From an uncultured Clostridia bacterium (GTDB taxonomy: Bacteria > Bacillota > Clostridia > Christensenellales > UBA1242): DNA of 64,000 bases. Both the position numbers and the translations under genes were made by a program. Under the pieces are notes generated by a model. The model was not told the DNA's origin and did not search any database. It worked only from the letters and a program-made list of their open reading frames with translations. The stretch spans positions 650 to 64,649 of the forward strand of contig CATKXS010000005.1 of NCBI GenBank assembly GCA_949841045.1, given 5' to 3'. Within the stretch, counting starts at the first letter, position 1; each line of letters starts with the position of its first letter. This document shows, piece by piece, positions 1 to 64,000 of this stretch.

Positions 1-624
1 TTTAATTTGATATTTTTTGTTTTGCACTAAATAGCCCTCAATATCATTTGTAAACATGCAGTCCTCATTTGCTTTAATGAGTTCGTCAAGGGTAGTGTCA
101 TTTAGATATGCAATTTCTTTTACTACTAAAAAACTTGCATAGGCGTCATCGCAGCTTTTATGGAAAGAAAGCTTATTTGTATCTACTTCAAGGTTCTCTA
201 AAATGTTTTCAAGTTTTTCAACATGAGGACGATTGTATAATTTTTTATAAACCTTTTGAGTGTCAAATGCGGCGAGCGGAAGAAGTGGAAGTTTGTATCT
301 ATTGCATGCCATATTTAAAAAGGCAAAGTCGCTTTTATTACTATGACCAAGCAGGGTGTATTTTTTGTCCACAAGCAGATTTTTTATCTTTTCATAATGA
401 CAAGAGAAATTGTCTTGTTTATAAAATGTTTCGGGCGGGTAAGATAGTTCTATCTTTGGACGCTTGCCATGAGCATTTAAAATAAATTTGTTTTCTGGAT
501 TGATAAGAATATCCCTTTTTTCGAGCATGTGTAAGTTTTCGTCAAAAAGACAATAGCCTAACGAACATATGTCGTGGCCATTGCAACATTCAATATCAAA
601 AAACAAATATTTGCCTTTTTTCAC
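1..624 (-). CDS. DEDDh-type 3'-5' exonuclease domain protein (C-terminus beyond left window edge)
   Basis: Own translation of the minus strand from GTG (622-624): VKKGKYLFFDIECCNG (Exo I DxE), LLGHSNKSDFAFL (Exo II), FHKSCDDAYA (Exo III H-x4-D). Open to position 1; absent from the ORF track because no stop lies in the window. Confidence 0.6.
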   Translation of the reverse strand, partial: MKKGKYLFFDIECCNGHDICSLGYCLFDENLHMLEKRDILINPENKFILNAHGKRPKIELSYPPETFYKQDNFSCHYEKIKNLLVDKKYTLLGHSNKSDFAFLNMACNRYKLPLLPLAAFDTQKVYKKLYNRPHVEKLENILENLEVDTNKLSFHKSCDDAYASFLVVKEIAYLNDTTLDELIKANEDCMFTNDIEGYLVQNKKYQIK

Positions 625-733
625 ATTTATATAATAGTCAATTTTTAAATTTAAATCAAATGTTTGAGATAATATATAAAAATATATTGATATAGAGTAA
701 ATTTTTGTTATACTAGAAACAAAGGGAATTATT

Positions 734-1462
734 ATGTTATGGAGTCCATGGCATGGCTGTCATAAGTGCAGTCCTGGGTGCTTAAATTGTTATGTTTTTT
801 ATCAGGATAAAAGATATGAAAAAGATTCGAGTGTAGTCACAAGGTCAAAAACGAACTTTAATCTTCCTCTTAAAAAAGATAGAGCAGGGAATTATAAGAT
901 AGCAAGTGGTAGCGAGGTCGCCACATGCTTTACCTCAGACTTTTTTATTGAAGAGGCGGACGCCTGGCGCGGGGAAGTATGGGAAATAATAAAGAAAAGA
1001 CCTGACGTCAAATTTTTAATATGCACAAAACGAATTGAGCGTTTTGAAAGTTGCATTCCTGCTGACTGGGGAGAAGGCTATGATAATGTCGCAATCGCCG
1101 TGACGGGAGAGTGCCAAATAAAAGCGGACGAAAGAGTGCCTATTCTTCTTAATATTAAGGCAAAGAAAAAGTTTATATTTGTTTCGCCTATTTTAGAAGA
1201 GGTTAACCTTGAAAAATATCTTGCTAGCGGAAAGATTGATATGGTGTCAGTTGGCGGTGAGTCTTACTCAAATGCAAGACCATGCAATTTTGATTGGGTG
1301 AAAGATATTAAAAGACAATGTGATAAATATGGTGTTGAATTCGATTTTCATCAAACGGGCTCAAACTTTATTATGAATGGCAAGACCTATAAAATAAAAC
1401 ATCGCGATGAATATTCTCAGGCAAAGAAAGGTGAAAAACTTTTGCAAAATATTCAAGATTAA
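734..1462 (+). CDS. DUF5131 / phage Gp37-Gp68 family protein
   Basis: N-terminal MLWSPWHGCHKCSPGCLNCY Cys motif typical of this family; 242 aa. Confidence 0.7.
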   Translation: MLWSPWHGCHKCSPGCLNCYVFYQDKRYEKDSSVVTRSKTNFNLPLKKDRAGNYKIASGSEVATCFTSDFFIEEADAWRGEVWEIIKKRPDVKFLICTKRIERFESCIPADWGEGYDNVAIAVTGECQIKADERVPILLNIKAKKKFIFVSPILEEVNLEKYLASGKIDMVSVGGESYSNARPCNFDWVKDIKRQCDKYGVEFDFHQTGSNFIMNGKTYKIKHRDEYSQAKKGEKLLQNIQD

Positions 1463-1610
1463 AAAATGCATACCATAAAACGGCATGCTTTTTTGTTGTC
1501 TATTTTACATGTTTCTCTATTTTTATATATAAATCGACAAATTTGATATTTTAAATAATATGAAAAATAAAAATGATTGGCATTATTAAACATTATTTTT
1601 GCAATATTAC

Positions 1611-1637
1611 TTGACAAATTTCGGGGGGGGGTATAAT
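1611..1637 (+). promoter_or_regulatory. Sigma-A type promoter with G9 tract in the spacer
   Basis: TTGACA 1611-1616, 15-nt spacer containing G9 (1623-1631), TATAAT 1632-1637; lies about 30 nt upstream of the 1667 start. Confidence 0.6.
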
Positions 1638-1666
1638 GAAGGTAGATTAAATTTGTGGAGGCAAGA

Positions 1667-2062
1667 ATGTATATTACAACCATAACGATACTTTTACTAT
1701 TAGGCGGTATAGTTGTTGCTTTAACAAATTTATTTGTAAAAAATAGTACAAAAGTAAAGGAGATACATATGGAAGAAAATAACAACAATAATGGTACTAA
1801 CATTCAGCATGAATCTAAAACGGCAGTCGGTGTTCTCTTGGGACTGTTTTTAGGTTTGATTGGTCTAGTAATAGGTTTATTATTGTACAAAGAGAACACG
1901 ACGGAACGCTCAACTTTTATAAAGGGTTGGTTATGGGCTTTTTTGATTGCTGTTATTGCTGGTGTAGTAATAGGTATAATAGTTTATGTTACAACACTTA
2001 ATTCTTTGAATGGAATATTAAACAATAGCAGAAATATATATGGCTTAATTAAATCTATGTAG
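1667..2062 (+). CDS. small multi-pass membrane protein, function unknown
   Basis: ORF-track frame 1655..2062. ATG 1667 follows GGAGG (1657-1661). Three hydrophobic segments and a poly-Asn linker. Confidence 0.6.
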   Translation: MYITTITILLLLGGIVVALTNLFVKNSTKVKEIHMEENNNNNGTNIQHESKTAVGVLLGLFLGLIGLVIGLLLYKENTTERSTFIKGWLWAFLIAVIAGVVIGIIVYVTTLNSLNGILNNSRNIYGLIKSM

Positions 2063-2074
2063 TATATTCAAAAG

Positions 2075-2102
2075 CAAATAGAGTCAGTCTATTTGTTTTT
2101 TG
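2075..2102 (+). terminator. Rho-independent terminator
   Basis: caaataga / tctatttg 8-bp stem followed by a T-run. Confidence 0.7.
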
Positions 2103-2291
2103 TTGTGGAGTAATTAAGCGAATGAAATATTTTTAATTGTAAATTGTTATTAATGGAGAAGTTTTTGGCAATATGTTTATGCTATCATAACCAAATGCTT
2201 TGATAATTTAATTTCATTTACAAAATGTTAGAAAATCATTTGTAATTTTTGGCAAAATGGTATATAATCTAGTTTTGTAAAAGGAGAATAT

Positions 2292-4916
2292 ATGAAACAA
2301 TTTGTTTACTTATTTAAAGAAGCTGATGGAAAAAACAAAGCTCTCTTTGGTGGCAAGGGTGCAAACCTCGCCGAAATGACTAATCTTGGTATGCCTGTTC
2401 CACAAGGTTTTACCGTTACTACTGAGGCCTGCACTCAGTACTATAAGGACGGAAGAAAAATTAACGACCTTATTATGAATCAAATCGAGTACAAGCTTTC
2501 TGAGCTTGAAAAAATGACTGGTAAAAAGTTTGGAGATAAAAACAATCCACTTCTTGTATCAGTTCGTTCAGGTGCACGCGTATCTATGCCTGGTATGATG
2601 GATACTATCCTCAACCTTGGTCTTAACGACGTTGTTGTTGAAGGACTTGCTAAACTCACAAAAAATCCTAGATTTGCTTATGACTCTTACAGAAGATTTA
2701 TTCAAATGTTCTCTGATGTTGTTATGCAACAAGAAAAATCTAAGTATGAAAGAATCCTTGACAAAGTTAAGGAAGAGAAGGGTGTAGAGTTTGATAAAGA
2801 CCTTTCTGCTGACGACCTTAAAGAGATTGTAAAATTATTTAAAGACCTTTACAAGAAATCTCAAGGCGAGGATTTCCCACAAGAACCAAAAACTCAACTT
2901 ATTGAAGCTGTTAAAGCGGTATTCCGTTCTTGGGATAACGACAGAGCCAACGTTTACAGAAGAATGCATGACATTCCTTACGAATGGGGAACTGCTGTTA
3001 ACGTTCAATCAATGGTATTTGGTAACATGGGTGAAACATCTGGTACTGGTGTTGCTTTCTCTCGTAACCCTTCTACTGGTGAAAACAAACTCTATGGTGA
3101 ATACCTTATGAACGCACAAGGCGAAGACGTTGTTGCTGGTATTAGAACACCACTCCCAATTTCTACTCTTGAAAAACAAAACCCACAAGTTTACAAACAA
3201 TTTGCTGATATTGCAAAGAAACTTGAAAAACACAACAAAGATATGCAAGATATGGAGTTCACTATCGAAAATGGCAAACTCTATATGCTTCAAACAAGAA
3301 ATGGTAAGAGAACAGCTAAGGCTGCACTCAAAGTTGCCGTTGACCTTGTTAGCGAGGGTATGATTACCGAAAAAGAAGCACTTATGATGCTTGACCCTAA
3401 ACAACTCGATGCTCTTCTTCACCCTCAATTTAATGAAAAAGCTCTTAAAAATGCCCAAGCAATTGCTGAAGCTCTTCCAGCTTCTCCTGGTGCTGCTTGT
3501 GGTAAAATCTGCTTTACAGCAGAACATGCTAAAGAACTTGCAAAGACAGAGAAAGTTGTTCTTGTAAGACTTGAAACATCTCCAGAAGATATTGAAGGTA
3601 TGGCTGCCAGCCAAGGTGTCCTCACTGCTCGTGGTGGTATGACTTCTCACGCTGCCGTTGTTGCTCGTGGTATGGGTACTGCTTGCGTTGCTGGTTGCAG
3701 TGCAATCAAATTTGCTGAAGACGAAAAATCTTTCACTCTTAATGGCAAAACTTACCTTGAAGGAGATGAAATCTCATTTGACGGTTCTACTGGTAAAATT
3801 TATGACGGTATTATCGCAACTGAACCTGCTAAAATTTCTGGCGAATTCGCTACTATTATGGAATGGGCTGATAAATATCGTGCTATGCAAGTTCGTACAA
3901 ACGCTGATAATCCAAAAGATGCTAAAAATGCATTCAACTTTGGCGCTCAAGGCGTAGGCCTTTGCAGAACAGAGCATATGTTCTTTGAAGCTGACAGAAT
4001 TCCTGCAGTTAGAGAAATGATTGTTTCTTCAACTGTTGAAGAAAGAAAGAGAGCTCTTGCAAAACTCCTTCCAATGCAAAGAAAAGACTTTATTGGAATT
4101 TACAAGGCAATGCAAGGTCTTCCTGTTACAATCCGTTTCCTTGACCCACCTCTTCACGAATTCCTTCCTCACGAAGATGGTGAAATTAGAGCACTAGCAA
4201 ACGAAATGGGCATCACTTTTGAAAGACTTAAACAAACAGTTGCTGACCTTCACGAATTTAACCCAATGATGGGTCACCGTGGACTTCGTCTTGCTGTAAC
4301 TTATCCTGAAATTGCTGAAATGCAAACTCAAGCGGTTATTGAAGCGGCTATCTCTGTAAACAAAGAAATGGGCTTCAAGATTGTTCCAGAAATCATGATT
4401 CCTCTTACTTGCGACAGCAAAGAGTTCAAGTATGTAAGAGATATTGTTGCTGCTAAGGCTGATGAAATCATCGCTAAGAATGGTGCTGAACTTAACTACA
4501 AGATTGGTACTATGATTGAAATTCCACGTGCTGCTGTAACTGCTGATGAAGTTGCTAAGTATGCTGAATTCTTCTCATTCGGTACTAATGACCTTACTCA
4601 AATGTCTTATGGCTTCAGCCGTGATGACGCGGGTAAATTCCTTGATGTTTACTATGCTAAGAAAATTTTTGAAAGCGACCCATTCGCTAGACTTGACCAA
4701 AACGGTGTTGGTAAACTCGTTAAAATGGCTTGCGAGCTTGGAAGAAAAGAAAGACCATCAATCAAACTTGGAATTTGTGGTGAACATGGTGGAGACCCAT
4801 CAAGTGTTGAATTCTGCCACAATACTGGCCTTACTTACGTTTCTTGCTCTCCATTCAGAGTCCCAATTGCAAGACTTGCCGCTGCTCAAGCAAATATTAA
4901 AAACCCAAGAAGATAA
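2292..4916 (+). CDS. ppdK: pyruvate, phosphate dikinase
   Basis: 874 aa. Shows GGKGANLAEM, the phosphohistidine region GGMTSHAAVVARG and C-terminal GICGEHGGDP. RBS aaggag lies before the ATG. Confidence 0.95.
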   Translation: MKQFVYLFKEADGKNKALFGGKGANLAEMTNLGMPVPQGFTVTTEACTQYYKDGRKINDLIMNQIEYKLSELEKMTGKKFGDKNNPLLVSVRSGARVSMPGMMDTILNLGLNDVVVEGLAKLTKNPRFAYDSYRRFIQMFSDVVMQQEKSKYERILDKVKEEKGVEFDKDLSADDLKEIVKLFKDLYKKSQGEDFPQEPKTQLIEAVKAVFRSWDNDRANVYRRMHDIPYEWGTAVNVQSMVFGNMGETSGTGVAFSRNPSTGENKLYGEYLMNAQGEDVVAGIRTPLPISTLEKQNPQVYKQFADIAKKLEKHNKDMQDMEFTIENGKLYMLQTRNGKRTAKAALKVAVDLVSEGMITEKEALMMLDPKQLDALLHPQFNEKALKNAQAIAEALPASPGAACGKICFTAEHAKELAKTEKVVLVRLETSPEDIEGMAASQGVLTARGGMTSHAAVVARGMGTACVAGCSAIKFAEDEKSFTLNGKTYLEGDEISFDGSTGKIYDGIIATEPAKISGEFATIMEWADKYRAMQVRTNADNPKDAKNAFNFGAQGVGLCRTEHMFFEADRIPAVREMIVSSTVEERKRALAKLLPMQRKDFIGIYKAMQGLPVTIRFLDPPLHEFLPHEDGEIRALANEMGITFERLKQTVADLHEFNPMMGHRGLRLAVTYPEIAEMQTQAVIEAAISVNKEMGFKIVPEIMIPLTCDSKEFKYVRDIVAAKADEIIAKNGAELNYKIGTMIEIPRAAVTADEVAKYAEFFSFGTNDLTQMSYGFSRDDAGKFLDVYYAKKIFESDPFARLDQNGVGKLVKMACELGRKERPSIKLGICGEHGGDPSSVEFCHNTGLTYVSCSPFRVPIARLAAAQANIKNPRR

Positions 4917-4970
4917 TTTAAAACTTATCTCTTTGAATGAAAGTATGTGATAATTTATGTTATTACACAA

Positions 4971-5000
4971 AAAAGACAAACATTTAAGTTTGTCTTTTTT
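4971..5000. terminator. bidirectional Rho-independent terminator
   Basis: aaaagacaaac / gtttgtctttt 11-bp stem flanked by an A-run and a T-run, between convergent genes. Confidence 0.8.
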
Positions 5001-5078
5001 AATATCATTGAAAACTTGAAGTTTATCTTATTTTAGAGGGTATCTTTTAAAGTTTTAAATATAATTATTTATTTCCAA

Positions 5079-5375
5079 TTACATTTCTGCTTCAATATCA
5101 TCTGAATCACTTGCATTGTTTTCACGAGCTTCTTTGAGGCGAGCTTCTTTCAATCTTTCAAAAGTTTTTGAAAAACCCATAAATCCGATAATTTCAGTAT
5201 CTTCGCCAGCTTTAAATAGTTTATCAGTCATAGCCTTTTTCCATTCTTTAACAGAATCTAATGTTAAGATTTCTTGAATTGACTTTCCTTTGAAAAGATT
5301 CTCAATATAAAGGGAAGTGCTCATACCTAAGGCTAAGTCGCTGATTGCATTGATACGTTTATTGAATAATTCCAT
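5079..5375 (-). CDS. hypothetical protein
   Basis: 98-aa ORF with an acidic C-terminus; sits between a terminator and an intergenic region. No family recognised. Confidence 0.5.
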   Translation of the reverse strand: MELFNKRINAISDLALGMSTSLYIENLFKGKSIQEILTLDSVKEWKKAMTDKLFKAGEDTEIIGFMGFSKTFERLKEARLKEARENNASDSDDIEAEM

Positions 5376-5645
5376 AATAATTCTCCTTTGACAGAATTAT
5401 ATATGTTGAAATAGGCAAAGTCAATACAGTTTTTTAAGAAATTGTTGAATTTTGTAGCCAAAATTCTCCATTCGACAAATTTCGACTTTTTGATTTGGCT
5501 ACGACTCATTTAAATTTTGAATTATGGTGCTCTTTTGTGTTTATTAGGCAATAAAGAAATGTCTTTTTAAAAAATCTTATTTTTTCTTTACAATTAAATT
5601 TCTTTGTGCTAAAATAGGATAGAAATTAATCTGAGAGGTGGAAAT

Positions 5646-5840
5646 ATGATGATTGAACCATCAATAGACAAACTATTGAGCCAAACAAAAGGTAATAAAT
5701 ATATTCTTTGCAATGTTGTTTCAAAACGCGCAAAGGAAATTGAAAGTGTAAGAAGACTTGAACTTGCAGACCAAGACAAAAAGGCAATAAGTCTTGCTTG
5801 TGAAGAAGTTGCTGAGGGAAAGGTGAAAACATCAAAATAA
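5646..5840 (+). CDS. rpoZ: DNA-directed RNA polymerase subunit omega
   Basis: MMIEPSIDKLL...NKYILCNVVSKRAKEI matches the RpoZ N-terminal pattern. RBS gagagg lies upstream. Confidence 0.8.
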   Translation: MMIEPSIDKLLSQTKGNKYILCNVVSKRAKEIESVRRLELADQDKKAISLACEEVAEGKVKTSK

Positions 5841-6033
5841 AAATAGGTGTTATTCTTGTAATTTTAAAGAAAGAAGCATATCGATTGATATGCTTTTTTC
5901 TTATTGTTGTCATTTTCGAATCGGTGGGTTCTTGCATTTTTAAGTTGCAAATATATTATAATTTGCCAAAAAGTTTTTATTTTAGTGTTAATTCGCGCAG
6001 TTTAATAATAAAATACTTTGAGGTTTTATTTAT

Positions 6034-6720
6034 ATGTTTTTGACAATAAAAAAGAAGGCGATATTAGGCGTTTTATTATGTATTTTGTGCGCGGGCGGGG
6101 TGTGCGGAACATTTTTTGCGGTTAAGGCTAGCGCAACACCTAAGTTTACACATACCATTGTGATTGACGTTGGACATGGTGGAAGAGATGGTGGTGCGGT
6201 CGGCGTTTCGACGGGTATAACTGAAAGCGAACTTAATCTTACTTATGCAAAACAGCTTAAAAAACTTTGCAATGAGTTTGGTATTAAAGCGGTGCTGACG
6301 CGTGAAAATATGGACGGACTTTATGACCCGAACGCCACAAATAAAAAGAAGAGCGAAATGCAAAAACGCGAAAAGATTATCAATGGAAGCAGGGCAGAAC
6401 TTATGGTCAGTATCCACATGAATTCTTTTCCGACTTCTTCATGTTCTGGCGCGCAAATCTTTTATGCAAAAGGTAGCGAAAGCGGATTTGACCTTGCAAA
6501 AAGCGTACAACTATCCGTTTGCAAGTCTTTTGATAGTGCAAGAGATTATGTGACTGTTGGCGACTATTATGTGTTAAATTGTGCTAAAATTCCTGCAATT
6601 CTTATTGAATGTGGCTTTTTATCAAACCCAACTGAAGAAAAACTTTTGACAAGCGAAAAATATTGTGAAAGTTTTTGTTATTCGGTTTTGGCCGGTATAA
6701 TTTCATTTTTTCAGATGTAA
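6034..6720 (+). CDS. cwlD: N-acetylmuramoyl-L-alanine amidase, CwlD-like (germination-specific)
   Basis: N-terminal TM/signal segment followed by Amidase_3 motifs VIDVGHGGRDGGA, SIHMNSF and ECGFLSNPTEE. Confidence 0.75.
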   Translation: MFLTIKKKAILGVLLCILCAGGVCGTFFAVKASATPKFTHTIVIDVGHGGRDGGAVGVSTGITESELNLTYAKQLKKLCNEFGIKAVLTRENMDGLYDPNATNKKKSEMQKREKIINGSRAELMVSIHMNSFPTSSCSGAQIFYAKGSESGFDLAKSVQLSVCKSFDSARDYVTVGDYYVLNCAKIPAILIECGFLSNPTEEKLLTSEKYCESFCYSVLAGIISFFQM

Positions 6721-6781
6721 AATTTGACTAAGCTCACAATAAAATGTTATAATACTATATAAATAACGAAAGAGGTGAAAA

Positions 6782-7339
6782 ATGTTTATTGCACTTAGCG
6801 GAGTATCGGCAGTTGGTAAAAATACAGTTATAAGCGAGCTTATTAAAAGACGAGATAATATCAAAGTTTTAACTCGCTCTTCTGCGACTACAAGAGCGCC
6901 ACGAGAGAGTGACGGACAATTTGAGACCTATGTTTATCTTTCAAAAGAGGAATTTGAAAAGTGGATAAAAGAGGGCAAGTTTTATGAACATGAACTTGTT
7001 CACGACAATTATTATGGAACTATTTTGTCCGTGCTTGAAATGGCGAAAAAAGACAAAAACACTTTCTATATGAGAGATATTGATGTCAAAGGTGCGGTCA
7101 ACTTAAAAAAGTTTTTCGGCGACGAATATTTGACAATCTTCTTAGATGCGCCTGACGAGGTTATCAGAGAAAGACTGATTGGTCGCGGTGATAATGAGGC
7201 CGACATTGAAAAGAGATTGTCTAGGAGCACACTTGAAAGGTCGTACAAAAATCATTATGACCTTGTGATTGAAAATATTGATATTGAAAAAACGATTGAT
7301 ACAATACTTTCGTTTATAGATAAAAAATTCAAAAAATAA
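6782..7339 (+). CDS. gmk: guanylate kinase family protein
   Basis: P-loop LSGVSAVGKNT, TTRAPRE and the YYGT pattern of guanylate kinases. Confidence 0.7.
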   Translation: MFIALSGVSAVGKNTVISELIKRRDNIKVLTRSSATTRAPRESDGQFETYVYLSKEEFEKWIKEGKFYEHELVHDNYYGTILSVLEMAKKDKNTFYMRDIDVKGAVNLKKFFGDEYLTIFLDAPDEVIRERLIGRGDNEADIEKRLSRSTLERSYKNHYDLVIENIDIEKTIDTILSFIDKKFKK

Positions 7340-7367
7340 AAGTTGTAATTTCTTACAACTTTTTTTC
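7338..7367 (+). terminator. Rho-independent terminator
   Basis: agttgtaa / ttacaact stem followed by T6. Confidence 0.75.
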
Positions 7368-7427
7368 TTTAGACACGCAAGAATAACGAGAGAATTATCG
7401 ATTGTTTTGTGATGTTTAAATGCAAGA

Positions 7428-7898
7428 TTAATTTATTTTTCCCTCGACATGTTCTTCTGCTTTCGCTTGAACTTTTGTTTCTTCTTTAATCTTTTTGGTT
7501 GACTTATTAATATAGCCCTCTTTGTTTATTGTGTTAGGGTCAATAAGCCCATCATTGTTTATCATTATGCTTTCACCAAAATTTGTTGCAATGACGCCTT
7601 TGATAAGTCCAAGTTCATTTAACTTTGCAATATAGTCGCCCTTTGACTGATATTCGCTTGCGTCAATCAGCTTGCCGATATGATAAACTTTTCTGTCGAT
7701 TGGCTCGGTTGAAGTTGGATAAATTTTACCATTATGCTCAACAATATCAAAAATTTTATAAAAAGTCTCAATTTTTATCGCATTTTTTGGCAATTTTATG
7801 CTGTGAATGTCTGGTGAATCAATTTCGATAGTCTTGCAGAGCGGGAAAAAGTGCTTGTCACTTTTGATTGTTATATTTGCAAAGTATTGAATTTCCAT
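7428..7898 (-). CDS. hypothetical protein
   Basis: ORF-track frame 7428..7928. The ATG at 7898 is preceded by GGGAG; no family recognised. Confidence 0.5.
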   Translation of the reverse strand: MEIQYFANITIKSDKHFFPLCKTIEIDSPDIHSIKLPKNAIKIETFYKIFDIVEHNGKIYPTSTEPIDRKVYHIGKLIDASEYQSKGDYIAKLNELGLIKGVIATNFGESIMINNDGLIDPNTINKEGYINKSTKKIKEETKVQAKAEEHVEGKIN

Positions 7899-8008
7899 AA
7901 TTAACTCCCTATATTTCAATTTTAACATTTCGTTTTATTATTGTCAAGAATTGAACTTAATTTTATGTGTTTCAGGGTTGTCAAAGTTCTTTATTGAAAG
8001 GTTAGGTT

Positions 8009-8021
8009 GTGCCTAAGGCAC
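8009..8021 (+). repeat. singleton TAA-loop palindrome GTGCCTAAGGCAC
   Basis: Perfect 13-nt palindrome identical to copies at 55014 and (reverse complement) 39889, followed by TTTT. Confidence 0.7.
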
Positions 8022-8095
8022 TTTTAGTGGTTTTTCGGCAACATTCGGCAACTTTATTCTTAACTGTTGAAATATGGACGAGTTATACTCTTTAT

Positions 8096-10372
8096 ATGAA
8101 AACAAAAGCACTATATGCAATAAAATTTTTGGGCTTCACGCTACTATTTTTTGTTCTGTCAAGAGCAAGCATAAATGGTATAATTTATCCATTTGCTTTT
8201 TCTATGTTATTCGCACTTGCATGGGCAAATCAAAGAGTGTGGATACTCGCACCAAGTTATTTAATAGCCTCTATTGCGAGCAATCCTTCATTTCAGGGGG
8301 CAATTATTGCCTTTGTAACTATTGTTTTTTTAGTACTGCCTTATTATATCCATGTTAGCATTAGAAAACCTATGGCTAAATGGGAACTTTTTATTTACTC
8401 ATTTTTAAGCCAAGTGGGGTGGCTGGTTTTCTCAATTCTTGGCGGACAAAATATTGTTGCCGCCATAATTGCACCATTCGTTGGCTTATTTTATGAATTT
8501 CTTGCAATTACTATATTCGAGTCGCTTATTTCAAGAGGGCTTAACTATAAACTTACTCTTCCTGAGGTTTTGTGCGGTGGGGTAATTCTGCTTAGCGTTG
8601 CAAGCGGACTCGAGGGCATAAACATTTATGGTTTTTCATTTTTGAAACTTTTTGTTGCATTTACTGTTCTCGCCATTTCGCAGGTGTCGAGCGCTGGACG
8701 AACGGTAATTTTTGCCTCGCTTATGGGACTGGGCGCGCTTATCAGTAGCAATAATCCGATTTACATGACGCCATTTATTATATGGGCGCTGTTTACAATT
8801 TCGTTTAAATCTTTTCACCGCATTTTCTCAGCGATTGCACTTGTGCTCGGCGAACTTTTGGTGACATTCTATTTTAATCTATATTATTCGTTCACCATTG
8901 TTGGTTTCGTGTCTGTTGTAATCGGTGCACTTATTTTTCTATTTCTGCCTAAAAACTTCTATGACGAACTTGCCGTTCTTCTTTCAAGTGGTGAAGAGAG
9001 AAGTGCGATTAAATGTCTACTTAACAGAAACCGCGATACTTTGCAAAGGCGACTTAATAATTTGGCGGAGGTTTTTTATGACATGAATGTTGTTTTCCGA
9101 AAACTGATTAAAAGCCAGGCGAGCGAAGAGGAAGTTAAAGAAATGCTTTATGAAGAACTTAAATCTTCTATTTGCAAAAATTGTCCAGAACATAAACATT
9201 GCCATAGAACTTTTGCTGAGGATACAAGGAAGATATTTAAGAGCCTTGTCACGATTGCAATGGAAAGAGGGAAGATAACCTTGCTTGATTTGCCTAGTTA
9301 CCTCTCTTCAAGGTGTGCGCAGTCAGGAAGACTGATTTCTGAAATAAACCTCTTAACAAAACAATATAAAAATTACTCGGCACTTGTTGGAAATGTTGAT
9401 ACAAGCAAACTTCTCATTTCTGACCAACTTGAAGGGGTGTCGGGTCTTATGAAAACGCTGGCGGGTGAAGTTGACACAATGATAAGCATGGATAGTGCTC
9501 GCGAGAAAAGACTTCTTGAAGAACTTTCGTCAAATAACATAATTTGTACTGACGCTGTTGTGTACGAAAAAGACGCTCGTACAATGATGGCGACACTTGT
9601 AGTACGAGAAGAAGATATAAACAAACTTAAACTTCAATCAATCACTTCAAAAGTTTGCAACAATAAAATGGCGATTTATGAGGTCTATCCGACAGAAAAA
9701 GCGGGGCTTATGTCAGTCAGTATGAAAACTGCGCCAAGATTTGACTGCGTGTTTGGACTTGCGTCAACGCCAAAAGGCGGGAACGGTATTTCAGGTGACC
9801 GCCATAGCATTGAAAGGCTTGACGGCGATAGGTTTATTTTTGCAATTTGTGACGGTATGGGCAGTGGTGAAAAAGCAGGTGAAAAGGCTGAAACGGCCGT
9901 TGGTCTTATTGAAAACTTTTATAAGGCGGGTTTTGACAGCGACATTGTGCTTTCCTCTGTCAATAAACTTATGAACCTTGAAAAAGATGAAATCTTTTCA
10001 AGTGTGGATTGTTGTATCGTTGACCTTAAAGACGGAATTGCCGATTTTGTCAAAATGGGTGCGTCAAGTTCCTATATAAGAGGTGAGGACGGTTGCACCA
10101 TTGTTGGTTGTTCGGCACTTCCTGTTGGCGTGCTTGATGACGCAAAAGCGATTACCAAGAAAGTAGTCCTCAAAGATAAGGACTATATAATATTATGTTC
10201 TGACGGCATAAACGACAGTTTTGGAAGTGACGCTGAATTTAAAGATTACATTCTCACAATCAGAGAACAAAATCCGCAAGAACAGGCAGATGCAATTTTA
10301 AACAAAGCGCTTTCATTTAACAACAATTATGCAGTCGATGACATGACAGTTATTGTTGTAAAGATTTTCTAA
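8096..10372 (+). CDS. spoIIE: stage II sporulation protein E (membrane PP2C phosphatase)
   Basis: About 10 N-terminal TM segments and a C-terminal PP2C domain (ISGDRHS, FAICDGMGSGEKA, DDMTVIVVK). Start set at ATG 8096; the track's GTG 8009 lies inside a repeat element. Confidence 0.85.
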   Translation: MKTKALYAIKFLGFTLLFFVLSRASINGIIYPFAFSMLFALAWANQRVWILAPSYLIASIASNPSFQGAIIAFVTIVFLVLPYYIHVSIRKPMAKWELFIYSFLSQVGWLVFSILGGQNIVAAIIAPFVGLFYEFLAITIFESLISRGLNYKLTLPEVLCGGVILLSVASGLEGINIYGFSFLKLFVAFTVLAISQVSSAGRTVIFASLMGLGALISSNNPIYMTPFIIWALFTISFKSFHRIFSAIALVLGELLVTFYFNLYYSFTIVGFVSVVIGALIFLFLPKNFYDELAVLLSSGEERSAIKCLLNRNRDTLQRRLNNLAEVFYDMNVVFRKLIKSQASEEEVKEMLYEELKSSICKNCPEHKHCHRTFAEDTRKIFKSLVTIAMERGKITLLDLPSYLSSRCAQSGRLISEINLLTKQYKNYSALVGNVDTSKLLISDQLEGVSGLMKTLAGEVDTMISMDSAREKRLLEELSSNNIICTDAVVYEKDARTMMATLVVREEDINKLKLQSITSKVCNNKMAIYEVYPTEKAGLMSVSMKTAPRFDCVFGLASTPKGGNGISGDRHSIERLDGDRFIFAICDGMGSGEKAGEKAETAVGLIENFYKAGFDSDIVLSSVNKLMNLEKDEIFSSVDCCIVDLKDGIADFVKMGASSSYIRGEDGCTIVGCSALPVGVLDDAKAITKKVVLKDKDYIILCSDGINDSFGSDAEFKDYILTIREQNPQEQADAILNKALSFNNNYAVDDMTVIVVKIF

Positions 10373-10635
10373 GCCTCTTCGTCAAATAATGATAAAATAA
10401 ATTCTATTGCAAGAATTTCATTGGAAGCCATTACTCCTAATTCACAAAGTTCAAATTCGCGGTACTTATTCATTTGCTCTTTGTTAAGAGTTGTGGCAAA
10501 TTCCTCGAAAAGTTTATTATACTTTTCCTCATTTTCTTTGTCGCCGTCTGTTTGGTTTTTGTTTTTATAACGCGTGCGGTATAGAGCCATATAAAAAAGT
10601 TCGGCGATTTTTCTTAAAGTTGATTTGTATTCCAT
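10369..10635 (-). CDS. hypothetical helical protein
   Basis: 88-aa ORF, GGAG RBS, convergent with spoIIE with a 4-nt overlap. Confidence 0.5.
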   Translation of the reverse strand: MEYKSTLRKIAELFYMALYRTRYKNKNQTDGDKENEEKYNKLFEEFATTLNKEQMNKYREFELCELGVMASNEILAIEFILSLFDEEA

Positions 10636-10758
10636 TTTTTCTCCTTTTGTTTGATTTTATCATTTTAAATAGAAAAAGAATTTAGAAAACTCAAATGAGT
10701 TCAAAAAGTTTTTCTCTTCGATATAAATAGTAACATTTAAAAAATATTTTGACTTTAA

Positions 10759-10776
10759 TCTCCACAATTGTGGAGA
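10759..10776. promoter_or_regulatory. perfect 18-bp palindrome TCTCCACAATTGTGGAGA (candidate operator)
   Basis: Read directly in the divergent spacer between 10635(-) and dnaX, just upstream of the dnaX promoter. Confidence 0.4.
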
Positions 10777-10794
10777 AATTATTTCTTCATATGG

Positions 10795-10823
10795 TTGCAA
10801 TATTTGATAAAAAAAGTTATACT
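10795..10823 (+). promoter_or_regulatory. Sigma-A type promoter of dnaX
   Basis: TTGCAA, 17-nt spacer, TATACT. Confidence 0.55.
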
Positions 10824-10842
10824 AGTATTGTTAAGGAGAAGA

Positions 10843-11955
10843 ATGGAACATTTAGCACTTTACAGAAAATATCGTCCTGCAAATTTTGACGAAGTTGTTG
10901 GACAAGAACATATTACTAAGGCGCTCAAAAATCAGATTGCAAGTGGCAATATCGGACATGCTTATTTGTTTACTGGTTCGCGTGGAATTGGCAAAACTTC
11001 TATTGCCAGAATTTTTGCACGCGCTGTCAACTGTGAGGACAATCAAAACGGCTCGCCATGTGGCAAGTGTGAAAGTTGCAAACGCCTTGAAGGGCAGAGT
11101 GACATAAACATCATTGAAATTGACGCGGCGTCAAACAACCGTGTTGACGATATAAGAGAACTGAGGGAAAAAGTTAAGTTCACACCTGTTGACGCAAAGT
11201 ATAAAGTATATATCATAGACGAAGTTCACATGCTGACGGACTCAGCATTCAACGCGCTACTTAAAACTCTTGAAGAGCCACCAAAATATGTAATCTTTAT
11301 TTTGGCGACAACCGAAGCGCACAAACTTCCAGCGACTATTCTTTCAAGATGTATCCGCTTTGATTTTAGGCTTGTTTCACAAGAGCACCTTGTTGGTTTA
11401 CTTAAAAAAGTATTTGACAGCGAAAATATTGAATATGACGATGACGCACTTAGAGCCATTGCAGTTGCAGGCGAGGGTAGTGTGAGAGATACATTGTCAA
11501 TCGCTGATTGTGTAAACGCTTACTCAACCGGAAAGATTACGCTTGAATGTGTTGAGAGAGTACTCGGAACAACTGATGAAACACTTATGATAAACTTCTT
11601 TGGATACCTTAAAGACAGAGATGTTGGGGGGCTTCTTAAACTTATCAGTGATATTGACAAGAGCGGTAAAAATTTGCCAGTACTTGTAAAAGATTTATCA
11701 AGACATTCACGAAACCTGCTTATTGCAAAGTCTTGTGCAAGTCCTAATGAGATATTAAATCTTTCAGAAGAAAGTTTTGGGAAGTTGAAAGCACAGTCTG
11801 AGGTCTTTGACGAAAAGACACTTATCAGTTACATGCAAGTTTTTGCTGGTGCTGAGAATGAACTTCGTTATACAATGTCACCAAGGCTTTTACTTGAAAC
11901 ACTTGCCTTATCAGTTATGTCAGGGCAGGCGAGTGAGGACGTAAAAAAAAACTAA
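10843..11955 (+). CDS. dnaX: DNA polymerase III subunit gamma/tau, short (gamma-length) 0-frame product
   Basis: MEHLALYRKYRP, Walker A GSRGIGKTS, zinc module CGKCESC, IIDEVHML and SRC motif LSRCIRF. AAGGAGA RBS lies before ATG 10843. Ends in an A9 run. Confidence 0.9.
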   Translation: MEHLALYRKYRPANFDEVVGQEHITKALKNQIASGNIGHAYLFTGSRGIGKTSIARIFARAVNCEDNQNGSPCGKCESCKRLEGQSDINIIEIDAASNNRVDDIRELREKVKFTPVDAKYKVYIIDEVHMLTDSAFNALLKTLEEPPKYVIFILATTEAHKLPATILSRCIRFDFRLVSQEHLVGLLKKVFDSENIEYDDDALRAIAVAGEGSVRDTLSIADCVNAYSTGKITLECVERVLGTTDETLMINFFGYLKDRDVGGLLKLISDIDKSGKNLPVLVKDLSRHSRNLLIAKSCASPNEILNLSEESFGKLKAQSEVFDEKTLISYMQVFAGAENELRYTMSPRLLLETLALSVMSGQASEDVKKN

Positions 11956-11957
11956 AA

Positions 11958-12311
11958 ATGACAACGGCTAAGGGCAACCTTTCTGTTCGTACCATTTGGG
12001 GAAAAGTTGTACTTTACCTAAAAGAGCATCGTCAAGTTGCGCTCCACGTTGCGTGTGGTGACATAACTGATGTTAAACTTGAAGATGGTAAACTTGTTAT
12101 CAATGTTACTGAGCGAGTGCTTGCCGGACTTCTCACTGAGGGCAAGTCTGAAATTGAAAGGGCACTGCGTTGGCAGGGGCTTGATATGGAAGTTGTTGTT
12201 GTGATCAAAGAAATTGAAAGCTCAGAAGGTGAGCGGGATATAAAAAAATTAAATGAAGTTTTCGACAATGTGACTGTTGTTGAAAAGAAGACAAAAATGA
12301 TTTGGAGGTAA
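11958..12311 (+). CDS. DnaX C-terminal-domain-like ORF in the -1 frame relative to dnaX
   Basis: 117 aa. The pattern IWGKVVLYLKEH...VALHVAC...KLVINV...EIERAL resembles the C-terminal domain of Firmicutes DnaX. It starts 2 nt after the dnaX stop. Confidence 0.55.
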   Translation: MTTAKGNLSVRTIWGKVVLYLKEHRQVALHVACGDITDVKLEDGKLVINVTERVLAGLLTEGKSEIERALRWQGLDMEVVVVIKEIESSEGERDIKKLNEVFDNVTVVEKKTKMIWR

Positions 12312-12314
12312 AAA

Positions 12315-12638
12315 ATGGGATACGGTAATTTTGGAGGATTTGGCGGAGCAAACATGAATCAACTTATGCGCCAAGCACAAAAAATGCAAGAGGATATGGC
12401 AAGAGCCAAGAAGGAGCTTGAAGAGACTGTTTTCACATCTTCTGTTGGTGGTGGAATGGTTGAGGTTAAAATGACAGGTGCGAGAGAACTTAAAGCTGTC
12501 AATATTAAAGAGCAGGTTATTGACCCAGACGATAAAGAGATGCTTGAAGATTTAATCATTTCAGCAGTCAATGACTGTCTTGGACAAATCGCAAGAAAAG
12601 AGCAAGATTCACTTCCACAAGTGCCAGGACTTTTTTAG
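12315..12638 (+). CDS. ybaB: nucleoid-associated protein YbaB/EbfC
   Basis: MNQLMRQAQKMQEDM...GGGMVEVKMTG signature; canonical dnaX-ybaB-recR order. Confidence 0.9.
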   Translation: MGYGNFGGFGGANMNQLMRQAQKMQEDMARAKKELEETVFTSSVGGGMVEVKMTGARELKAVNIKEQVIDPDDKEMLEDLIISAVNDCLGQIARKEQDSLPQVPGLF

Positions 12639-12650
12639 AGGAGAAATGAG

Positions 12651-13238
12651 GTGAAGGAAGATTTTATTGAAAAACTTATAGAGAGTTTTAGAACACTTCC
12701 AGGCGTTGGGTATAAGACTGCCCAGCGCTACGCTTTTTCTATTATAGAGGGTTCAAGGGATAGGGCAGAGCGTTTTAGTAAATCGCTCATTGAAGCCAAA
12801 GATAAAGTTGGGTTTTGCAAGGTTTGTGGCAATTTTACCGACACCCAAGTATGTCCGATTTGCCAGCATAGAAATAGAAAAATTATTTGCGTTGTCAAGG
12901 ACCCTAAGGATATTATGGCAATGGAAAAGGTCAAAACTTATGACGGCGTTTACCATGTTTTATTTGGAACAATCAGTCCGCTTGAGCATAGAGGCCCGGA
13001 CGATATTAAGATAAAAGAGCTTCTCGCAAGAGTGGGTGAGGACAATGTGGAAGAAGTTATTATGGCGACAAATCCTGATGTTGAGGGTGATGCGACTGCC
13101 ATGTATATTGCAAAACTTCTTCGTCCGCTTGGAGTAAAAGTGACGCGTATTGCGCAAGGTGTTGCAATGGGAAGCGACCTTGAATACGCCGACGAAGTGA
13201 CATTGTCAAGAGCGCTTGAAGGAAGACGCGAATTATAG
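12651..13238 (+). CDS. recR: recombination protein RecR
   Basis: [14 protein letters not shown] helix-hairpin-helix, C4 zinc finger CKVCGN...CPIC and a Toprim region. GTG start. Confidence 0.9.
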
Positions 13239-13261
13239 GTATACTGAATTTTGTAGTATGT

Positions 13262-15046
13262 ATGAAAGAAATCATACAAGATATAGTGACGGAGCATGAG
13301 ATGAACATTATTAAAGATATTGAAAAACTTTTAAATGATGGTGCGATTAAAGCGGGATTTGACGAAAAATTTTCGGTAAGCTTTTCTGACAAAAGAGAGA
13401 TTTGCGACTTTCAATGTAACGGTGCATTTGCGCTTGCAAAGAAGTATGGCAAAAATCCTTTTGACATTGCAAGTGAAATTGTTGGAAGTATTGAGCAAAA
13501 CGAAGATTTTATTTTTAGCGTGGCTAGACCTGCGTTTATCAATATAAAACTTACTGACACTCTTCTCAGTAAATGGGGAAATTTTGTTCTTCATGATGAG
13601 AGAGGCGGGCTTGAAAAAAATGAGAAAAAAGCAAGAGTGCTGTTAGACTATGGTGGTGCGAATGTTGCCAAAGCGTTACATATTGGACACCTTAGACCTG
13701 CCATAATTGGTGAGAGTTTGAAGAGGCTTTATAAGCTTTTGGGTGACGAGGTTATATCCGACGTTCACCTTGGGGACTGGGGGCTTCAAATGGGACTTAC
13801 CGAACTTCAACTTTTTGAAGAAGGGAAGCTTGGCTTCTTTTTTGGGGAGTCCAAAGAAAAGTATGATATTACTATTGACGACTTAAACGAAGCCTATCCG
13901 ACCGCAAATAAGAGAAAGGTTAGTGAGGAAGACTTTAAGAAAAAGGCGGAAGAGTGGACGCTGAAAATTCAGAAAAAGCAAGAGCCTTATTATAGTGTTT
14001 ACAAAATTATTAGAGAACTTTCGGTGAAGGAAATTGCAAAAAATTATTCTAAGCTTGGAGCAGAGTTTGACCTCTGGAAAGGCGAGAGTGACGCGAGTGA
14101 TTTTACCAAAGAGGCTGTTGAAATAATTAAGAATAAAGGCCTCGCAAGAGAGAGCGAAGGTGCGCTTGTTGTTGACGTTGCCGAGGAGGGCGAGAACATT
14201 CCGACTGAAGACGGCAAGTTTATCAATCCTATGCCGCCATGTCTTATTCAAAAGTCAAATGGAGCCGACCTCTATGCGACAACTGATATTGCAACTATAC
14301 TTATGCGTAACAAAGAGTACAAGCTTGACCGAATTGAGTATGTGACTGACGGCAGGCAGAAAATGCATTTTACGCAAGTTTTCAGAGTTTGCAAGAAGAG
14401 TGGAATTTCACCAGAGGGGCAAGAGCTTGTCCACATTGTAAACGGAACTATGAACGGAAATGACGGGAAGCCATTCAAGACACGTTCGGGGGACACTGTT
14501 AAACTTGAAGATATTATCGCTCTTTTGACAAGTAAAGCAAACGAGAAGCTTGAGGCGAACGGTGCAAAAGCTGATGCCGATATGGCGCTTTCAATCGGTG
14601 TTGCTGCAATGAAGTTTGGCGACCTTTCAAACACCGTCAGCAAGGATTATGTTTTTGACATTGATAAGTTTATGGCGTTTGAGGGAAAGACTGGACCTTA
14701 TATTCAGTATTCGGTCGTTAGAATAAATTCCATTTTAAGTAAACTTGAAGGTGTAGAGGATGGTGAAATTAATGTGACTTCGCCAGAGGAAAGAGAAATT
14801 TTGCTTGCCTCACTGAGGCTTAACTCTGCCTACTATATTTGCTATCGCGAAAAATCTCTTAACAATCTTTGTTCGAGTCTTTATGATTTTGCAAGTGCAT
14901 TCTCAACATTTTATAACAACCACAATGTTGTGGGTGAAAAAGATAAGGAAAAACAAAAGAGTTATGTTGCGCTTTTAAAACTTATACGAAAGAAAATGTT
15001 ACAAGCGCTTGATGTACTTGCTATAAGCGTTCCTAAAAAAATGTAA
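13262..15046 (+). CDS. argS: arginine--tRNA ligase
   Basis: HIGH motif ALHIGHLRPA; ArgRS-type N-terminal and anticodon-binding regions; 594 aa. Confidence 0.85.
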   Translation: MKEIIQDIVTEHEMNIIKDIEKLLNDGAIKAGFDEKFSVSFSDKREICDFQCNGAFALAKKYGKNPFDIASEIVGSIEQNEDFIFSVARPAFINIKLTDTLLSKWGNFVLHDERGGLEKNEKKARVLLDYGGANVAKALHIGHLRPAIIGESLKRLYKLLGDEVISDVHLGDWGLQMGLTELQLFEEGKLGFFFGESKEKYDITIDDLNEAYPTANKRKVSEEDFKKKAEEWTLKIQKKQEPYYSVYKIIRELSVKEIAKNYSKLGAEFDLWKGESDASDFTKEAVEIIKNKGLARESEGALVVDVAEEGENIPTEDGKFINPMPPCLIQKSNGADLYATTDIATILMRNKEYKLDRIEYVTDGRQKMHFTQVFRVCKKSGISPEGQELVHIVNGTMNGNDGKPFKTRSGDTVKLEDIIALLTSKANEKLEANGAKADADMALSIGVAAMKFGDLSNTVSKDYVFDIDKFMAFEGKTGPYIQYSVVRINSILSKLEGVEDGEINVTSPEEREILLASLRLNSAYYICYREKSLNNLCSSLYDFASAFSTFYNNHNVVGEKDKEKQKSYVALLKLIRKKMLQALDVLAISVPKKM

Positions 15047-15073
15047 TTATTTCAAAAAAGTTTGAAAAGGGTA

Positions 15074-15102
15074 TTTACAAATTGTTAATTTTGTGTTAGA
15101 AT
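15074..15102 (+). promoter_or_regulatory. Sigma-A type promoter (extended -10)
   Basis: TTTACA, 17-nt spacer, TGT-TAGAAT. Confidence 0.55.
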
Positions 15103-15126
15103 ATTGTATGAAGTATGGAGGACAAC

Positions 15127-15282
15127 ATGAAAAATAGAATTGCTTACAAGTTAAATGATAACTATCTTGCTACTTGCACTATCTTTGGAAAGGGCAAAAT
15201 GGTTAATAAAGAAAAGTCTTTCACTCTTGCTAATTCAAACAAGAAAACAGTTGATTTAGACGGATTAGATATTGAAATGTAA
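15127..15282 (+). CDS. small protein (51 aa), unannotated in the ORF track
   Basis: Own translation: MKNRIAYKLNDNYLATCTIFGKGKMVNKEKSFTLANSNKKTVDLDGLDIEM. GGAGG lies 6 nt upstream, with its own promoter and terminator. Confidence 0.55.
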   Translation: MKNRIAYKLNDNYLATCTIFGKGKMVNKEKSFTLANSNKKTVDLDGLDIEM

Positions 15283-15291
15283 GAAACAATG

Positions 15292-15320
15292 AAAGTGCTC
15301 GTTTTTTGAGCGCTTTTTTT
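15292..15320 (+). terminator. Rho-independent terminator
   Basis: aaagtgctc / gagcgcttt stem (one G-U pair) followed by a T-run. Confidence 0.65.
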
Positions 15321-15416
15321 GTGTACTAGGATTTCTATGAATTTGAGGTATGTAAGAAAAACAAGCAAGCGTGCTTGTTATTGTCAACATATTGAGAAAG
15401 TGTCATATATATTATT

Positions 15417-15899
15417 ATGGTTAAAAGTTATGACAGGACGGAGGCGGTTCGTTATGCAAGGGAGTGGGCGCTTGGAAAAAATCCCGACTTCTATTTCTTT
15501 GGTGGAATAGGCGGTGACTGCACCAACTTTGTCTCGCAGTGTCTCTTGGCTGGCGGCGGGGTGATGAACTATGATAAAATCAAAGGTTGGTATTATAATA
15601 GTTCTTTTGACCGCTCGGCTAGTTGGACGAGTGTTGCTTACTTTATGAAGTATCTTCTTAGAAAAGAGGACAGCAAAGGCCCGAAAGGCGAGATTATCTC
15701 GCTTTCCGAAGTAGAGGTGGGAGATATTCTCTTTCTTCGTCAAAATCCTACTCATTTTAACCATAGTTTAATAATCACAAGAAAAGTGGGTGGTAGAGTG
15801 TTTGTTTGTGCACATACAAACAGCGCTTTAGATAAACCGCTCAATGAGTACTTTTATAATGAAATTTTGCCTATTCATATAATAAATATAAATGCTTGA
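15417..15899 (+). CDS. putative amidase-domain (Amidase_6-like) protein
   Basis: YDRTEAVRYAREWA...GGDCTNFVSQCLLAGG motif with a catalytic Cys context. Confidence 0.65.
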   Translation: MVKSYDRTEAVRYAREWALGKNPDFYFFGGIGGDCTNFVSQCLLAGGGVMNYDKIKGWYYNSSFDRSASWTSVAYFMKYLLRKEDSKGPKGEIISLSEVEVGDILFLRQNPTHFNHSLIITRKVGGRVFVCAHTNSALDKPLNEYFYNEILPIHIININA

Positions 15900-15946
15900 C
15901 AATCGGCAAAAATTGAGTAAAATTAAATTATTAAAAGGAGTAGAAT

Positions 15947-16180
15947 ATGAAAGAATTGATTTCCACAATGGAAAAATTTCCACTTTGGTTAAAAGTTGTC
16001 TTAGCTCTTCCATTTCTTGACATCGTTTGGGTTGTCTATAGAATTATGAGGTCTCTTGACAAACAAAACTATCTTGGAGTTATCATCGCGATTATCTTCA
16101 TTATAATCGGTATACCTTTCCTTTGGCTGATTGATATAATTTGTATTTTAGTCAAGGGCAACGTATTTTGGATTGATTAA
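15947..16180 (+). CDS. small two-TM membrane protein
   Basis: 77 aa, two hydrophobic helices; RBS aaaggag. Confidence 0.55.
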   Translation: MKELISTMEKFPLWLKVVLALPFLDIVWVVYRIMRSLDKQNYLGVIIAIIFIIIGIPFLWLIDIICILVKGNVFWID

Positions 16181-16213
16181 TTGCAAATCGTGTTCGTGCA
16201 ATTGTATGCAGAG

Positions 16214-16249
16214 CAAAAAAAAACTGAGCAAATTATGCTCAGCTTTTTT
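16214..16249. terminator. bidirectional Rho-independent terminator
   Basis: ctgagca / tgctcag stem flanked by A9 and T6, between convergent genes. Confidence 0.75.
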
Positions 16250-16335
16250 ATTTAAAAGAAAGGCAATAAGATTTTATTGAGTATTTTTTATTTAATAAAA
16301 GTTGAAAATGAGAGGGAGGAGACTAAAGACAGTTT

Positions 16336-16998
16336 TTAACTGTTAAAATTTGATTGCGTTCCGACACTTAAAATTTTATAGCCGTCCTCATTAATTTCAA
16401 CAAGTGAAGAGATATAGCCAAAACTGTTTGCTTCATATCCGCCATAAACTCGTTGCAATATTTGAAGATAATACCTATCAAGGGCAATGTTATAATATGG
16501 GAAGATTGTGTTGACGTCTGTTACATAGAGGGTGCAGTCTTCCTTGCAACCAGACGAGGAGGCGTCCATGTAAAGAGCTTTTCCTTGATAGTCAATTTGA
16601 ATTATGTTGTCACTTAAATAACTCGCTTCAATGGTAGGTTTGAAATCGGCGCTGTTGAATACAAGTTTTGCTTCGCTATCTTTAAATGAATATATTTCAT
16701 AGAAGCTATAACCGCCACTTCCACCGCTCTCAATACTGTAAAGAACTTGTTCAAGGCCATTGCCAAGAAAGTTTGCAACAAAAAGAGTAGGGGTATAACC
16801 GATATTTGCAATAGGCTCAACTTCAATTTCGTCAGTACCTGTTGTGACTTTTATAATAATATTTTCACGCAAGACTTTGCCATCACTACAAATGCTGACA
16901 TTGCTATATTTATTGCTTTCTATTAGGTTGCCTACCTTATAATCGCAAGCAGGTGATGCGAGCGAAAGGCAGGCTAAAATAAGAGGTAATGTTTTCAT
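16336..16998 (-). CDS. secreted protein or lipoprotein candidate, function unknown
   Basis: N-terminal signal-like MKTLPLILACLSLASPAC; 220 aa and beta-rich. No obvious SD. Confidence 0.55.
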   Translation of the reverse strand: MKTLPLILACLSLASPACDYKVGNLIESNKYSNVSICSDGKVLRENIIIKVTTGTDEIEVEPIANIGYTPTLFVANFLGNGLEQVLYSIESGGSGGYSFYEIYSFKDSEAKLVFNSADFKPTIEASYLSDNIIQIDYQGKALYMDASSSGCKEDCTLYVTDVNTIFPYYNIALDRYYLQILQRVYGGYEANSFGYISSLVEINEDGYKILSVGTQSNFNS

Positions 16999-17095
16999 AG
17001 TTTTATTTTGATGAAATTATATTTTATTATACATAAAATATATCTTTTCATTTTGAATATAATAAATTTAATGTTAAAATATTAAAGGGGACGTT

Positions 17096-17665
17096 ATGAT
17101 AACAATAAGAGATAAAAAAGATAGTATTATCAAAATGAAAGAGTTAAGACTTAACTATTTTCCACTTGACTATTTTGAGGTGAGTAATAAGGCGGGCATA
17201 AAGAAGTTTATGGAAGAAAACCCCTCAGATGAATATGTGCTCAGGTCAGCAAATAAGGCAAAAGGCAACTTCTTTTTTGTGAAAAACTTTGAAGAGGCGG
17301 AGGCTAAACTTGGCGAATTTGAAAATGAAGTTACTATTAGCGTTTCATATAACCCATATAAAGAGGACATTGTTCTCGTTGGCGACATAATTGTCCATAA
17401 AGATTTTAGCGGGGAAACGATTGACTTGACTGCTCGCACAGACACCGAAGCAACGCATAGAAATATATATGAAAATCCTAAATATAATCTTCATACAAGC
17501 ATTGAAGATGATAAACTTTGGAATATTCCAGGCATTTCAAAGGTAATGAGATATATTTCTGACCATGAACTTTATAATGTCATTATTGAATTTTCGGTCT
17601 ATGACTGCAAACTTGGCGTAAACAAAGAGAATGTTGTCATAAGCGAACTGAGAACGGGTTACTAG
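17096..17665 (+). CDS. hypothetical protein
   Basis: 189-aa ORF, RBS aaagggg. No family recognised. Confidence 0.55.
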   Translation: MITIRDKKDSIIKMKELRLNYFPLDYFEVSNKAGIKKFMEENPSDEYVLRSANKAKGNFFFVKNFEEAEAKLGEFENEVTISVSYNPYKEDIVLVGDIIVHKDFSGETIDLTARTDTEATHRNIYENPKYNLHTSIEDDKLWNIPGISKVMRYISDHELYNVIIEFSVYDCKLGVNKENVVISELRTGY

Positions 17666-17671
17666 ACTTAA

Positions 17672-17924
17672 TTTACATCAAAAACAGTTTAAAACTGGAA
17701 CGTAAAATATTTAGTGTTTTGGGTAAAATTAACGATAAAAACAGTTTAAAACTGGAACGAAAAAAAATGGTGATTAAAATAAAGTTTACGATAAAAACAG
17801 TTTAAAACTGGAACGTAAAAGATTTAGTGTTTTGAATAAAAATTAACGATAAAAACAGCTTAAAGCTGGAACGAAAAAAATTGGTGATTAAAATAAAGTT
17901 TACGATAAAAACAGCTTAAAGCTG
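17672..17924 (+). repeat. tandem array of 5 hairpin units (about 57-bp period; two copies of a ~114-bp double unit)
   Basis: Palindromes at 17685-97, 17742-54 and 17798-810 are CAGTTTAAAACTG. Those at 17856-68 and 17912-24 are CAGCTTAAAGCTG. Conserved flanks are ACGATAAAAA and GGAACG(T/A)AAA. Confidence 0.9.
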
Positions 17925-17954
17925 TTGACTAAGAGGATAAGTTTAGTTTAAAAT
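17925..17954 (+). promoter_or_regulatory. Sigma-A type promoter abutting the last repeat unit
   Basis: TTGACT 17925-30, 18-nt spacer, TAAAAT 17949-54. AAGGAGGG RBS lies before ATG 17974. Confidence 0.5.
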
Positions 17955-17973
17955 ATATAAAAAGGAGGGCTTT

Positions 17974-18573
17974 ATGAAAGAGTTTTTGTGGGATGATGAC
18001 GACTTTGATGATGACGATGATGACGATGATGACGATGATGATGACGATGATGAAGACCCTTTTGGAAAAGATAAAGACCCAGACAAAGATGACGATGATG
18101 AAAATAATGATGATGAGGACAAAAAAGACAAAGATGACGTTGATGGCGAGGGTAAAGACGAGGATTTAGAAGTCAAAGAAAAAGATGGTGAAGGCGATAA
18201 GGATAAGGGCAAAGATAAAGACGACAAAGGGGATAAACAGAAGGGAAGAGATCCAAACGCACGCAAAATGATTGCAAGAGCAAAAGGGCTAGGATTCCCA
18301 GCTACTATCATTCCTATGTATAGATGTCCAACTTGTCACCAAAAATCTCTTTTTGCTGACAAAGTCGTGCCAACTGGCGCAAGAACAGTCAAATTTATTG
18401 TACAAGCTTGTGTAGGTGCTGTTAGAATTGACGAGGCTGTTGATATTGCAAGATTTGTTTGTTTTAATCCAAAGTGTAAATCCTTCTGGCCAAGGTCGGG
18501 AGACAAATTAAAGATTAATCCAACAAACGGCAAACTTATAGTAGAGAAGCATTGGTTCCATGTGTCGAGATAA
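17974..18573 (+). CDS. poly-Asp acidic protein with C-terminal zinc-ribbon-like domain
   Basis: About 90 N-terminal residues are dominated by D/E/K, including a D-run of more than 20. The C-terminus carries CPTCH...CFNPKC (CxxC...CxxC). Confidence 0.65.
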   Translation: MKEFLWDDDDFDDDDDDDDDDDDDDDEDPFGKDKDPDKDDDDENNDDEDKKDKDDVDGEGKDEDLEVKEKDGEGDKDKGKDKDDKGDKQKGRDPNARKMIARAKGLGFPATIIPMYRCPTCHQKSLFADKVVPTGARTVKFIVQACVGAVRIDEAVDIARFVCFNPKCKSFWPRSGDKLKINPTNGKLIVEKHWFHVSR

Positions 18574-18726
18574 GGCAGATTATTGAAAAACATCGCAAGA
18601 GGTTTAATGTTAAAACTATTAAATTAAAAAATAAAAAAGAAGTACAAAATTGGACTTCTTTTTTTTGTGCGATTCTTTTGATTTTTTATTTGATGGAAAT
18701 AAGTGGGCTTAAAATTAGTTTGAAAA

Positions 18727-20223
18727 TTATTCCTCAAAAAGATTGTTGTTTAGAAATACAGGTTCGCAGGTGACGTTTATTCCAAGTTTTTTAAGTGTCA
18801 ATTCTTCAGATGCAGGCAAGATAAAGGTAGAGTGAGCCTCACAGCCTTCAAGCATTGGAAGTTTTGATAATGCCTTCCTTGCTTTCTCATTTTGTCTTGC
18901 AGAGATTGACAGTGCGACTAGTACGTCATCAAGAGAAAGTACTTGGCAATTTGTATGGAGTTTATTCTTTCTTAGGTCGATTATAGGCAACAGTATATCA
19001 TCAGAAATTATATCAAAACCATCATCAAGCTGGGCTAGCTGTCTAAGAGCATTTAGAACAACAGCTCCGCTGGCTGAAACGACTGTCTTGTTTTTTCCAT
19101 AGACAACATTTCCATCATTAAGCATAAGGCATACGCATGGATACGAAGAAGTTTTGCTTGTTGCCTTTGCAAGTGGAACAACTTTGAGATAGTCCTCAGT
19201 TATGTTTAGTTCAGATACCAGACAGCGAGACCTTTCAAGAGTGTCAAAATTTATTTGTCCACGTTTATAATCACATTCTGCACGGAAAGAGCGTCTTACA
19301 ACCTCTCTTTTTGCCGCGTCTTCGACAACATTTTCATCTATTATTGCCTCTGCGACCATGTTTACGCCCATGTCGGTAGGTGATTTGTAAATATCTTCGC
19401 CTACGATTTTTTTAAGTATTCTTTTTACAACAGGAAAAACTTCAATATCGCGGTTATAGTTCACGGTGAGCACGCCGTATTCACTAAAATGATATGGGTC
19501 TATCTGGTTTACATCTTTTATGTCTGCGGTTGCTGATTCATAGGCAATGTTGACAGGGTGTTTGAGCGGAAGGTTCCACACTGGGAAAGTTTCGAATTTT
19601 GCGTAGCCAGCTTTAATGCCGTGTTTGTATGAATGATATAATTGACTGAGGCAGGTGGCAAGTTTTCCGCTTGAAGGGCCTGGCGCAGTCACAACAACGA
19701 GAGGACGGGTGGTTTCAATATATGGGTTTGCGCCATAGCCCTCATCAGAAACAATTGTGTCAATATCACTTGGATAGCCTTTTGTATAACTGTGATAGTA
19801 TACATGCTCGCCATGTCTTGTGAGCTTTTGACCAAATTTGACTGCACTTGGTTGTCCTTTAAAGAGGGTGATAACAATACTTGAAACATATAGTCCAAGT
19901 TTTCTTAAGTTATCAATTACTCTTAGCATATCATTATCATAACTAAGTCCGAGGTCGGCGCGAATTCTATTTTTCTCAATGTCGCCCGCTGAAATGCAAA
20001 AGATGATTTCAGCTTCCTTTTTCAGCGTTTCGAGGAGTTTGGTCTTTATATTAGGAGCAAAACCTGGAAGTACTCTGCTTGCATGAAGGTCATCAAATAG
20101 CTTTCCTCCAAACTCGAGATAAAGCTTGTTGTCAAACTTTTTTATACGCTCGAGTATCTTTTGACTTTGTTTTTTAAGATAAAGTTCGCTGTCAAAGCCA
20201 AGTTTTTTTATTTTTTCTTCCAT
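18727..20223 (-). CDS. DUF1846 (UPF0371) family protein
   Basis: KLGFDSELYLKKQSQKILERI...LYLEFGGKLFDDLHASRVLPGF is characteristic. Start moved to the ATG at 20223, preceded by GGAGG. Confidence 0.75.
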   Translation of the reverse strand: MEEKIKKLGFDSELYLKKQSQKILERIKKFDNKLYLEFGGKLFDDLHASRVLPGFAPNIKTKLLETLKKEAEIIFCISAGDIEKNRIRADLGLSYDNDMLRVIDNLRKLGLYVSSIVITLFKGQPSAVKFGQKLTRHGEHVYYHSYTKGYPSDIDTIVSDEGYGANPYIETTRPLVVVTAPGPSSGKLATCLSQLYHSYKHGIKAGYAKFETFPVWNLPLKHPVNIAYESATADIKDVNQIDPYHFSEYGVLTVNYNRDIEVFPVVKRILKKIVGEDIYKSPTDMGVNMVAEAIIDENVVEDAAKREVVRRSFRAECDYKRGQINFDTLERSRCLVSELNITEDYLKVVPLAKATSKTSSYPCVCLMLNDGNVVYGKNKTVVSASGAVVLNALRQLAQLDDGFDIISDDILLPIIDLRKNKLHTNCQVLSLDDVLVALSISARQNEKARKALSKLPMLEGCEAHSTFILPASEELTLKKLGINVTCEPVFLNNNLFEE

Positions 20224-20500
20224 AAGACCTCCATGATTCAAATTTGCCTTTATTTATAAGGGTTATAGCGATTTTTTGCTATCAAAAAATCATTTCAATT
20301 TTAAGTATACTTATTTTGACGCAATTTTCATAATATTTTCCTATTTATTATCTAGAAAAAATTTTGCTTATATAATTGCTTTTGGAAAATTTTTGTGATA
20401 GAATAATTTACGTGACACCTCTTTTTTAAGTAGTGTAACATGTATAATTTAATTTTTAATTTGTAAACTAAAACTAAAAGTTTTAGATAAGGGAATAATA

Positions 20501-21772
20501 ATGAAGAAGAAAATATTGATTTTGACCGTCACAGCAGGCAATGCGCATAATGAATGTGCAAAGCGTATAAAGGAAAAATTGCAAAGTCTTGATAGTGAAG
20601 CGGAAATAAAAATTATTGATGTTCTCAATACATATTCGACTGCTATGAGGGCGTGGGTTGCTGATGAGGGATATAATCTCGTAGTTGGTAAAATGGTTTG
20701 GGCTTATCATCCTTTCTATAATCATTATAAAAAGGCAAAGCCAGAAAATAGATATACTTGCGGAGCGCAAGGCTCGGCTATGTCAATCATGAGAGGTCTC
20801 TTAGCCGAAGTCATAGACTTTGAGCCCGATGTAATTTATTGCACTCATTTCTATGGCGCGATTGCACTCAGCAATTTAAGGCTTGTATATGATTTGCCTT
20901 GCAAAGTTGTGATGACATCACTTGATTATGTTTATTCGCCTTTCTGGGAGGGGGCAATCAATGTTGATTATTTCAATATCCCAAACGAGGACTTTATTGA
21001 TGGAGCGTTAAGACTTGGTTTTTCACATTCTCAACTTCTGCCATTTGGTCTTCCAGTTAGCGAAAAAACACTTGAAGTTGTGGACAAGCTTGAGGCTAGA
21101 AAAGAGCTTGGAATTGATGAAAATCTTACAACAATTTGTGTTATGTTTGGCGGCGGACTTTGGAAGGGTGGTTTTGAGATTTTTAAAAACCTTTTAGCCT
21201 CTCTTAAAGGACATAAAGCGCAAATCATCATGATTAATGGCAAAAACAAGAAAGATTATGACCGTATTAGTAAGATGAAGTTTGACGAGGGGATTAAAGT
21301 TGTCAATGTCGGCTTTACTGACAAGGTCTCATTGTATCTTTCTGCATCAGACTTTATTATCAACAAGTGTGGTGGCGCGTCTGCAACAGAAATGATTAAC
21401 AAGGCGCTTCCTATGATTATAACAGAAAAAGTGCCAACGCAAGAAATCTACAACTATAAATATCTTAAAGAAAAGGGCTGTGCTTTTTCATTTGGTAATA
21501 AAAAAGAACTTAAAAGACATGTACTTGATCTTCTTTTAGACAAAGATTTAAGAGAAAAGATGAGTGACAACTGTCGAAAGATTAGAAAAGACGCTTTAAA
21601 TGATTTGGCGAGGTTTATTATGACTTTCCCTAAAGCTGATTATTCTAAATTACATGCAACTGACATAGATTTAAAGAGGTTAAATAAAATAGTAAAACAA
21701 AAGATGTGCGAGGCTCAGAAAAAAGAACATTTAAGCTTGAAACAAGCAAAAAAGATGGAATGCCACGCTTAG
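20501..21772 (+). CDS. MGDG-synthase family glycosyltransferase (UgtP/YpfP-like diacylglycerol glycosyltransferase)
   Basis: N-terminal KILILTVTAGNAHNECAKRI and C-terminal NKCGGASATEMINKALPMI GT-B motifs. Confidence 0.7.
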   Translation: MKKKILILTVTAGNAHNECAKRIKEKLQSLDSEAEIKIIDVLNTYSTAMRAWVADEGYNLVVGKMVWAYHPFYNHYKKAKPENRYTCGAQGSAMSIMRGLLAEVIDFEPDVIYCTHFYGAIALSNLRLVYDLPCKVVMTSLDYVYSPFWEGAINVDYFNIPNEDFIDGALRLGFSHSQLLPFGLPVSEKTLEVVDKLEARKELGIDENLTTICVMFGGGLWKGGFEIFKNLLASLKGHKAQIIMINGKNKKDYDRISKMKFDEGIKVVNVGFTDKVSLYLSASDFIINKCGGASATEMINKALPMIITEKVPTQEIYNYKYLKEKGCAFSFGNKKELKRHVLDLLLDKDLREKMSDNCRKIRKDALNDLARFIMTFPKADYSKLHATDIDLKRLNKIVKQKMCEAQKKEHLSLKQAKKMECHA

Positions 21773-21788
21773 AATGGAGGGAAAAATA

Positions 21789-22658
21789 ATGAAAATTGCA
21801 ATTGTAACTGATAGTAACTCAGGTATTACACAAAAAGAAGCTAGCGAGATTGAAAACTTAAAAGTCATTGCTATGCCTTTCACTATTGACGGCGAAGAAT
21901 TTTTTGAAGATATAAATTTAACTCAAGAGGAGTTTTACAAGAAATTACTTGACGAAGATGCAAACATTTCAACTTCTCAACCTGCAATTGGTCTTGTTAC
22001 TGAACTGTGGGACAAGCTTTTAAAAGAATATGATGAAATTGTTCATATCCCAATGTCGAGTGGTCTTAGCATGTCTTGCGAAACGGCCACAATGTTTGCA
22101 AAAGAATATAATGGAAGAGTTCATGTCGTAAACAACAGACGTATTTCTGTAACTCAAAAGCAGTCAGTTTATGATGCATTAAAACTTGCAAAAGAGGGCA
22201 AAAGTGGTGAAGAAATTGCAAAGATTTTGATGGATACTTCTATGGATTCAAGTATTTACATAATGGTTCCAACTTTAAAATATCTTAAGAAAGGTGGAAG
22301 AGTTACCCCAGCTGCTGCCGCTATTGGCACTCTTCTTAAAATCAAACCTGTTCTTCAAATACAAGGTGGGAAACTTGACCAGTTTGCTAAGGTTATGAAT
22401 GAAAAAGTAGCAAGATTAAAAATGATAGAAGCTGCAAAACATGATTTAGAAACACGTTTTAAAGAACTTTATGAAAGGGGTGAGATGAGACTTGCTGTCG
22501 CTTACACAAACTGTCTTGAAAAGGCAAAAGATTTTGAACGCGAAATTAAAGAGGCAATTCCTGGCGTTGAAGTTATAAGTGTTGACCCACTTTCACTTAG
22601 CGTTTCTTGTCATATTGGAAGCGGAGCACTTGCAATTGCATGTGCAAGAGCTTTATAA
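21789..22658 (+). CDS. DegV family fatty-acid-binding protein
   Basis: MKIAIVTDSNSGI...STSQP...YLKKGGR pattern. Confidence 0.85.
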   Translation: MKIAIVTDSNSGITQKEASEIENLKVIAMPFTIDGEEFFEDINLTQEEFYKKLLDEDANISTSQPAIGLVTELWDKLLKEYDEIVHIPMSSGLSMSCETATMFAKEYNGRVHVVNNRRISVTQKQSVYDALKLAKEGKSGEEIAKILMDTSMDSSIYIMVPTLKYLKKGGRVTPAAAAIGTLLKIKPVLQIQGGKLDQFAKVMNEKVARLKMIEAAKHDLETRFKELYERGEMRLAVAYTNCLEKAKDFEREIKEAIPGVEVISVDPLSLSVSCHIGSGALAIACARAL

Positions 22659-23495
22659 ATGAGGGAAATGATGAAGAAAAAGAAATTTTTGGGTAAAGTT
22701 GCGGTTATAACTGGTGCAAGCAGTGGAATTGGAAATGCTATTGCAAAGAGACTCTCCTCTGAAGGTGCTATTTGCTATGATATTTCAAAAAGTGTTAAAG
22801 AATTTGACTTTATTAAAAAAAGTTGCCAGGCTGATGTTAACGACTATCAAAAAGTAGGCTTATTGCTTGAGGAGATTGTCTCTCAAGAGGGCAAAATTGA
22901 CATCTTTATAAATAATGCCGGCTTTGGAATTGCTGGTGCAATTGAATATGCAAAACCTGAAAACGTTTATTCGCAAATCAGCACAAATCTCTCATCGTAT
23001 ATTGTTTTAAGCGGATTGGCTGTTAAATATCTTAAGAAAACGCAAGGAAGAATTGTCAACATCTCTTCTATTGGCGGAATTATTCCTCTTCCTTATCAAG
23101 CTTCTTATAGTGCGACAAAGGCGGGTGTTGAGATTTTCTCAAGAGCACTTGCGAATGAGGTTAAACCATATAATATCAAGGTGACTGCTGTAATGCCTGG
23201 TGATGCCAAAACGGGGTTTACTTCTGCACGTGTCATTGATAATAACGCTACCAATGCTCTTGAAAAAGACAGTATTAGACTTTCAATTGCAAAGATGGAA
23301 AAAGATGAACAAAAGGGCATGACGCCAGACAAAATTGCAAAGAAAGTTAGAAAGGTTCTTACAAAAAGAAATCCTCCACTTAGAATATCTGTTGGATTTT
23401 GGTATAAATTTGTACCTCTTCTTACTAGGATTTTCTCACTTAAGTTTATCAATTTCATTGTAAGAAAGTTATATTGCAAAAAAGTAAAAGGATAG
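22659..23495 (+). CDS. SDR family oxidoreductase
   Basis: TGASSGIG, NNAG and the YSATK catalytic motif. Confidence 0.85.
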   Translation: MREMMKKKKFLGKVAVITGASSGIGNAIAKRLSSEGAICYDISKSVKEFDFIKKSCQADVNDYQKVGLLLEEIVSQEGKIDIFINNAGFGIAGAIEYAKPENVYSQISTNLSSYIVLSGLAVKYLKKTQGRIVNISSIGGIIPLPYQASYSATKAGVEIFSRALANEVKPYNIKVTAVMPGDAKTGFTSARVIDNNATNALEKDSIRLSIAKMEKDEQKGMTPDKIAKKVRKVLTKRNPPLRISVGFWYKFVPLLTRIFSLKFINFIVRKLYCKKVKG

Positions 23496-23502
23496 AATAT
23501 AA

Positions 23503-24096
23503 ATGGAAGACGAAGTTTTATTTAAAAATACAAGCAAAATGGACGATGAAGAGATAGCATTATTTCAAAATTTTGCTCTTAAAAAATCAACAATGATTTC
23601 ATCACTCATTTTTACTTTATGTTTTGTTGGCGTGGGAATAGGATTATGTTTCATTGATTTGACAATGGGCATAACTTTGATTGTTTGCGGGGCAGTTGGT
23701 GGAGTTGTGCTTCTTCCATATCTCACAAAAGAATCAATAAAAAAACAAAATAAAATCACGCTTGGTGATAAAAAGTACTTAAATACTTTTGAATTTATGG
23801 ACGACTGCGTGAATGTTGAAAGTCAAGCGACCACAACAAAAGAGACAAATGACTATCAACCAGTCGCTACACAAAAGATTTTCTATCGTGATATATTCAA
23901 GCTTGTTTTATATAAAGAACACTTATTTCTATATATAAATGCAAGACAAAGTTTTATTCTCAATTTTAAAGGAATGACGAAGGGGACTGTTGGTGAACTT
24001 GTAGAGCTTTTAAAAGGGAAGGGGATAAAAGTGATAGACAAATCATCTGTTCAAACTCCAAGTATTGGTGAAGGCAAAAAGAAAAAGGCGTCTTAA
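23503..24096 (+). CDS. YcxB-like membrane protein
   Basis: Two TM helices, then a C-terminal YRDIFKLVLYKEHLFLYIN pattern. Confidence 0.5.
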   Translation: MEDEVLFKNTSKMDDEEIALFQNFALKKSTMISSLIFTLCFVGVGIGLCFIDLTMGITLIVCGAVGGVVLLPYLTKESIKKQNKITLGDKKYLNTFEFMDDCVNVESQATTTKETNDYQPVATQKIFYRDIFKLVLYKEHLFLYINARQSFILNFKGMTKGTVGELVELLKGKGIKVIDKSSVQTPSIGEGKKKKAS

Positions 24097-24109
24097 GACG
24101 CTTTTTTTA
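24088..24109 (+). terminator. Rho-independent terminator with the stop codon in the loop
   Basis: GCGTCTT/AAGACGC perfect palindrome centred on the TAA stop (24094-96), then T7. Confidence 0.7.
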
Positions 24110-24193
24110 ACGCAATAAAAACACGCATATTATTCTAATGATAAACTTATTTTTACTGGTTCTGTAAATTTTTGACTATTTTTTAAAAACATA

Positions 24194-24221
24194 TTGACAA
24201 AGCCCCCCCTCCGAGTATACT
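24194..24221 (+). promoter_or_regulatory. Sigma-A type promoter with C7 tract in the spacer
   Basis: TTGACA 24194-99, 16-nt spacer containing C7 (24203-09), TATACT 24216-21. Confidence 0.55.
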
Positions 24222-24239
24222 TGAATTATGGAGAAGAAT

Positions 24240-24788
24240 ATGAAGAAAAAAGGTATTTTAAAATCTGATAAATTTTTAAGAATGGCTGTCAAGGCATGTG
24301 CAGTTCAAATTGGGGCTGTGGTTCTCGCAGCTTTATCAGCAATTCCTTTAGGAATTGTAGCAGGAGTTTATGGAGAGCCGGTTGATAGAATGCAATATGA
24401 AATAAAAGCTTCACCAACATATATTCAGTATGTGCAAGACAAGACTGAAGAATATAAAGAAGATTTATATCTTAATAAAATTACACCAGAAGAGTATATG
24501 GCAAAGATAAATGATTTGAGCGATATTGATGCTTATTTAAAATCTGATGCGCCTGAATACGAAATGGCAAAATATAGTGAACTTGTTGAAAGAAAAAATA
24601 CTGCGATATGTGGTGCTGGCGGAACAACATTTAGTTTTATAGTAGCAAGTGCAGCTGCAGGCTTTTTTGCGCTTGGGGCGTTGATTTTAAGTAAATCATC
24701 TGAGATAAATGAGGAAGACGAGGAAAGTGGCGCAGAAGAAGAGGAAGAAGATTTTGATGATTTAACGGAAACAGAATATGAGTTTTAG
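24240..24788 (+). CDS. membrane protein with acidic C-terminal tail
   Basis: ORF-track frame 24228..24788. ATG 24240 follows GGAGA. Two TM segments; the tail is EEDEESGAEEEEEDFDD. Confidence 0.6.
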   Translation: MKKKGILKSDKFLRMAVKACAVQIGAVVLAALSAIPLGIVAGVYGEPVDRMQYEIKASPTYIQYVQDKTEEYKEDLYLNKITPEEYMAKINDLSDIDAYLKSDAPEYEMAKYSELVERKNTAICGAGGTTFSFIVASAAAGFFALGALILSKSSEINEEDEESGAEEEEEDFDDLTETEYEF

Positions 24789-24869
24789 AATAAATTGCAA
24801 AAATATTTTAGATTCGAGAAAGGGAAAAGGGGAAAGTAAATATAATTTAATTAAAAAAATATTAAATTA

Positions 24870-24899
24870 AAAAAGCACCTTGATTAAAGGTGCTTTTTT
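24870..24899 (+). terminator. Rho-independent terminator
   Basis: agcacctt / aaggtgct stem followed by T6. Confidence 0.75.
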
Positions 24900-25059
24900 G
24901 TATCTTATTATAATAATGAATGGCTGTGCGAGTGATTATAGTTAAAGTTTAACGGGAAAAGTTTTAATACGAAGTGAGCGAAAAACTTATACTAAAGTTT
25001 AGTATTATTTTCATTTAGGCGAGAAAAACGCGAAATTTGTCGAACGTTTTTAATGACCC

Positions 25060-25329
25060 TTACTCAGCTTTTGCGTCGTTAAGTGCTTTATTATATGCTT
25101 CTAAGATAACATTTTTAAGTTCGAGACGAGTCTCAGTGTTAATTGGGTGAGCGATGTCGATATGCTCTCCATCTTGAGTTTTCTTGTTTGGCATTGAAAT
25201 GAAAAGACCATCTTTTCCATCAATAACTTTGATGTCATGGACAACAAAGCAACCGTCAATTGTAATTGATGCAATACCTTTTAATTTTGTTTCGTCTTTA
25301 AGTCTTACTCTAACATCTGTAATTTTCAC
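25060..25329 (-). CDS. spoVG: septation/sporulation regulator SpoVG
   Basis: [10 protein letters not shown]...[20 protein letters not shown]...FISMP...DIAHPIN is a near-canonical SpoVG sequence. Confidence 0.95.
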
Positions 25330-25479
25330 TTAAGTTTACCTTCCTTTCATTATGGATTTGGCTTTTAACCTATATTTATTTTACTCTTTTCCTTTTAAAA
25401 AACCAAATAAAAATAGCCGTTTTTTTATTATTTTTTAATTTTTTTACAACAATTTTCTATAAAAATCATAAAAAAGGAT

Positions 25480-26202
25480 ATGGTTTACAATTATAATGGC
25501 GTAAAAGTTTATTACGAACTTGAAAACGAGGGGAAATCTCGCCCCATTGTTTTGTTGCATGGTTGGGGGAGAGATAATAGTGATTATGATAAACTTACTT
25601 CACTTATGAAAGATAAAACCTTTCTTAGAGTTGATTTTCCTCCTTTTGGGAAAAGTGACAACTCTCTTGTAGGGTGGAACATTTATACATATGTAGGTAT
25701 GCTCATGTCTCTATGTGATTACTTGAAGATAACTGAGGCCGATTTTATTGGTCATTCTTTTGGCGGACGAATAGTAATTATTCTTTCTGCTGTCAAACGT
25801 TCACTTGTGCATTCATGCATATTAGTCGATAGCGCAGGAATGAAGCCTAAGCGCTCAATAAAATATAAAGCTAGAGTTTTAAAATACAAAATTTGTCGAA
25901 AATTTGGATACATAACGGGTCAAGGCTCTGAAGATTATCGCGTGTTATCCCCCGAAATGAAAGAAACTTTTAAAAGTGTGGTAAATACCTACTTAGAACC
26001 TTATGCGCGAAAAATGTCAATAAGGACTTTGATTATTTGGGGTTCTAGCGATGATGCGACCCCCGTCTATATGGCTAAAAGGCTTCATAAACTTATTAAA
26101 AATTCTAAACTTGTAATTCTTGAAAATGGCGGACACTTTTCTTTCCTCGATTGTCCTCTTGAATTTTTTACGTCTGTCAAAGAATTTTATGAGGAGGTCT
26201 AA
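25480..26202 (+). CDS. alpha/beta hydrolase
   Basis: HGWG oxyanion region, nucleophile elbow GHSFGG and C-terminal GGH. Confidence 0.8.
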   Translation: MVYNYNGVKVYYELENEGKSRPIVLLHGWGRDNSDYDKLTSLMKDKTFLRVDFPPFGKSDNSLVGWNIYTYVGMLMSLCDYLKITEADFIGHSFGGRIVIILSAVKRSLVHSCILVDSAGMKPKRSIKYKARVLKYKICRKFGYITGQGSEDYRVLSPEMKETFKSVVNTYLEPYARKMSIRTLIIWGSSDDATPVYMAKRLHKLIKNSKLVILENGGHFSFLDCPLEFFTSVKEFYEEV

Positions 26203-27621
26203 ATGGCAATTGTTTACACATGCATATGTGCGATTTTGTTCATGGCTCTAGCTTATCTGTTTTTAAAAACATATCAGCTTTGTGGATATAAACCAAAAGC
26301 ATTTTTGGCAGCCGCCCTTGAGTTTAAACTTGCCTATGGTGATAAAAATAGACTTATTTTCACAAGACGAATGATAAGATTCATACTTGTCCTCTTCTTT
26401 ATAATATTTGGAGTTTTTTTCTTAGCAAATTATTTTATTTCAAATGCATATCTGCGCATACTTGATATTATTTTAATTTTCTTATGTTTGCCTCTATTTA
26501 TCGTGCTCGCTCATTATGTCGTGCTACCTATTGAACTATTTATAAAAAAATCATATATGATAAGAGCGACAAATAAACTAAGACGCAAAAATATCATTAA
26601 AATTGGCATAACTGGAAGCTATGGCAAAACTTCAACCAAAAATATTCTCGTCAGGATGCTTGAAAAGGAATATAGAGTTTGTGCCACCCCAAAAAACTAT
26701 AATACTGAAATGGGTCTTACAAAAACCATTTTAGGTTCGCTAGAACGTGAGGATGTTTTTGTTGCAGAAATGGGCGCGCGACATAAAGGCGATATTGCCG
26801 TGCTTTCAAAAATGGTTAAGCCTGACTATGGGATTATTACCACTATTGGTGCCCAACACCTTGAGACTTTCAAGACACTTTCAAACATTGAAAACACCAA
26901 GTTTGAACTAGCTGAAAACTTGGCACAAGATGGAATAATGATTTTTAATGGCGACAGTCCATCAAGTCGCAAACTTTATGAAAGATATAAGGGCGAAAAA
27001 TTTCTAGCCTGTGATAAATCTGGCTATGCCTATGCTGACAACATAGTGATGGACAAAAACGGGTCAAAATTTGACCTTCATATAAACGGAAAAACTTATT
27101 GTGCAACGACTAAGCTTCTTGGAAAATGTAATATCGACAATATTGTTACTGCCTCTACACTTGCAAGCCTTATGCGTATCAAAATCGAAGATATACTCAA
27201 AGCGATTGAAGAACTCGAGCCATCAAAACATAGACTAGAGATTCTTAAAAATAATTTTTGCACGATAATTGATGACTCTTATAACTCAAACGTTTTGGGC
27301 TCAAAGGAAGCTCTTAATGTGCTTGAAAAGTTTGAAGGAATAAAGATTGTAATCACGCCCGGAATAGTCGAACTTGGCATAGCGCAGTCAAAAGCAAATT
27401 TTGAATTTGGTGCAATGATTGCTGATGTTGCAGATTATATTATAATCATGAACAATGTGAATAAAAACGAACTTTTGTCAGGTGCAATTTCACATAATTT
27501 TGACAGGTCGCATATATTTTTTGCAGAGACTAGGAAGAAACAAAAAGAGATTTTGGAAAAGATTACTGTAAGTGGCTGTGTTGTGCTTTTTGAAAATGAT
27601 TTGCCTGATAATTATAAATAA
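26203..27621 (+). CDS. murF: MurF-like UDP-MurNAc-tripeptide--D-Ala-D-Ala ligase with N-terminal membrane region
   Basis: GITGSYGKTSTK P-loop, DDSYNSN and PGIVELG motifs; sits directly upstream of ddl and murE. The first ~110 aa are hydrophobic (3-4 TM) in place of the usual Mur N-terminal domain. Confidence 0.75.
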   Translation: MAIVYTCICAILFMALAYLFLKTYQLCGYKPKAFLAAALEFKLAYGDKNRLIFTRRMIRFILVLFFIIFGVFFLANYFISNAYLRILDIILIFLCLPLFIVLAHYVVLPIELFIKKSYMIRATNKLRRKNIIKIGITGSYGKTSTKNILVRMLEKEYRVCATPKNYNTEMGLTKTILGSLEREDVFVAEMGARHKGDIAVLSKMVKPDYGIITTIGAQHLETFKTLSNIENTKFELAENLAQDGIMIFNGDSPSSRKLYERYKGEKFLACDKSGYAYADNIVMDKNGSKFDLHINGKTYCATTKLLGKCNIDNIVTASTLASLMRIKIEDILKAIEELEPSKHRLEILKNNFCTIIDDSYNSNVLGSKEALNVLEKFEGIKIVITPGIVELGIAQSKANFEFGAMIADVADYIIIMNNVNKNELLSGAISHNFDRSHIFFAETRKKQKEILEKITVSGCVVLFENDLPDNYK

Positions 27622-27684
27622 TTATTGAAAATTTAATGTTTTTGACAAAATTTTAACGTTTTTTCGTGTAAAAAGGAGCAATTT

Positions 27685-28791
27685 ATGAAAAATATAGGTG
27701 TTTTTTATGGTGGTCAAAGTGTTGAACATGATATTTCTGTTATCACCGCTTTGCAGACAATGAAGGCAAAACCAAAGGGATATAATTTTATCCCAGTGTA
27801 TATTTTACTTGACGGCAGTATGGTCACTGGTGATAATTTGACTGAGCCATCAACTTATTTAAATTTTGCGAAAAATGTTTTGCATAAAAAAGAAATCGTC
27901 ATTCCTTCTGGCAAATGCGAAATTTGCATTTTAAAGCATAACAAGATTAAAGAGCGAATTAAACTTGACTGTGCTCTACTTTGTAATCATGGTCATGGTG
28001 GCGAAGACGGCTCACTTCAAGGACTACTTGAACTTGCAGGTATTCCTTATACCTCTTGCGATGTCAGTTCAAGTGCTGTTTGTATGGATAAGGACCTTAC
28101 CAAAGTACTCCTCCAAAAAGCAGGCATTCCCACTCCTAAATATGCAAATCTTTACAAATGTGAATATAATGATGAAGAATATAACTTTGAAAATTTGATT
28201 GGCTATCCTTGTATTATCAAACCTGCAAGACTGGGTTCAAGTGTAGGGATTAGCATATGTGAAGATGAAACAAATTTGTCTCCAGCTCTTGAAAATGCAT
28301 TTCAATTTGATGATAAAGCGCTCATTGAAGAATTTTTGACTGATGCACGAGAATTTTGTTGCGCTGTTATGACAAGTGCTGGCGAATACATAGCGAGTAA
28401 AATTACAGAAGTAAAGAAAGGCAAGTTTTACACTTTTGAAGAAAAATATATAGTTGAAAAAGAAAGTGTAAAACGTGAGATTTCTAAAACGCTTGAAAAT
28501 TCAATTAAAAAATATGCTGTTATGACCTATAAAACTCTTGAATGTTATGGCGTGGTAAGAGTGGACTTTTTATTGAGTAAAGAAGGAAAGCTTTATGTAA
28601 ATGAAGTAAATACAATTCCTGGTTCACTTGCTTTCAATCTTTTTGACACCACTTTTTCTGATTTTCTTGTCAACCTTATTAGCGAGGCAATCAAACGAAA
28701 TGAGAGACATAAAAATACCATTTATAAGTTCAGTTCTCAGGCCATTGAAAAGTATATAGAACTGACTGATAAATTTAAAATTAAAGGATAA
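27685..28791 (+). CDS. ddl: D-alanine--D-alanine ligase
   Basis: GGQSVEHDISV, HGHGGEDGSLQGLLE, ATP-grasp fold and EVNTIPG. Confidence 0.9.
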   Translation: MKNIGVFYGGQSVEHDISVITALQTMKAKPKGYNFIPVYILLDGSMVTGDNLTEPSTYLNFAKNVLHKKEIVIPSGKCEICILKHNKIKERIKLDCALLCNHGHGGEDGSLQGLLELAGIPYTSCDVSSSAVCMDKDLTKVLLQKAGIPTPKYANLYKCEYNDEEYNFENLIGYPCIIKPARLGSSVGISICEDETNLSPALENAFQFDDKALIEEFLTDAREFCCAVMTSAGEYIASKITEVKKGKFYTFEEKYIVEKESVKREISKTLENSIKKYAVMTYKTLECYGVVRVDFLLSKEGKLYVNEVNTIPGSLAFNLFDTTFSDFLVNLISEAIKRNERHKNTIYKFSSQAIEKYIELTDKFKIKG

Positions 28792-28835
28792 TTTAGTAAA
28801 ATTCGACAAAATTAACCGCTAAAAAGGGGTAAAAA

Positions 28836-30308
28836 ATGAAATTAATCAATCTTTTAAGAGATATTATTTACAAATGTGATGATAATGAACTTTTAAACAA
28901 AGAAATCTCAGATATTAAAATCGACCATAGAAAGGTAGAAAAAGGAGACGTCTTTATAGCAATGAAAGGCGTCAAAAATAATGGAAATGATTTTATAAAA
29001 GAGGCTTTTGAAAGGGGGGCAGTTTGCGTAGTCAGCGATGAATTAGAAGGAGATAATATTATTCATGTGCCTTCGGCAAGGTCTGCTTATGCGCTAATGT
29101 CCAAAAATTATTTTGGCAGAGCGTGTGATAAACTGCGCATAATTGCTATTACAGGGACAAACGGCAAGACTACTACTTGTAATGTGATTGCCGACATGCT
29201 CAAGGGCGCAGGATACAATGTTGGCACAATTGGAACGTTAGGCGTCAACCTTAAAGACCGCTTTGAAAACACTGGATTTACAACGCCAGACCCATATATG
29301 TTACATTACATATTCTCTCACATGCTTGCACTCAATAACGATTTTGTGGTTATGGAGGCTTCTGCTCATGCACTTGCACTCAATAAGCTTGACGGAATTA
29401 AGTTTGAGGTTGGTGTACTGACAAATATTACAGAAGACCACCTTGATTTCTTTGGCGACATGGACTCTTATGCAAAGGCAAAATTTAAGCTTTTTGAAGA
29501 GGGGCGAGTTAAGGTTGGTGTGTACTGCAAGGGTAAACCTTATAGCGACATGCTTGAAAGAGTGAGCGGGGTAAGGCTATTTAGTTATGGCACCGAACCA
29601 GAGACAGACTTTTATGGGCAAGACATTAAAAAGTCTTTTGACGGAACAAGTTTTGAATGTTTATATGGAAACGACAAAATTCATGTCAATGTTCCGCTTG
29701 TAGGACAATTTAATGTTGAGAACACGCTAGCATCAATTTCTGTATGTAGGCTTCTTGGAATAAACGATTGGTCTCTTCTTAGAGGTCTTAGTTTTATAAG
29801 ACCAGTTGAAGGGCGTTTTAATATCATTAAAACTGACAAGGCGAATGTTGTCATTGATTATGCCCACACTCCAGACGGGCTAGAAAATGTGCTTACGACT
29901 GCGAGAGAAATTTCAACAAATAAAGTTGTTGTGGTATTTGGTTGTGGCGGAAATCGTGACAGGCAAAAACGTCCTATTATGGGAAGAGTTGCCTCTCAAC
30001 TTGCTGATGAGGTAATTTTGACAAGTGATAATCCTCGTTATGAAAATCCTTATGATATAATTGCCGAGATTAAGGAAGGAGTGAAAGGTGATTACAAAAT
30101 TTTAGCTAATAGAAAAGATGCGATAAAATACGCGCTCAAAACCTATGTAAATGGCGAGACTATCGTGATTGCTGGAAAGGGCGCTGAGAAATATCAAGAG
30201 ATTAAGGGAGAAAAATTACCATTCAGCGATTTCGATGTGGTGAGGGATTGCGTCAAAAATGACAACCCTCATAAGAAAAATTTTTATGACGAAAAAGAAA
30301 GTGATTAA
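28836..30308 (+). CDS. murE: UDP-MurNAc-L-Ala-D-Glu--2,6-diaminopimelate (or L-Lys) ligase
   Basis: ITGTNGKTTT, DYAHTPDG and GCGGNRD motifs. Confidence 0.9.
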   Translation: MKLINLLRDIIYKCDDNELLNKEISDIKIDHRKVEKGDVFIAMKGVKNNGNDFIKEAFERGAVCVVSDELEGDNIIHVPSARSAYALMSKNYFGRACDKLRIIAITGTNGKTTTCNVIADMLKGAGYNVGTIGTLGVNLKDRFENTGFTTPDPYMLHYIFSHMLALNNDFVVMEASAHALALNKLDGIKFEVGVLTNITEDHLDFFGDMDSYAKAKFKLFEEGRVKVGVYCKGKPYSDMLERVSGVRLFSYGTEPETDFYGQDIKKSFDGTSFECLYGNDKIHVNVPLVGQFNVENTLASISVCRLLGINDWSLLRGLSFIRPVEGRFNIIKTDKANVVIDYAHTPDGLENVLTTAREISTNKVVVVFGCGGNRDRQKRPIMGRVASQLADEVILTSDNPRYENPYDIIAEIKEGVKGDYKILANRKDAIKYALKTYVNGETIVIAGKGAEKYQEIKGEKLPFSDFDVVRDCVKNDNPHKKNFYDEKESD

Positions 30309-30368
30309 AATATGAAAGAAATTTAATAAGTTGCAAATTCTAATCATAACTTATCTTTAGAGGTGACT

Positions 30369-31316
30369 ATGTTAAATTTCTTTCTTGTTTTTTTAGTTGG
30401 ACTTGCCTCAGCACTTATTTTTGGCAAACCAATACTGATGCTTTGTAAGAAACTTCATTTGTCTCAAACTATTCTTCATTATGTGGACAAGCATGCGGGA
30501 AAAAGTGGAACGCCGACAATGGGTGGGCTTATCTTTATTTTTGCCTCCATATTTGCTTCCGCTTTCTTTTTGAAAGGCGATGTGCTATTTTCAATATTAA
30601 TTCTACTCACTATGCTTGGCTATGGGCTACTCGGTTTTCTTGATGACTTTATTAAAATCAAATGGCACAAAAACGAGGGGCTTAAGCCTTATCAAAAAAT
30701 TATAGGGCAACTTGGACTTGCTCTCATTATTGCCGTTTTCACATACTTTAAAGTTGGAAGTGATATAGACCTTTTTGGACTAAAGCTCAATCTTAGCTTT
30801 TTTATCATTCCATTTGTTGTGATTTTTTATGTGGCTGTAACCAATTCTGTTAATTTAACAGATGGGCTTGACGGGCTTGCTTCAAGCGTGAGTTTTGTCT
30901 TTCTTTTGGCGTTTAGCGGTATTTGTATTATTCTTGGTGAATACAACTTTACTATAATTTCGCTCGCAATGGCGGGGGCTTTACTTGGATTTTTATTTTA
31001 CAACGGATTCCCAGCTAAAATCTTCATGGGCGATACTGGCTCGCTCGCGTTAGGGGGACTGCTTGCCTCTCTTTGCGTTTTTACCAAGCTTGAACTAGTA
31101 ATGCTCATCATTGGAATTATGTTTGTGCTTTCTGCTGTAAGCGACATTTTGCAAGTTGCTTATTACAAAAAAACGCACAAGCGTATATTTCTTATGGCTC
31201 CTCTTCACCACCATTTTGAGAAAAAGGGAGTTCATGAAAATAGAATTGTTATTTCTTATTCAATTGTGACCTTGATTTGTGGAATCGCTGTACTGCTTGG
31301 TTACATGGTGCTTTAA
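30369..31316 (+). CDS. mraY: phospho-N-acetylmuramoyl-pentapeptide transferase
   Basis: GTPTMGG, NLTDGLDGLA, MGDTGSLALGG and PLHHHFE. ATG 30369 follows AGAGG. Confidence 0.95.
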   Translation: MLNFFLVFLVGLASALIFGKPILMLCKKLHLSQTILHYVDKHAGKSGTPTMGGLIFIFASIFASAFFLKGDVLFSILILLTMLGYGLLGFLDDFIKIKWHKNEGLKPYQKIIGQLGLALIIAVFTYFKVGSDIDLFGLKLNLSFFIIPFVVIFYVAVTNSVNLTDGLDGLASSVSFVFLLAFSGICIILGEYNFTIISLAMAGALLGFLFYNGFPAKIFMGDTGSLALGGLLASLCVFTKLELVMLIIGIMFVLSAVSDILQVAYYKKTHKRIFLMAPLHHHFEKKGVHENRIVISYSIVTLICGIAVLLGYMVL

Positions 31317-31401
31317 GCACGCGGATTATCCGCCTACTATCATTAAGAGTATTTGAATTCTTCAATTTATTACGTTCCGTGTCTTAAGCACGCGAATTAT
31401 C
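31315..31401 (-). repeat. two long-form hairpin units (minus orientation) in the mraY-murD spacer
   Basis: GCGGATTATCCGC (31321-33). Direct repeat AAGCACGCG(G)A(A)TTATC at 31315 and 31386. TATTACGTTCC (31369-79) is the reverse complement of GGAACGTAATA. Confidence 0.6.
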
Positions 31402-31495
31402 TTTTTTTTGATTATTTCAAAAGTTAAATTAGATTATATTAATCATATTGTAACAAAAAGAGCAGTATATTACATTGTATATTTGCGAGGAAGAT

Positions 31496-32806
31496 ATGTT
31501 TAATGTGAAAGGTAAAAATGTGCTTGTTTATGGCATGGGAATAAGTGGGCAGTCGGCCTGCAAGCTCTTGCATGAAAAGGGGGCTTGCGTTTCGACTTAT
31601 GATGATGAAGAACGCTTTGCTTCCTACTTTGCCTATGAAAAAAATCCTATTCAAAAAAGGTATGATTTAATTGTTGTAAGTCCTGGAATTAAGGTTCAGG
31701 GGAATGGGCTTATAACTCACTTTATGATGAGCGGAACTAAGGTCATAAGTGAACTTGACCTTGGCTTCGCTTTTTGTCGCGGAAAGGTGATTGGAATTAC
31801 TGGAACAAATGGCAAAACTACTGTAACTTCGCTTGTTGGAGACATATTCAAAAAGAGCGGGAGAAAGACTTTTGTTTGCGGAAATATTGGACTGCCTATC
31901 TGCTCGATTGCGCCACAGACAAGCGATGATTGTGTAATCGTGTGCGAAGTTAGCAATTTTCAACTTGAGCTTTCTTCAATGTTTAAAGCCAGCACTGCTT
32001 GTGTGTTAAACCTTGCGCCCGACCATATTGACAGGCATGGAAGTTATGAAGAATATTTAAGAGTTAAAGGTAAAATCCTTACTCATAAACGTAGGCAAAG
32101 GGTTGTGCTTAATTATGACGATGAAAGTGTAAATAGGCTTCAAAATAACAGAAAAACGCTATTTTTTTCAAAAAAAATGCTTAAAAAGGGCGTTTTTATT
32201 AAAAATAATTGGATTTTTTATAACAAAACCAAAATTTTACCGCTTAGCGAAATACCTCTTTTTGGCGAAAAAAATCTTGAAAATGTATTATCAGCAGTGG
32301 CTATTGCAGTTACTCATAAGGTTAAGCCAAATGTCATTCGAGAGACTGTGAGGGAGTTTAAAGCGCCACCACACCGAATTGAATATCTTGGACAGGTGAA
32401 TGGCGCAGACGTCTTTGATGACTCAAAGGCTACAAACATTTCCTCTACACTTTCTGCTGTAGGTTCGCTTGGTGATAGAGGACTGGTTCTCCTTGTTGGC
32501 GGACAAAACAAGGGTTTTCAATTTGATGAGATTTTTAACAAAGGCTGGGATTTTGAAGCATTGTTATGTTTTGGTGACGCGGGGCAGGCACTTTTTGATA
32601 CTGCGGTTAAATATGGTTATAACCCCCTCATTTTCCCAACTATGAAAGCGGCAACTTATTTTGCAAAATCAAATGCGTGCGAGGGTCAGAAAATCTTACT
32701 TTCTCCCTCATGTGCAAGCTTTGACGAATTCTCTTCTTATGCAGTTCGAGGAGAGGTTTTTAAGGAGATAATGTTAGGTGAAACTAAGCAAATTGAAATG
32801 TCGTAA
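31496..32806 (+). CDS. murD: UDP-MurNAc-L-alanine--D-glutamate ligase
   Basis: GMGISG, ITGTNGKTT and DDSKATN. ATG 31496 follows GAGGAAG. Confidence 0.9.
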   Translation: MFNVKGKNVLVYGMGISGQSACKLLHEKGACVSTYDDEERFASYFAYEKNPIQKRYDLIVVSPGIKVQGNGLITHFMMSGTKVISELDLGFAFCRGKVIGITGTNGKTTVTSLVGDIFKKSGRKTFVCGNIGLPICSIAPQTSDDCVIVCEVSNFQLELSSMFKASTACVLNLAPDHIDRHGSYEEYLRVKGKILTHKRRQRVVLNYDDESVNRLQNNRKTLFFSKKMLKKGVFIKNNWIFYNKTKILPLSEIPLFGEKNLENVLSAVAIAVTHKVKPNVIRETVREFKAPPHRIEYLGQVNGADVFDDSKATNISSTLSAVGSLGDRGLVLLVGGQNKGFQFDEIFNKGWDFEALLCFGDAGQALFDTAVKYGYNPLIFPTMKAATYFAKSNACEGQKILLSPSCASFDEFSSYAVRGEVFKEIMLGETKQIEMS

Positions 32807-33947
32807 TGAGGGTGCGCTTAAAGATATAGTTATTATTTCGGCAATCGTTATTTTGCTTGCATCTTTTGGCTGTCTTATGGTTTATAGTGCAAGTTATTAT
32901 AGCGCCCAGTATCACTACGGTAACAAATATTTTTTCCTTTTTAAACAGATTATGGGTGTTGGGCTTGGAATTGGCGCAATGATATTTTTCACCTTTTTTG
33001 ATTATCATCGGCTTAAAAAACTTAAGTGGTGGATTATTGGCGGAACTTTTATTTTACTTGCCCTCGTTTTTGTGCCAGGACTTGGAATGGAAAGTTATGG
33101 CGCGAAAAGGTGGGTCTCAATTCTAGGCTTTTCAATTCAGCCGTCAGAAATAGCTAAGTTTGCACTCGTAATCTTTACAGCTTCATACATGTCAGACAAT
33201 CATGAAAAGGTCAAGACTTTAAAAGGACTATTGCCAGTGCTTATTGTAGGCGGACTTATGTGCGTGCTAGTCATGATTGAACCAAGTATGAGCGTCACTA
33301 TGTGCATTGGTTTTGTAACACTTTTTATGCTTATAATTGGAGGTATGAGCAAAAAACATACTCTCATGTTTTCCTTGCCAGCGGCGGCGCTTGTTCCTGT
33401 GCTTATTGTTATTGAACCATACCGCCTTAAACGTCTTCTCGCTTTTATTGACCCTTGGGCTTCACCACAAGGTGAGGGTTTTCAGCTTATTCAATCGTTA
33501 TATTCGCTTGGAGATGGTGGACTTTTTGGAGTTGGGCTTTTCAACTCGCGTCAAAAATACCTCTTTTTGCCTTTTGCTGAATCCGACTTTATTCTATCAA
33601 TTATTGGCGAAGAAATAGGATTTATTGGAACAACGTTCTTTCTTTTGACTTTTCTATTCTTAGCATATAAGCTTATAAAAATAGGTCTTAATGCAAAGGA
33701 TAGATTTGGCGCAATGCTGTCATGTGGTGTAGCCTTTATTATAGCCGTTCAAACACTTCTCAATGTGGCTGTTGTAACAGGTTCTATACCGCCAACAGGC
33801 CTTCCGCTTCCATTTATATCAAGTGGTGGCACTTCGGTTATGGTGTTTATGGCGGGCATAGGAATTTGTTTAAATGTCCACAGGCAAAGTCGGGGCGAAA
33901 CAAAAACAATTAAGAAGTTTTTAAGTAAAGAAAGAGTAAAAACTTGA
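32778..33947 (+). CDS. ftsW: SEDS-family peptidoglycan polymerase FtsW/SpoVE
   Basis: Ten TM segments, with SLQPSE-like FSIQPSEIAKF, ESDFI and PLPFISSGGTS. GTG start overlaps the murD end. Confidence 0.85.
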   Translation: MKLSKLKCRNEGALKDIVIISAIVILLASFGCLMVYSASYYSAQYHYGNKYFFLFKQIMGVGLGIGAMIFFTFFDYHRLKKLKWWIIGGTFILLALVFVPGLGMESYGAKRWVSILGFSIQPSEIAKFALVIFTASYMSDNHEKVKTLKGLLPVLIVGGLMCVLVMIEPSMSVTMCIGFVTLFMLIIGGMSKKHTLMFSLPAAALVPVLIVIEPYRLKRLLAFIDPWASPQGEGFQLIQSLYSLGDGGLFGVGLFNSRQKYLFLPFAESDFILSIIGEEIGFIGTTFFLLTFLFLAYKLIKIGLNAKDRFGAMLSCGVAFIIAVQTLLNVAVVTGSIPPTGLPLPFISSGGTSVMVFMAGIGICLNVHRQSRGETKTIKKFLSKERVKT

Positions 33948-33955
33948 TTTATAAT

Positions 33956-33983
33956 AAAAGAGCACAAAGAGGTGCTCTTTTTA
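33956..33983 (+). terminator. Rho-independent terminator
   Basis: aagagcac / gtgctctt stem followed by a T-run. Confidence 0.7.
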
Positions 33984-34023
33984 AGTGTGATTGTTTTTGA
34001 TTTTTTAGAAATTTTTAAACCTA

Positions 34024-34052
34024 TTGACATGTTTGTATTATTGTGATAAAAT
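34024..34052 (+). promoter_or_regulatory. strong Sigma-A type promoter (extended -10)
   Basis: TTGACA, 17-nt spacer, TGA-TAAAAT. Confidence 0.6.
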
Positions 34053-34080
34053 CATAATATGAAACGAGGAGGGCGATATT

Positions 34081-34812
34081 ATGAATAACGAAAAAATGAT
34101 TAAAAAGTTAGATAAATATGCGTACAAAACTGATAAAGGTGGAGAATGGCATGTGTCACATTTGTCATTAGTTTTAAGTGGAATTAGCACCCATTTTTCT
34201 AAGTTAGTTAAAATTGATAAAATGAATGAAAAGTCATACACTGATATTCAAACTGCTTATTATTCAATAAAAAAACTTGAAGAATACGTTTATACAATTT
34301 TTGGAGAAGCAGCACCAGACTTTATAAAATTTGCAAAGCGAAAAGGTGAATTTATAAAAGAAGTTTTAGAGCAAGCACATGCTATTGTAAAAAGAATATC
34401 TCCAGATAAGGCGATTGAGATTGAACTCGCATCTCGCCTTTTAGAGCAAATGAAAATAGAACAAGGGCAGATTAAGTTTGATTATGATAGACTAGAAAAG
34501 GTTATTATTACAAATGACAAGAAGAGTGTAATGTTCGAGGCTGATGATTATCTAGTTGTTTCTCACAAAACAAAAGCCGAGAAATTAAAAAATCAAATAG
34601 TTGAAATTTCTGTATCTGATGAATTAAAGCCAGAATTAGATTCGATTAAAAATGAGGCTTCAAAATTGTATAAAGAAATTTCAAGTGCGATAAAAGAATG
34701 TTATACTACTCTTCAAGAGGTTGAAAAGCACTCAAATAGCCATTTAATTAGAGGTGATGTATACAAAAAAGTTTATAATGATGAAAAAGAATATGAAAAC
34801 GAAGCTGAATAA
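34081..34812 (+). CDS. hypothetical coiled-coil-rich protein inserted in the dcw cluster
   Basis: 243-aa ORF with GAGGAGGG RBS and its own promoter and terminator. No family recognised. Confidence 0.6.
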   Translation: MNNEKMIKKLDKYAYKTDKGGEWHVSHLSLVLSGISTHFSKLVKIDKMNEKSYTDIQTAYYSIKKLEEYVYTIFGEAAPDFIKFAKRKGEFIKEVLEQAHAIVKRISPDKAIEIELASRLLEQMKIEQGQIKFDYDRLEKVIITNDKKSVMFEADDYLVVSHKTKAEKLKNQIVEISVSDELKPELDSIKNEASKLYKEISSAIKECYTTLQEVEKHSNSHLIRGDVYKKVYNDEKEYENEAE

Positions 34813-34823
34813 GTTTTATATAA

Positions 34824-34849
34824 GAAACTGCAAATTTTGCAGTTTTTTT
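34824..34849 (+). terminator. Rho-independent terminator
   Basis: aaactgca / tgcagttt stem followed by T7. Confidence 0.7.
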
Positions 34850-34892
34850 GTTTATTAAATTGTCGATGGATTTTGTAAGAAATAAAATATAA

Positions 34893-34905
34893 GGGCATAA
34901 TGCCC
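34893..34905 (+). repeat. singleton palindrome GGGCATAATGCCC
   Basis: Perfect 13-nt palindrome with an A-rich 5' flank. Related copies at 37133, 41897 and 60044. Confidence 0.8.
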
Positions 34906-34938
34906 TCACATTTTGGGAAAGAAATCATATATAAAGAT

Positions 34939-36210
34939 ATGGAAGGATTTTTTATTGTAGGTGGCAACAAATTAAAGGGCGAAGTAAGAATGGACTCAGC
35001 AAAGAACTCGCTTCTTCCTATTATCGCTTGTTGCATTTTAATTGAAGATGAAGTGGAGCTTGTTAATGTTCCTAAATATAGTGACGTCTTGACGATGTGT
35101 GAAATACTGTGTCATCTTGGAGGTAAGGCGGAGTTTAAGGGTGACAATCTTTATATAGATTGTCGGGGAATTGACAAAAACTGTATTCCGAACGAATTGT
35201 CATCTTCAGTTCGTTCCTCTATTTTTACGCTTGGCCCTATACTTGGTCGAATGAAGAGTGCAAAGGTTGCCTATCCTGGCGGTTGTGACATAGGATTGCG
35301 TCCTATTGACCTTCATCTTAAAGGTATCAGGGAACTTGGGGCAAAGGTTGTAGAAAAGAATGGTTACATATATGCAAATGGCGGAAATTTGACTGCCGGC
35401 GAGATTGTTTTGACTTTTCCTAGCGTGGGTGCGACAGAAAACCTTATGATGCTTGCGCTTTCAATTCCAGGACAGACAAGAATATATGGCGGGGCGCAAG
35501 AGCCAGAGATTGGAGATTTGCAGAGGTTTATAAATGCCTGTGGTGGAAGTGTAAGTGGTGGCAGGGGCAACTTTATTGTTGTTGACGGCGGACGCAAACT
35601 TCATGGCGCTTCTTTTGAAGCAATGCCTGATAGAATTGAAACGGGCACATATATAATAGCCACCGCAATGTGTGGTGGTGAAGTGGCCCTTAAGAATGCC
35701 AGTCTTGAGACAAATGGAGCTTTGGCAATGAAAATGCTAAAAACCTCTTGCAAAATAGAGCAGAAAGGTGATACAATAATCGTGCAAAGCAGTGGACGGC
35801 CAGAAAGCTTTGGCGAAATCGAGACGGCGGTATATCCCGGATTCCCAACCGACCTTCAAGCGCAAATGACAGCACTTGCAGGTGTAAGCGAAGGATATAG
35901 CCTTATCATTGAAAACCTGTTTGAAGCGCGAAGTAAGCATGTAGGTGAGCTTATGAAAATGGGTTATGATATTAGGGCTAAAAATGGAATTACAATCGTT
36001 AAAGGCCGAGATAGAATTTTTGGCGCCGATGTGACTTCGCCAGACCTTCGAGGAGGAGCGGCACTCGTGCTTGCTGGGCTATGTGCAGAAGGCTATACCA
36101 CAATAGACAATATAAAACTTGTGGATAGAGGCTATTATAAAATGGAGGAAAAACTTAGGGCGCTTGGCGGTGATATTAAGAGACTTGAAATAGAAAAGAG
36201 GCGTTGCTAA
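34939..36210 (+). CDS. murA: UDP-N-acetylglucosamine 1-carboxyvinyltransferase
   Basis: MEGFFIVGGNKLKGEV..SAKNS, active-site region PGGCDIGLRPIDLH. Start set at ATG 34939; the track's 34900 start lies in the palindrome. Confidence 0.9.
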   Translation: MEGFFIVGGNKLKGEVRMDSAKNSLLPIIACCILIEDEVELVNVPKYSDVLTMCEILCHLGGKAEFKGDNLYIDCRGIDKNCIPNELSSSVRSSIFTLGPILGRMKSAKVAYPGGCDIGLRPIDLHLKGIRELGAKVVEKNGYIYANGGNLTAGEIVLTFPSVGATENLMMLALSIPGQTRIYGGAQEPEIGDLQRFINACGGSVSGGRGNFIVVDGGRKLHGASFEAMPDRIETGTYIIATAMCGGEVALKNASLETNGALAMKMLKTSCKIEQKGDTIIVQSSGRPESFGEIETAVYPGFPTDLQAQMTALAGVSEGYSLIIENLFEARSKHVGELMKMGYDIRAKNGITIVKGRDRIFGADVTSPDLRGGAALVLAGLCAEGYTTIDNIKLVDRGYYKMEEKLRALGGDIKRLEIEKRRC

Positions 36211-36222
36211 GAAAGAGGTGTT

Positions 36223-37098
36223 ATGAAAAAGAAAGGGTGGCTAATTGTACTTGGTGTAACTGTTGCAATAGTAGTACTATTTGTAATCCTTTCTTTTACC
36301 CTTTTTTCGCTTAAGCATATAGAAATTGACTATAGGACAAGCACTCAAAATATTGAAATGACTGACGAAGAGATTATCGAAAGTGGGAATTTTAAGAAGG
36401 GTGGTTCAGTATTCTTTCATGGCAAAAAGAACTATATAAATAATATTGAAGAGGCAAATCCATACATTAAGGTTATAAATATTGAAACAGTGTTCCCTTC
36501 AAAGTTTGTTGTTCATATTGCAGAAAGACAGGAAGTTTATGCAGTTGAAAGTAGCTTTGGTTATTACATCTGTGACGAAGAAATGAAAGTTTTAAGAATT
36601 CAAGAAGAGGCGGATGAAAGCCTGCCAATCTTACTTCAAAATAAGGAAGTTGTCGCAAAAGAATATGAGGTTGGCGACAAAATCGAGATGGCGCATAAAG
36701 TAAACATTTATTCAGCCTTTTATGAAAATAATAGACCTCTTGGAGAGCAAGTTGCGCTAATCGAAAAGATTGAACTTTTTGAGGAATATGACAAGGTGTT
36801 AAAGAAAGATATTCGCATTTCAAAATTGACTTTACAAAATGGTCTTGTATTTAAGATTGTTGACGATAGTTATGGGCTGAAGTACAAAGTAAAAATGCTT
36901 ATAGATGTTTTTAGTCAATATCACAATTTTGTTGGGAAAGAAATCACTGTTCGAGATGAAGAAGGAAAGGAAACAAAGGTTATATTGACTGAAGAAAATT
37001 TGAAAAGTGCAACATTTGTTATTGCAAGTTACTATGACAAAACTTCGCATAGCGAGAGTGAATGCTACTTTGATATTGTGCTTTCAGCTGTGGCTTAG
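36223..37098 (+). CDS. ftsQ: cell division protein FtsQ/DivIB
   Basis: Single N-terminal TM, POTRA-like region and a position between murA and ftsA. Confidence 0.7.
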   Translation: MKKKGWLIVLGVTVAIVVLFVILSFTLFSLKHIEIDYRTSTQNIEMTDEEIIESGNFKKGGSVFFHGKKNYINNIEEANPYIKVINIETVFPSKFVVHIAERQEVYAVESSFGYYICDEEMKVLRIQEEADESLPILLQNKEVVAKEYEVGDKIEMAHKVNIYSAFYENNRPLGEQVALIEKIELFEEYDKVLKKDIRISKLTLQNGLVFKIVDDSYGLKYKVKMLIDVFSQYHNFVGKEITVRDEEGKETKVILTEENLKSATFVIASYYDKTSHSESECYFDIVLSAVA

Positions 37099-37132
37099 GT
37101 GGCTTGATTATGCAAATAGATTAAGAAAAAGA

Positions 37133-37145
37133 AGGGCATAATGCC
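37133..37145 (+). repeat. singleton palindrome GGGCATAATGCCC
   Basis: Identical to the copy at 34893. Confidence 0.8.
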
Positions 37146-37157
37146 CTTGAAATAATT

Positions 37158-37183
37158 AAAAAGTGGATTATCCACTTTTTTTA
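37158..37183 (+). terminator. hairpin GTGGATTATCCAC followed by T7 (terminator-like family member)
   Basis: aagtgga-tta-tccactt stem-loop followed by T7, downstream of ftsQ. Confidence 0.6.
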
Positions 37184-37194
37184 TTTAATAAACA

Positions 37195-37223
37195 TTGACA
37201 AAATTCGAGTGTTATATTACAAT
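37195..37223 (+). promoter_or_regulatory. Sigma-A type promoter of ftsA
   Basis: TTGACA, 17-nt spacer, TACAAT. Confidence 0.6.
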
Positions 37224-37264
37224 ATATTTAGTTAATTTTGTATTTTATTAAAGGAATATGTTGT

Positions 37265-38374
37265 ATGAAAGATGATTTTGTGCTTGCTTTTGACGTTGGT
37301 TCGTCTAAGCTCCGAGCCGTTGTTGCGGGCAGAGGAATAAATGATACTTTTAAGGTCAAAAGTTACAAAGAAATAGAATATGATGGTTTTTATGAAGGTA
37401 AATTTCTTTATCCTGACAAGCTTCCTTCCTTATTTGAAGATATGGTAGCAGACCTTGACAGTCAAAGTGAAAAAATTGACAAAGTTTATATTGGCGTGCC
37501 TGCCGAGTTTTCTTCTGTTTCTGTAATTGAGGAGAGTGTAAACTTTGGCAATCGCAGAAAGGTTAAAAGAACAGACCTTGATTCTCTATATTACCTTGCC
37601 GGCGAGAAGGCGAAGAGCGGTGAAGTTGAGGTTGTGTCAGTAAGCCCTCTTTCATTCTCTATTGATGGATTTCCTTCTCTCGACCCTGTTGGCGAAAGTG
37701 GGACAACCTTATCAGCAAAACTTTCTGTAATTTATGCTAATCGTGATTTTATTGAATTATTCAATTCTATTGCTGGCGGACTGAACTTCTCAACTGTTGA
37801 ATATATATCTGAAGCACTCAGCGAGGCTCAATATATTATTCCTCGTGAAAAGAGAGAGGATATGGCACTTCTTGTTGATGGCGGAGACCTTACAACAAGC
37901 ATCGCTCTTATTAAAGGAGACGGACTCAGCGCGCTGACATCAGTCTCACGTGGTGGCGGATTTATTACAAATGATTTAACTGAGGCGTTTGACCTCTCTA
38001 TGAGCGAGGCTGACAGACTTAAGAAACAAATCGTGCTTTCAGTTAAGGGCGGACAAAACGACTGCTATGAACTTATGACTGACTTTGGTAAGACAACAAG
38101 AATTTCTCTTAACTTCGCAAACGAGGTTGTGTCTTACAGAATAGAAGAACTTGCAGAAGTTATATCAAAATGTATTCAGCTCAGTGCTTCTCAATTTGAG
38201 AGTTATCTTCCAATTTATCTGACGGGTGGCGGAATATCTAAGATAAAGGGTGGTCGTGATTTCCTTGCAAAATGTCTTGGCAGAAATGTAACTTACGGCA
38301 CTCCATCACTTCCAGGAAAAGAAAAACCTGAACTTGCTTCCATCTACTCGCTCATAAACAGTGCATTGAATTAA
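37265..38374 (+). CDS. ftsA: cell division protein FtsA
   Basis: Actin-fold motifs FDVGSSKLRAV and LVDGGDLTTSIA; sits upstream of ftsZ. Start set at ATG 37265. Confidence 0.85.
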   Translation: MKDDFVLAFDVGSSKLRAVVAGRGINDTFKVKSYKEIEYDGFYEGKFLYPDKLPSLFEDMVADLDSQSEKIDKVYIGVPAEFSSVSVIEESVNFGNRRKVKRTDLDSLYYLAGEKAKSGEVEVVSVSPLSFSIDGFPSLDPVGESGTTLSAKLSVIYANRDFIELFNSIAGGLNFSTVEYISEALSEAQYIIPREKREDMALLVDGGDLTTSIALIKGDGLSALTSVSRGGGFITNDLTEAFDLSMSEADRLKKQIVLSVKGGQNDCYELMTDFGKTTRISLNFANEVVSYRIEELAEVISKCIQLSASQFESYLPIYLTGGGISKIKGGRDFLAKCLGRNVTYGTPSLPGKEKPELASIYSLINSALN

Positions 38375-38589
38375 AATGTAAAAACAAAATTTATTAAAAA
38401 ATTTTCAAAAATCGTTTGGAAAATTGTGACATTATGGTTATAATGCATATTGCATAAATATTCATAAATTATGCATATTCCACGTATTTTATACATTTTA
38501 TAAAAAATTTATAAAAACGTATTGCATTTTTATTTAAAAAGTATTACAATAATGAATATTGAAATATTCAAAAATTCAAGGAGAAAAAA

Positions 38590-39810
38590 ATGGAAAACAA
38601 TTACAACACTTCAGCAACCAAAATTAAGGTAATCGGTGTAGGCGGTGGCGGAAATAACGCGGTTAATCGTATGATTGACGCTGGCGTTAATGTTGCTGAA
38701 TTTATTGCAGTCAATACTGACCAGCAAACACTTCTTCTCAGTAAAGCTGAGACAAGACTTCAAATCGGTGAAAGATTGACAGGTGGTCGTGGCGCGGGTG
38801 CAAAGCCTGAAATCGGACAAAAGGCTGCAGAAGAAAGCAAAACTTCACTTACTGAAATGCTTAAGGACGCAAACCTTGTATTTATTACTGCCGGAATGGG
38901 TGGTGGTACTGGTACTGGTGCGGCTCCTGTTATTGCTCAGATTGCAAAGGAACTTGGTATTTTGACAATCGCTGTCATTACTAAACCTTTCTCTTTTGAA
39001 GGACCTGTTAGACAAAAGAATGCTGACGAGGGCCTTGAAAAACTTAGAAAATATGTTGACGCTCTCGTAGTTATTCCAAATGAGAGATTGCTTGAAATTC
39101 TTCCAAAGAAAACCCCTCTCATCGAATCATTTAGATTTGCTGATGATGTTCTTAGACAAGGTGTTCAAGGTATTTCTGACCTCATTGTTTTCCCTGGTCT
39201 TATCAACCTTGACTTTGCTGACGTTTGTACAATTATGAGAGACAAAGGCCTTGCTCACATGGGTATTGGTTATGGTACTGGTGACAACAAAGCTCTTGAA
39301 GCTGTTAAACAAGCTGTTGCAAGCCCACTTCTTGAGACAACAATTGAAGGCGCAACTGGAATCCTTATCAATGTTAAAGGTGGTGGGGATTTGACTCAAG
39401 ATGATATTAGTGAAGCAACAGCTCTTGTAAGAGAAGTTGTTGATGACGATTGCAATATTATCTTTGGTACAAGCATGGACGACAATATGCGTGATGAAGT
39501 TGAAATCACACTTATTGCAACTGGCTTCCAAAGCATAAATGACAAAGCAAAAGAAGAGGAAGAGAGAAGAGCAAATGAAATGGCTCAAGCTCGTTCTATT
39601 GGAAATATGGGACAAACTCGCCCTGAATATTCTGCAAGAAGCATGTTTGCAAGTTATGTTCAAAAAGAGAAGGAAGAGGAAGCTCAAGCTCCAGTTAGAC
39701 CAGATGTTTCTCTTGAAAGACGCAATAATGATTTAAGTTCTTCAAGAGTTGAAGTAAACAACTCAAGCGTTCCACCATGGATTGAAAAACTTAGAAGAAA
39801 TAAGAGATAA
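38590..39810 (+). CDS. ftsZ: cell division protein FtsZ
   Basis: [17 protein letters not shown] and the tubulin signature [13 protein letters not shown]. Confidence 0.97.
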
Positions 39811-39830
39811 ATAAGAAAACTGATATACAT

Positions 39831-39860
39831 AAAAGAACATACTTTTGTATGTTCTTTTTT
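39831..39860 (+). terminator. Rho-independent terminator of ftsZ
   Basis: aagaacata / tatgttctt stem followed by T6. Confidence 0.8.
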
Positions 39861-39862
39861 AT

Positions 39863-40020
39863 GTGCATTATGATTCTATTCACTTCGTGTGCCTTAGGCA
39901 CTTTTTACCACTGCGTTGCACCTTAGGTGCTTTCTATCTACTTCGTTGTGTATTATGCACTTTTTGTTTACTTCGTTGGGGTCTTAGTCAATTTTATCTA
40001 CTACGTTTGTACCTCGACTT
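39863..40020 (-). repeat. short-form hairpin array (about 30-bp period, 5-6 units)
   Basis: The plus strand reads (C/T)ACT(T/A/G)CGT(T) + palindrome + T-run. Palindromes are GTGCCTTAGGCAC 39889-901, GCACCTTAGGTGC 39918-30 and GTGTATTATGCAC 39948-60, with degenerate units at 39863, 39978 and 40008. Confidence 0.85.
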
Positions 40021-40239
40021 TTAAAATATAATTCAACTATATTGCTTTTAGGAGAATGTCAAAATTTTTGTGATTTTAACTTATCTTGTAACAATGTTTT
40101 GTATTCTATCGATTAAGAAAAATAGCGAAAAAAATAAGGTTTTTTCTTCGTTAAATTACCCGTTAACTCGACAATTATCCCTAAATTTTCAGTTTGTGGC
40201 ATGGGTGAAAGATGTTACACTTTCCATGCGAGGTGAAAA

Positions 40240-41043
40240 GTGGAAATTGTAATTGAAGAGACTCTCACGGTCTCAGTTTTGCTAAATTTCATAATTCTTA
40301 AAACCACAGCTCAAGTCTTGAAAAGGAGGGGCAGGCTTACAATATTGTCTGCATTATTTGGCGGCCTGGTTACTCTTTTTTCGCCTCTTCTTATTTTATC
40401 GTCTTGGCTTAAGTTATGTCTTATAATTCCTACCGCGCTTATTATGCTTCTCGTAACATTTAAATACATAAACTTAAAAGACTTTGTTGTTCTCTTTGGT
40501 GTTTTTATGATTACAACGTTTTTGTTTGGTGGAGGTTGTTTTGCGCTTAAAGAACTAATAGGAGCATATCCTTTATATATTGTGGCCCTAGTCAGCATAG
40601 CTATTTATATCTGCACATATTTAATAATCAAGGTTGTCAATCATTATAGAAGGATTAAGAATTTTACCTATACTCTCACATTTAAAGATGGCGAAAAAGT
40701 TATCAGTGAAAAAGCATATCTCGATAGTGGCAATATGCTTTATGACTCTATAACCAAAAAGCCAATTGTGCTTATCAATTATGACGTATTTCAAAAATTT
40801 TATAAGGATATTTCTCTTGTTTCAATTTTGACCAAAAAAGTAAATTCCAGTTCTATCAAAAATGGTCATTACATAAAAATAAATAGTGTAGGAAAGGGGA
40901 CGAGCATACTTGTTTTTACAACTGATGAGATGAAGGTTGAAGGTGACGAAAGGCTTTATAAGAATGTCACGCTGGGCCTTTCCTTTTCTGGATTTGAAAA
41001 GAGTTTTGGTTCTAACGTGCTTTTGCATTGCGACTACTCTTAA
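40240..41043 (+). CDS. spoIIGA: sigma-E processing peptidase SpoIIGA
   Basis: Five N-terminal TM segments and aspartic protease motif YLDSGNML; directly upstream of sigE. GTG start follows GAGGTG. Confidence 0.85.
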   Translation: MEIVIEETLTVSVLLNFIILKTTAQVLKRRGRLTILSALFGGLVTLFSPLLILSSWLKLCLIIPTALIMLLVTFKYINLKDFVVLFGVFMITTFLFGGGCFALKELIGAYPLYIVALVSIAIYICTYLIIKVVNHYRRIKNFTYTLTFKDGEKVISEKAYLDSGNMLYDSITKKPIVLINYDVFQKFYKDISLVSILTKKVNSSSIKNGHYIKINSVGKGTSILVFTTDEMKVEGDERLYKNVTLGLSFSGFEKSFGSNVLLHCDYS

Positions 41044-41100
41044 ACTTTAATAAGTAAAATTTATCTATATAAGGTGCATCATGCACCAAAAGAGGGTGTT

Positions 41101-41832
41101 ATGTTTAATATTTTGTTTAAAATTAGAAAATTTTTTTATAGGTTTTTACATAGAGACCATTTACTTACGGCAAAAAATATTGTTTGTTACGTCTGTGGAA
41201 ATGAGGAGTTTTTGCCACCGCTTTCAAGCGATGAAGAGACCAGGCTTTTAGAACTTAAAGAGGCAGGAGATGTTAGAGCGACAGAAAGGCTTATTGAGCA
41301 TAACTTGAGGCTTGTTGCATACATTGCGAGAAAGTTTGAGAACACGGGCATTGAATATGAGGACCTTATCTCCACTGGTGCAATAGGTCTTATTAAAGCG
41401 GTCAAGACTTTCAAGATGGACAAGAATATTAGGCTTGCAACTTATGCGTCACGTTGCATTGAAAACGAAATTCTTATGCAGATACGAAAAAGTAGCAAGA
41501 TAAAAAATGATTTAAGTCTGGATAAGCCTTTAAGCGAAGATTTTGATGGAAATCAGCTTGTGCTTGCTGATATTATTCCAAGCGATGTTGATATTGTTTC
41601 GACTGCCGTTGATGAGCCTGGAGATAAACAACTTATAACTGAGCTTATAAACAAACTCAATAATAGAGAAAGAGAGATAATGATTTTGCGTTATGGGCTT
41701 ATGGGGGAAGAGGAGCTTACGCAAAGAGAGGTCGCTGTAAAACTTGGAATAAGTCAGAGTTATATTTCAAGGCTTGAAAAGCGCATTCTTTTTGATATGA
41801 AGAATGAGCTTCAAAAACAGTTTTCAAATTGA
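41101..41832 (+). CDS. sigE: RNA polymerase sporulation sigma factor SigE (pro-sigma-E)
   Basis: Pro-sequence, then LPPPLS..EE, NLRLVAYIARKF region 2 and a region 4 HTH REVAVKLGISQSYISRLEKR. Confidence 0.9.
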   Translation: MFNILFKIRKFFYRFLHRDHLLTAKNIVCYVCGNEEFLPPLSSDEETRLLELKEAGDVRATERLIEHNLRLVAYIARKFENTGIEYEDLISTGAIGLIKAVKTFKMDKNIRLATYASRCIENEILMQIRKSSKIKNDLSLDKPLSEDFDGNQLVLADIIPSDVDIVSTAVDEPGDKQLITELINKLNNREREIMILRYGLMGEEELTQREVAVKLGISQSYISRLEKRILFDMKNELQKQFSN

Positions 41833-41853
41833 CAGCCAGCCGATAAACTCCGC

Positions 41854-41869
41854 AAGCGGTTAACCGCTT
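41854..41869 (+). terminator. palindrome AAGCGGTTAACCGCTT (possible weak terminator)
   Basis: Perfect 16-nt palindrome 22 nt after the sigE stop; only a short T-run follows. Confidence 0.4.
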
Positions 41870-41896
41870 TATTAAAGCTTACAAAAATTGAATAAG

Positions 41897-41908
41897 AGGG
41901 CATAATGC
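41897..41908 (+). repeat. degenerate GGGCATAATGCC palindrome
   Basis: aGAGGGCATAATGCCTCt, with the same A-rich 5' context as the other copies. Confidence 0.6.
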
Positions 41909-42241
41909 CTCTGAAAACATTCCAAAATAAGTCATGTACGTTGTTATTGTACACCCCTTACTTTGGAACATTTTCGAGCCTTGCCTTGCTTGTTTCTAGG
42001 CTGACTGTTGAAATTTTAGCAACCAAATGTTACACGGCTATCGTAAATTATATCAGATACTTAAAGTTTGTGACGTTCCTGTAAAAGTACAGAAAATGAA
42101 AAATGGCATAATTAATCGAAAAATCCGCAAAAATGGTGATAAAATGGGCAAAAACAATGATTTTTTCTAGTTTTGTCCTTTTTTTTGGGTTGTGAATAAA
42201 AAATATTAGCTTTGAGGAAGATATATTTACTAGGAGGAATT

Positions 42242-43015
42242 ATGTCTTCAAGAGTGTGTATTGCAGGGGTTGATACAGCCAAACTCCCTAAGCTTTCGGG
42301 GCGAGATTTAGAAGAACTTATGATTAAAGTTAAAAAGGGTGACGAAAGAGCTAGAGAGAGGTTTGTTGTCGCAAACCTTAGGCTTGTGCTTTCTGTTGTT
42401 CATAGATTTTGCAGTAAGGGCAATAAGGCTGACGATATGTTTCAGGTTGGCTGTGTTGGACTTTTAAAAGCAATAGACAACTTTGACAACAATCTCAATG
42501 TCAAATTTTCAACTTATGCTGTGCCTATGATTATAGGTGAAATAAGAAGATATTTAAGAGACAATAATTCTGTGCGTGTTTCTCGTTCTCTTCGTGATAT
42601 TGCTTACAAGGCTTTACAGGCGCGAGAGGAGCTTTCCAAAAACTCTTTTGAAGAGCCAAGTCTTGAAGATATTGCAAAGAAGATTGATGTTCCCCTTAAA
42701 AACGTCACTTTTGCACTTGATGCGATAAGTGATACTGTTTCGCTTAGCGACCCTATTTATACTGACGGCTCGGACGCAATTAATCTCCTTGACCAGATTG
42801 CTGATACAAAAAACACTGATGAGAACATCTTTGAAAATCTTTCTATCAAAGATGCAATTAAAACCTTGTCAGAGCGTGAGCGAGAAATTCTCTTAATGAG
42901 ATATTATGTTGGTAAAACTCAAACTGAGGTGTCAGAGGAGATAGGTATTAGCCAAGCTCAAGTTTCAAGGCTTGAAAAAAATGCGCTTAAAGTTATAAAA
43001 GAATTTTTGGTTTAA
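42242..43015 (+). CDS. sigG: RNA polymerase sporulation sigma factor SigG
   Basis: VCIAGVDTAKLP, NLRLVLSVVHRF, FSTYAVPMIIGEIRRYLRD and TQTEVSEEIGISQAQVSRLEK. ATG 42242 follows AGGAGGA. Confidence 0.9.
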   Translation: MSSRVCIAGVDTAKLPKLSGRDLEELMIKVKKGDERARERFVVANLRLVLSVVHRFCSKGNKADDMFQVGCVGLLKAIDNFDNNLNVKFSTYAVPMIIGEIRRYLRDNNSVRVSRSLRDIAYKALQAREELSKNSFEEPSLEDIAKKIDVPLKNVTFALDAISDTVSLSDPIYTDGSDAINLLDQIADTKNTDENIFENLSIKDAIKTLSEREREILLMRYYVGKTQTEVSEEIGISQAQVSRLEKNALKVIKEFLV

Positions 43016-43053
43016 TTGTCATTTTTTGGAAGCATGGCTCATAAATGTAGTAT

Positions 43054-43335
43054 GTGGAAAGTTCATTTATCGAGTTAAGATGTAAAGAAGTTGTTAATGT
43101 GTGTGACGGGCGAAAACTCGGTCACATAGTTGATGTGATATTTGATTTAGATTGTGGCAGAGTGCTTGGGTTTATGTTGCCATGTGGCAAGACTGGCTGG
43201 AATGTGTTTAAAAATAATAGTCAAATCTTTCTGCCGTTTGGGTGTATTGTAAGAATAGGTGAGGATACTATTCTTGTAGACTTGCCACCGCAAGGAGTGC
43301 CTACAAATCCATATATTTTACAAGATAAAAAATAA
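43054..43335 (+). CDS. ylmC: YlmC/YmxH family sporulation protein (PRC-barrel)
   Basis: ELRCKEVVNVCDGRKLGHIVDVIFD...GRVLGFMLP pattern. The start codon is uncertain (GTG, no clear SD). Confidence 0.7.
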   Translation: MESSFIELRCKEVVNVCDGRKLGHIVDVIFDLDCGRVLGFMLPCGKTGWNVFKNNSQIFLPFGCIVRIGEDTILVDLPPQGVPTNPYILQDKK

Positions 43336-43357
43336 CCGCTTTTGCGGTTATTTTTAT
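43327..43357 (+). terminator. Rho-independent terminator
   Basis: aataaccgc / gcggttatt stem followed by T5. Confidence 0.75.
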
Positions 43358-43424
43358 TTTTAAGTAAGAATGTTTATTCCCATTTTAAAAACCTAATTTT
43401 TGTTTTTAGAGTTGGGATATTTAA

Positions 43425-43441
43425 GAACTGGCTAAGCCAGT
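43425..43441. repeat. TAA-centred palindrome AACTGGCTAAGCCAGTT abutting the nrdR stop
   Basis: Perfect 7-bp arms around TAA; no T-run on the nrdR strand. Confidence 0.6.
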
Positions 43442-43884
43442 TACATGTTGTCGAGCAATTTTTTAAAGCTGTCAAGGTCTTTGAATTGGCGATAAACGGA
43501 AGCAAATCTTACGTAAGCGACCTCGTCAAGTCCTTTGAGTGCGTCCATAACCATTTCGCCAAGTTGAGATGATTTAATCTCTTGGGTGAGTTTGTTTTGA
43601 ATTTGCTTTTCGATGGTGTCAACAACATTGTCGATTTGACTCATGCTGACAGGGCGTTTTTCACAAGCCTTAATAATTCCGCCTTTAAGTTTTTCTTTGT
43701 CAAAAGATTGTCTTGAACCGTCATTTTTAATAACTAAAATAGGTGTGGTTTCGATAGTCTCGTATGTAGTAAATCTTCTTCCGCAAACAAGACATTCACG
43801 GCGTCTTCTGATTGAGTTTGACTCTTCGCTATTTCTTGAGTCAAGAACCTTGCTTTCTTCTGCGCCACAATAAATACATTTCAT
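43441..43884 (-). CDS. nrdR: transcriptional repressor NrdR
   Basis: [17 protein letters not shown]...[17 protein letters not shown] zinc ribbon plus an ATP-cone. The ATG at 43884 follows AAGGAGA. Confidence 0.93.
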
Positions 43885-43948
43885 AATATTTTCTCCTTGA
43901 TTGTATTCTAGCATATTTTGAAATAAATTTCAATTGTTTTTTATTATT

Positions 43949-43967
43949 TAATCAGTTGATAACTGAT
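43949..43967. promoter_or_regulatory. perfect 19-bp palindrome AATCAGTTGATAACTGATT (candidate metal-regulator operator)
   Basis: Read directly in the nrdR / feoA divergent spacer. A partial second copy, AATCAGCCGATT, lies at 43974-43985. Confidence 0.4.
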
Positions 43968-44100
43968 TTTGTGTTAATCAGCCGATTGATGTTTTTTGTG
44001 TTATATATTTTGGTTAAGGGAGATATGCTGTTGAACCTTTAAACTAGAGAATTATGGTGAGATTTGTCATACCGCCACCTTAAACTTAATAAATTATCTT

Positions 44101-44331
44101 ATGGAAAAACTGACAAGCATAAAAAGAGGCAAGTACTCTCAAATAGAAAAGATTTCAGATGACGCACCACTCAAAATTAAAAGACGACTTTTAGAACTAG
44201 GGTTCACTAAGGGAGAAAAGGCGAGGGTTGTGAGAAAGTCGCTTTTATCACATGCGTATCTGGTCGAGATTCGAGGGTATACATTATCTGTGCGAAAAGA
44301 CATAGCGGGCTATGTCATTGTTGTGCCTTAG
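44101..44331 (+). CDS. feoA: FeoA family iron transport protein
   Basis: 76 aa. RRLLELGFTKGEKARVVRK pattern; directly upstream of feoB. Confidence 0.8.
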   Translation: MEKLTSIKRGKYSQIEKISDDAPLKIKRRLLELGFTKGEKARVVRKSLLSHAYLVEIRGYTLSVRKDIAGYVIVVP

Positions 44332-44430
44332 TGTGGCCTAGCCACCTTTTGTTCACTTCGTGTGCATTATGCACTTTCTTATTGTTTCGTTATGCATTAT
44401 GCACTTTCTTTTTACTTCGTTTGGGGTTTG
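44323..44430 (-). repeat. short-form hairpin array (about 30-bp period, 3-4 units) between feoA and feoB
   Basis: GTGGCCTAGCCAC 44333-45, GTGCATTATGCAC 44362-74, ATGCATTATGCAC 44392-404 and a degenerate terminal unit homologous to the one at 39968-39995. Flanks are ACTTCGT(T) and a T-run. Confidence 0.85.
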
Positions 44431-44562
44431 GATATTGAAATTTATACACAACTTGAAAACGTTCCTTCTACCTCGTTTAGGCTTGGGCGAGGAATATGTA
44501 AATCATTTGAGTCATTATAAGAAAGCTTGATTTGTAGATTAGTTTTTTTAAAGGAAAAGAAT

Positions 44563-46686
44563 ATGATTAATGTGGCATTACTTGGCAATCCGAATACTGG
44601 GAAAACAACGATATATAATAGCCTAACCATTTCTCATGAGCATGTGGGAAATTGGCATGGGGTTACAGTTGAGGAGCGCGCCAAAATATATAAATATAAA
44701 AATGAAGAAATTAAAATGGTGGACTTGCCTGGAGTCTACTCTTTGTCAGCGCTAAGTTATGAGGAAGGAGTTACTATTGACTACCTATTAAATAGAAATG
44801 TGGATATGGTAATCAACATTTGTGACGCAAGCAATTTAAAGCGTAACCTATATTTGACATTATCTCTTCTTGAGATGGGGATTCCTTGCATCTTGGTAGT
44901 AAATCAGATAGACAAGCGTCCTATATGTAAGATTGATTTTGATAAGCTTGAGAAATTGCTTGGGCTAAAAGTTGTTTATATAAACGCGCAAAATAAGAAA
45001 GGTTCGCTTTTGGTCAATGATAAAATTCTTGAACTTTATCGAGAGATTAAGAATGGGCATGTGCAGGCTAAGCCTGTGTATTTAAGAGAATTAAACCTTT
45101 CAAAAATGGATGGATATTTAAACTTAGGTAAAGTAAAAAAGGTGGATAGATTCAAAGATTTTTATAGGATAAAGCTTCTTGAAGATGATGAGAAAATCAA
45201 GGGAATGTTTGATATTAAAGAAAGTTTTGGACAGCTTGAAAGGGTGGCGGAAGTAAGGTACAGTTATATTGACGATGTGCTTGGTAAGTGTTGTGGTAAA
45301 AATGAAAGAGTTTACGGGCAGTCAAAACTGGATAAGATTTTACTTAACAGATTTCTCGCTCTTCCTATCTTTATTCTCATTATCGCAGCCGCCTTTTATT
45401 TAACTTTTTTTTCGCTTGGAGCTTGGCTTAGTGACGGCTTAAATTTCCTTCTCGACAAATGTATCGCGAGTCCGCTTTTAAGGTTTATGGTGGGCGTATT
45501 TGGCGAGGAAAGTTGGATTGTGAGTTTGTTCCAAGTCGCGATTATAGGTGGCGTAGGCTCTATCCTTGGCTTCTTGCCACAAGTGGCACTCCTATTCTTC
45601 TTTTTGAGTCTGCTTGAAGATAGCGGTTATTTGTCTAGAGTGGCCTTTGTTTTTGAGGATATACTGGGCAAGGTGGGCTTGTCGGGGAAGAGTGTTTATA
45701 CGCTTTTAATGGGCTTTGGTTGTTCAACAAGCGCTGTCCTTACGGCGAGAAATATGGATGATAAAAATTCGAAAATCAAAACTGGACTTTTGACGCCATA
45801 TATGAGCTGTTCAGCTAAATTTCCAATCTACTCGGTGCTTGGTGGTGCTTTCTTTGGAGCCAACAACATTTTTGTCATTTTAGGGCTTTATCTACTCGGC
45901 GTTGTTATTGCGATTTTAATGTCCTATATCTATGAAAAGACAATTTTAAAAAGTAAAGAGCAGTCCTTTATTTTGGAGTTTCCGCCATATAGAGTGATGA
46001 ATGTGAAAAGGACTTTTTCAGTGCTGTTTCTCAATATTAAAGAATTTTTGACTAGAGTCGGCTCGGTGATACTTGCCATGAATATCATAGTTTGGATACT
46101 TTCAAATTTCACCATAACTTTTAGGTTTGTTGGAGGGAATATTGAAGGGGGCGGAGTGAGCATGCTTGAGACTTTTGGGCATATTTTATCGCCAATATTT
46201 AAGCCTCTAGGTTTCTCAAGTTGGGGGCTTGTATCTGCCCTTATTGCCGGCCTTGTAGCCAAAGAGGTGATTGTCTCATCTATTGCAATGTTTAACGGCG
46301 TGCAAGAGGGCTCTATGGCGCTTATTGGCTCTTCTTTAATGATTGCTGGGAGTCCTGCTTTCTTCGGCAGTGCAAGTTCAGTTTTAAGTTATCTTGTATT
46401 CTGTCTTTTGTATTTCCCTTGCATTGCGACAGCCTCAGTTCTTGCAAAAGAGATAGGGCGAAAGTGGTTGATTATTGGACTTATAAGTGAATTTATAATT
46501 GCCTATATTGTAAGCTTTATGGTTTACCGATTTGCACTTGCCGTTGAAAGTTTTGGAGGCTGGGCAGTTTTGATTTTGATTGCTACGTTGGTCATTATTG
46601 GGCTTTCAATATGGGCTATCAAAAAAGCCATTAAAGGGCGTTGTGCTTTTTCGCATAGGTGCAATAAGTCATGCAAAAAAAGATAA
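44563..46686 (+). CDS. feoB: ferrous iron transporter FeoB
   Basis: G-domain GNPNTGKTT and DLPG, then a multi-TM gate region. ATG 44563 follows AAAGGAAAAG. Confidence 0.92.
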   Translation: MINVALLGNPNTGKTTIYNSLTISHEHVGNWHGVTVEERAKIYKYKNEEIKMVDLPGVYSLSALSYEEGVTIDYLLNRNVDMVINICDASNLKRNLYLTLSLLEMGIPCILVVNQIDKRPICKIDFDKLEKLLGLKVVYINAQNKKGSLLVNDKILELYREIKNGHVQAKPVYLRELNLSKMDGYLNLGKVKKVDRFKDFYRIKLLEDDEKIKGMFDIKESFGQLERVAEVRYSYIDDVLGKCCGKNERVYGQSKLDKILLNRFLALPIFILIIAAAFYLTFFSLGAWLSDGLNFLLDKCIASPLLRFMVGVFGEESWIVSLFQVAIIGGVGSILGFLPQVALLFFFLSLLEDSGYLSRVAFVFEDILGKVGLSGKSVYTLLMGFGCSTSAVLTARNMDDKNSKIKTGLLTPYMSCSAKFPIYSVLGGAFFGANNIFVILGLYLLGVVIAILMSYIYEKTILKSKEQSFILEFPPYRVMNVKRTFSVLFLNIKEFLTRVGSVILAMNIIVWILSNFTITFRFVGGNIEGGGVSMLETFGHILSPIFKPLGFSSWGLVSALIAGLVAKEVIVSSIAMFNGVQEGSMALIGSSLMIAGSPAFFGSASSVLSYLVFCLLYFPCIATASVLAKEIGRKWLIIGLISEFIIAYIVSFMVYRFALAVESFGGWAVLILIATLVIIGLSIWAIKKAIKGRCAFSHRCNKSCKKR

Positions 46687-46977
46687 AATTTTATTTTAAA
46701 TGTAACAAAAATCTAATAACTTGAATAAACAATACTATGAGCAAACAACAGAAAGAAAATTTCAAAATTATATGCATAAGAGCGCCAAAATGGCTATCAT
46801 TTTTCTTAAGGAAATTTCATAAGGAAAAGTAAAACAATTAATCTTATGGTAAGAGAAAGTTGAGGCGATTATAGCTGGCTTTTTCAACGAAAAAGCAATG
46901 AATTGCGAATATGTAAAGATGAATATTGTCTTTTCATAATCTTTGTCAATAAATTTAAAGACTGGAAATGGAAGTAT

Positions 46978-47009
46978 AAAAAATCCACAGATTATGTCTG
47001 TGGTTTTTT
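46978..47009 (-). terminator. Rho-independent terminator of the 47061-47330 gene (bidirectional)
   Basis: ccacaga / tctgtgg stem, TTATG loop, A-run and T-run on either side. Confidence 0.7.
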
Positions 47010-47060
47010 GCAATAAAAAGTAACTGACAACAAAAGGTTTGCGAGTTAAACCTTCTAGTC

Positions 47061-47330
47061 TCAATCAAAATATATAATACCATTATTTGAGAGATTTGGA
47101 AAAGTTATAAGACTATATTTTTCTAGACCGATTGTTCTTTCAATCTTTAAGATACATTCGATTGGAATAGTGTAGTTTAAAATTTTGTTTAAATCAGAAA
47201 TTTTTATACCGCACCTTTTTGCAAATTCTTTTGGAATGAGGTCTTTGCTTTTAAGGTAATTTGCAATAATTTCACTCTTTATTTTTCCAACTGCAATATC
47301 GGTTATTTTATAATTATCAAGAATGTGCAT
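47061..47330 (-). CDS. small HTH-containing protein
   Basis: MHILDNYK... with PKEFAKRCGIKISDLNKILN helix-turn-helix. The ATG at 47330 follows AAGGAGGAA. The track's longer N-terminus runs through a GC-rich noncoding hairpin. Confidence 0.6.
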   Translation of the reverse strand: MHILDNYKITDIAVGKIKSEIIANYLKSKDLIPKEFAKRCGIKISDLNKILNYTIPIECILKIERTIGLEKYSLITFPNLSNNGIIYFD

Positions 47331-47475
47331 ATTTCCTCCTTTGCGACACAATAAATTTCTTGGCTTCGCTCCGCTCGCACCCACGCGGGCACCGCTGACG
47401 CCCCGCACGGACGCTCGCTAGTTATATACAAACCTAAGTTGCGTTAGTATTTTTTAACTATATCTTAATTTTATC

Positions 47476-47518
47476 ATGACAATTGTCATAACCGTTGTGT
47501 TTTCATGACAATTGCCAT
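47476..47518. promoter_or_regulatory. two palindromic operators (ATGACAATTGTCAT, ATGACAATTGCCAT), the second overlapping a TATAAT -10
   Basis: Perfect 14-bp palindrome at 47476-89 and a near copy at 47505-18. TATAAT lies at 47518-23. Confidence 0.6.
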
Positions 47519-47532
47519 ATAATGTATTTAAC

Positions 47533-47751
47533 ATGAGTCAAGCTAAATTTATAAAACGTTTAATTGAATTACGTGAGGAAAATAATCTAAGTCAAGAGAA
47601 ACTGGCAAAACTTATACATGTGTCTCAGTCCACAATAGCTAAATGGGAGGCAGGTGATAGAAAGCCGAATATAGATTTCTTAGAATTACTTAGTGATGCT
47701 TTTCATGTAACTACTGATTATATGCTAGGTAGGACAGAGTATAGGGATTAA
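47533..47751 (+). CDS. XRE family transcriptional regulator
   Basis: LSQEKLAKLIHVSQSTIAKWEAGDRKPN HTH_3 pattern. ATG 47533 has no SD and lies about 10 nt after the -10, so the transcript may be leaderless. Confidence 0.75.
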   Translation: MSQAKFIKRLIELREENNLSQEKLAKLIHVSQSTIAKWEAGDRKPNIDFLELLSDAFHVTTDYMLGRTEYRD

Positions 47752-47892
47752 CTTAAATTGTTAATCCTTTTTTATTTTCTGTCAAAGTGTTTTGCAATTT
47801 GCTATGACTAAATTTTTATTTGGCGTTATTCCAATTGCCATAACTCAAAATTTTTTATTTTATTTATGTAAAATATGTTTTAGGAGAATAAA

Positions 47893-48165
47893 ATGAATAA
47901 AAATAAAGAATTTGACGAGGCTAGATTGTTAACGGGGCAAAGGTTAAAAACCCTACGTCTAAGGGCAAAATTGAGTCAGGCTAATTTGGCAAAAATAATG
48001 GGGGTTTGCGTGCATACGATAATTGGTTGGGAGAAAGGAAGAGGCTATATTTATGGCAGGCACTTACGCAAATTTCACAAATTATATGGTGTTACAATAG
48101 ATTATATTTTAGGGCTAAGTGACAACGAAAACCAGTTTTGGATAGATACTTCTGACCAACATTAA
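47893..48165 (+). CDS. XRE family transcriptional regulator
   Basis: LSQANLAKIMGVCVHTIIGWEKG HTH_3 pattern; RBS taggaga. Confidence 0.75.
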   Translation: MNKNKEFDEARLLTGQRLKTLRLRAKLSQANLAKIMGVCVHTIIGWEKGRGYIYGRHLRKFHKLYGVTIDYILGLSDNENQFWIDTSDQH

Positions 48166-48184
48166 ATTTCTCTTTACATAAATT

Positions 48185-48210
48185 TAAAAAAAGCACCTTT
48201 AAGGTGCTTT
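48185..48210 (-). terminator. Rho-independent terminator of rpmB
   Basis: agcacctt / aaggtgct palindrome with T7 on the minus strand. Confidence 0.75.
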
Positions 48211-48233
48211 CAATGAAAAAATAGACGTTTAAA

Positions 48234-48419
48234 TTAAGCGTCTTTTTTTGCTGTTCTAATGCATTTTGTGCAAGCTTTAACAGTTTGTTCTTTCCCATTA
48301 ACTTCCATAGTAACCTTTTGAAGATTAAGGTCATATGTTCTATTATATTTCTTATTAGAGAAAGATACTTGTTTTCCAGTCATTTTGCTTCTTCCGCAAA
48401 CTTCACATACTCTACTCAT
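48234..48419 (-). CDS. rpmB: 50S ribosomal protein L28
   Basis: MSRVCEVCGRSKMTGKQVSFSNKK..R is the canonical L28 N-terminus. The ATG at 48419 follows GGAGGAAAA. Confidence 0.9.
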   Translation of the reverse strand: MSRVCEVCGRSKMTGKQVSFSNKKYNRTYDLNLQKVTMEVNGKEQTVKACTKCIRTAKKDA

Positions 48420-48651
48420 TGCTTTTTCCTCCATTTATTTAGTTCATGCATAATATCTTACCATTTTTCTTTTTAAAAATCAACTCTTTTAAGAAAAAAT
48501 TATATATTTTTTTTAGGAATGCAAGAATTTGGCGACCATTTTATTGTCAATTTCTTAATAAATTTAATAAATATTAAAAAAAATGTTGTTTTTTTTCTAG
48601 TTTTATTGTATGATATATAAGGCGAAATATCATTAAAAGGGGCTTGGACGC

Positions 48652-49002
48652 TTGACAGTAGATACTAATAACTATTATGGTAATATTTCAATCTCCGACA
48701 ACTCTATCAGGGTTGTTGCGGGTTTTGCTGCTCTAGACTGCTACGGTGTCGTTGACCTTGTCAGCAAGTCCATTACTGATAGCGCTAGAGAATTATTTAA
48801 AAAAGAATCTTATTCCAAAGGAATCAAGATTAATCATATCAACAACAGAATTTATATTGATGTTTACTGTATTCTGAAATACGGCGTTTCTATTAGTGCC
48901 GTTGCTGAATCACTGCGCAAATCTGTAAAGTATAGCGTTGAAAACTTTACGGGTATGCTTGTTGATGCTGTCAATGTTCATGTTGTAGGAGTTAGGGTTT
49001 AG
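48652..49002 (+). CDS. Asp23/Gls24 family envelope stress protein
   Basis: ISDNSIRVVAGFAALDCYGVV pattern; paired with the downstream DAK2 gene. TTG start follows AAAGGGG. Confidence 0.8.
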   Translation: MTVDTNNYYGNISISDNSIRVVAGFAALDCYGVVDLVSKSITDSARELFKKESYSKGIKINHINNRIYIDVYCILKYGVSISAVAESLRKSVKYSVENFTGMLVDAVNVHVVGVRV

Positions 49003-49010
49003 GAGAATTT

Positions 49011-50642
49011 ATGATAAAATCAATAAACGGACAAACCTTCCGCAAAATGATTGTTGCGGGCGCTGGTTTGCTTGAACAAAATAAAAAATATGTGGACTCA
49101 CTTAATGTCTTTCCAGTTCCAGATGGGGATACTGGTACAAATATGTTTCTTACTATGAAATCTGCGGTTAACGAGGTTTCTCAATGTCCAACTAGCACAG
49201 TCGATGGTCTCAGTGAAGCTTTTGCTAAAGGTGCTTTAAAGGGCGCTAGAGGTAATAGTGGTGTTATCACTTCACAAATTTTTAAAGGCTTTTGCACGGA
49301 GACTGCAAAGCATAAAGAAATCACTACTAAGATATTTGCTAAGGCTATGCAAGAGGGGGCGAATGTTGCCTATAAAGCGGTCACCAAACCTAAGGAAGGT
49401 ACAATTCTTACTGTCATTCGTGTTATGGCTGAAAATGCTGTTAGTGTGGCAAAAAAATGTGATGACTTTGAAGTATTTCTAAAGAAAGTTCTTGAAGTTG
49501 GCGAAGAGATTTTGAAGCAAACTCCAGAGATGCTTCCTGTACTGAAGAAAGCTGGCGTTGTTGACGCAGGTGGAAGGGGAATTATTATCGTCTTCACTGG
49601 TTTTTACAAACTTCTTATGGGTGAAGAAGATTTTGAAATTCAATTCGATGACGAGAAAAAACAATCTTTTGATGATGTCATTGCAGACATTAACAATCTT
49701 GAGGAAATTCAATTTGGTTACTGCACTGAATACATGATTATTCATATGAAGAAAAAGACTACTGAAGCCGATATTGACAAACTTAGAGAAAAGCTTGTTG
49801 AGCTTGGTGATTCTGTTATTTGTATCGGTGACCTTAACCTTGTAAAAGTTCACGTTCACTCAAATGAGCCAAACAAGGCCCTTGAATATGCGCTTGAACT
49901 TGGTGAGCTTTACAACCTTAAAATAGAAAATATGCGTGAGCAAAATAGAGAGATTAAGAAGAAAGCCAATGTCATGGAAGAGACTAAAGAACATGGCATG
50001 GTTGCTGTTGCTCCTGGTGATGGCCTTGCTGAAATCTATAAAGACCTTGGCGTTGACGAAATTATTGTGGGTGGACAAACAATGAACCCATCGGCAGCCG
50101 ACATTGCAGCCGCTGCTGATAAAGTTCCTGCAAGAAATGTGTTTGTTTTCCCAAACAACAAAAATATTATTTTGGCAGCTAACCAAGCAAATGACCTTAC
50201 AAATAAAAACCTTGTAATAATTCCAACACGTTCAATTCCTGAAGGCATCTCTGCGGCGATTGCATTTAATCCAGACGGAACGGTTGAAGAAAATACAGAG
50301 TCAATGAATGACTCAATTAAGGGTGTTAAGTCTGGCTTGGTAACTTACGCTGTAAGGGATACTCATGTTGATGGTTTTGACCTTAATGTCGGCGATATTA
50401 TTGGGCTTGATGATAAGGCGATACTTGCAAAGGGTAAACTTGTATCTGAGACAACTGAAAGCTTAATCGCAAATATGATGAGCGATGACGTAATGAACAT
50501 AACTCTTTTCTATGGCGAAGACATAAGAGAAGATGAGGCAAACAAGTTAGTTGAAAGCATTTCAAAAATATATCCAGAAGTTGAAGTTAGTGCTGTAAGT
50601 GGTGGTCAACCAGTATACTATTATATTGTAAGTTTAGAGTAA
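49011..50642 (+). CDS. DAK2 domain-containing protein (YloV-like)
   Basis: LNVFPVPDGDTGTNM and GARGNSGVI motifs, with a C-terminal DegV-like/YloV domain. Confidence 0.85.
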   Translation: MIKSINGQTFRKMIVAGAGLLEQNKKYVDSLNVFPVPDGDTGTNMFLTMKSAVNEVSQCPTSTVDGLSEAFAKGALKGARGNSGVITSQIFKGFCTETAKHKEITTKIFAKAMQEGANVAYKAVTKPKEGTILTVIRVMAENAVSVAKKCDDFEVFLKKVLEVGEEILKQTPEMLPVLKKAGVVDAGGRGIIIVFTGFYKLLMGEEDFEIQFDDEKKQSFDDVIADINNLEEIQFGYCTEYMIIHMKKKTTEADIDKLREKLVELGDSVICIGDLNLVKVHVHSNEPNKALEYALELGELYNLKIENMREQNREIKKKANVMEETKEHGMVAVAPGDGLAEIYKDLGVDEIIVGGQTMNPSAADIAAAADKVPARNVFVFPNNKNIILAANQANDLTNKNLVIIPTRSIPEGISAAIAFNPDGTVEENTESMNDSIKGVKSGLVTYAVRDTHVDGFDLNVGDIIGLDDKAILAKGKLVSETTESLIANMMSDDVMNITLFYGEDIREDEANKLVESISKIYPEVEVSAVSGGQPVYYYIVSLE

Positions 50643-50704
50643 AATTGATTAAATTTGAATAAGCAAACAAATGTTAATTTGTGAATGAAAATTCAATAAT
50701 TTGA

Positions 50705-50744
50705 CAAAAAACGAGTAAAAAATGCATTTTTTACTCGTTTTTTC
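50705..50744. terminator. bidirectional Rho-independent terminator
   Basis: 15-bp perfect arms aacgagtaaaaaatg / cattttttactcgtt with A- and T-runs, between convergent genes. Confidence 0.85.
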
Positions 50745-50779
50745 ATGAATTTTTGTCAAATTTGTCAAATTTTCGCAAT

Positions 50780-52498
50780 TTAGAGAAGGTTCTCATCTTC
50801 ATCTTTAATTATGTTTAATAGAGAACTAAAAGATGACTTACTTTTACTTTCAACTTTATTTCTCTTATTTGATTCTTGAACTTTTCTTGTGATTATTTTC
50901 GTGTCTTTATAGCAATCTAACAACTTAAGTGCATCTTCTGACCAATTGAGATGTTCATAGTCTAAGTGGTCATAAAGATTTGCGTTTTTTCCTATTTTTT
51001 CTTCTATTTCTTCAAATAGGTCAGGTTTGTCTGTTAAGCGTAATGTAGTGGCTATAAGGGTTGCCATTTCATTGAGTTCTTTTGTATCTATCATTTTATT
51101 AAATACTTTTGGATTTGTTGACAGAAGACATTTTTTAAGTTTTGGCAGTTCTTCTTCCAAATATTCACTTAAAAGAGGGAAGGCGTTTGTATAATAAGGT
51201 TTTCTATATTCGTGCAAGCCTAAATGAATTCCGTCTTGTTCCATCTGTTTGCTTATTTTTAAAGCAGTGTAGTCATTGATGACTTCATTTAAAAGGTAGT
51301 AGTTTTCACTTCCTATTGTAAATTTGCTTTTTTTATCAAAATGAGAAATATATAATCCTGTTTTAAAAATCACTTCATAATCTGAATTTTTAAGTACTGC
51401 ACATTGAACGACATGATTGATTTCATGGATTAAGGTTTCCAAATCAAGAGAGAAGATTGATGGCAAAACGCAAATATTATATTTTTCGTTTGGCTTATCA
51501 AGTCTATATGTATAATCGACATATGCAATTGTGTGATTGGGTACAAAGAGGAAGGTGCGTAGGTTTTTTAACAGATTGACAGGAGAAAGATTATTTTTTT
51601 CAATCTCTTGCATTAGCTGAACATAAGTTGGATTATTTTCTGTTATTTCTGCGAGATGATTTTCAGTTAAGCCTCCAAGCTTTGCTAAAAGTTTTACATC
51701 ATAAAATATGCTGAAATATTTTTCATCTGCCAAAAGATTGTCTAGGCTTGAGAATTTTTTATCGGTATATTTATTTAGCACCTCGACAAATTTTTCGGTT
51801 GGGGTATTGTTTTTTAATAACTCGTTATATTCATTTGCAATAAGGTCAAAATCGGGTGAATTCCTGTCTATTGCAAAGTTGCTTAAAACATGTGATTTTA
51901 TAAGCTCAAGCCTATTATTTTCATGATTTTGAGTGAAATTGTTGCTATTTTTAATATATTTTTCTGAAATTATTAAATATTCTGAGTCAAGATAGTCAAA
52001 TTTTGCTTTATATTTTCTTTTAAATATTGAATAATTATTTTGAAGTTTTCTTTCTATTTTTAACCTTGCTTTTTTATCTGCCAATATTTCTTTTAATGCC
52101 TCGTCTGAAAAGTTCTTGTCAAGTTTAAGAAGAGAGGTCATGTAAGGTTTAAAAGAATTTTCTGGAATTGGAAAGCCTATGTCAAATTTTTTAAGATAGT
52201 GTAACATTTCACTATAAGAGAGTTTATCAAATTGCTTTTTATCTAAATCAATCTTTATTTCATTTAGATATGAAGAAATAAGTTCAGACTTTTTGTTATC
52301 AAAATATTCTTTAAGTTGAGCGCTAAAATTAGTATCTACAGCAGGGTTTACAAATATAAAGCTAGTATTTTTGATTCTATTTGTGATAATGTCTCTATAT
52401 TGTTCGCCATAAAACTTGACAAAATATTCTGTAATCATTGGAATTTTGCCTTCAATGGGATTGTTTAGATTTATTTTTTCAAGACCATGCCTATACAT
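50780..52498 (-). CDS. large hypothetical protein with HExxH metallopeptidase-like motif
   Basis: 572 aa. LIHEINHVVQ (HExxH) is followed about 40 aa later by LNEVINDY, a possible third ligand Glu. No family recognised. Confidence 0.55.
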   Translation of the reverse strand: MYRHGLEKINLNNPIEGKIPMITEYFVKFYGEQYRDIITNRIKNTSFIFVNPAVDTNFSAQLKEYFDNKKSELISSYLNEIKIDLDKKQFDKLSYSEMLHYLKKFDIGFPIPENSFKPYMTSLLKLDKNFSDEALKEILADKKARLKIERKLQNNYSIFKRKYKAKFDYLDSEYLIISEKYIKNSNNFTQNHENNRLELIKSHVLSNFAIDRNSPDFDLIANEYNELLKNNTPTEKFVEVLNKYTDKKFSSLDNLLADEKYFSIFYDVKLLAKLGGLTENHLAEITENNPTYVQLMQEIEKNNLSPVNLLKNLRTFLFVPNHTIAYVDYTYRLDKPNEKYNICVLPSIFSLDLETLIHEINHVVQCAVLKNSDYEVIFKTGLYISHFDKKSKFTIGSENYYLLNEVINDYTALKISKQMEQDGIHLGLHEYRKPYYTNAFPLLSEYLEEELPKLKKCLLSTNPKVFNKMIDTKELNEMATLIATTLRLTDKPDLFEEIEEKIGKNANLYDHLDYEHLNWSEDALKLLDCYKDTKIITRKVQESNKRNKVESKSKSSFSSLLNIIKDEDENLL

Positions 52499-52601
52499 AA
52501 TTTTTCCTTATTAATTTTTTGCTTTTAGTCCGACTTTTGTGATAATTTAATAAATTTTTGTTTTTAAAGCAATAAAAAAGGTGTTTTTCACCAATTTTTT
52601 A

Positions 52602-52907
52602 TTAAATTATGTTCTCGCTTTGAAGAAGCATCATAAATTCGCGATAGTTATCTGGGAATTTATTCCTACCTTCGTAACTCTTTGTTTTTCCATTTTTTTC
52701 GATTGTGACAGAATATTGAATTCCGTCAAGTATCATTGGATTAATCATGCGTTCTTGCCAAGAAGACACGATTGAAAGAAGTCTGTTTGCAAATGGATTA
52801 ATTTCTAAATTGATTTTTTTGCCATTTAATTTGACTTCGTTTGTTTCGTCATTTAGGGTAAGATAAGTTGAGTTTGTTAACGTAAATATTTTTACAGCGA
52901 TTTTCAT
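52602..52907 (-). CDS. hypothetical protein
   Basis: 101-aa ORF upstream of, and co-oriented with, the HExxH protein. Confidence 0.5.
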   Translation of the reverse strand: MKIAVKIFTLTNSTYLTLNDETNEVKLNGKKINLEINPFANRLLSIVSSWQERMINPMILDGIQYSVTIEKNGKTKSYEGRNKFPDNYREFMMLLQSENII

Positions 52908-53009
52908 TTTTACTCCTTAAAGATAGTATAGCAACTTTTTAATCAAATGTAAAGAATTAAAATTGCAATAAACTTGATTTTTTATTTTATTTTAATTAGA
53001 ATGTTTTAT

Positions 53010-53786
53010 ATGAAAAAGAGAATTGATTTAATTGTAAGTGAAATGAAGGGCTTTTCAAGAAATAAAGCGCAAGAAATGATTGAAGAAGGAAATGTTTTGG
53101 TTGATGGAAAGGCTATTTTAAAGTCTTCCTTTTTAGTTGACGAGAATTGTGAGGTCACTTTTACTCAAAACAGAAGTTTTGTTTCAAGAGGGGCAAAAAA
53201 GCTATTGGGTGCAGTTGAGGTATTCAAACTTGATTTCGCTGGCAAGGTGGTACTTGATATGGGTGCTTCAACTGGAGGCTTTACGCAGGTGCTTCTTGAA
53301 AATGGTGCAAAGAAAGTTTATGCTGTTGACGTTGGCAAGGGCGAGCTCGACAAAGCTTTGCGAGAAAATGAAAGAGTTGTCAATATGGAAGGGCGTGACA
53401 TTCGCACGCTTACAATTGATGAAGTGAAAGATTGCGATATGGTAGTTGGCGACCTGTCATTTATTTCTCTTCGCCATATTTTGCCAAAAGTGAGAGAGTT
53501 GTTTGGAAAGATAGAATGTATGCTTCTTTTTAAGCCTCAGTTTGAATGCGGAAAGGATATTGCGCGAAAATATAGAGGAGTGATTAGGGATAAAAGTGTT
53601 CATAAAAATATTTTAAAAGAGTTTATAAAAGAACTTGAACTATATGATTTTGTTTTGTCAGATATATTTTATTCTCCTATAAAAGGTAAAGAGGGTAATA
53701 TTGAATATCTACTGCATTTAAATGGAAATGAAATGAAAAACATTGAAATAGACAGCGTTGTAGAGGAGGCTTTTAAGAAAATTTAA
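53010..53786 (+). CDS. tlyA: TlyA family rRNA 2'-O-methyltransferase
   Basis: MKKRIDLIV...S4 domain; SAM motif VLDMGASTGGFTQVLL; DLSFISL. Confidence 0.85.
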   Translation: MKKRIDLIVSEMKGFSRNKAQEMIEEGNVLVDGKAILKSSFLVDENCEVTFTQNRSFVSRGAKKLLGAVEVFKLDFAGKVVLDMGASTGGFTQVLLENGAKKVYAVDVGKGELDKALRENERVVNMEGRDIRTLTIDEVKDCDMVVGDLSFISLRHILPKVRELFGKIECMLLFKPQFECGKDIARKYRGVIRDKSVHKNILKEFIKELELYDFVLSDIFYSPIKGKEGNIEYLLHLNGNEMKNIEIDSVVEEAFKKI

Positions 53787-53804
53787 CTTTTTTTAGAAAA
53801 GGAC

Positions 53805-53831
53805 TTGACAAATCCCCCCCCCGATTAAAAT
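53805..53831 (+). promoter_or_regulatory. Sigma-A type promoter with C9 tract in the spacer
   Basis: TTGACA 53805-10, 15-nt spacer containing C9 (53814-22), TAAAAT 53826-31. Confidence 0.55.
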
Positions 53832-53872
53832 ATAAGTATGCGGTGGCGAGAATGCCACAAAAGGAGGGGATT

Positions 53873-54859
53873 ATGTATTGGGATAAAGGAGATATTGCTT
53901 TTTTTACTATAATGGGTACAATTGCATTGGGAACAGTTGGTGCAGTCGGAGGGCTTATTGCACATGGAATAAACGTAGGAGTTGTTAGTGCTAGCGTTGG
54001 TAACAATATTACTAAAATAGAAGAAAAGAGAAAAGAGCTCAGTAATATTGTTGCAAATAAAGCAAATATCGATAACTTTGATATTGCTTCGGTTGAACTT
54101 GCTAGAGGTGCAGAGGACAAATATTTATTTAAGGCTTTTGGCAGCACAAGTTACGAACAAATTGTAGGGCTAAAAGAAAACAAATATCTAAATGTTTTCT
54201 TTGAAATTTCACAATATGACGCAAACAAGATTATGGACAGCGTAAGAAAACTAGATGAGACCGAGAGAAGAAGAGATTTGACTTCAACTGAGCATAGTGC
54301 AATTTTAGATGAAACACAAGTAAATGAATGGAAATTTACTGAAAACGGAAGAATTGGAAAAACTACTGACGCTTGTGTAGAATTATATAACGCAATGAAC
54401 GAGGCTGTTCAAAGAGCTTATTCGTCAAAATTTGAGGAGATTTTTGAGGCAAGCAACATAAACAACGCAACTTCAAAAGTTTATAGATATATGAGACCAG
54501 AGTTTGTTGGTGACACTCATGTAAGCGGATTCTTTGCACATGGAAATACAGTTTTTGTAAATGCAGGTGTTATGACAACTAATATTTCTCAAGTTATAAA
54601 AGATGAAGAGAAAGGCATAAGTTATTTCTTAGTCGATACTTTGCAAGGTCGTGAAAATAATGGAGATATTGTTGTAGATACTTGTCGTGCAAGAGTTGAA
54701 ATTGAAGGTACAGACCTATCTCAAGAAGAGGTTTATGCTAAATTTGTAAAAGGCGAGTATTCAAGCTTTGTTGAACTGGCTCGAGAAAAAGTTGGAAGCA
54801 AGGTTAGTGTTGTAAATAATGCGCTTGCCTCTGATGTTGAAGAAATTGAACTCTTGTAG
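53873..54859 (+). CDS. N-terminally membrane-anchored protein, function unknown
   Basis: ORF-track frame 53843..54859. ATG 53873 follows AAGGAGGGG. One TM segment, then about 290 aa predicted extracytoplasmic. Confidence 0.6.
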   Translation: MYWDKGDIAFFTIMGTIALGTVGAVGGLIAHGINVGVVSASVGNNITKIEEKRKELSNIVANKANIDNFDIASVELARGAEDKYLFKAFGSTSYEQIVGLKENKYLNVFFEISQYDANKIMDSVRKLDETERRRDLTSTEHSAILDETQVNEWKFTENGRIGKTTDACVELYNAMNEAVQRAYSSKFEEIFEASNINNATSKVYRYMRPEFVGDTHVSGFFAHGNTVFVNAGVMTTNISQVIKDEEKGISYFLVDTLQGRENNGDIVVDTCRARVEIEGTDLSQEEVYAKFVKGEYSSFVELAREKVGSKVSVVNNALASDVEEIELL

Positions 54860-54988
54860 GCGATGAAATTGTAATTAATTTGGCGTTTAACTTTGATTTT
54901 TAATGGTATAAATACTTATAAAAAGTGGCAAATTATTCACATTTCACAATGTATTACTATGTATTTGCTAGTAATATCAAAAATTAGT

Positions 54989-55027
54989 AAAAAGTGCCTA
55001 AGACATGCAAAAAGTGCCTAAGGCACA
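54989..55027 (+). repeat. two hairpin units, A5-GTGCCTAAGACATGC-A5-GTGCCTAAGGCAC
   Basis: Read directly. The second is a perfect palindrome identical to the one at 8009. Confidence 0.7.
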
Positions 55028-55066
55028 CAAAAAGAGCAAAAATTTATGGATTTTTGCTCTTTTTTA
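55028..55066. terminator. bidirectional Rho-independent terminator
   Basis: agagcaaaaat / atttttgctct 11-bp stem with A- and T-runs, between convergent genes. Confidence 0.8.
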
Positions 55067-55119
55067 ATGATTTTTTGTGAAAATTTTATCAATTTTTATT
55101 AGTTTTAATTAAAGTTTGC

Positions 55120-55779
55120 TTAAATTCTTGTTACGCTTGCAGCTGTTGGATATAATGGCAAATCATCGAGTCCTGGACAAACGCTTCCTGATTGACATGC
55201 TTGGCATGGTGGAATTACTGGGTAGCCATATGATGGAACAAGTAAGTCTACAACGGCAGTTACTTTGATAAGCACTTGAAGGCAACCAGTAACTGTGAAT
55301 GCGTTATCTGGAGTGTATGTTCCAATTTGACTTGTGAAAATTGCGTTTACTTTAATATCAATTGGTGAGAGTGATGGTTGTGGAACAAAAAGCATGCTAC
55401 ATTTTTGTATTGTTATGCTTGACGTTGCTGTTCCGATAACGCCGTTTGCATCACGATAAGTAACAGTAAGTGGTACTGTTATTGTCATTGATACATTTGC
55501 GTAGTTTGGTGAATTTTCAATTCTGTCTATTACAAGGTCGGTCACTGTTGGTTCGTTGCCAACTTGGTTTTGTGCCGATATGTAAGTAAGAGGCAGAGCT
55601 GGATTTGCTGGATTAAAACCGCTAAGTGGGAGAACTATCCCTGTTTCTGTTGTTTGAGACACACATGCGTCAAATACTTTGGTTATCTCAATTAGTACTT
55701 TTTCACAAATCCCATTTACTGGATTGCTTGTCATTGGACCAGGTCTATTGGGATTTGTATTGTTTATATAAAATGACAT
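55120..55779 (-). CDS. Cys-containing beta-rich hypothetical protein (possible spore-surface structural protein, speculative)
   Basis: 219 aa, T/V/P-rich. N-terminal ICEKVLIEITKVFDAC and a C-terminal Cys cluster CQACQSGSVC. No SD-independent support. Confidence 0.5.
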   Translation of the reverse strand: MSFYINNTNPNRPGPMTSNPVNGICEKVLIEITKVFDACVSQTTETGIVLPLSGFNPANPALPLTYISAQNQVGNEPTVTDLVIDRIENSPNYANVSMTITVPLTVTYRDANGVIGTATSSITIQKCSMLFVPQPSLSPIDIKVNAIFTSQIGTYTPDNAFTVTGCLQVLIKVTAVVDLLVPSYGYPVIPPCQACQSGSVCPGLDDLPLYPTAASVTRI

Positions 55780-56022
55780 TTTACCTCCTCATTTTTATAG
55801 CCATTAGAGCAGGAGGCTCTAGGCATACAATCTAATATATGAAATTTAGGTTAATTATTGTGCATGAAAAAAATCAATTGACTTTCTTTTGCCTTTTTGT
55901 TATCATTAAATAGTTAAAAAAGTTGTGACGGTGATGAAAAATTGGGAAGCTAAGATTTGCACCTAAGGCGAATTGTTGAGGCTTCTAAATTACCTAACTT
56001 CAGTTTAAAATAAGGAGTAATT

Positions 56023-57118
56023 ATGATTTTAGATAATGTTAAAATTAGACTTGCACAAATGAGAGATGAGATTGATTTTATAAAGGAGTGTCTTTGACAA
56101 GGGCGACCTTGAAAAGCAGTTAAAAGAGCTTCAGGCTCAGCAGTCTGAAGAAGGATTCTATCTTGACCAAGCGCGGGTTCTCGAAATTGGCAAGAAAGTC
56201 AAAAGTCTTGAAGGTAAAAAGAATTTAATCAACCTCTTAAATTGGCTCTATGATGATTGTAGGGCTTATGTTGAACTTATTGAAGAGACGCATGATACAT
56301 CGCTTGATGGGGAGGTTGAATTAAGCCTGCACAAGCTTGAAAGCGAAGTTGATAAGGCAAAAATTCAAACTCTTTTAAGAGGCAAGTATGATTCCTATGA
56401 TACGATTATGACTATCCATGCTGGCGCTGGCGGTACAGAGGCTCAGGACTGGGCTGATATGCTTTATCGAATGTACCGAATGTACTGCGAAAGTGTTGGC
56501 TACAAGCTTTCAGTTGTTGACGTGTTGAATGGTGACGAGGCGGGACTAAAATCAATTACTTTTGAGGTGAGTGGTGAAAACGCTTATGGATTTTTAAAGG
56601 CAGAAAAAGGTGTTCATAGACTTGTACGAATTTCACCTTTTGATGCAAATGCAAGAAGGCACACCTCTTTTGCAAGCGTGGAAGTTATGCCAAAGCTTGA
56701 CGAGAGTCCTAATATTGAAATCCGCTCTGAAGATTTGAAGATTGACACATATCGTTCTTCTGGCGCTGGAGGTCAGAATGTCAATAAGACCGAGAGTGCA
56801 GTAAGAATTACACATATTCCAACGGGAATAGTTGTTTCTTGTCAGGTTGAGCGTTCTCAGGTGCAAAACAAAGAAAGAGCTATGAATATGCTTTATTCTC
56901 GTCTTGCCGAAAAAGAAGAACGTGAAGAGCTTGAAAAACTTGCAAATATTCGTGGCGAAGTTAAGAAAATCGAGTGGGGAAGCCAGATTCGCAGTTATGT
57001 TTTCTGTCCTTATACGCTTGTTAAGGACCACCGTACTGGCTATGAAGACAGTAATGTCGCTTCGGTTATGGACGGAAATATTCAAGAATTCATTAACGAA
57101 TATTTAAAGAAGATTTAA
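56023..57118 (+). CDS. prfB: peptide chain release factor 2, requires programmed +1 frameshift at 56092-56098
   Basis: Frame 1 reads MILDNVKIRLAQMRDEIDFIKECL, then an in-frame TGA within CTT TGA C, preceded by AGGAG. The +1 frame continues DKGDLEKQ... into the track ORF 56408..57118, which carries SPF and GGQ (SGAGGQNVNK). Confidence 0.93.
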
Positions 57119-57134
57119 TAAAAGGTATTTTATT

Positions 57135-58214
57135 ATGAGTTATCAAAGCGATGCTTTAGAAAAATTTAATAATTTAAAAAACAAAAAAGATGTGATTGTT
57201 TTATCTATTGAAAGTTCTTGTGATGAAACGAGTATTGCTGTTGTCAAAAATGGTAGAGAAGTTTTATCAAATATCATTGCAACTCAAATAGAAATCCACA
57301 GGCGCTTTGGCGGCGTTGTGCCAGAAGTTGCATCTAGAAATCACATTCTTGCCATTTCAAATGTCTGCAAAGAGGCACTTAACGAGGCGGGAATTTCTGA
57401 GAAGGACATTGACGCTATTGCTGTAACTTATGGTGCGGGGCTAATGGGTGCGCTTCTTGTGGGGGTTAACTTTGCAAAAGGACTTGCTTATAGCTTGGGA
57501 CTTCCTCTTATTAAGGTTAGTCATGTGCATGGACATATTTCTGCAAACTATATCTCTCATGAAAAGTTAGAGCCACCTTTTATATGTCTTTTGGTTAGCG
57601 GTGGGCATACTGCTATTTTAAAAGTTGAAGGATATAACAAATTTGTAAGGCTAGGCACAACTGTAGATGACGCGGTTGGAGAAGCCTTTGATAAAGTTGC
57701 AAGAGTTCTTAGCCTTCCTTATCCAGGAGGACCTGAAATTGACAAACTTGCAAAAGAAGGAAAAAATGTTTATCATTTCACTGTTTCAAATAGTTTAAAA
57801 AACACCTATGATTTTTCTTTCAGTGGGATTAAGACAGAGGTGGTAAACCTCGTTCACAATGCTACGCAAAAGGGCGAAACACTGAATTTTGCAGATATTG
57901 CCTCATCTTTTCAGGAATGTGTTACTGATGAACTTGCTTTAAAAGCGGTTAAGGCTTGTAAAAACTATGACTTGAAAAAATTGGTTGTTGCGGGTGGCGT
58001 TGGTGCAAATTCAAGATTGAAAGAAAAATTAGGTGCTCTTTGTGAGGAAAACAATATTAAATTTTATAGTCCATCTTTGAAGTATTGCACTGATAATGGT
58101 GCAATGATAGGTTCAATGGCTTATTATATGATTAAGGACGGAATTGGACTTGCTGATTTAAGTTTAACAGCAAAACCAAATATTGATTTGCAACAGCCTA
58201 ACGTCGTGCGATAA
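57135..58214 (+). CDS. tsaD: tRNA N6-adenosine threonylcarbamoyltransferase TsaD
   Basis: LSIESSCDETS, HVHGHI, VSGGHT and VAGGVGAN motifs. Confidence 0.9.
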   Translation: MSYQSDALEKFNNLKNKKDVIVLSIESSCDETSIAVVKNGREVLSNIIATQIEIHRRFGGVVPEVASRNHILAISNVCKEALNEAGISEKDIDAIAVTYGAGLMGALLVGVNFAKGLAYSLGLPLIKVSHVHGHISANYISHEKLEPPFICLLVSGGHTAILKVEGYNKFVRLGTTVDDAVGEAFDKVARVLSLPYPGGPEIDKLAKEGKNVYHFTVSNSLKNTYDFSFSGIKTEVVNLVHNATQKGETLNFADIASSFQECVTDELALKAVKACKNYDLKKLVVAGGVGANSRLKEKLGALCEENNIKFYSPSLKYCTDNGAMIGSMAYYMIKDGIGLADLSLTAKPNIDLQQPNVVR

Positions 58215-58321
58215 TTGTAAGGAGCGCTTAATATTCTTATTGTTTCCTTCCTACAAAAACCGAATTATATAGGTTGAGTTTAAAGGAATGGGGAATTTTA
58301 GATATTAAATTATAAAGGTAA

Positions 58322-58740
58322 GTGGCTAAGCCACACGACAATCGCGCAGCGTAAGGCTGGGGAACGTAAAAATATAAAAATTAAAAATGGCTTACGAAAG
58401 TCGCGCAGCGTAAGGCTGTGGGAACGTAAAAATATAAAAATTTAAAAATGACTTACGAAAGTCGCGCAGCGTAAGGCTGTGGGAACGTAATATTAACAAA
58501 ACTTTAAATACAATAGACGATAAACGTCGAACATTTGGTTCGGCGGGAACGAAATAAATTTAAAAATCAAATATAACTAACGATAATGATGCAAACTAAG
58601 TTTGCTGGAACATAATAAAACCAAAACTTTAGATATGTCTTACGATAATCGCGCAGCGTAAGGCTGCTGGAACGTAATAATATAAAAATTTAAATACTAT
58701 AGACGATATTCGTGCAACATTTGTTTGCTGGGGAGGAAAT
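58322..58740 (+). repeat. tandem array of 8 hairpin units (58-63 bp period) ending on the U32 gene RBS
   Basis: ACGA boxes at 58336, 58394, 58454, 58517, 58580, 58642 and 58703. Stems vary (CAGCgTAAgGCTG x4, CGAACaTTTgGTTCG, GCAAACTAAGTTTGC, GCAAcATTTGtTTGC, GTGGCTAAGCCAC). 3' boxes are GGAAC(G/A)(T/A)AA. Confidence 0.9.
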
Positions 58741-58741
58741 T

Positions 58742-59923
58742 ATGGAATTACTTGCACCTGCTGGTAATTTTGAAAAACTTGTTACCGCTGTCCACTTCGG
58801 GGCAGATGCGGTTTATTTTTCAGGCAAAACTCTAGGACTTCGCGCCTTTGCTGGCAATTTCAGCAATGACGAAATTAAGTCCGCTATGGAATTTTTGCAT
58901 AGCCACGCCAAAAAAGGTTATATCACTCTCAATATCGTTGCAAAAGATGTTGACTTTGTTGGTCTAGACGATTATCTTAAAGTGCTTGAAGAGGCAAAGG
59001 TGGACGGCGTTATTGTTTCAGACGTGGGTCTTATTTACTATATCCGTAAGAACTTTCCGTCAATTGATGTTCATGTGTCAACTCAGGCAAACGTAAACAA
59101 CTCTCAGTCAGCAAAATTCTATGCTGATATGGGAGTTACTAGAATTGTGCTTGCAAGAGAACTTAATCTTGAAGATATTAAAAAAATTCATGACAATGTT
59201 AAAAATGTTGAAATTGAAACCTTTGTGCATGGTGCAATGTGTATTTCCTATTCTGGAAGATGCCTGCTGTCAAACTATTTGACTGGCAGAGATAGCAATA
59301 GGGGTGCTTGCGTTCAAGCTTGTAGGTGGAAATATTATATCCGCGAAGAAAACCGCGAAGATGAATATCCTATTGAAGAGGATGAACGCGGAACATATAT
59401 TTTAAACTCAAAAGATATGTGCCTTATTGATTATGTTGACAAATTGAGAGATGCAGGAATTGCAAGCTTGAAAATTGAAGGTCGAATGAAATCAGATTAT
59501 TATGTTGCCAGCGTTGTCAATGCGTACAGACGAGCACTTGACGGCTTTGACGATTTTAATCTTCTTCATGACGAACTTGAAAAAACCAGTCACAGACGTT
59601 ATACAACAGGTTTTTACTTTAATTCTGACGACAAAGAATATTTGAACGACAGCATGCCTGTTCAAACCTATGAATTTATGGCTAAGGCTGTGGAAGATGC
59701 AAAAGAGGGCAGGGTTAAAGTTGAAATGAGAAACAAGTTTAGACTTGGTGATGAACTTGAGGTGCTATCGCCTGATGATAATTTCTTAAAGAAGATTAAA
59801 ATTGAGAGCATTATAAACTCAATAGGCGAAAATGTAGAAGAAGCGAAAAGGGTGCAAGAAATAGTGGAAATTAACTGTCCATTTGCTCTTAAAAAAGGTG
59901 ATATTTTAAGACGTGAATCTTAA
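58742..59923 (+). CDS. peptidase U32 family protein
   Basis: MELLAPAGN start typical of U32, E..VHGAMCISYSGRC motif, and a C-terminal beta-barrel domain. ATG 58742 follows GGGGAGG. Confidence 0.85.
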   Translation: MELLAPAGNFEKLVTAVHFGADAVYFSGKTLGLRAFAGNFSNDEIKSAMEFLHSHAKKGYITLNIVAKDVDFVGLDDYLKVLEEAKVDGVIVSDVGLIYYIRKNFPSIDVHVSTQANVNNSQSAKFYADMGVTRIVLARELNLEDIKKIHDNVKNVEIETFVHGAMCISYSGRCLLSNYLTGRDSNRGACVQACRWKYYIREENREDEYPIEEDERGTYILNSKDMCLIDYVDKLRDAGIASLKIEGRMKSDYYVASVVNAYRRALDGFDDFNLLHDELEKTSHRRYTTGFYFNSDDKEYLNDSMPVQTYEFMAKAVEDAKEGRVKVEMRNKFRLGDELEVLSPDDNFLKKIKIESIINSIGENVEEAKRVQEIVEINCPFALKKGDILRRES

Positions 59924-60043
59924 GACGGAGTATATTTACATTTTATAAAAAATAGTAAGCAGAGATAATCTGCTCTTGCTCGTTTAGTGGCAAGTTTTGG
60001 TTGTGAAAGATTTAAGAAAATGTTCTGATTTATTTTTAAAACA

Positions 60044-60056
60044 GGGCGTAATGCCC
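60044..60056 (+). repeat. singleton palindrome GGGCGTAATGCCC abutting a -35 box
   Basis: A variant of GGGCATAATGCCC; the T after it begins TTGACA. Confidence 0.75.
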
Positions 60057-60057
60057 T

Positions 60058-60086
60058 TTGACAAAGATATATAAATATGTTAAGAT
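60058..60086 (+). promoter_or_regulatory. Sigma-A type promoter of sepF (extended -10)
   Basis: TTGACA, 17-nt spacer, TGT-TAAGAT. Confidence 0.55.
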
Positions 60087-60111
60087 TGTTTAATTCAAAT
60101 GAGGTGAAGAA

Positions 60112-60474
60112 ATGGGATTTATGGGTAATGTTTTTAAGGTGCTTGGTTTTGAAAGTGAAAGCAAACCAAAAGCAGCAAAAAAAGTTCAAACAAAGGCAAC
60201 TTATAGTTTAAAAAAAACAAGTTCAAGACCAGAACAAATTGATGGCATTTCTGTCTATTATCCAGAGAAAAAAGAGCAGTGTAAGGATTTTGTCGTTTTT
60301 GTAAAAGAGGGAAAAGCAATCATTATTTCCACTGATTATTGCGGAAGTGAAGAGAATGAGGGGGCTATTGACTTTTTGAAAGGATTTGCTCTTGGCGCAA
60401 ACGCAAGAATGATTACGCTCAATGAAAACAGAATGTTTTTAATTCTGCCGGAGGGAATGGAAGTTGAAGAATAA
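60112..60474 (+). CDS. sepF: cell division protein SepF
   Basis: N-terminal amphipathic MGFMGNVFKVLGF and a C-terminal domain with AIDFLKGFALGANARM..L....FLILP. Confidence 0.75.
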   Translation: MGFMGNVFKVLGFESESKPKAAKKVQTKATYSLKKTSSRPEQIDGISVYYPEKKEQCKDFVVFVKEGKAIIISTDYCGSEENEGAIDFLKGFALGANARMITLNENRMFLILPEGMEVEE

Positions 60475-61159
60475 ACTCAAAAACTTTTTTAAAGATAGGC
60501 AAAGTTTGTCAATTTTTCTTTGCATTGTTTCTTTTGTAACATTTATTTTACTTGACCAACTCACAAAAGGACTTTTAATTCCAAAAGTTATTCCTGATGT
60601 GGGGGATATGCAAAAAGTTATTCCTGGTTTTATTTCTTTCGTCTTTGTAAAAAATTATGGGGCTGCTTGGGGAATCTTTCAAAACAATAATATATTTTTG
60701 ATTATTGCAAGCATATTGGGAATTTTGCTTGTTGGAGTTTTCTATCTTTTAAGAGTTATGAGGGCGGGACAAAAAAGCTCAAGATTGTTTGCGTTGGCAG
60801 TTGGGTTTATTATAAGCGGAGCACTTGGCAATCTTATAGATAGAATTGCTTTTGGTTATGTGCGCGACTTTATCAATTTTGATTTTATCAGTTTTCCAGT
60901 ATTCAACTTTGCTGATATTGCCTTGACATTAGGAATAATAATGCTTCTTATCTATATTTTATTCTACTATTCAAAAGAATGTCCTGACGAAGAAGGAGTA
61001 TTTAAAATTTCTAAAAATAAAGAGAAATCAGCCAAAAATAACGAAAAAACCGATGAAAAACCTGAAAAAATTGAAGAAAAAGACCAATTATCACAAAATG
61101 AGAATGTCAAGAAAGATAAATTTGACGAGGAGGACGAATCCGAAAATGACATGCGGTAA
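60464..61159 (+). CDS. lspA: signal peptidase II with K/E-rich C-terminal extension
   Basis: VKNYGAAWG, GALGNLIDR and FNFADIALT motifs. TTG start follows GGAGGG. Confidence 0.85.
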   Translation: MKNKLKNFFKDRQSLSIFLCIVSFVTFILLDQLTKGLLIPKVIPDVGDMQKVIPGFISFVFVKNYGAAWGIFQNNNIFLIIASILGILLVGVFYLLRVMRAGQKSSRLFALAVGFIISGALGNLIDRIAFGYVRDFINFDFISFPVFNFADIALTLGIIMLLIYILFYYSKECPDEEGVFKISKNKEKSAKNNEKTDEKPEKIEEKDQLSQNENVKKDKFDEEDESENDMR

Positions 61160-62048
61160 TTTTATTTCTACTGTGGAAGGTCGCCTCGATAGAGTGGTTC
61201 AAGAAAAGTTACCCGAACTTAGTCGCTCTCATATCAAGACTTTGATAGAAGATGGGAAAATTCTTTTTAAAGGGAAAAAGGTTAAAGCTGGACAGCAGGT
61301 TCAAATAGGCGATGAAATCGAATATCAAATTGACGAACCTAAAGACTTGGAAGTTGAAGCTCAAGAGGTTGATTTTGACATCGTTTATGAAGATGATGAT
61401 ATTGTTGTAATAAATAAACCGCAAGGGCTTGTTGTTCATCCGTGTCAGTCAACAAAGGATGGCACACTTGTAAACGGACTTCTGTTTAAGGTGAAAAACT
61501 TAAGTGGTATAAATGGAGTTTTAAGACCTGGCATTGTGCATAGGCTTGACAAAAACACCTCCGGTCTTATGATAGTTGCCAAGAATGATTATGCTCATAA
61601 TGCTCTTGCTAAAGAGATTTCAGAAAAGGTGAATTTTAAAAGGTGTTATATTGCACTTTGCGAGGGGCACTTTAAAAATCAAGAAGGGAGAATTGAGAGT
61701 TATATTGCCCGCGACAAAAAAGACAGAAAGAAAATGGCAGTAAGCGATAGCGGTAGGTATGCGATTACAAATTATAGGGTCAAGGAAAGTATTGGCAAAT
61801 ATGACCTTGTTGAGTTTTTGCTTGAAACGGGTAGAACTCATCAAATACGAGTGCACTGTAAAATGCTCAATCATCCAATTGTTGGAGATGACGTTTATGG
61901 ACATGGCGAGAAGGGGCTTAATGGTCAACTTTTGCATTCATATAAGCTTGAATTCTTGCATCCAAGAAATAATAAAGTCATGAGTTTTGAAGTGCCACTC
62001 CCAAATTATTTTGAAGATTTTTTAAATAAAAAAAGAACCACACTTTAG
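61146..62048 (+). CDS. rluD: RluA-family 23S rRNA pseudouridine synthase (RluD-like)
   Basis: S4 domain, HRLDKNTSGLM catalytic motif and GRTHQIRVH. ATG 61146 overlaps the lspA end. Confidence 0.88.
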   Translation: MTCGNFISTVEGRLDRVVQEKLPELSRSHIKTLIEDGKILFKGKKVKAGQQVQIGDEIEYQIDEPKDLEVEAQEVDFDIVYEDDDIVVINKPQGLVVHPCQSTKDGTLVNGLLFKVKNLSGINGVLRPGIVHRLDKNTSGLMIVAKNDYAHNALAKEISEKVNFKRCYIALCEGHFKNQEGRIESYIARDKKDRKKMAVSDSGRYAITNYRVKESIGKYDLVEFLLETGRTHQIRVHCKMLNHPIVGDDVYGHGEKGLNGQLLHSYKLEFLHPRNNKVMSFEVPLPNYFEDFLNKKRTTL

Positions 62049-62061
62049 GTGTGGATTTTTT
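62038..62061 (+). terminator. Rho-independent terminator overlapping the rluD stop
   Basis: ccacac / gtgtgg stem with the TAG stop in the loop, then T6. Confidence 0.65.
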
Positions 62062-62073
62062 ATGGGTTCAAAA

Positions 62074-62454
62074 TTAAGTTATTGATTGGAATTCTGTAAT
62101 TCCGATATGGCGTTTCTTTCTTTCAATTTCAATCAAACTTGAAATGAGGTCTCTCACCTTGTATGGGTTTGCCACATGACGAAGGTGGAATTGAGGTGAG
62201 TGAGCATCATTACTTGAAATCTCAAGAGTACCTGTTTTGAAAATTCTGTCGGCAAGAGATACCTTAAGAGTTACATCAAAGCATCTGTAAACATTGATTT
62301 CATCAATTATTGCTGAAAGGAAACCTTTATGTCTGAAGAATTTCACCCATTCGCCCTCTTTCTTCACTATGTAATATCTATAGAAAGAAATAGGTAATCC
62401 AAAGCGCCTTCTTCTATCATGCCAAATTACTTCACAATCTTTATCAAATCTCAT
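62074..62454 (-). CDS. bacterial PH (bPH)-like domain protein
   Basis: 126 aa. GTLEISSND....FHLRHVANPYKVRDLI pattern resembles YdbS/YdbT-type bPH domains. Confidence 0.5.
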   Translation of the reverse strand: MRFDKDCEVIWHDRRRRFGLPISFYRYYIVKKEGEWVKFFRHKGFLSAIIDEINVYRCFDVTLKVSLADRIFKTGTLEISSNDAHSPQFHLRHVANPYKVRDLISSLIEIERKKRHIGITEFQSIT

Positions 62455-62628
62455 TATAGGCCTCCTATTTATTTACTATGATTATTTTAGCAGCAAAAGA
62501 ACGAAATGTAAAGGGATTTTTTGAAAATTCTCTAATCGGCTTGAAAAAATCATTTAAGTTAATCGCTATCTAGGTGGAAATAAGATTATAACAGGAAAAA
62601 ATTACAAAAATTAAAAAATTATCAGAAA

Positions 62629-62651
62629 TCAAATCAAATAAATTGATTTGA
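62629..62651. promoter_or_regulatory. inverted repeat TCAAATCAA-ataaa-TTGATTTGA upstream of the surface-protein gene
   Basis: 9-bp perfect arms read directly in the divergent spacer. Confidence 0.3.
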
Positions 62652-62707
62652 ATTTTAAAAAAAGATATACAATAAATATATAGAAAAACAAAAAGAGGGG
62701 TAGGGGT

Positions 62708-64000
62708 ATGAAAAAAATAAAAAGATTTAGTTTATATATTTTTGTAGCTCTTGTTTTAGGTTTACTTGGAACTCTTGCCCTAACCTTGCCTAATTCGGGG
62801 GGGGGCTCAGCAAAATGCTGAAGTTGGCATAGAGAAAGACTCGGCTTATGCTGCAACTACTACTGCAACTGTTTTTGGATATTATTCTAGTAGTTTAATT
62901 AATGCTGAAGAGTATCACGATGTCAATGGCAGAGGTTACCCTGAATGGTTAGGCAATTTGGCAACATTTTCAATGAGAATAGGAAGCACGACTTATTCAA
63001 TATCTGGACGAACAAACATTAGTTTGACTAGTGGGACTACATATACGTTCACTGTTTTGACAGTACCGACAGGTTATAATTTTGTAGGCTGGTGGGAAGA
63101 AGAGGACCTATCAGATGATGCAAATTCATTTTATGATTATTACCTACGCTCAACCTCGACAAGTTGTTCAATGACTGCTAAGTGGGGATATATTGACTAT
63201 TTTCCAGTTTTTGAACCTGCGGGTGCAACCTATACCATCACTGCAAACGGAAATGGTGGACGTGTAGGCAATGCAGATGATGAATGGCTACATAGTAGTG
63301 ATTATACTACCGCAACACGAAGGGTCTTTGTTGGAGATACGTATGCTGCTTTGCCTGAAGGAGGAAATCGAAGTGGATATATTTTTACAGGGTGGTATAC
63401 TTAACAATCCGCTGCCAACAGTTCAAATCCAAATTACTTGGTTTTACAAAATAAGGTTGCAACAAGCAATGCAACAATTTATGCAGGCTGGAAATCAGTA
63501 GGTAGTACTAACTATATCCGTACCATATTAGTGTACAGGCAGACACTTCCAATTACATATTCTAATGGTTGGTATCAAACTCTTTATGATGAATATTATT
63601 ATAAATATTTTGTTTCAGGTTCAAATTGGAATATTCCAACTACAAATTCTGGCTATGACGTAACATATAATACCAACATAAATGGTACAGGCTCTCAAGT
63701 CACCACAGGTACAACTGTGACTTCAAATACCTATTTCGCTTATGCACAAGTCAACGCGAAACAATTTACTATTACATATCATAGTAATTATGGAAGTGAT
63801 GAGACTAAAACTCAAGGCGTTGTTTATGATACACCTTTGAATATTCGAGAAGGTTTGTCTAGGCCGGGCTATACTTTTTTAGGTTGGGGGAAATCTTCCA
63901 TTCAAACTAGTCCAACTTATACCGCAGGACAATCTGTCACAAATCCATTTGGTGCAAGCGGTGGAGACCTTTATGCAATATGGAGTGCGAACTCCTACAC
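62708..64000 (+). pseudogene. large secreted Listeria-Bacteroides-repeat (GY.F.GW) surface protein; out of frame at a G9 tract, with an in-frame TAA; continues past the window end
   Basis: Signal peptide MKKIKRFSLYIFVALVLGLLGTLALTLPNSGGG is followed by G9 (62797-805) and a stop at 62819. The +1 frame is open from 62805 through the track ORF 62958..63404. After TAA (63402-04) the same frame stays open to 64000. Repeats GYNFVGW, GYIFTGW and GYTFLGW are present. Confidence 0.7.

Follow-up and report, generated by a model that had tools for sequence, protein, structure and literature searches.

Hairpin repeats between tsaD and a U32 peptidase gene of an uncultured Clostridia bacterium belong to a dispersed, lineage-restricted repeat family

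The 527-bp spacer between tsaD (stop at 58214) and a U32 peptidase gene (ATG at 58742) contains a regular array of hairpins, which is co-oriented with both genes and extends to the Shine-Dalgarno sequence of the latter. The locus raises the question of whether such an array is a dedicated control element of the U32 gene or a repeat of another kind. The window, i.e. the whole stretch of DNA analysed, comprised 64 kb of one uncultured gut Clostridia genome. An earlier note on this DNA, in which the spacer size, the U32 start and the quoted stem sequences were correct, had described eight phased units. The array, designated array B, was indeed phased (TRF period 61 nt, 5.9 copies, 58335-58696) and consisted of seven boxed head-to-tail units of 59-63 bp, in each of which a variable hairpin stands between an ACGAWA box and a GGAACGWAA box (Table 1). 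The first hairpin, B0, lacked both boxes and lay only 25 nt from the next loop centre; it is of a short-unit type described below and not one of the 61-bp units. The pattern ACGAWA-N(6-34)-GGAAC occurred eight times in the window, compared with 1.0 expected, and all eight matches were on the + strand within two arrays.

At its 3' end the last hairpin of array B reached 58728, the sequence GCTGG ended at 58729, and the Shine-Dalgarno sequence GGGGAGG occupied 58730-58736. The earlier note had the Shine-Dalgarno sequence taking the place of a GGAACG box in the last unit. This was not borne out, as the terminal unit type (TCGTGCAACATTTGkTTGCT) lacked the GGAACG box in all four places where it occurred. 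Units of this B7 type capped array B, the two-unit copy at 42018 and a two-unit copy in another species (L022). Since GGAGGAAATTATGG at the U32 start is conserved in relatives, it is host sequence that array B abuts.

Table 1. Positions of hairpin repeat units, arrays and adjoining features in the window
Feature	Position	Strand	Description	Score or basis
B0	58322..58334	+	Hairpin GTGGC-TAA-GCCAC, then ACGA; unboxed; member of the short-unit subfamily (family 2)	
Unit B1	58332..58370	+	CACGACA box, CAGCg-TAA-gGCTG hairpin, GGAACGTAA box	Covariance model, 48.6 bits
Unit B2	58390..58430	+	TTACGAAAG box, CGCAGCg-TAA-gGCTGTG hairpin (one G.U pair), GGAACGTAA box	54.2 bits
Unit B3	58451..58491	+	Core identical to that of B2	55.2 bits
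Unit B4	58513..58555	+	AGACGATAA box, 8-bp stem CGTCGAAC-ATTTG-GTTCGGCG, GGAACGAAA box	39.4 bits
Unit B5	58576..58616	+	TAACGATAA box, GCAAAC-TAA-GTTTGC hairpin, GGAACATAA box	48.7 bits
Unit B6	58638..58678	+	TTACGATAA box, GCAGCg-TAA-gGCTGC hairpin, GGAACGTAA box	58.3 bits
Unit B7 (terminal unit type)	58700..58729	+	AGACGATAT box, TCGTGCAACATTTGTTTGCTGG, without GGAACG box	16 bits
U32 peptidase Shine-Dalgarno GGGGAGG and ATG	58730..58744	+	GGAGGAAATTATGG, conserved in relatives	
Array A	17672..17927	+	Five units of array B's family, period 56-58 nt; stems CAGTT-TAA-AACTG (three) and CAGCT-TAA-AGCTG (two)	Covariance model, repeat scan
Solo degenerate unit	31369..31407	-	mraY-murD spacer; GATAATTCGC, GTGCT-TAA-GACAC, GGAACGTAA	Covariance model
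Degenerate two-unit copy	42018..42092	-	sigE-sigG spacer, reverse orientation; CTGTA-CTTT-TACAG with GGAACGTCA, spacer, then TTTACGATAG with B7-type hairpin	Covariance model
Family-2 array	39874..40010	+	ftsZ-spoIIGA spacer, five units of 29-30 nt; (C/T)ACTTCGT(T), 5-bp stem, TTA, stem, T-run, the reverse of the TAA form	
Family-2 array	44333..44425	+	feoA-feoB spacer, four units	
Family-2 pair	54989..55034	+	AAAAAGTGCCTAAGrCAyrC, TAA orientation, between convergent genes	

The proposal that both arms of the hairpins change while pairing is kept was confirmed by a comparison with shuffled sequences. In a gapless alignment of the 11 distinct hairpins, 83% of the cells paired, compared with 65.6% in the shuffles (0 of 500), and two-sided changes were present in five of the six stem pairs. 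The covariation score was 0.518 as against 0.18 in the shuffles, none of the 500 reaching as high a value, and slid-alignment controls gave 23-51% pairing. Covariation was significant in both the long-unit and the short-unit subfamily. The stems, in which the earlier note saw the sequence replaced, were point-mutation variants of one another and not unrelated sequences. These results support the conclusion that the hairpins are maintained as structures via compensatory changes, and a hairpin kept in this way presumably matters in a single-stranded state. The numbers of G.U pairs (about 5-6) and A.C pairs (3) do not tell the two strands apart as the active one. Folding of whole arrays gave modest z-scores of -1.6 to -2.6 on both strands. 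An outer helix TTACG/CGTAA around each unit was rejected, since no more than 4 of the 14 units form it and its changes were not compensatory.

Thirteen ACGWWA boxes are present in array B at a spacing of 29-32 bp, i.e. about three helical turns, with A/T-rich DNA between them. Such phasing would suit a nucleoid-associated, partition-type or regulatory protein that reads the boxes on duplex DNA, the hairpins being incidental. However, the spacing in array A alternates between 25 and 31-33 bp, and no candidate regulator is encoded next to the arrays. In addition, it is pairing and not sequence that is conserved between the boxes, and a reader of duplex DNA would not select for pairing. Little probability is therefore given to phased protein binding.

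A scan of the window with a covariance model of the units, as suggested in the earlier note, recovered them, but they were not confined to the tsaD-U32 spacer. The model gave 11 matches at E<=1.4e-3 in two arrays, and weaker copies were found at 42014-42048 and 31369-31407, both on the minus strand. The number of units per locus was 1, 2, 5 or 7. Other, unrelated loci carried the same units, upstream of or between genes, and the units faced either way with respect to their neighbouring genes. Two further TAA-loop hairpins (31308-31333) adjoin the solo unit in the mraY-murD spacer. Array A is followed on its 3' side by a promoter-like TTGACT-18-TAAAAT sequence, a Shine-Dalgarno sequence and an ATG at 17974.

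The short units (family 2) are related to the long ones by a common CGT tag, TAA/TTA loop and A/T-run layout. Perfect TAA/TTA-triloop hairpins numbered 22 in the window, compared with 1.9 +/- 1.25 in 100 dinucleotide shuffles and with 5 in 73.7 kb of relatives. Altogether, about 7 spacers of the window contained no fewer than 15 units of the long form and no fewer than 12 of the short form. The unit cores measured 35-41 bp. All of them were intergenic, and the family occupied about one in nine intergenic spacers of a core chromosomal region in which only housekeeping genes were found.

One hypothesis of the earlier note was a structured 5' leader, or a CsrA-like protein-titrating RNA, that controls the U32 gene. 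Array B is co-oriented with tsaD and U32 up to the Shine-Dalgarno sequence, the fold of its + strand is somewhat better than that of shuffled sequences (z = -2.6), and every unit carries a GGA. This reading nevertheless fared badly. No units were found upstream of U32 in any of the relatives examined (L001-L004, L141 and L142), whose U32 genes are 81-84% identical, and the same units lie beside unrelated genes in either orientation. A partly paired GGA lies at the 3' base of the stem, the loops are UAA, GUAAG or AUUUG, and no csrA gene was found in the window. In a CsrA sponge, many GGA motifs would stand in loops or single-stranded linkers, and the sRNA would have a discrete, conserved gene; a cis-regulatory leader or riboswitch would be conserved upstream of orthologues and match a curated family. 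Neither arrangement was found. Furthermore, the promoter-like site 3' of array A means that array A may fall outside the downstream mRNA, which also argues against a leader function. A dedicated leader or titrating RNA must accordingly be regarded as extremely improbable. Array B is most likely not a ligand- or protein-specific regulator of U32.

The distribution of the family was followed in relatives; of the source genome itself 64 kb were covered, and of a second species (that of L022, below) about 11 kb. No units were present in the syntenic ftsZ-feoB region of MGBC121240. Strain L150, which is of the same species and showed 98.65% identity over 3.6 kb, retained both arrays that its sequence covered, with equal unit numbers; these were arrays other than the one between tsaD and U32. 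All three indels in the alignment with L150 lay inside repeat units. The two-unit copy at 42018 was also present in the same-species strain. The earlier note had regarded absence from close relatives as a sign of neutral recent tandem duplication; the array was indeed absent upstream of U32 in the relatives at 81-84% U32 identity.

Two units nearly identical to B6-B7 were found in L022, adjoining a tRNA-Leu remnant. L022 represents a different species and not another part of the genome of the window, since L151, which is of the same assembly as L022, has a SpoIIGA only 63% identical to that of the window. In a third species (L143-146), a B7-type hairpin identical in 22 of 22 nt directly followed the CCA end of tRNA-Leu, and unit B7 itself matched the copies in the two other species in 21 of 22 nt. 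Three species thus share the terminal hairpin at 21-22 of 22 nt, a degree of conservation that junk DNA would not lead one to expect, and this hairpin could have a specific function. Among the matches listed from a scan of genome contigs with the pattern ACGATAA-N-GGAACGWAA-N-ACGAWA, only L022 was real and the others were due to chance. Several Bacteroidales matches to the unit pattern were (ACGAAA/ACGATA/ACGGGA)n hexamer arrays and not units. The B6-type core gave three chance matches in high-GC DNA of metagenome contigs. Pattern scans of viral contigs gave no match, or lone matches to the loose pattern only, and blastn of array B against plasmids and phages gave no match.

Some of the units could act as tandem weak terminators or attenuators, or as stabilisers of 3' ends, having been co-opted in the manner of SPRITE repeats. 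A hairpin followed by a T-run is sense to the upstream gene at 31369, 39874, 42018 and 44333 and sense to the minus-strand gene beside 54989. The B7-type hairpin directly after the tRNA-Leu CCA end would also agree with such a role. A terminator scan flagged two units of array A and B0, all on the minus strand and with stems of 5-7 bp. In the T-run orientation a unit would provide a short hairpin and a U-tract; arrays A and B have the opposite orientation and would end antisense transcripts, leaving sense transcription unhindered. The stems, however, are only 5 bp long and have triloops, which makes them weak. An intrinsic terminator would have a G+C-rich stem of at least about 7-10 bp with a U-tract directly behind it on the transcribed strand; family-2 units, with stems of 5 bp, resemble this only weakly. 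In array B no T-run follows any stem on the + strand, and none lies beside a stem on either strand. One family-2 array lies between feoA and feoB, which as a rule are co-transcribed, and a canonical terminator is already present 5' of the family-2 array in the ftsZ-spoIIGA spacer. Relatives, moreover, do without the units. Such a co-opted role of the repeats is thus considered very unlikely.

On balance, the tsaD-U32 array is probably one locus of a lineage-restricted family of interspersed palindromic repeats, REP/BOX/SPRITE-like in character and akin to junk or semi-domesticated repeats, which has spread between spacers and grown locally in tandem. The earlier note had held that the array was not simple duplication. 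This was correct as to dispersal between loci, but tandem duplication did build the arrays: units B1 and B2 were 92% identical, spacer included, and a double unit in array A recurred with a period of 114 nt at 92-94% identity. In the orientation in which the earlier note read it, the basic module consists of an A-rich stretch, then a 5-8 bp stem whose loop is TAA (or GTAAG/ATTTG), and lastly a (GG)AACGWA tag. The long form has an additional ACGAWA tag and an A/T spacer of about 25 nt; this tag is at a fixed distance of 18 nt 5' of the loop centre in all B/M units. Copies may have reached many intergenic spacers in either orientation by some route of mobilisation, and slippage or unequal exchange could then have duplicated them in place, giving head-to-tail arrays with a distinct terminal unit as cap. 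Mobility is suggested by one line of evidence, the non-orthologous distribution of the units, as no target-site duplication or pair of empty and filled sites was found, nor any mobilising enzyme in the window. The hairpin would act single-stranded, as ssDNA while the element is being mobilised or replicated, or as RNA where transcription reads through it. The array between tsaD and U32 is most likely a passenger of intercistronic or leader RNA, passive or mildly modulatory in its effect. As a string of stem-loops it could influence how mRNA decays or is processed, and in the opposite orientation such a string could block antisense transcription.

The assessment that the array is outside the known RNA classes was upheld by a search of Rfam, which gave no match at the gathering threshold and only noise at E<=10. 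A Pfam scan of the 65 ORFs in the window revealed no transposase, RAYT, Y1/HUH, csrA or cas gene, so the enzymes to which the earlier note had pointed (RAYT/IS200 and CsrA) were not found there. Several binding sites and motifs were compared by eye. Kink-turn internal loops, Spo0A, cre, Fur and PurR boxes, and attC or dif sites all appeared to be poor fits. The spacing seemed wrong for sigma-54 or ECF (GGAAC...CGT) promoters, the LexA/Cheo box in unit B4 would have a 5-nt instead of a 4-nt spacer, and a coding repeat is at odds with the stops seen in every frame. An undescribed hairpin-recognising system of Clostridia was also considered. It could be an ssDNA element of REP-like kind that has a new tag (AACGWA) and is multiplied head-to-tail by an enzyme other than RAYT, or a multi-hairpin RNA scaffold for a hairpin- and tag-specific protein, with the B7-type hairpin at the tRNA 3' end as a recognition or priming site. 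This idea is distinctly doubtful.

As a repeat family, the units indicate that an uncultured, spore-forming gut lineage of Clostridia has its own prolific tagged hairpin repeats. Such families are useful as markers for strain typing and are also a cause of assembly breaks. They are natural experiments on hairpin upkeep, and compensatory changes in recently duplicated arrays are unusually readable here. They also give a warning that a striking structured array upstream of one gene need not be a dedicated regulator. Should the repeats have a cognate enzyme or binding protein, they would make up a REP-like system, amplified head-to-tail, in the Firmicutes, a phylum not mentioned in a 2013 survey of tagged REP families (PMC3733652).

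Among known systems, CRISPR arrays likewise consist of partly palindromic repeats, about 35 nt long and at regular intervals, with spacers of about 25 nt. Here, however, the spacers are alike, being A/T-rich duplicates, the repeats differ in their stems, no cas gene lies in the window, and the only Rfam CRISPR match had E=4. CsrB/RsmZ sponges share the many short repeated hairpins, the GGA nearby and a transcript-sized region. They differ in that the GGA here is outside the loops, the hairpins recur about every 60 nt and are joined by long A-rich linkers, and the element is no conserved gene but consists of units scattered in both orientations.

Stem-loop repeats are established in Firmicutes, including tandem modules (boxB) and terminator-like repeats (SPRITE) (PMC3049150, PMC2267715). 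The family-2 arrays and the units in reverse orientation resemble SPRITE in being dispersed hairpins with a T-rich tract, enriched just downstream of genes. SPRITE repeats, in contrast, are single copies with an 18-bp duplex, whereas 5-bp stems, tandem arrays and both orientations were found here. By layout the long units are also similar to pneumococcal BOX elements (boxA-boxB(n)-boxC), which are modular intergenic repeats of a Firmicute with tandem internal modules of variable number, predicted stem-loops and a location near unrelated genes (PMC3049150). The units of 56-63 bp, spacer included, are longer than the 45-nt boxB, and no TIR or IS relationship was seen. BOX elements are capped by distinct terminal modules; here a cap could be recognised at the 3' end (the B7 type), and no conserved 5' module was recognised.

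REP-like hairpins had been the second hypothesis of the earlier note, and this was the nearer analogy of the two, although the head-to-tail order and the lack of a GTAG or CGTC tag set the units apart from classical REPs. Read strictly, this hypothesis would make each unit an ssDNA hairpin on which a Y1 (RAYT, IS200/IS605 TnpA-like) or other HUH enzyme encoded elsewhere acts, with AACGWA/TWCGTT as the GTAG-like tag. The tag beside the hairpin, the fixed distance between ACGAWA and loop centre, the variation of the stem with pairing kept and the abundance of extragenic, lineage-specific units agree with this. What defines the REP superfamilies is an unpaired tag (GTAG or CGTC) together with a palindrome, and for REPs tagged with CGTC no transposase is known (PMC3733652). 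REPs, however, are mainly inverted HH/TT dimers, HT being rare (PMC3733652), whereas all arrays here are strictly head-to-tail with A/T spacers. The tags here are ACGAWA and (GG)AACGWA (TWCGTT on the other strand), the stems are 5-8 bp with a TAA triloop, and no RAYT or other Y1/HUH gene was seen in the 64-kb window. The host is known as a metagenome-assembled genome of Clostridia, a group not represented in the 2013 survey, which contains no REP family of Firmicutes (PMC3733652). A strict REP/REPIN system is thus unlikely. The broader REP/BOX/SPRITE-like family proposed here nevertheless shares much with REP/BIME and REPIN-RAYT elements. Its units are extragenic imperfect palindromes of the 20-40 bp size and in many copies, as counted within 64 kb, with a conserved unpaired tag beside the stem and with variants of stem, loop and tail within the family. 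As with REP/BIME elements, one lineage has them in large numbers while its relatives lack them, and they are clustered in intergenic spacers, often at the 3' ends of genes.

The window (G+C content, 35.5%) covers a core part of the chromosome of an uncultured, spore-forming member of the Clostridia. Among its genes are ppdK, spoIIE, dnaX, recR, argS, the mur/dcw cluster, ftsA/ftsZ, spoIIGA-sigE-sigG, nrdR, feoAB, fakA, prfB, tsaD, the U32 peptidase gene, sepF, lspA and rluD; nearly all genes are carried on the + strand. The gene prfB (RF2) shows the classical programmed +1 frameshift, which is ordinary, with a 24-codon ORF ending in CTT TGA C and the RF-1/PCRF domains going on in the +1 frame. 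The 527-bp spacer between tsaD and the U32 gene holds seven head-to-tail units (array B, units B1-B7) with a period of 61 nt and 5.9 copies according to TRF. A unit consists of an (N)NACGAWA box, a hairpin, a (T)GGAACGWAA box and a spacer rich in A/T (about 25 nt). The loop centre of the hairpin lies exactly 18 nt past the A of ACGA, and the (T)GGAACGWAA box follows at about 9 nt from the loop centre. This box-gap-box pattern occurred 8 times in the window, compared to 1.0 expected, and was confined to two arrays. An outer TTACG/CGTAA helix can be formed in 4 of 14 units but is not maintained.

The earlier note had counted eight units. The first of these, GTGGC-TAA-GCCAC, has no boxes, and its distance to the next loop is just 25 nt; this foreign hairpin (B0) is a member of a related short-unit subfamily. 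The Shine-Dalgarno sequence (SD) of the U32 gene had been thought to replace GGAACG in the last unit, but that terminal unit type, ACGATAnnCGTGCAACATTTGkTTGCT, lacks the GGAACG box wherever it was found. Comparison with relatives identified GGAGGAAATTATGG at the SD as host sequence; array B merely abuts the SD. Two stretches resemble sigma-70 promoters (9/12; consensus matches only), one in the spacer between B4 and B5, the other at the tsaD 3' end. If real, they would give a U32 leader of about 150 nt with three units or about 520 nt with all units.

For analysis of the stems, 23-mers centred on the loop were aligned without gaps (11 distinct hairpins, six-pair stem). The covariation evidence from these long units is good but not overwhelming, the sample being small and the units related by duplication: 83.3% of the cells were paired versus 65.6% in column shuffles, and the covariation score was 0.518 versus 0.18 in the control, values reached by 0 of 500 shuffles. 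When the 3' partner was moved by 1-3 columns, 23-51% were paired. Two-sided changes occurred in five of the six pairs; for example, ring 4 varies from G-C to A-T, ring 6 from C-G to A-T or G-C, and ring 7 from G-C to C-G. The stems thus keep their pairing through two-sided changes, as had been claimed; they are point-mutation variants of each other and not replacements by unrelated sequences. The short-unit subfamily, a set partly picked for being hairpins, was 95% paired with double changes in four of five pairs, and again 0 of 500 shuffles reached the score. G.U and A.C counts in the stems were about 5-6 and 3, respectively. Whole-array fold z-scores were modest (-1.6 to -2.6) on both strands.

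The tsaD-U32 array belongs to a dispersed family and is not peculiar to its spacer. A covariance model of 11 units, run on the window, recovered the array units and weaker copies in reverse orientation. Array A, a second array of the same long units, contains the stems CAGTT-TAA-AACTG and CAGCT-TAA-AGCTG, another compensatory pair, and is followed by a promoter-like TTGACT-18-TAAAAT. The gene just downstream, built on GAT/GAC repeats, encodes an extremely acidic Asp-rich protein of 199 aa without a Pfam match. Short units read (C/T)ACTTCGT(T), 5-bp stem, TTA, stem, T-run; reverse-complemented they become A-run, stem, TAA, stem, (A)ACGAAGT, which is the B0 type, and the hairpin-plus-AACGWA layout is common to short and long units. 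Perfect hairpins with a TAA or TTA loop (stem of at least 5 pairs, at least 2 of them G-C) numbered 22 in the window versus 1.9 +/- 1.25 in dinucleotide shuffles, and 5 in 73.7 kb of related genomes. Three copies of A(A/G)GGGCA-TAA-TGCCC(T)T, also a hairpin with a TAA loop, each lie a short way past where a + strand gene ends, the A-rich side being upstream; they may form an additional subfamily of these hairpin repeats.

Coordinates of repeat units and neighbouring features (window positions unless a locus of another genome, L, is named)
Feature	Position	Strand	Location or remark
Array A, five units	17672-17927	+	between hypothetical gene and acidic-protein gene
Acidic-protein gene	17974-18573
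Solo weaker unit	31369-31407	-	mraY-murD spacer
GGGCA-TAA-TGCCC hairpins	34892-34906, 37132-37148, 41897-41909
Short-unit array	39874-40010		ftsZ-spoIIGA; 29-30 nt period
Two-unit weaker copy	42018-42092	-	sigE-sigG spacer; second unit of B7 type
Short-unit array	44333-44425		feoA-feoB; 29-30 nt period
Short-unit pair	54989-55034
prfB	56023-57118		CTT TGA C at 56092-56098
tsaD end	58214
Promoter-like matches	58187-58215, 58559-58587
B0	58322-58334
ACGA box starts, B1-B7	58335, 58394, 58455, 58517, 58580, 58642, 58703
U32 SD, GGGGAGG	58730-58736
U32 start ATG	58742
tRNA-Leu(CAA) duplicates	L022 2013-2215; L147 about 10990-11200
Terminase_6N gene	for example L143 12609-14042
Hexamer arrays	L030 about 840-960, 6450-6980 (minus strand); L095 496-620; L104 5459-5600; L018 6448-6540

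The closest database U32 proteins were 81-84% identical, and the U32 loci of relatives are syntenic with the window except for L004, which has an NMN-transporter gene upstream of U32. No units were present in the A/T-rich spacers (110-300 bp) upstream of U32 in the relatives' loci L001-L004, L141 and L142. L150, a Logan contig obtained from another sample, shares 98.65% identity with the window across 3.6 kb and therefore belongs to the same species; it retains the array between ftsZ and spoIIGA as well as the sigE-sigG dimer, unit counts unchanged, and all three indels in the alignment lie inside repeat units. Among the genome-scan matches listed, the sole real one was the mouse-gut MAG MGBC121240 (L022). 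It bears two units near-identical to B6-B7, ACGATAATCGCCAAGCGTAAGGCTTGTGGAACG ... ACGATAGTCGTGCAACATTTGGTTGCTGG, adjoining a 20-nt duplicate of the tRNA-Leu(CAA) 3' end. This is a different species, as the SpoIIGA of the same assembly (L151) is only 63% identical to that of the window, and its ftsZ-to-feoB region contained no units. In a third species (L143-146; LexA 80% identical to that of L022) a B7-type hairpin, 22/22 nt, lies immediately 3' of the tRNA-Leu CCA end, on the tRNA's strand and in opposite orientation. From this distribution, the family is patchy, occupies non-orthologous positions and is expanded in the window's species, and one unit type is far better conserved than the surrounding spacer.

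The tRNA-Leu(CAA) downstream of the lexA operon has one or two tandem partial 3'-end duplicates (TGGTGCCGATGGTGGGAGCC), each with its own trailer hairpin, which resemble remnants left by integration or excision events that recurred at this tRNA. Near lexA and tRNA-Leu, L143-L149 carry a lone large-terminase-like gene (Terminase_6N), at a conserved chromosomal position in several related species; it may derive from a phage, as a domesticated gene or a remnant. Chance matches of the genome scan in rumen Prevotella/Bacteroidales MAGs were long mixed-hexamer arrays, (ACGAAA / ACGATA / ACGGGA)n.

Neighbouring units have spacers in common: unit and spacer together, B1 and B2 share 92% identity (other pairs, 59-85%), and in array A a double unit of 114 nt recurs at 92-94%. 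Tandem duplication is therefore part of the array history, and the stems have stayed paired in the divergence that followed; the statement that the array is not simple duplication is only half right. Most likely, the units are a lineage-restricted family of interspersed palindromic repeats, which would have reached numerous spacers, in either orientation, before expanding locally by duplication. That short stems beside fixed tags are kept by compensatory change points to use of the hairpin in the single-stranded state, either as ssDNA (mobilisation or replication) or as RNA (read-through transcripts). The ACGWWA boxes as a phased DNA-binding array are a minor alternative; they repeat every 29-32 bp in array B, and their spacing in array A is alternately 25 and 31-33 bp. 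The tsaD-U32 array probably forms a row of stem-loops inside a transcript, either a leader or one made by read-through, and any effect might concern mRNA decay or processing, or antisense transcription. Unusual features are the strictly head-to-tail arrangement of the arrays, the fixed distance of both tags from the loop, the TAA triloop, and the conservation of a terminal hairpin between species; they merit genome-wide attention.

No Rfam family matched the array, which agrees with its having been placed in no known RNA class. CRISPR was rejected: the CRISPR-DR33 match had E=4, the "spacers" duplicate one another, and cas genes are absent from the window. A dedicated U32 leader or CsrA-type sponge, as proposed in the earlier note, does not fit an array that none of the relatives examined has upstream of U32, with units beside unrelated genes in both orientations and the unit GGA at the stem foot, not in the loop. 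REP-like substrates of a Y1 enzyme had also been proposed; the units lack the GTAG or CGTC tag of classical REPs and are strictly head-to-tail, while REPs favour inverted dimers (PMC3733652), and no Y1 transposase was found within the 64-kb window. As + strand terminators, array B units were dismissed because no T-run follows their stems. In reverse orientation, array A units, B0 and short units resemble weak terminators, and this orientation is sense to the upstream gene at 31369, 39874, 42018 and 44333, an arrangement similar to the pneumococcal SPRITE (PMC3049150). Stem-loop repeat families are well documented, clostridia included (PMC2267715). The original observation is largely right and statistically sound, and its meaning is altered by context: array B belongs, as one array among others, to a genome-specific family of hairpin repeats of the REP/BOX/SPRITE kind. 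The family is new; its kind is already known.

Follow-up and report, generated by a model that had tools for sequence, protein, structure and literature searches.

The window, the whole 64,000-nt stretch of DNA that we analysed, has the gene content of an ordinary chromosome (PPDK, SpoIIE, dnaX, argS, feoB, a tlyA-like gene, a U32 peptidase, sepF, lspA and rluD) and a GC content of 35.5%. Its dnaX gene has an A9 run that looks like a site of slippage or frameshifting. Close to the end of the window, rluD is followed by a bPH-domain gene on the minus strand (62074-62454), which adjoins the gene studied here. The preliminary description of this locus had placed at the start of that gene a ribosome-binding site, a signal peptide, a G9 tract and an early stop, and each of these reads as described. 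The ATG lies 7 nt behind GAGGGG, the tract consists of exactly nine Gs, and the ORF as assembled ends at a TGA after 37 amino acids (MKKIKRFSLYIFVALVLGLLGTLALTLPNSGGGSAKC). The encoded N-terminus, MKKIKR followed by FSLYIFVALVLGLLGTLALTL and PNSGG, has the layout expected of a standard signal peptide: a charged n-region, a 21-residue hydrophobic core and a polar c-region. The tract occupies codons 31-33 of the ORF, in the 5' part of the coding region, and is of slippage-prone length by a criterion of at least about 7-8 nt. Further upstream we infer a candidate promoter from its hexamers; the consensus promoter scan does not report it, and the block aaaaagatatacaataaa is conserved in an alignment with a second allele of the gene (L092). 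The coordinates of all features are collected in Table 1.

Table 1. Features of the surface-protein gene and of the two promoter-spacer tracts (positions in the window)
Feature	Position	Strand	Detail
Second tract of the window, in a putative promoter	1611..1637	+	TTGACA-aatttc-G9-TATAAT; 15-nt spacer as assembled; G9 at 1623
Third tract of the window, in a putative promoter	53805..53831	+	TTGACA-aat-C9-gat-TAAAAT; 15-nt spacer as assembled; C9 at 53814
Candidate promoter of the surface-protein gene	62643..62673	+	TTGATT (62643-62648), 17 nt, TATACA; or TACAAT at 62668-62673
Ribosome-binding site GAGGGG	62695..62700	+	Read from the sequence
Start codon and signal-peptide coding part	62708..62796	+	MKKIKRFSLYIFVALVLGLLGTLALTLPNS; read from the sequence
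G9 homopolymer, proposed slippage switch	62797..62805	+	Encodes the Gly-Gly(-Gly) that ends the signal peptide
OFF-phase ORF as assembled, 37 aa	62708..62821	+	TGA at 62819-62821
Mature region, part 1, in the G8/G11 frame	62806..63401	+	GYNFVGW and GYIFTGW repeats
In-frame nonsense codon (TAA) within a Flg_new repeat	63402..63404	+	Context GYIFTGWYT*QSAANSS
Repeat protein continued after the TAA, same frame	63405..64000	+	Open to the end of the window

A tract of eight or eleven Gs brings the signal peptide into frame with the sequence downstream, as had been proposed: the reading becomes ...LPNSGG(G)AQQNAEVGIEKD... and runs on into the repeats GYNFVGW, GYIFTGW and GYTFLGW. These GY.F.GW repeats, described earlier as being of the Listeria-Bacteroides type, match the Pfam family Flg_new (PF09479) in two stretches, above the gathering score (E=3.3e-14; 53.2 bits against a cut-off of 27). 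The repaired frame was also thought to stay open for more than 390 codons to the end of the window, and this does not hold, since an in-frame TAA interrupts it 199 codons past the tract. The part before the TAA comprises 198 complete codons (62808-63401), and the Ala codon preceding them straddles the tract. The TAA aligns with the Ser of the GW.TSSS motif in the repeats of two proteins encoded at related loci (L035 and L036, see below), and the codon is consistent with a TCA>TAA substitution. Reading it as a sense codon or as a suppressed stop is rejected: TAA is the usual stop in this DNA, ending 38 of the 49 long ORFs in the window, and there is no tRNA in the window. After the TAA the same frame is open for 198 codons up to position 64000, and this part of the gene lacks a separate signal peptide. 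The gene called on the source contig (P0001) starts from a TTG at 63438 and gives a product of 327 aa that ends in '...GESVTDFLL', with no anchor visible; the C-terminus of the gene lies beyond the window. Because of the TAA, the G8 and G11 lengths restore the frame only that far: the ON state would yield 231 aa, and the complete ORF is not restored.

The bPH-domain gene led to a Logan contig, SRR32020728_54492 (L001; the same contig was fetched as L004), which over 5.3 kb shares 99.2% identity with the window. It has ten Gs at the site of the tract and also contains the TAA. The 40 SNPs and one indel that separate it from the window all fall within 58708-62365 (3.7 kb), and over 62366-64000 (1.6 kb) the length of the tract is the sole difference. 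A second allele was found through a 143-aa internal ORF (P0016) in two further contigs, ERR4093270_158557 (L092) and ERR4093271_461993 (L093). Both carry a G9 tract and the same TAA, and their upstream neighbour is the C-terminus of prfA, not the bPH gene. Of the 1195 positions after the tract, 26 are not the same as in the window, 2 of them among the first 594 nt and 24 beyond; in the signal peptide of L092 four residues differ, and the charge and the hydrophobic pattern are kept. To judge by their sequence, these contigs represent either a paralogue or an allele that has been rearranged; their similarity is mosaic, and this pattern of divergence suggests that recombination may have spread the 5' segment with the TAA. 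The four assemblies thus read G9 (window), G10 (SRR32020728), G9 (ERR4093270) and G9 (ERR4093271), which makes the tract polymorphic between consensus assemblies, with two lengths; all four are OFF and all four have the TAA.

Compared with L092, the sequence after the TAA shows 11 synonymous and 13 non-synonymous differences, giving a pN/pS of 0.34 (binomial P=0.009 against neutrality). This indicates that it diverged under purifying selection, and the divergence may in part be older than the lesion. The products predicted for tracts of G6 to G14 were looked up by exact match among about 15 billion proteins. Those of G9 (37 aa) and G10 (41 aa) are both on record; none is on record in that look-up for the ON lengths G8, G11 and G14, nor for G6, G7, G12 and G13. 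A separate exact look-up of the 37-aa ORF returned no record, although the 37-aa product is among those about 15 billion proteins, and exact look-ups of P0001, of the two genes behind promoter tracts and of dnaX gave none. A DNA pattern of exact flanks with a variable gap had 0 matches in metagenome_contigs and genome_contigs, and a protein scan of metagenome_contigs recovered relatives of only 29-33% identity.

Long G/C runs are far more frequent in the window than its composition predicts. The motif GGGGGGGGG, on either strand, occurs three times against 0.05 expected, and none of 100 shuffles reaches three. The lengths of G/C runs are bimodal, with 20 runs of 5 nt, two of 6, one of 7, none of 8 and three of 9, and only 12% of Gly codons are GGG. 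Given these three observations, the G9 tract is not a product of chance, and the over-representation indicates selection. An RluD search of species-representative genomes returned 80 loci, the best of them in uncultured Eubacteriales/Clostridia gut MAGs (72% identity); the RluD of Ca. Caccovivens faecavium is 60% identical to that of the window. In GTDB, Ca. Caccovivens is genus UBA11517 in the order Christensenellales, family UBA1242 (PMC8035907). Among the 40 closest loci (636 kb) there are five G/C runs of 6 nt, three of 7, five of 8, six of 9 and two of 10, and so 13 runs of 8-10 nt. Across the 40 distant loci (632 kb) there are 14 runs of 6 nt, one of 7, none of 8 or 9 and two of 12, with none of 8-11 nt; both of the G12 runs are promoter-spacer tracts (L049 and L056). 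In the related gut Clostridia MAGs, tracts of G8-G12 occur in two contexts: in coding sequence after a signal peptide, and in the spacer of a promoter.

The second and third tracts of the window are of the promoter-spacer kind, and both are flanked by perfect or near-perfect hexamers. One lies 5' of a small membrane-protein gene (1667-2062), the other upstream of a gene (53873-54859) whose product carries a transmembrane segment at its N-terminus and matches no Pfam family. A consensus scan allowing spacers of 16-18 nt called neither of these putative promoters, their 15-nt spacers being outside its range. The nearest homologues of the 53873-54859 gene are 54-56% identical, the 54% one being from another species, and have, in 10 assemblies, a fixed promoter TTGACA-17-TATAAT with no homopolymer; this supports the assignment of a promoter at 53805, the C9 tract itself not being conserved there. 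With ten from related loci, there are 12 tracts between TTGAC[ACT] and TAnAAT, and their spacers measure 15, 15, 15, 15, 15, 16, 16, 17, 18, 18, 19 and 20 nt. Several of these tracts precede genes for proteins with N-terminal signal or transmembrane sequences. Behind them are a protein of 1100 aa with six Flg_new stretches and a sub-threshold GLUG match (L010), one with a sub-threshold Flg_new match (L005; 22.3 bits against a cut-off of 27) and one of more than 1734 aa with a right-handed beta-helix (L056). In these promoters, which are putative and recognised by their consensus hexamers, the length of the tract would set the spacer between -35 and -10.

Coding tracts placed like the one in the window occur beside rluD at three related loci. 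Two are in Flg_new genes, where G10 (L035) or G9 (L036, from Ca. Caccovivens) follows a signal/lipobox peptide and more than 538 and more than 597 codons, respectively, are open after the tract; the third is a G10 after a signal/lipobox peptide in a GLUG gene (L031), where a CCC run is the site of a further frameshift. As assembled, none of the three is in frame, and repair takes -1/+2 (L035), +1/-2 (L036) and -1/+2 nt (L031). The corrections differ in sign and size, which argues against a calling bias in one direction. Orthology of the window gene with those of L035 and L036 was considered and rejected, as the similarity of the proteins is at the level of the repeats only (E about 1e-3 to 1e-4); what we claim is an equivalent position. 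None of the seven coding tracts, from four assemblies of the window species and three related species, is in the ON state. This outcome has a chance probability of about 0.09, which is not significant, and it gives the switch no positive support either.

The over-representation of the tracts, the G9/G10 variation and the recurrence in relatives together point to slipped-strand phase variation as the kind of mechanism. In such a mechanism, slipped-strand mispairing during replication would alter the length of the tract. With G8 or G11 the signal peptide would be in frame with the repeats (ON); with G9 or G10 translation would end after 37 or 41 residues (OFF). Tracts of this kind are widespread in the lineage, at the signal-peptide junction and in the spacers of putative sigma-A promoters of surface-protein genes. 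The shared TAA means that slippage alone cannot restore the full-length protein, and weakens any claim that the switch is useful at present: it would now deliver at most a truncated secreted product of 231 aa. Taken with the uniform OFF state, it suggests that this contingency gene has been silent for enough time to acquire a nonsense mutation, or to receive one by recombination. The sequence also points to a silence too short for the open frames or the signature of purifying selection to be lost.

Our preferred reading, held with moderate confidence, is that the G9 run is a genuine, selected, slippage-prone contingency tract on a phase-variable gene that has been silenced and is in early decay. 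We infer reversible switching within the population, an adaptive role and the decay itself, and the gene is probably decaying. More than one disabling lesion, as expected of a pseudogene, is present in all four assemblies, namely the frameshift at the tract and the TAA. Relaxed selection, with dN/dS near 1, is not seen; a pN/pS of 0.34 after the TAA does not fit a long-dead gene. The phase-variation reading of the preliminary description is therefore retained in part: the tract is variable in length, selected and recurrent in relatives, but all four assemblies carry the TAA and none of them an ON allele. That description had expected a uniform G8 or G11 if the assembly were wrong, and a uniform G9 with further decay if the gene were dead. 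The result lies between the two, as the tract is not uniform and yet there is further decay.

The switch may still be functional, with ON cells secreting a 231-aa product made of the signal peptide and about two repeats, or with the TAA removed by reversion or gene conversion; we consider this unlikely. A slippage-prone tract length is kept in two diverged alleles, the signal peptide of L092 retains its charge and hydrophobic pattern despite four changed residues, both halves of the gene are open for at least 198 codons in a genome of 35% GC, and the pN/pS is 0.34. There is also a second copy or allele in a different context, downstream of prfA, whose mosaic similarity makes recombination between copies plausible. 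Set against these points are the failure to find an ON allele in any of the assemblies or look-ups, the presence of the TAA in both alleles with no TAA-free donor copy seen, and the lack of a separate signal peptide on the part after the TAA. Distinctly less probable is a plain pseudogene, in which the frameshift and the nonsense codon would be ordinary lesions and G9/G10 neutral slippage in dead DNA. Interruption of the tract (e.g. GGGAGGGGG) together with accumulating stops across strains would be the mark of such a pseudogene. Two independent lesions common to the assemblies, the OFF state of every copy and the second frameshift of the L031 relative at its CCC run would all fit dead DNA. 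Against this reading are the G9 run, which is not expected by chance in this genome, the like-placed tracts in intact-looking genes of other species (538 open codons in L035 and 597 in L036), the tracts in promoter spacers, and the divergence downstream, which bears the mark of purifying selection (binomial P=0.009).

An error of sequencing or assembly at the homopolymer, raised as the alternative in the preliminary description, would mean a true tract of G8 or G11 and an intact 5' part of the gene. Homopolymers are error-prone, and a length of 11 would be 'optimal' at all three tracts of the window, where it turns the frame ON and gives two 17-nt promoter spacers. However, four independent assemblies, each from its own read set, have G9, G10, G9 and G9, ORFs with internal A8 and T8 runs stay open, and the TAA remains at any length of the tract, so that we regard this explanation as very improbable. 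Systematic under-calling of homopolymers is rejected because the ORFs bearing A8/T8 are open and the corrections needed differ in direction among loci. A chimeric poly-G assembly join is rejected because each flank continues functionally into the other (signal peptide into mature protein; -35 to -10), and is also unlikely because a tract of 9-10 nt is far below typical assembly k-mers. Least probable of the readings, in our judgement, is recoding, in which slippage of RNA polymerase or ribosomal frameshifting on the G run would provide a constant small in-frame fraction. All seven coding tracts are out of frame, as expected were that the designed state, and dnaX in the window resembles a slippage or frameshift site at its A9 run. 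Yet the frames required differ among loci (-1/+2 and +1/-2) and follow no common rule, the variation in length is observed in the DNA itself, transcriptional slippage is best documented on A/T runs, and the TAA would still end translation. The annotation that fits our preferred reading of a silenced contingency gene should be that of a frameshifted, nonsense-bearing phase-variable gene; neither an intact large adhesin nor an assembly error describes it.

Spacer homopolymers of the kind found at Neisseria meningitidis porA and opc set the length of the spacer, and so the strength of the promoter, in steps. The tracts at 1623 and 53814 of the window and the ten in related loci resemble these; the coding G9 does not. 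Simple sequence repeats have been surveyed (PMC5084427). The coding tract has a closer parallel in the sortase-dependent pilin genes of Bifidobacterium breve UCC2003, where a G-tract separates the ORF of the Sec signal from that of the LPXTG motif and replication slippage switches the genes ON and OFF (PMC9187656). In both cases a Gram-positive gut commensal carries poly-G between the ORF with the Sec signal and the remainder of a surface protein, and OFF predominates. The B. breve protein is an LPXTG pilin of a high-GC actinobacterium, whereas here we find a Flg_new repeat protein in Clostridia of 35% GC, in a gene that bears an extra nonsense codon; switching was measured in B. breve by maximum-depth sequencing, and what is seen here is variation between assemblies. 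The poly-G/C contingency loci of Campylobacter jejuni and Helicobacter form a 'phasome' (PMC8355987, PMC2823697). Like those genomes, the present one combines low GC with a bimodal excess of G/C runs of 8-12 nt, in 5' coding and upstream regions of genes for surface structures, and by analogy the mechanism would be slipped-strand mispairing. Unlike them, it belongs to the Bacillota and has the sporulation gene SpoIIE in the window, its targets are Flg_new, GLUG and beta-helix proteins and not glycosyltransferase, flagellar and capsule genes, and many of its tracts lie precisely within the -35/-10 spacer.

Most documented cases of phase variation through repeats come from host-adapted pathogens, among them Campylobacter, Helicobacter, Neisseria, Haemophilus and the mycoplasmas, and the routes known in gut commensals are mostly invertible promoters, with the G-tract of B. 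breve in addition. Keyword searches of the open-access literature found no report of such tracts in UBA1242-like or other gut Clostridia, which is not proof of their absence. The sequences point to an uncultured lineage of gut Clostridia in which a long G/C tract occurs about once every 20-50 kb, before or inside surface-protein genes, and this lineage-wide set is of more interest than the single locus. We tentatively propose, as a possibility close to evenly balanced, that an uncultured, family-level lineage of small, low-GC gut Clostridia near UBA1242/Ca. Caccovivens runs a Campylobacter-like poly-G 'phasome'. In it, Flg_new, GLUG and beta-helix proteins would be switched through tracts in promoter spacers and at signal junctions, with the coding tracts OFF by default and the alleles mosaic and recombined; the window locus would be a member with a secondary nonsense codon. 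If the switching is true, the surface heterogeneity of these commensals would be stochastic and heritable, and MAG annotation pipelines would systematically split their main surface proteins or discard them as 'frameshifted'. The lengths of the tracts would then be usable as markers of selection in vivo, for example by IgA or phage.

Divergence around the surface gene, the Flg_new repeat-protein gene that starts at 62708, is mosaic. Comparison of the window with the 99.2% identical strain (L004) recovers 40 SNPs across 58708-62365 and none in the next 1.6 kb (62366-64000). Against the second allele of the gene, carried by L092 and L093, the 594 nt that follow the G tract show two SNPs and the next 600 nt show 24. 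On sequence comparison, this uneven pattern suggests recombination tracts that would move the G tract and the TAA stop together.

The surface gene is also found in a second genomic context. A 97% identical copy at L092 1-450 (Logan contig ERR4093270_158557) lies downstream of a prfA-like gene, whereas the window copy follows rluD and the bPH gene. Two contigs of the same samples (L002 and L003) have the rluD-bPH context, and both end just before this gene is reached. Each genome may carry a pair of paralogous copies, or the locus may be rearranged. In a related MAG (L031), a GLUG/Flg_new lipoprotein gene adjoins rluD and is out of frame at a G10 tract (11194-11203) after the lipobox; the frame shifts again at a CCC run (11730-11740), which leaves ORFs of 184 aa and 593 aa. 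Another G9 tract is present in each of two related loci (L023, 20007-20015; L039, 10954-10962), outside both main tract contexts: one of them is located in the reading frame of a multi-pass membrane protein, and the other occupies intergenic DNA 48 nt past the rluD stop.

Features at the candidate promoter-spacer tracts and the dnaX site of the window
Feature	Position	Description
TTGACA-G9-TATAAT, candidate promoter-spacer tract	1611-1637	G9 exactly between both hexamers
Gene downstream of G9	1667-2062	small membrane protein
dnaX	10768-11955	395 aa; clamp-loader N-terminal domains only
ORF after dnaX	11958-12311	117 aa
TTGACA-C9-TAAAAT, candidate promoter	53805-53831	C9 between hexamers; spacer 15 nt as assembled
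Gene downstream of C9	53873-54859	328 aa; N-terminal transmembrane segment

The first of the two candidate promoters has a spacer of 15 nt as assembled, which would become 17 nt at G11, and its G9 looks like a promoter-spacer phase-variation tract. The product encoded downstream of the C9 tract has no Pfam match. Its 54% identical homologue (P0019), which bears an ankyrin C-terminal extension, has a candidate promoter that is fixed as TTGACA-17-TATAAT in 10 assemblies (L094-L103), with a spacer that is G-rich but interrupted.

The dnaX reading frame ends in V-K-K-N-TAA, immediately 3' of an A9 run (11943-11951). The ORF that follows has neither a Shine-Dalgarno sequence nor a Pfam match, and its frame can be reached from dnaX by one additional A or a -1 shift. 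The region 11941-11960 resembles a slippage or frameshift site of the dnaX gamma/tau type, at which a shift would yield a tau-like fusion of ∼512 aa upstream of ybaB and recR.
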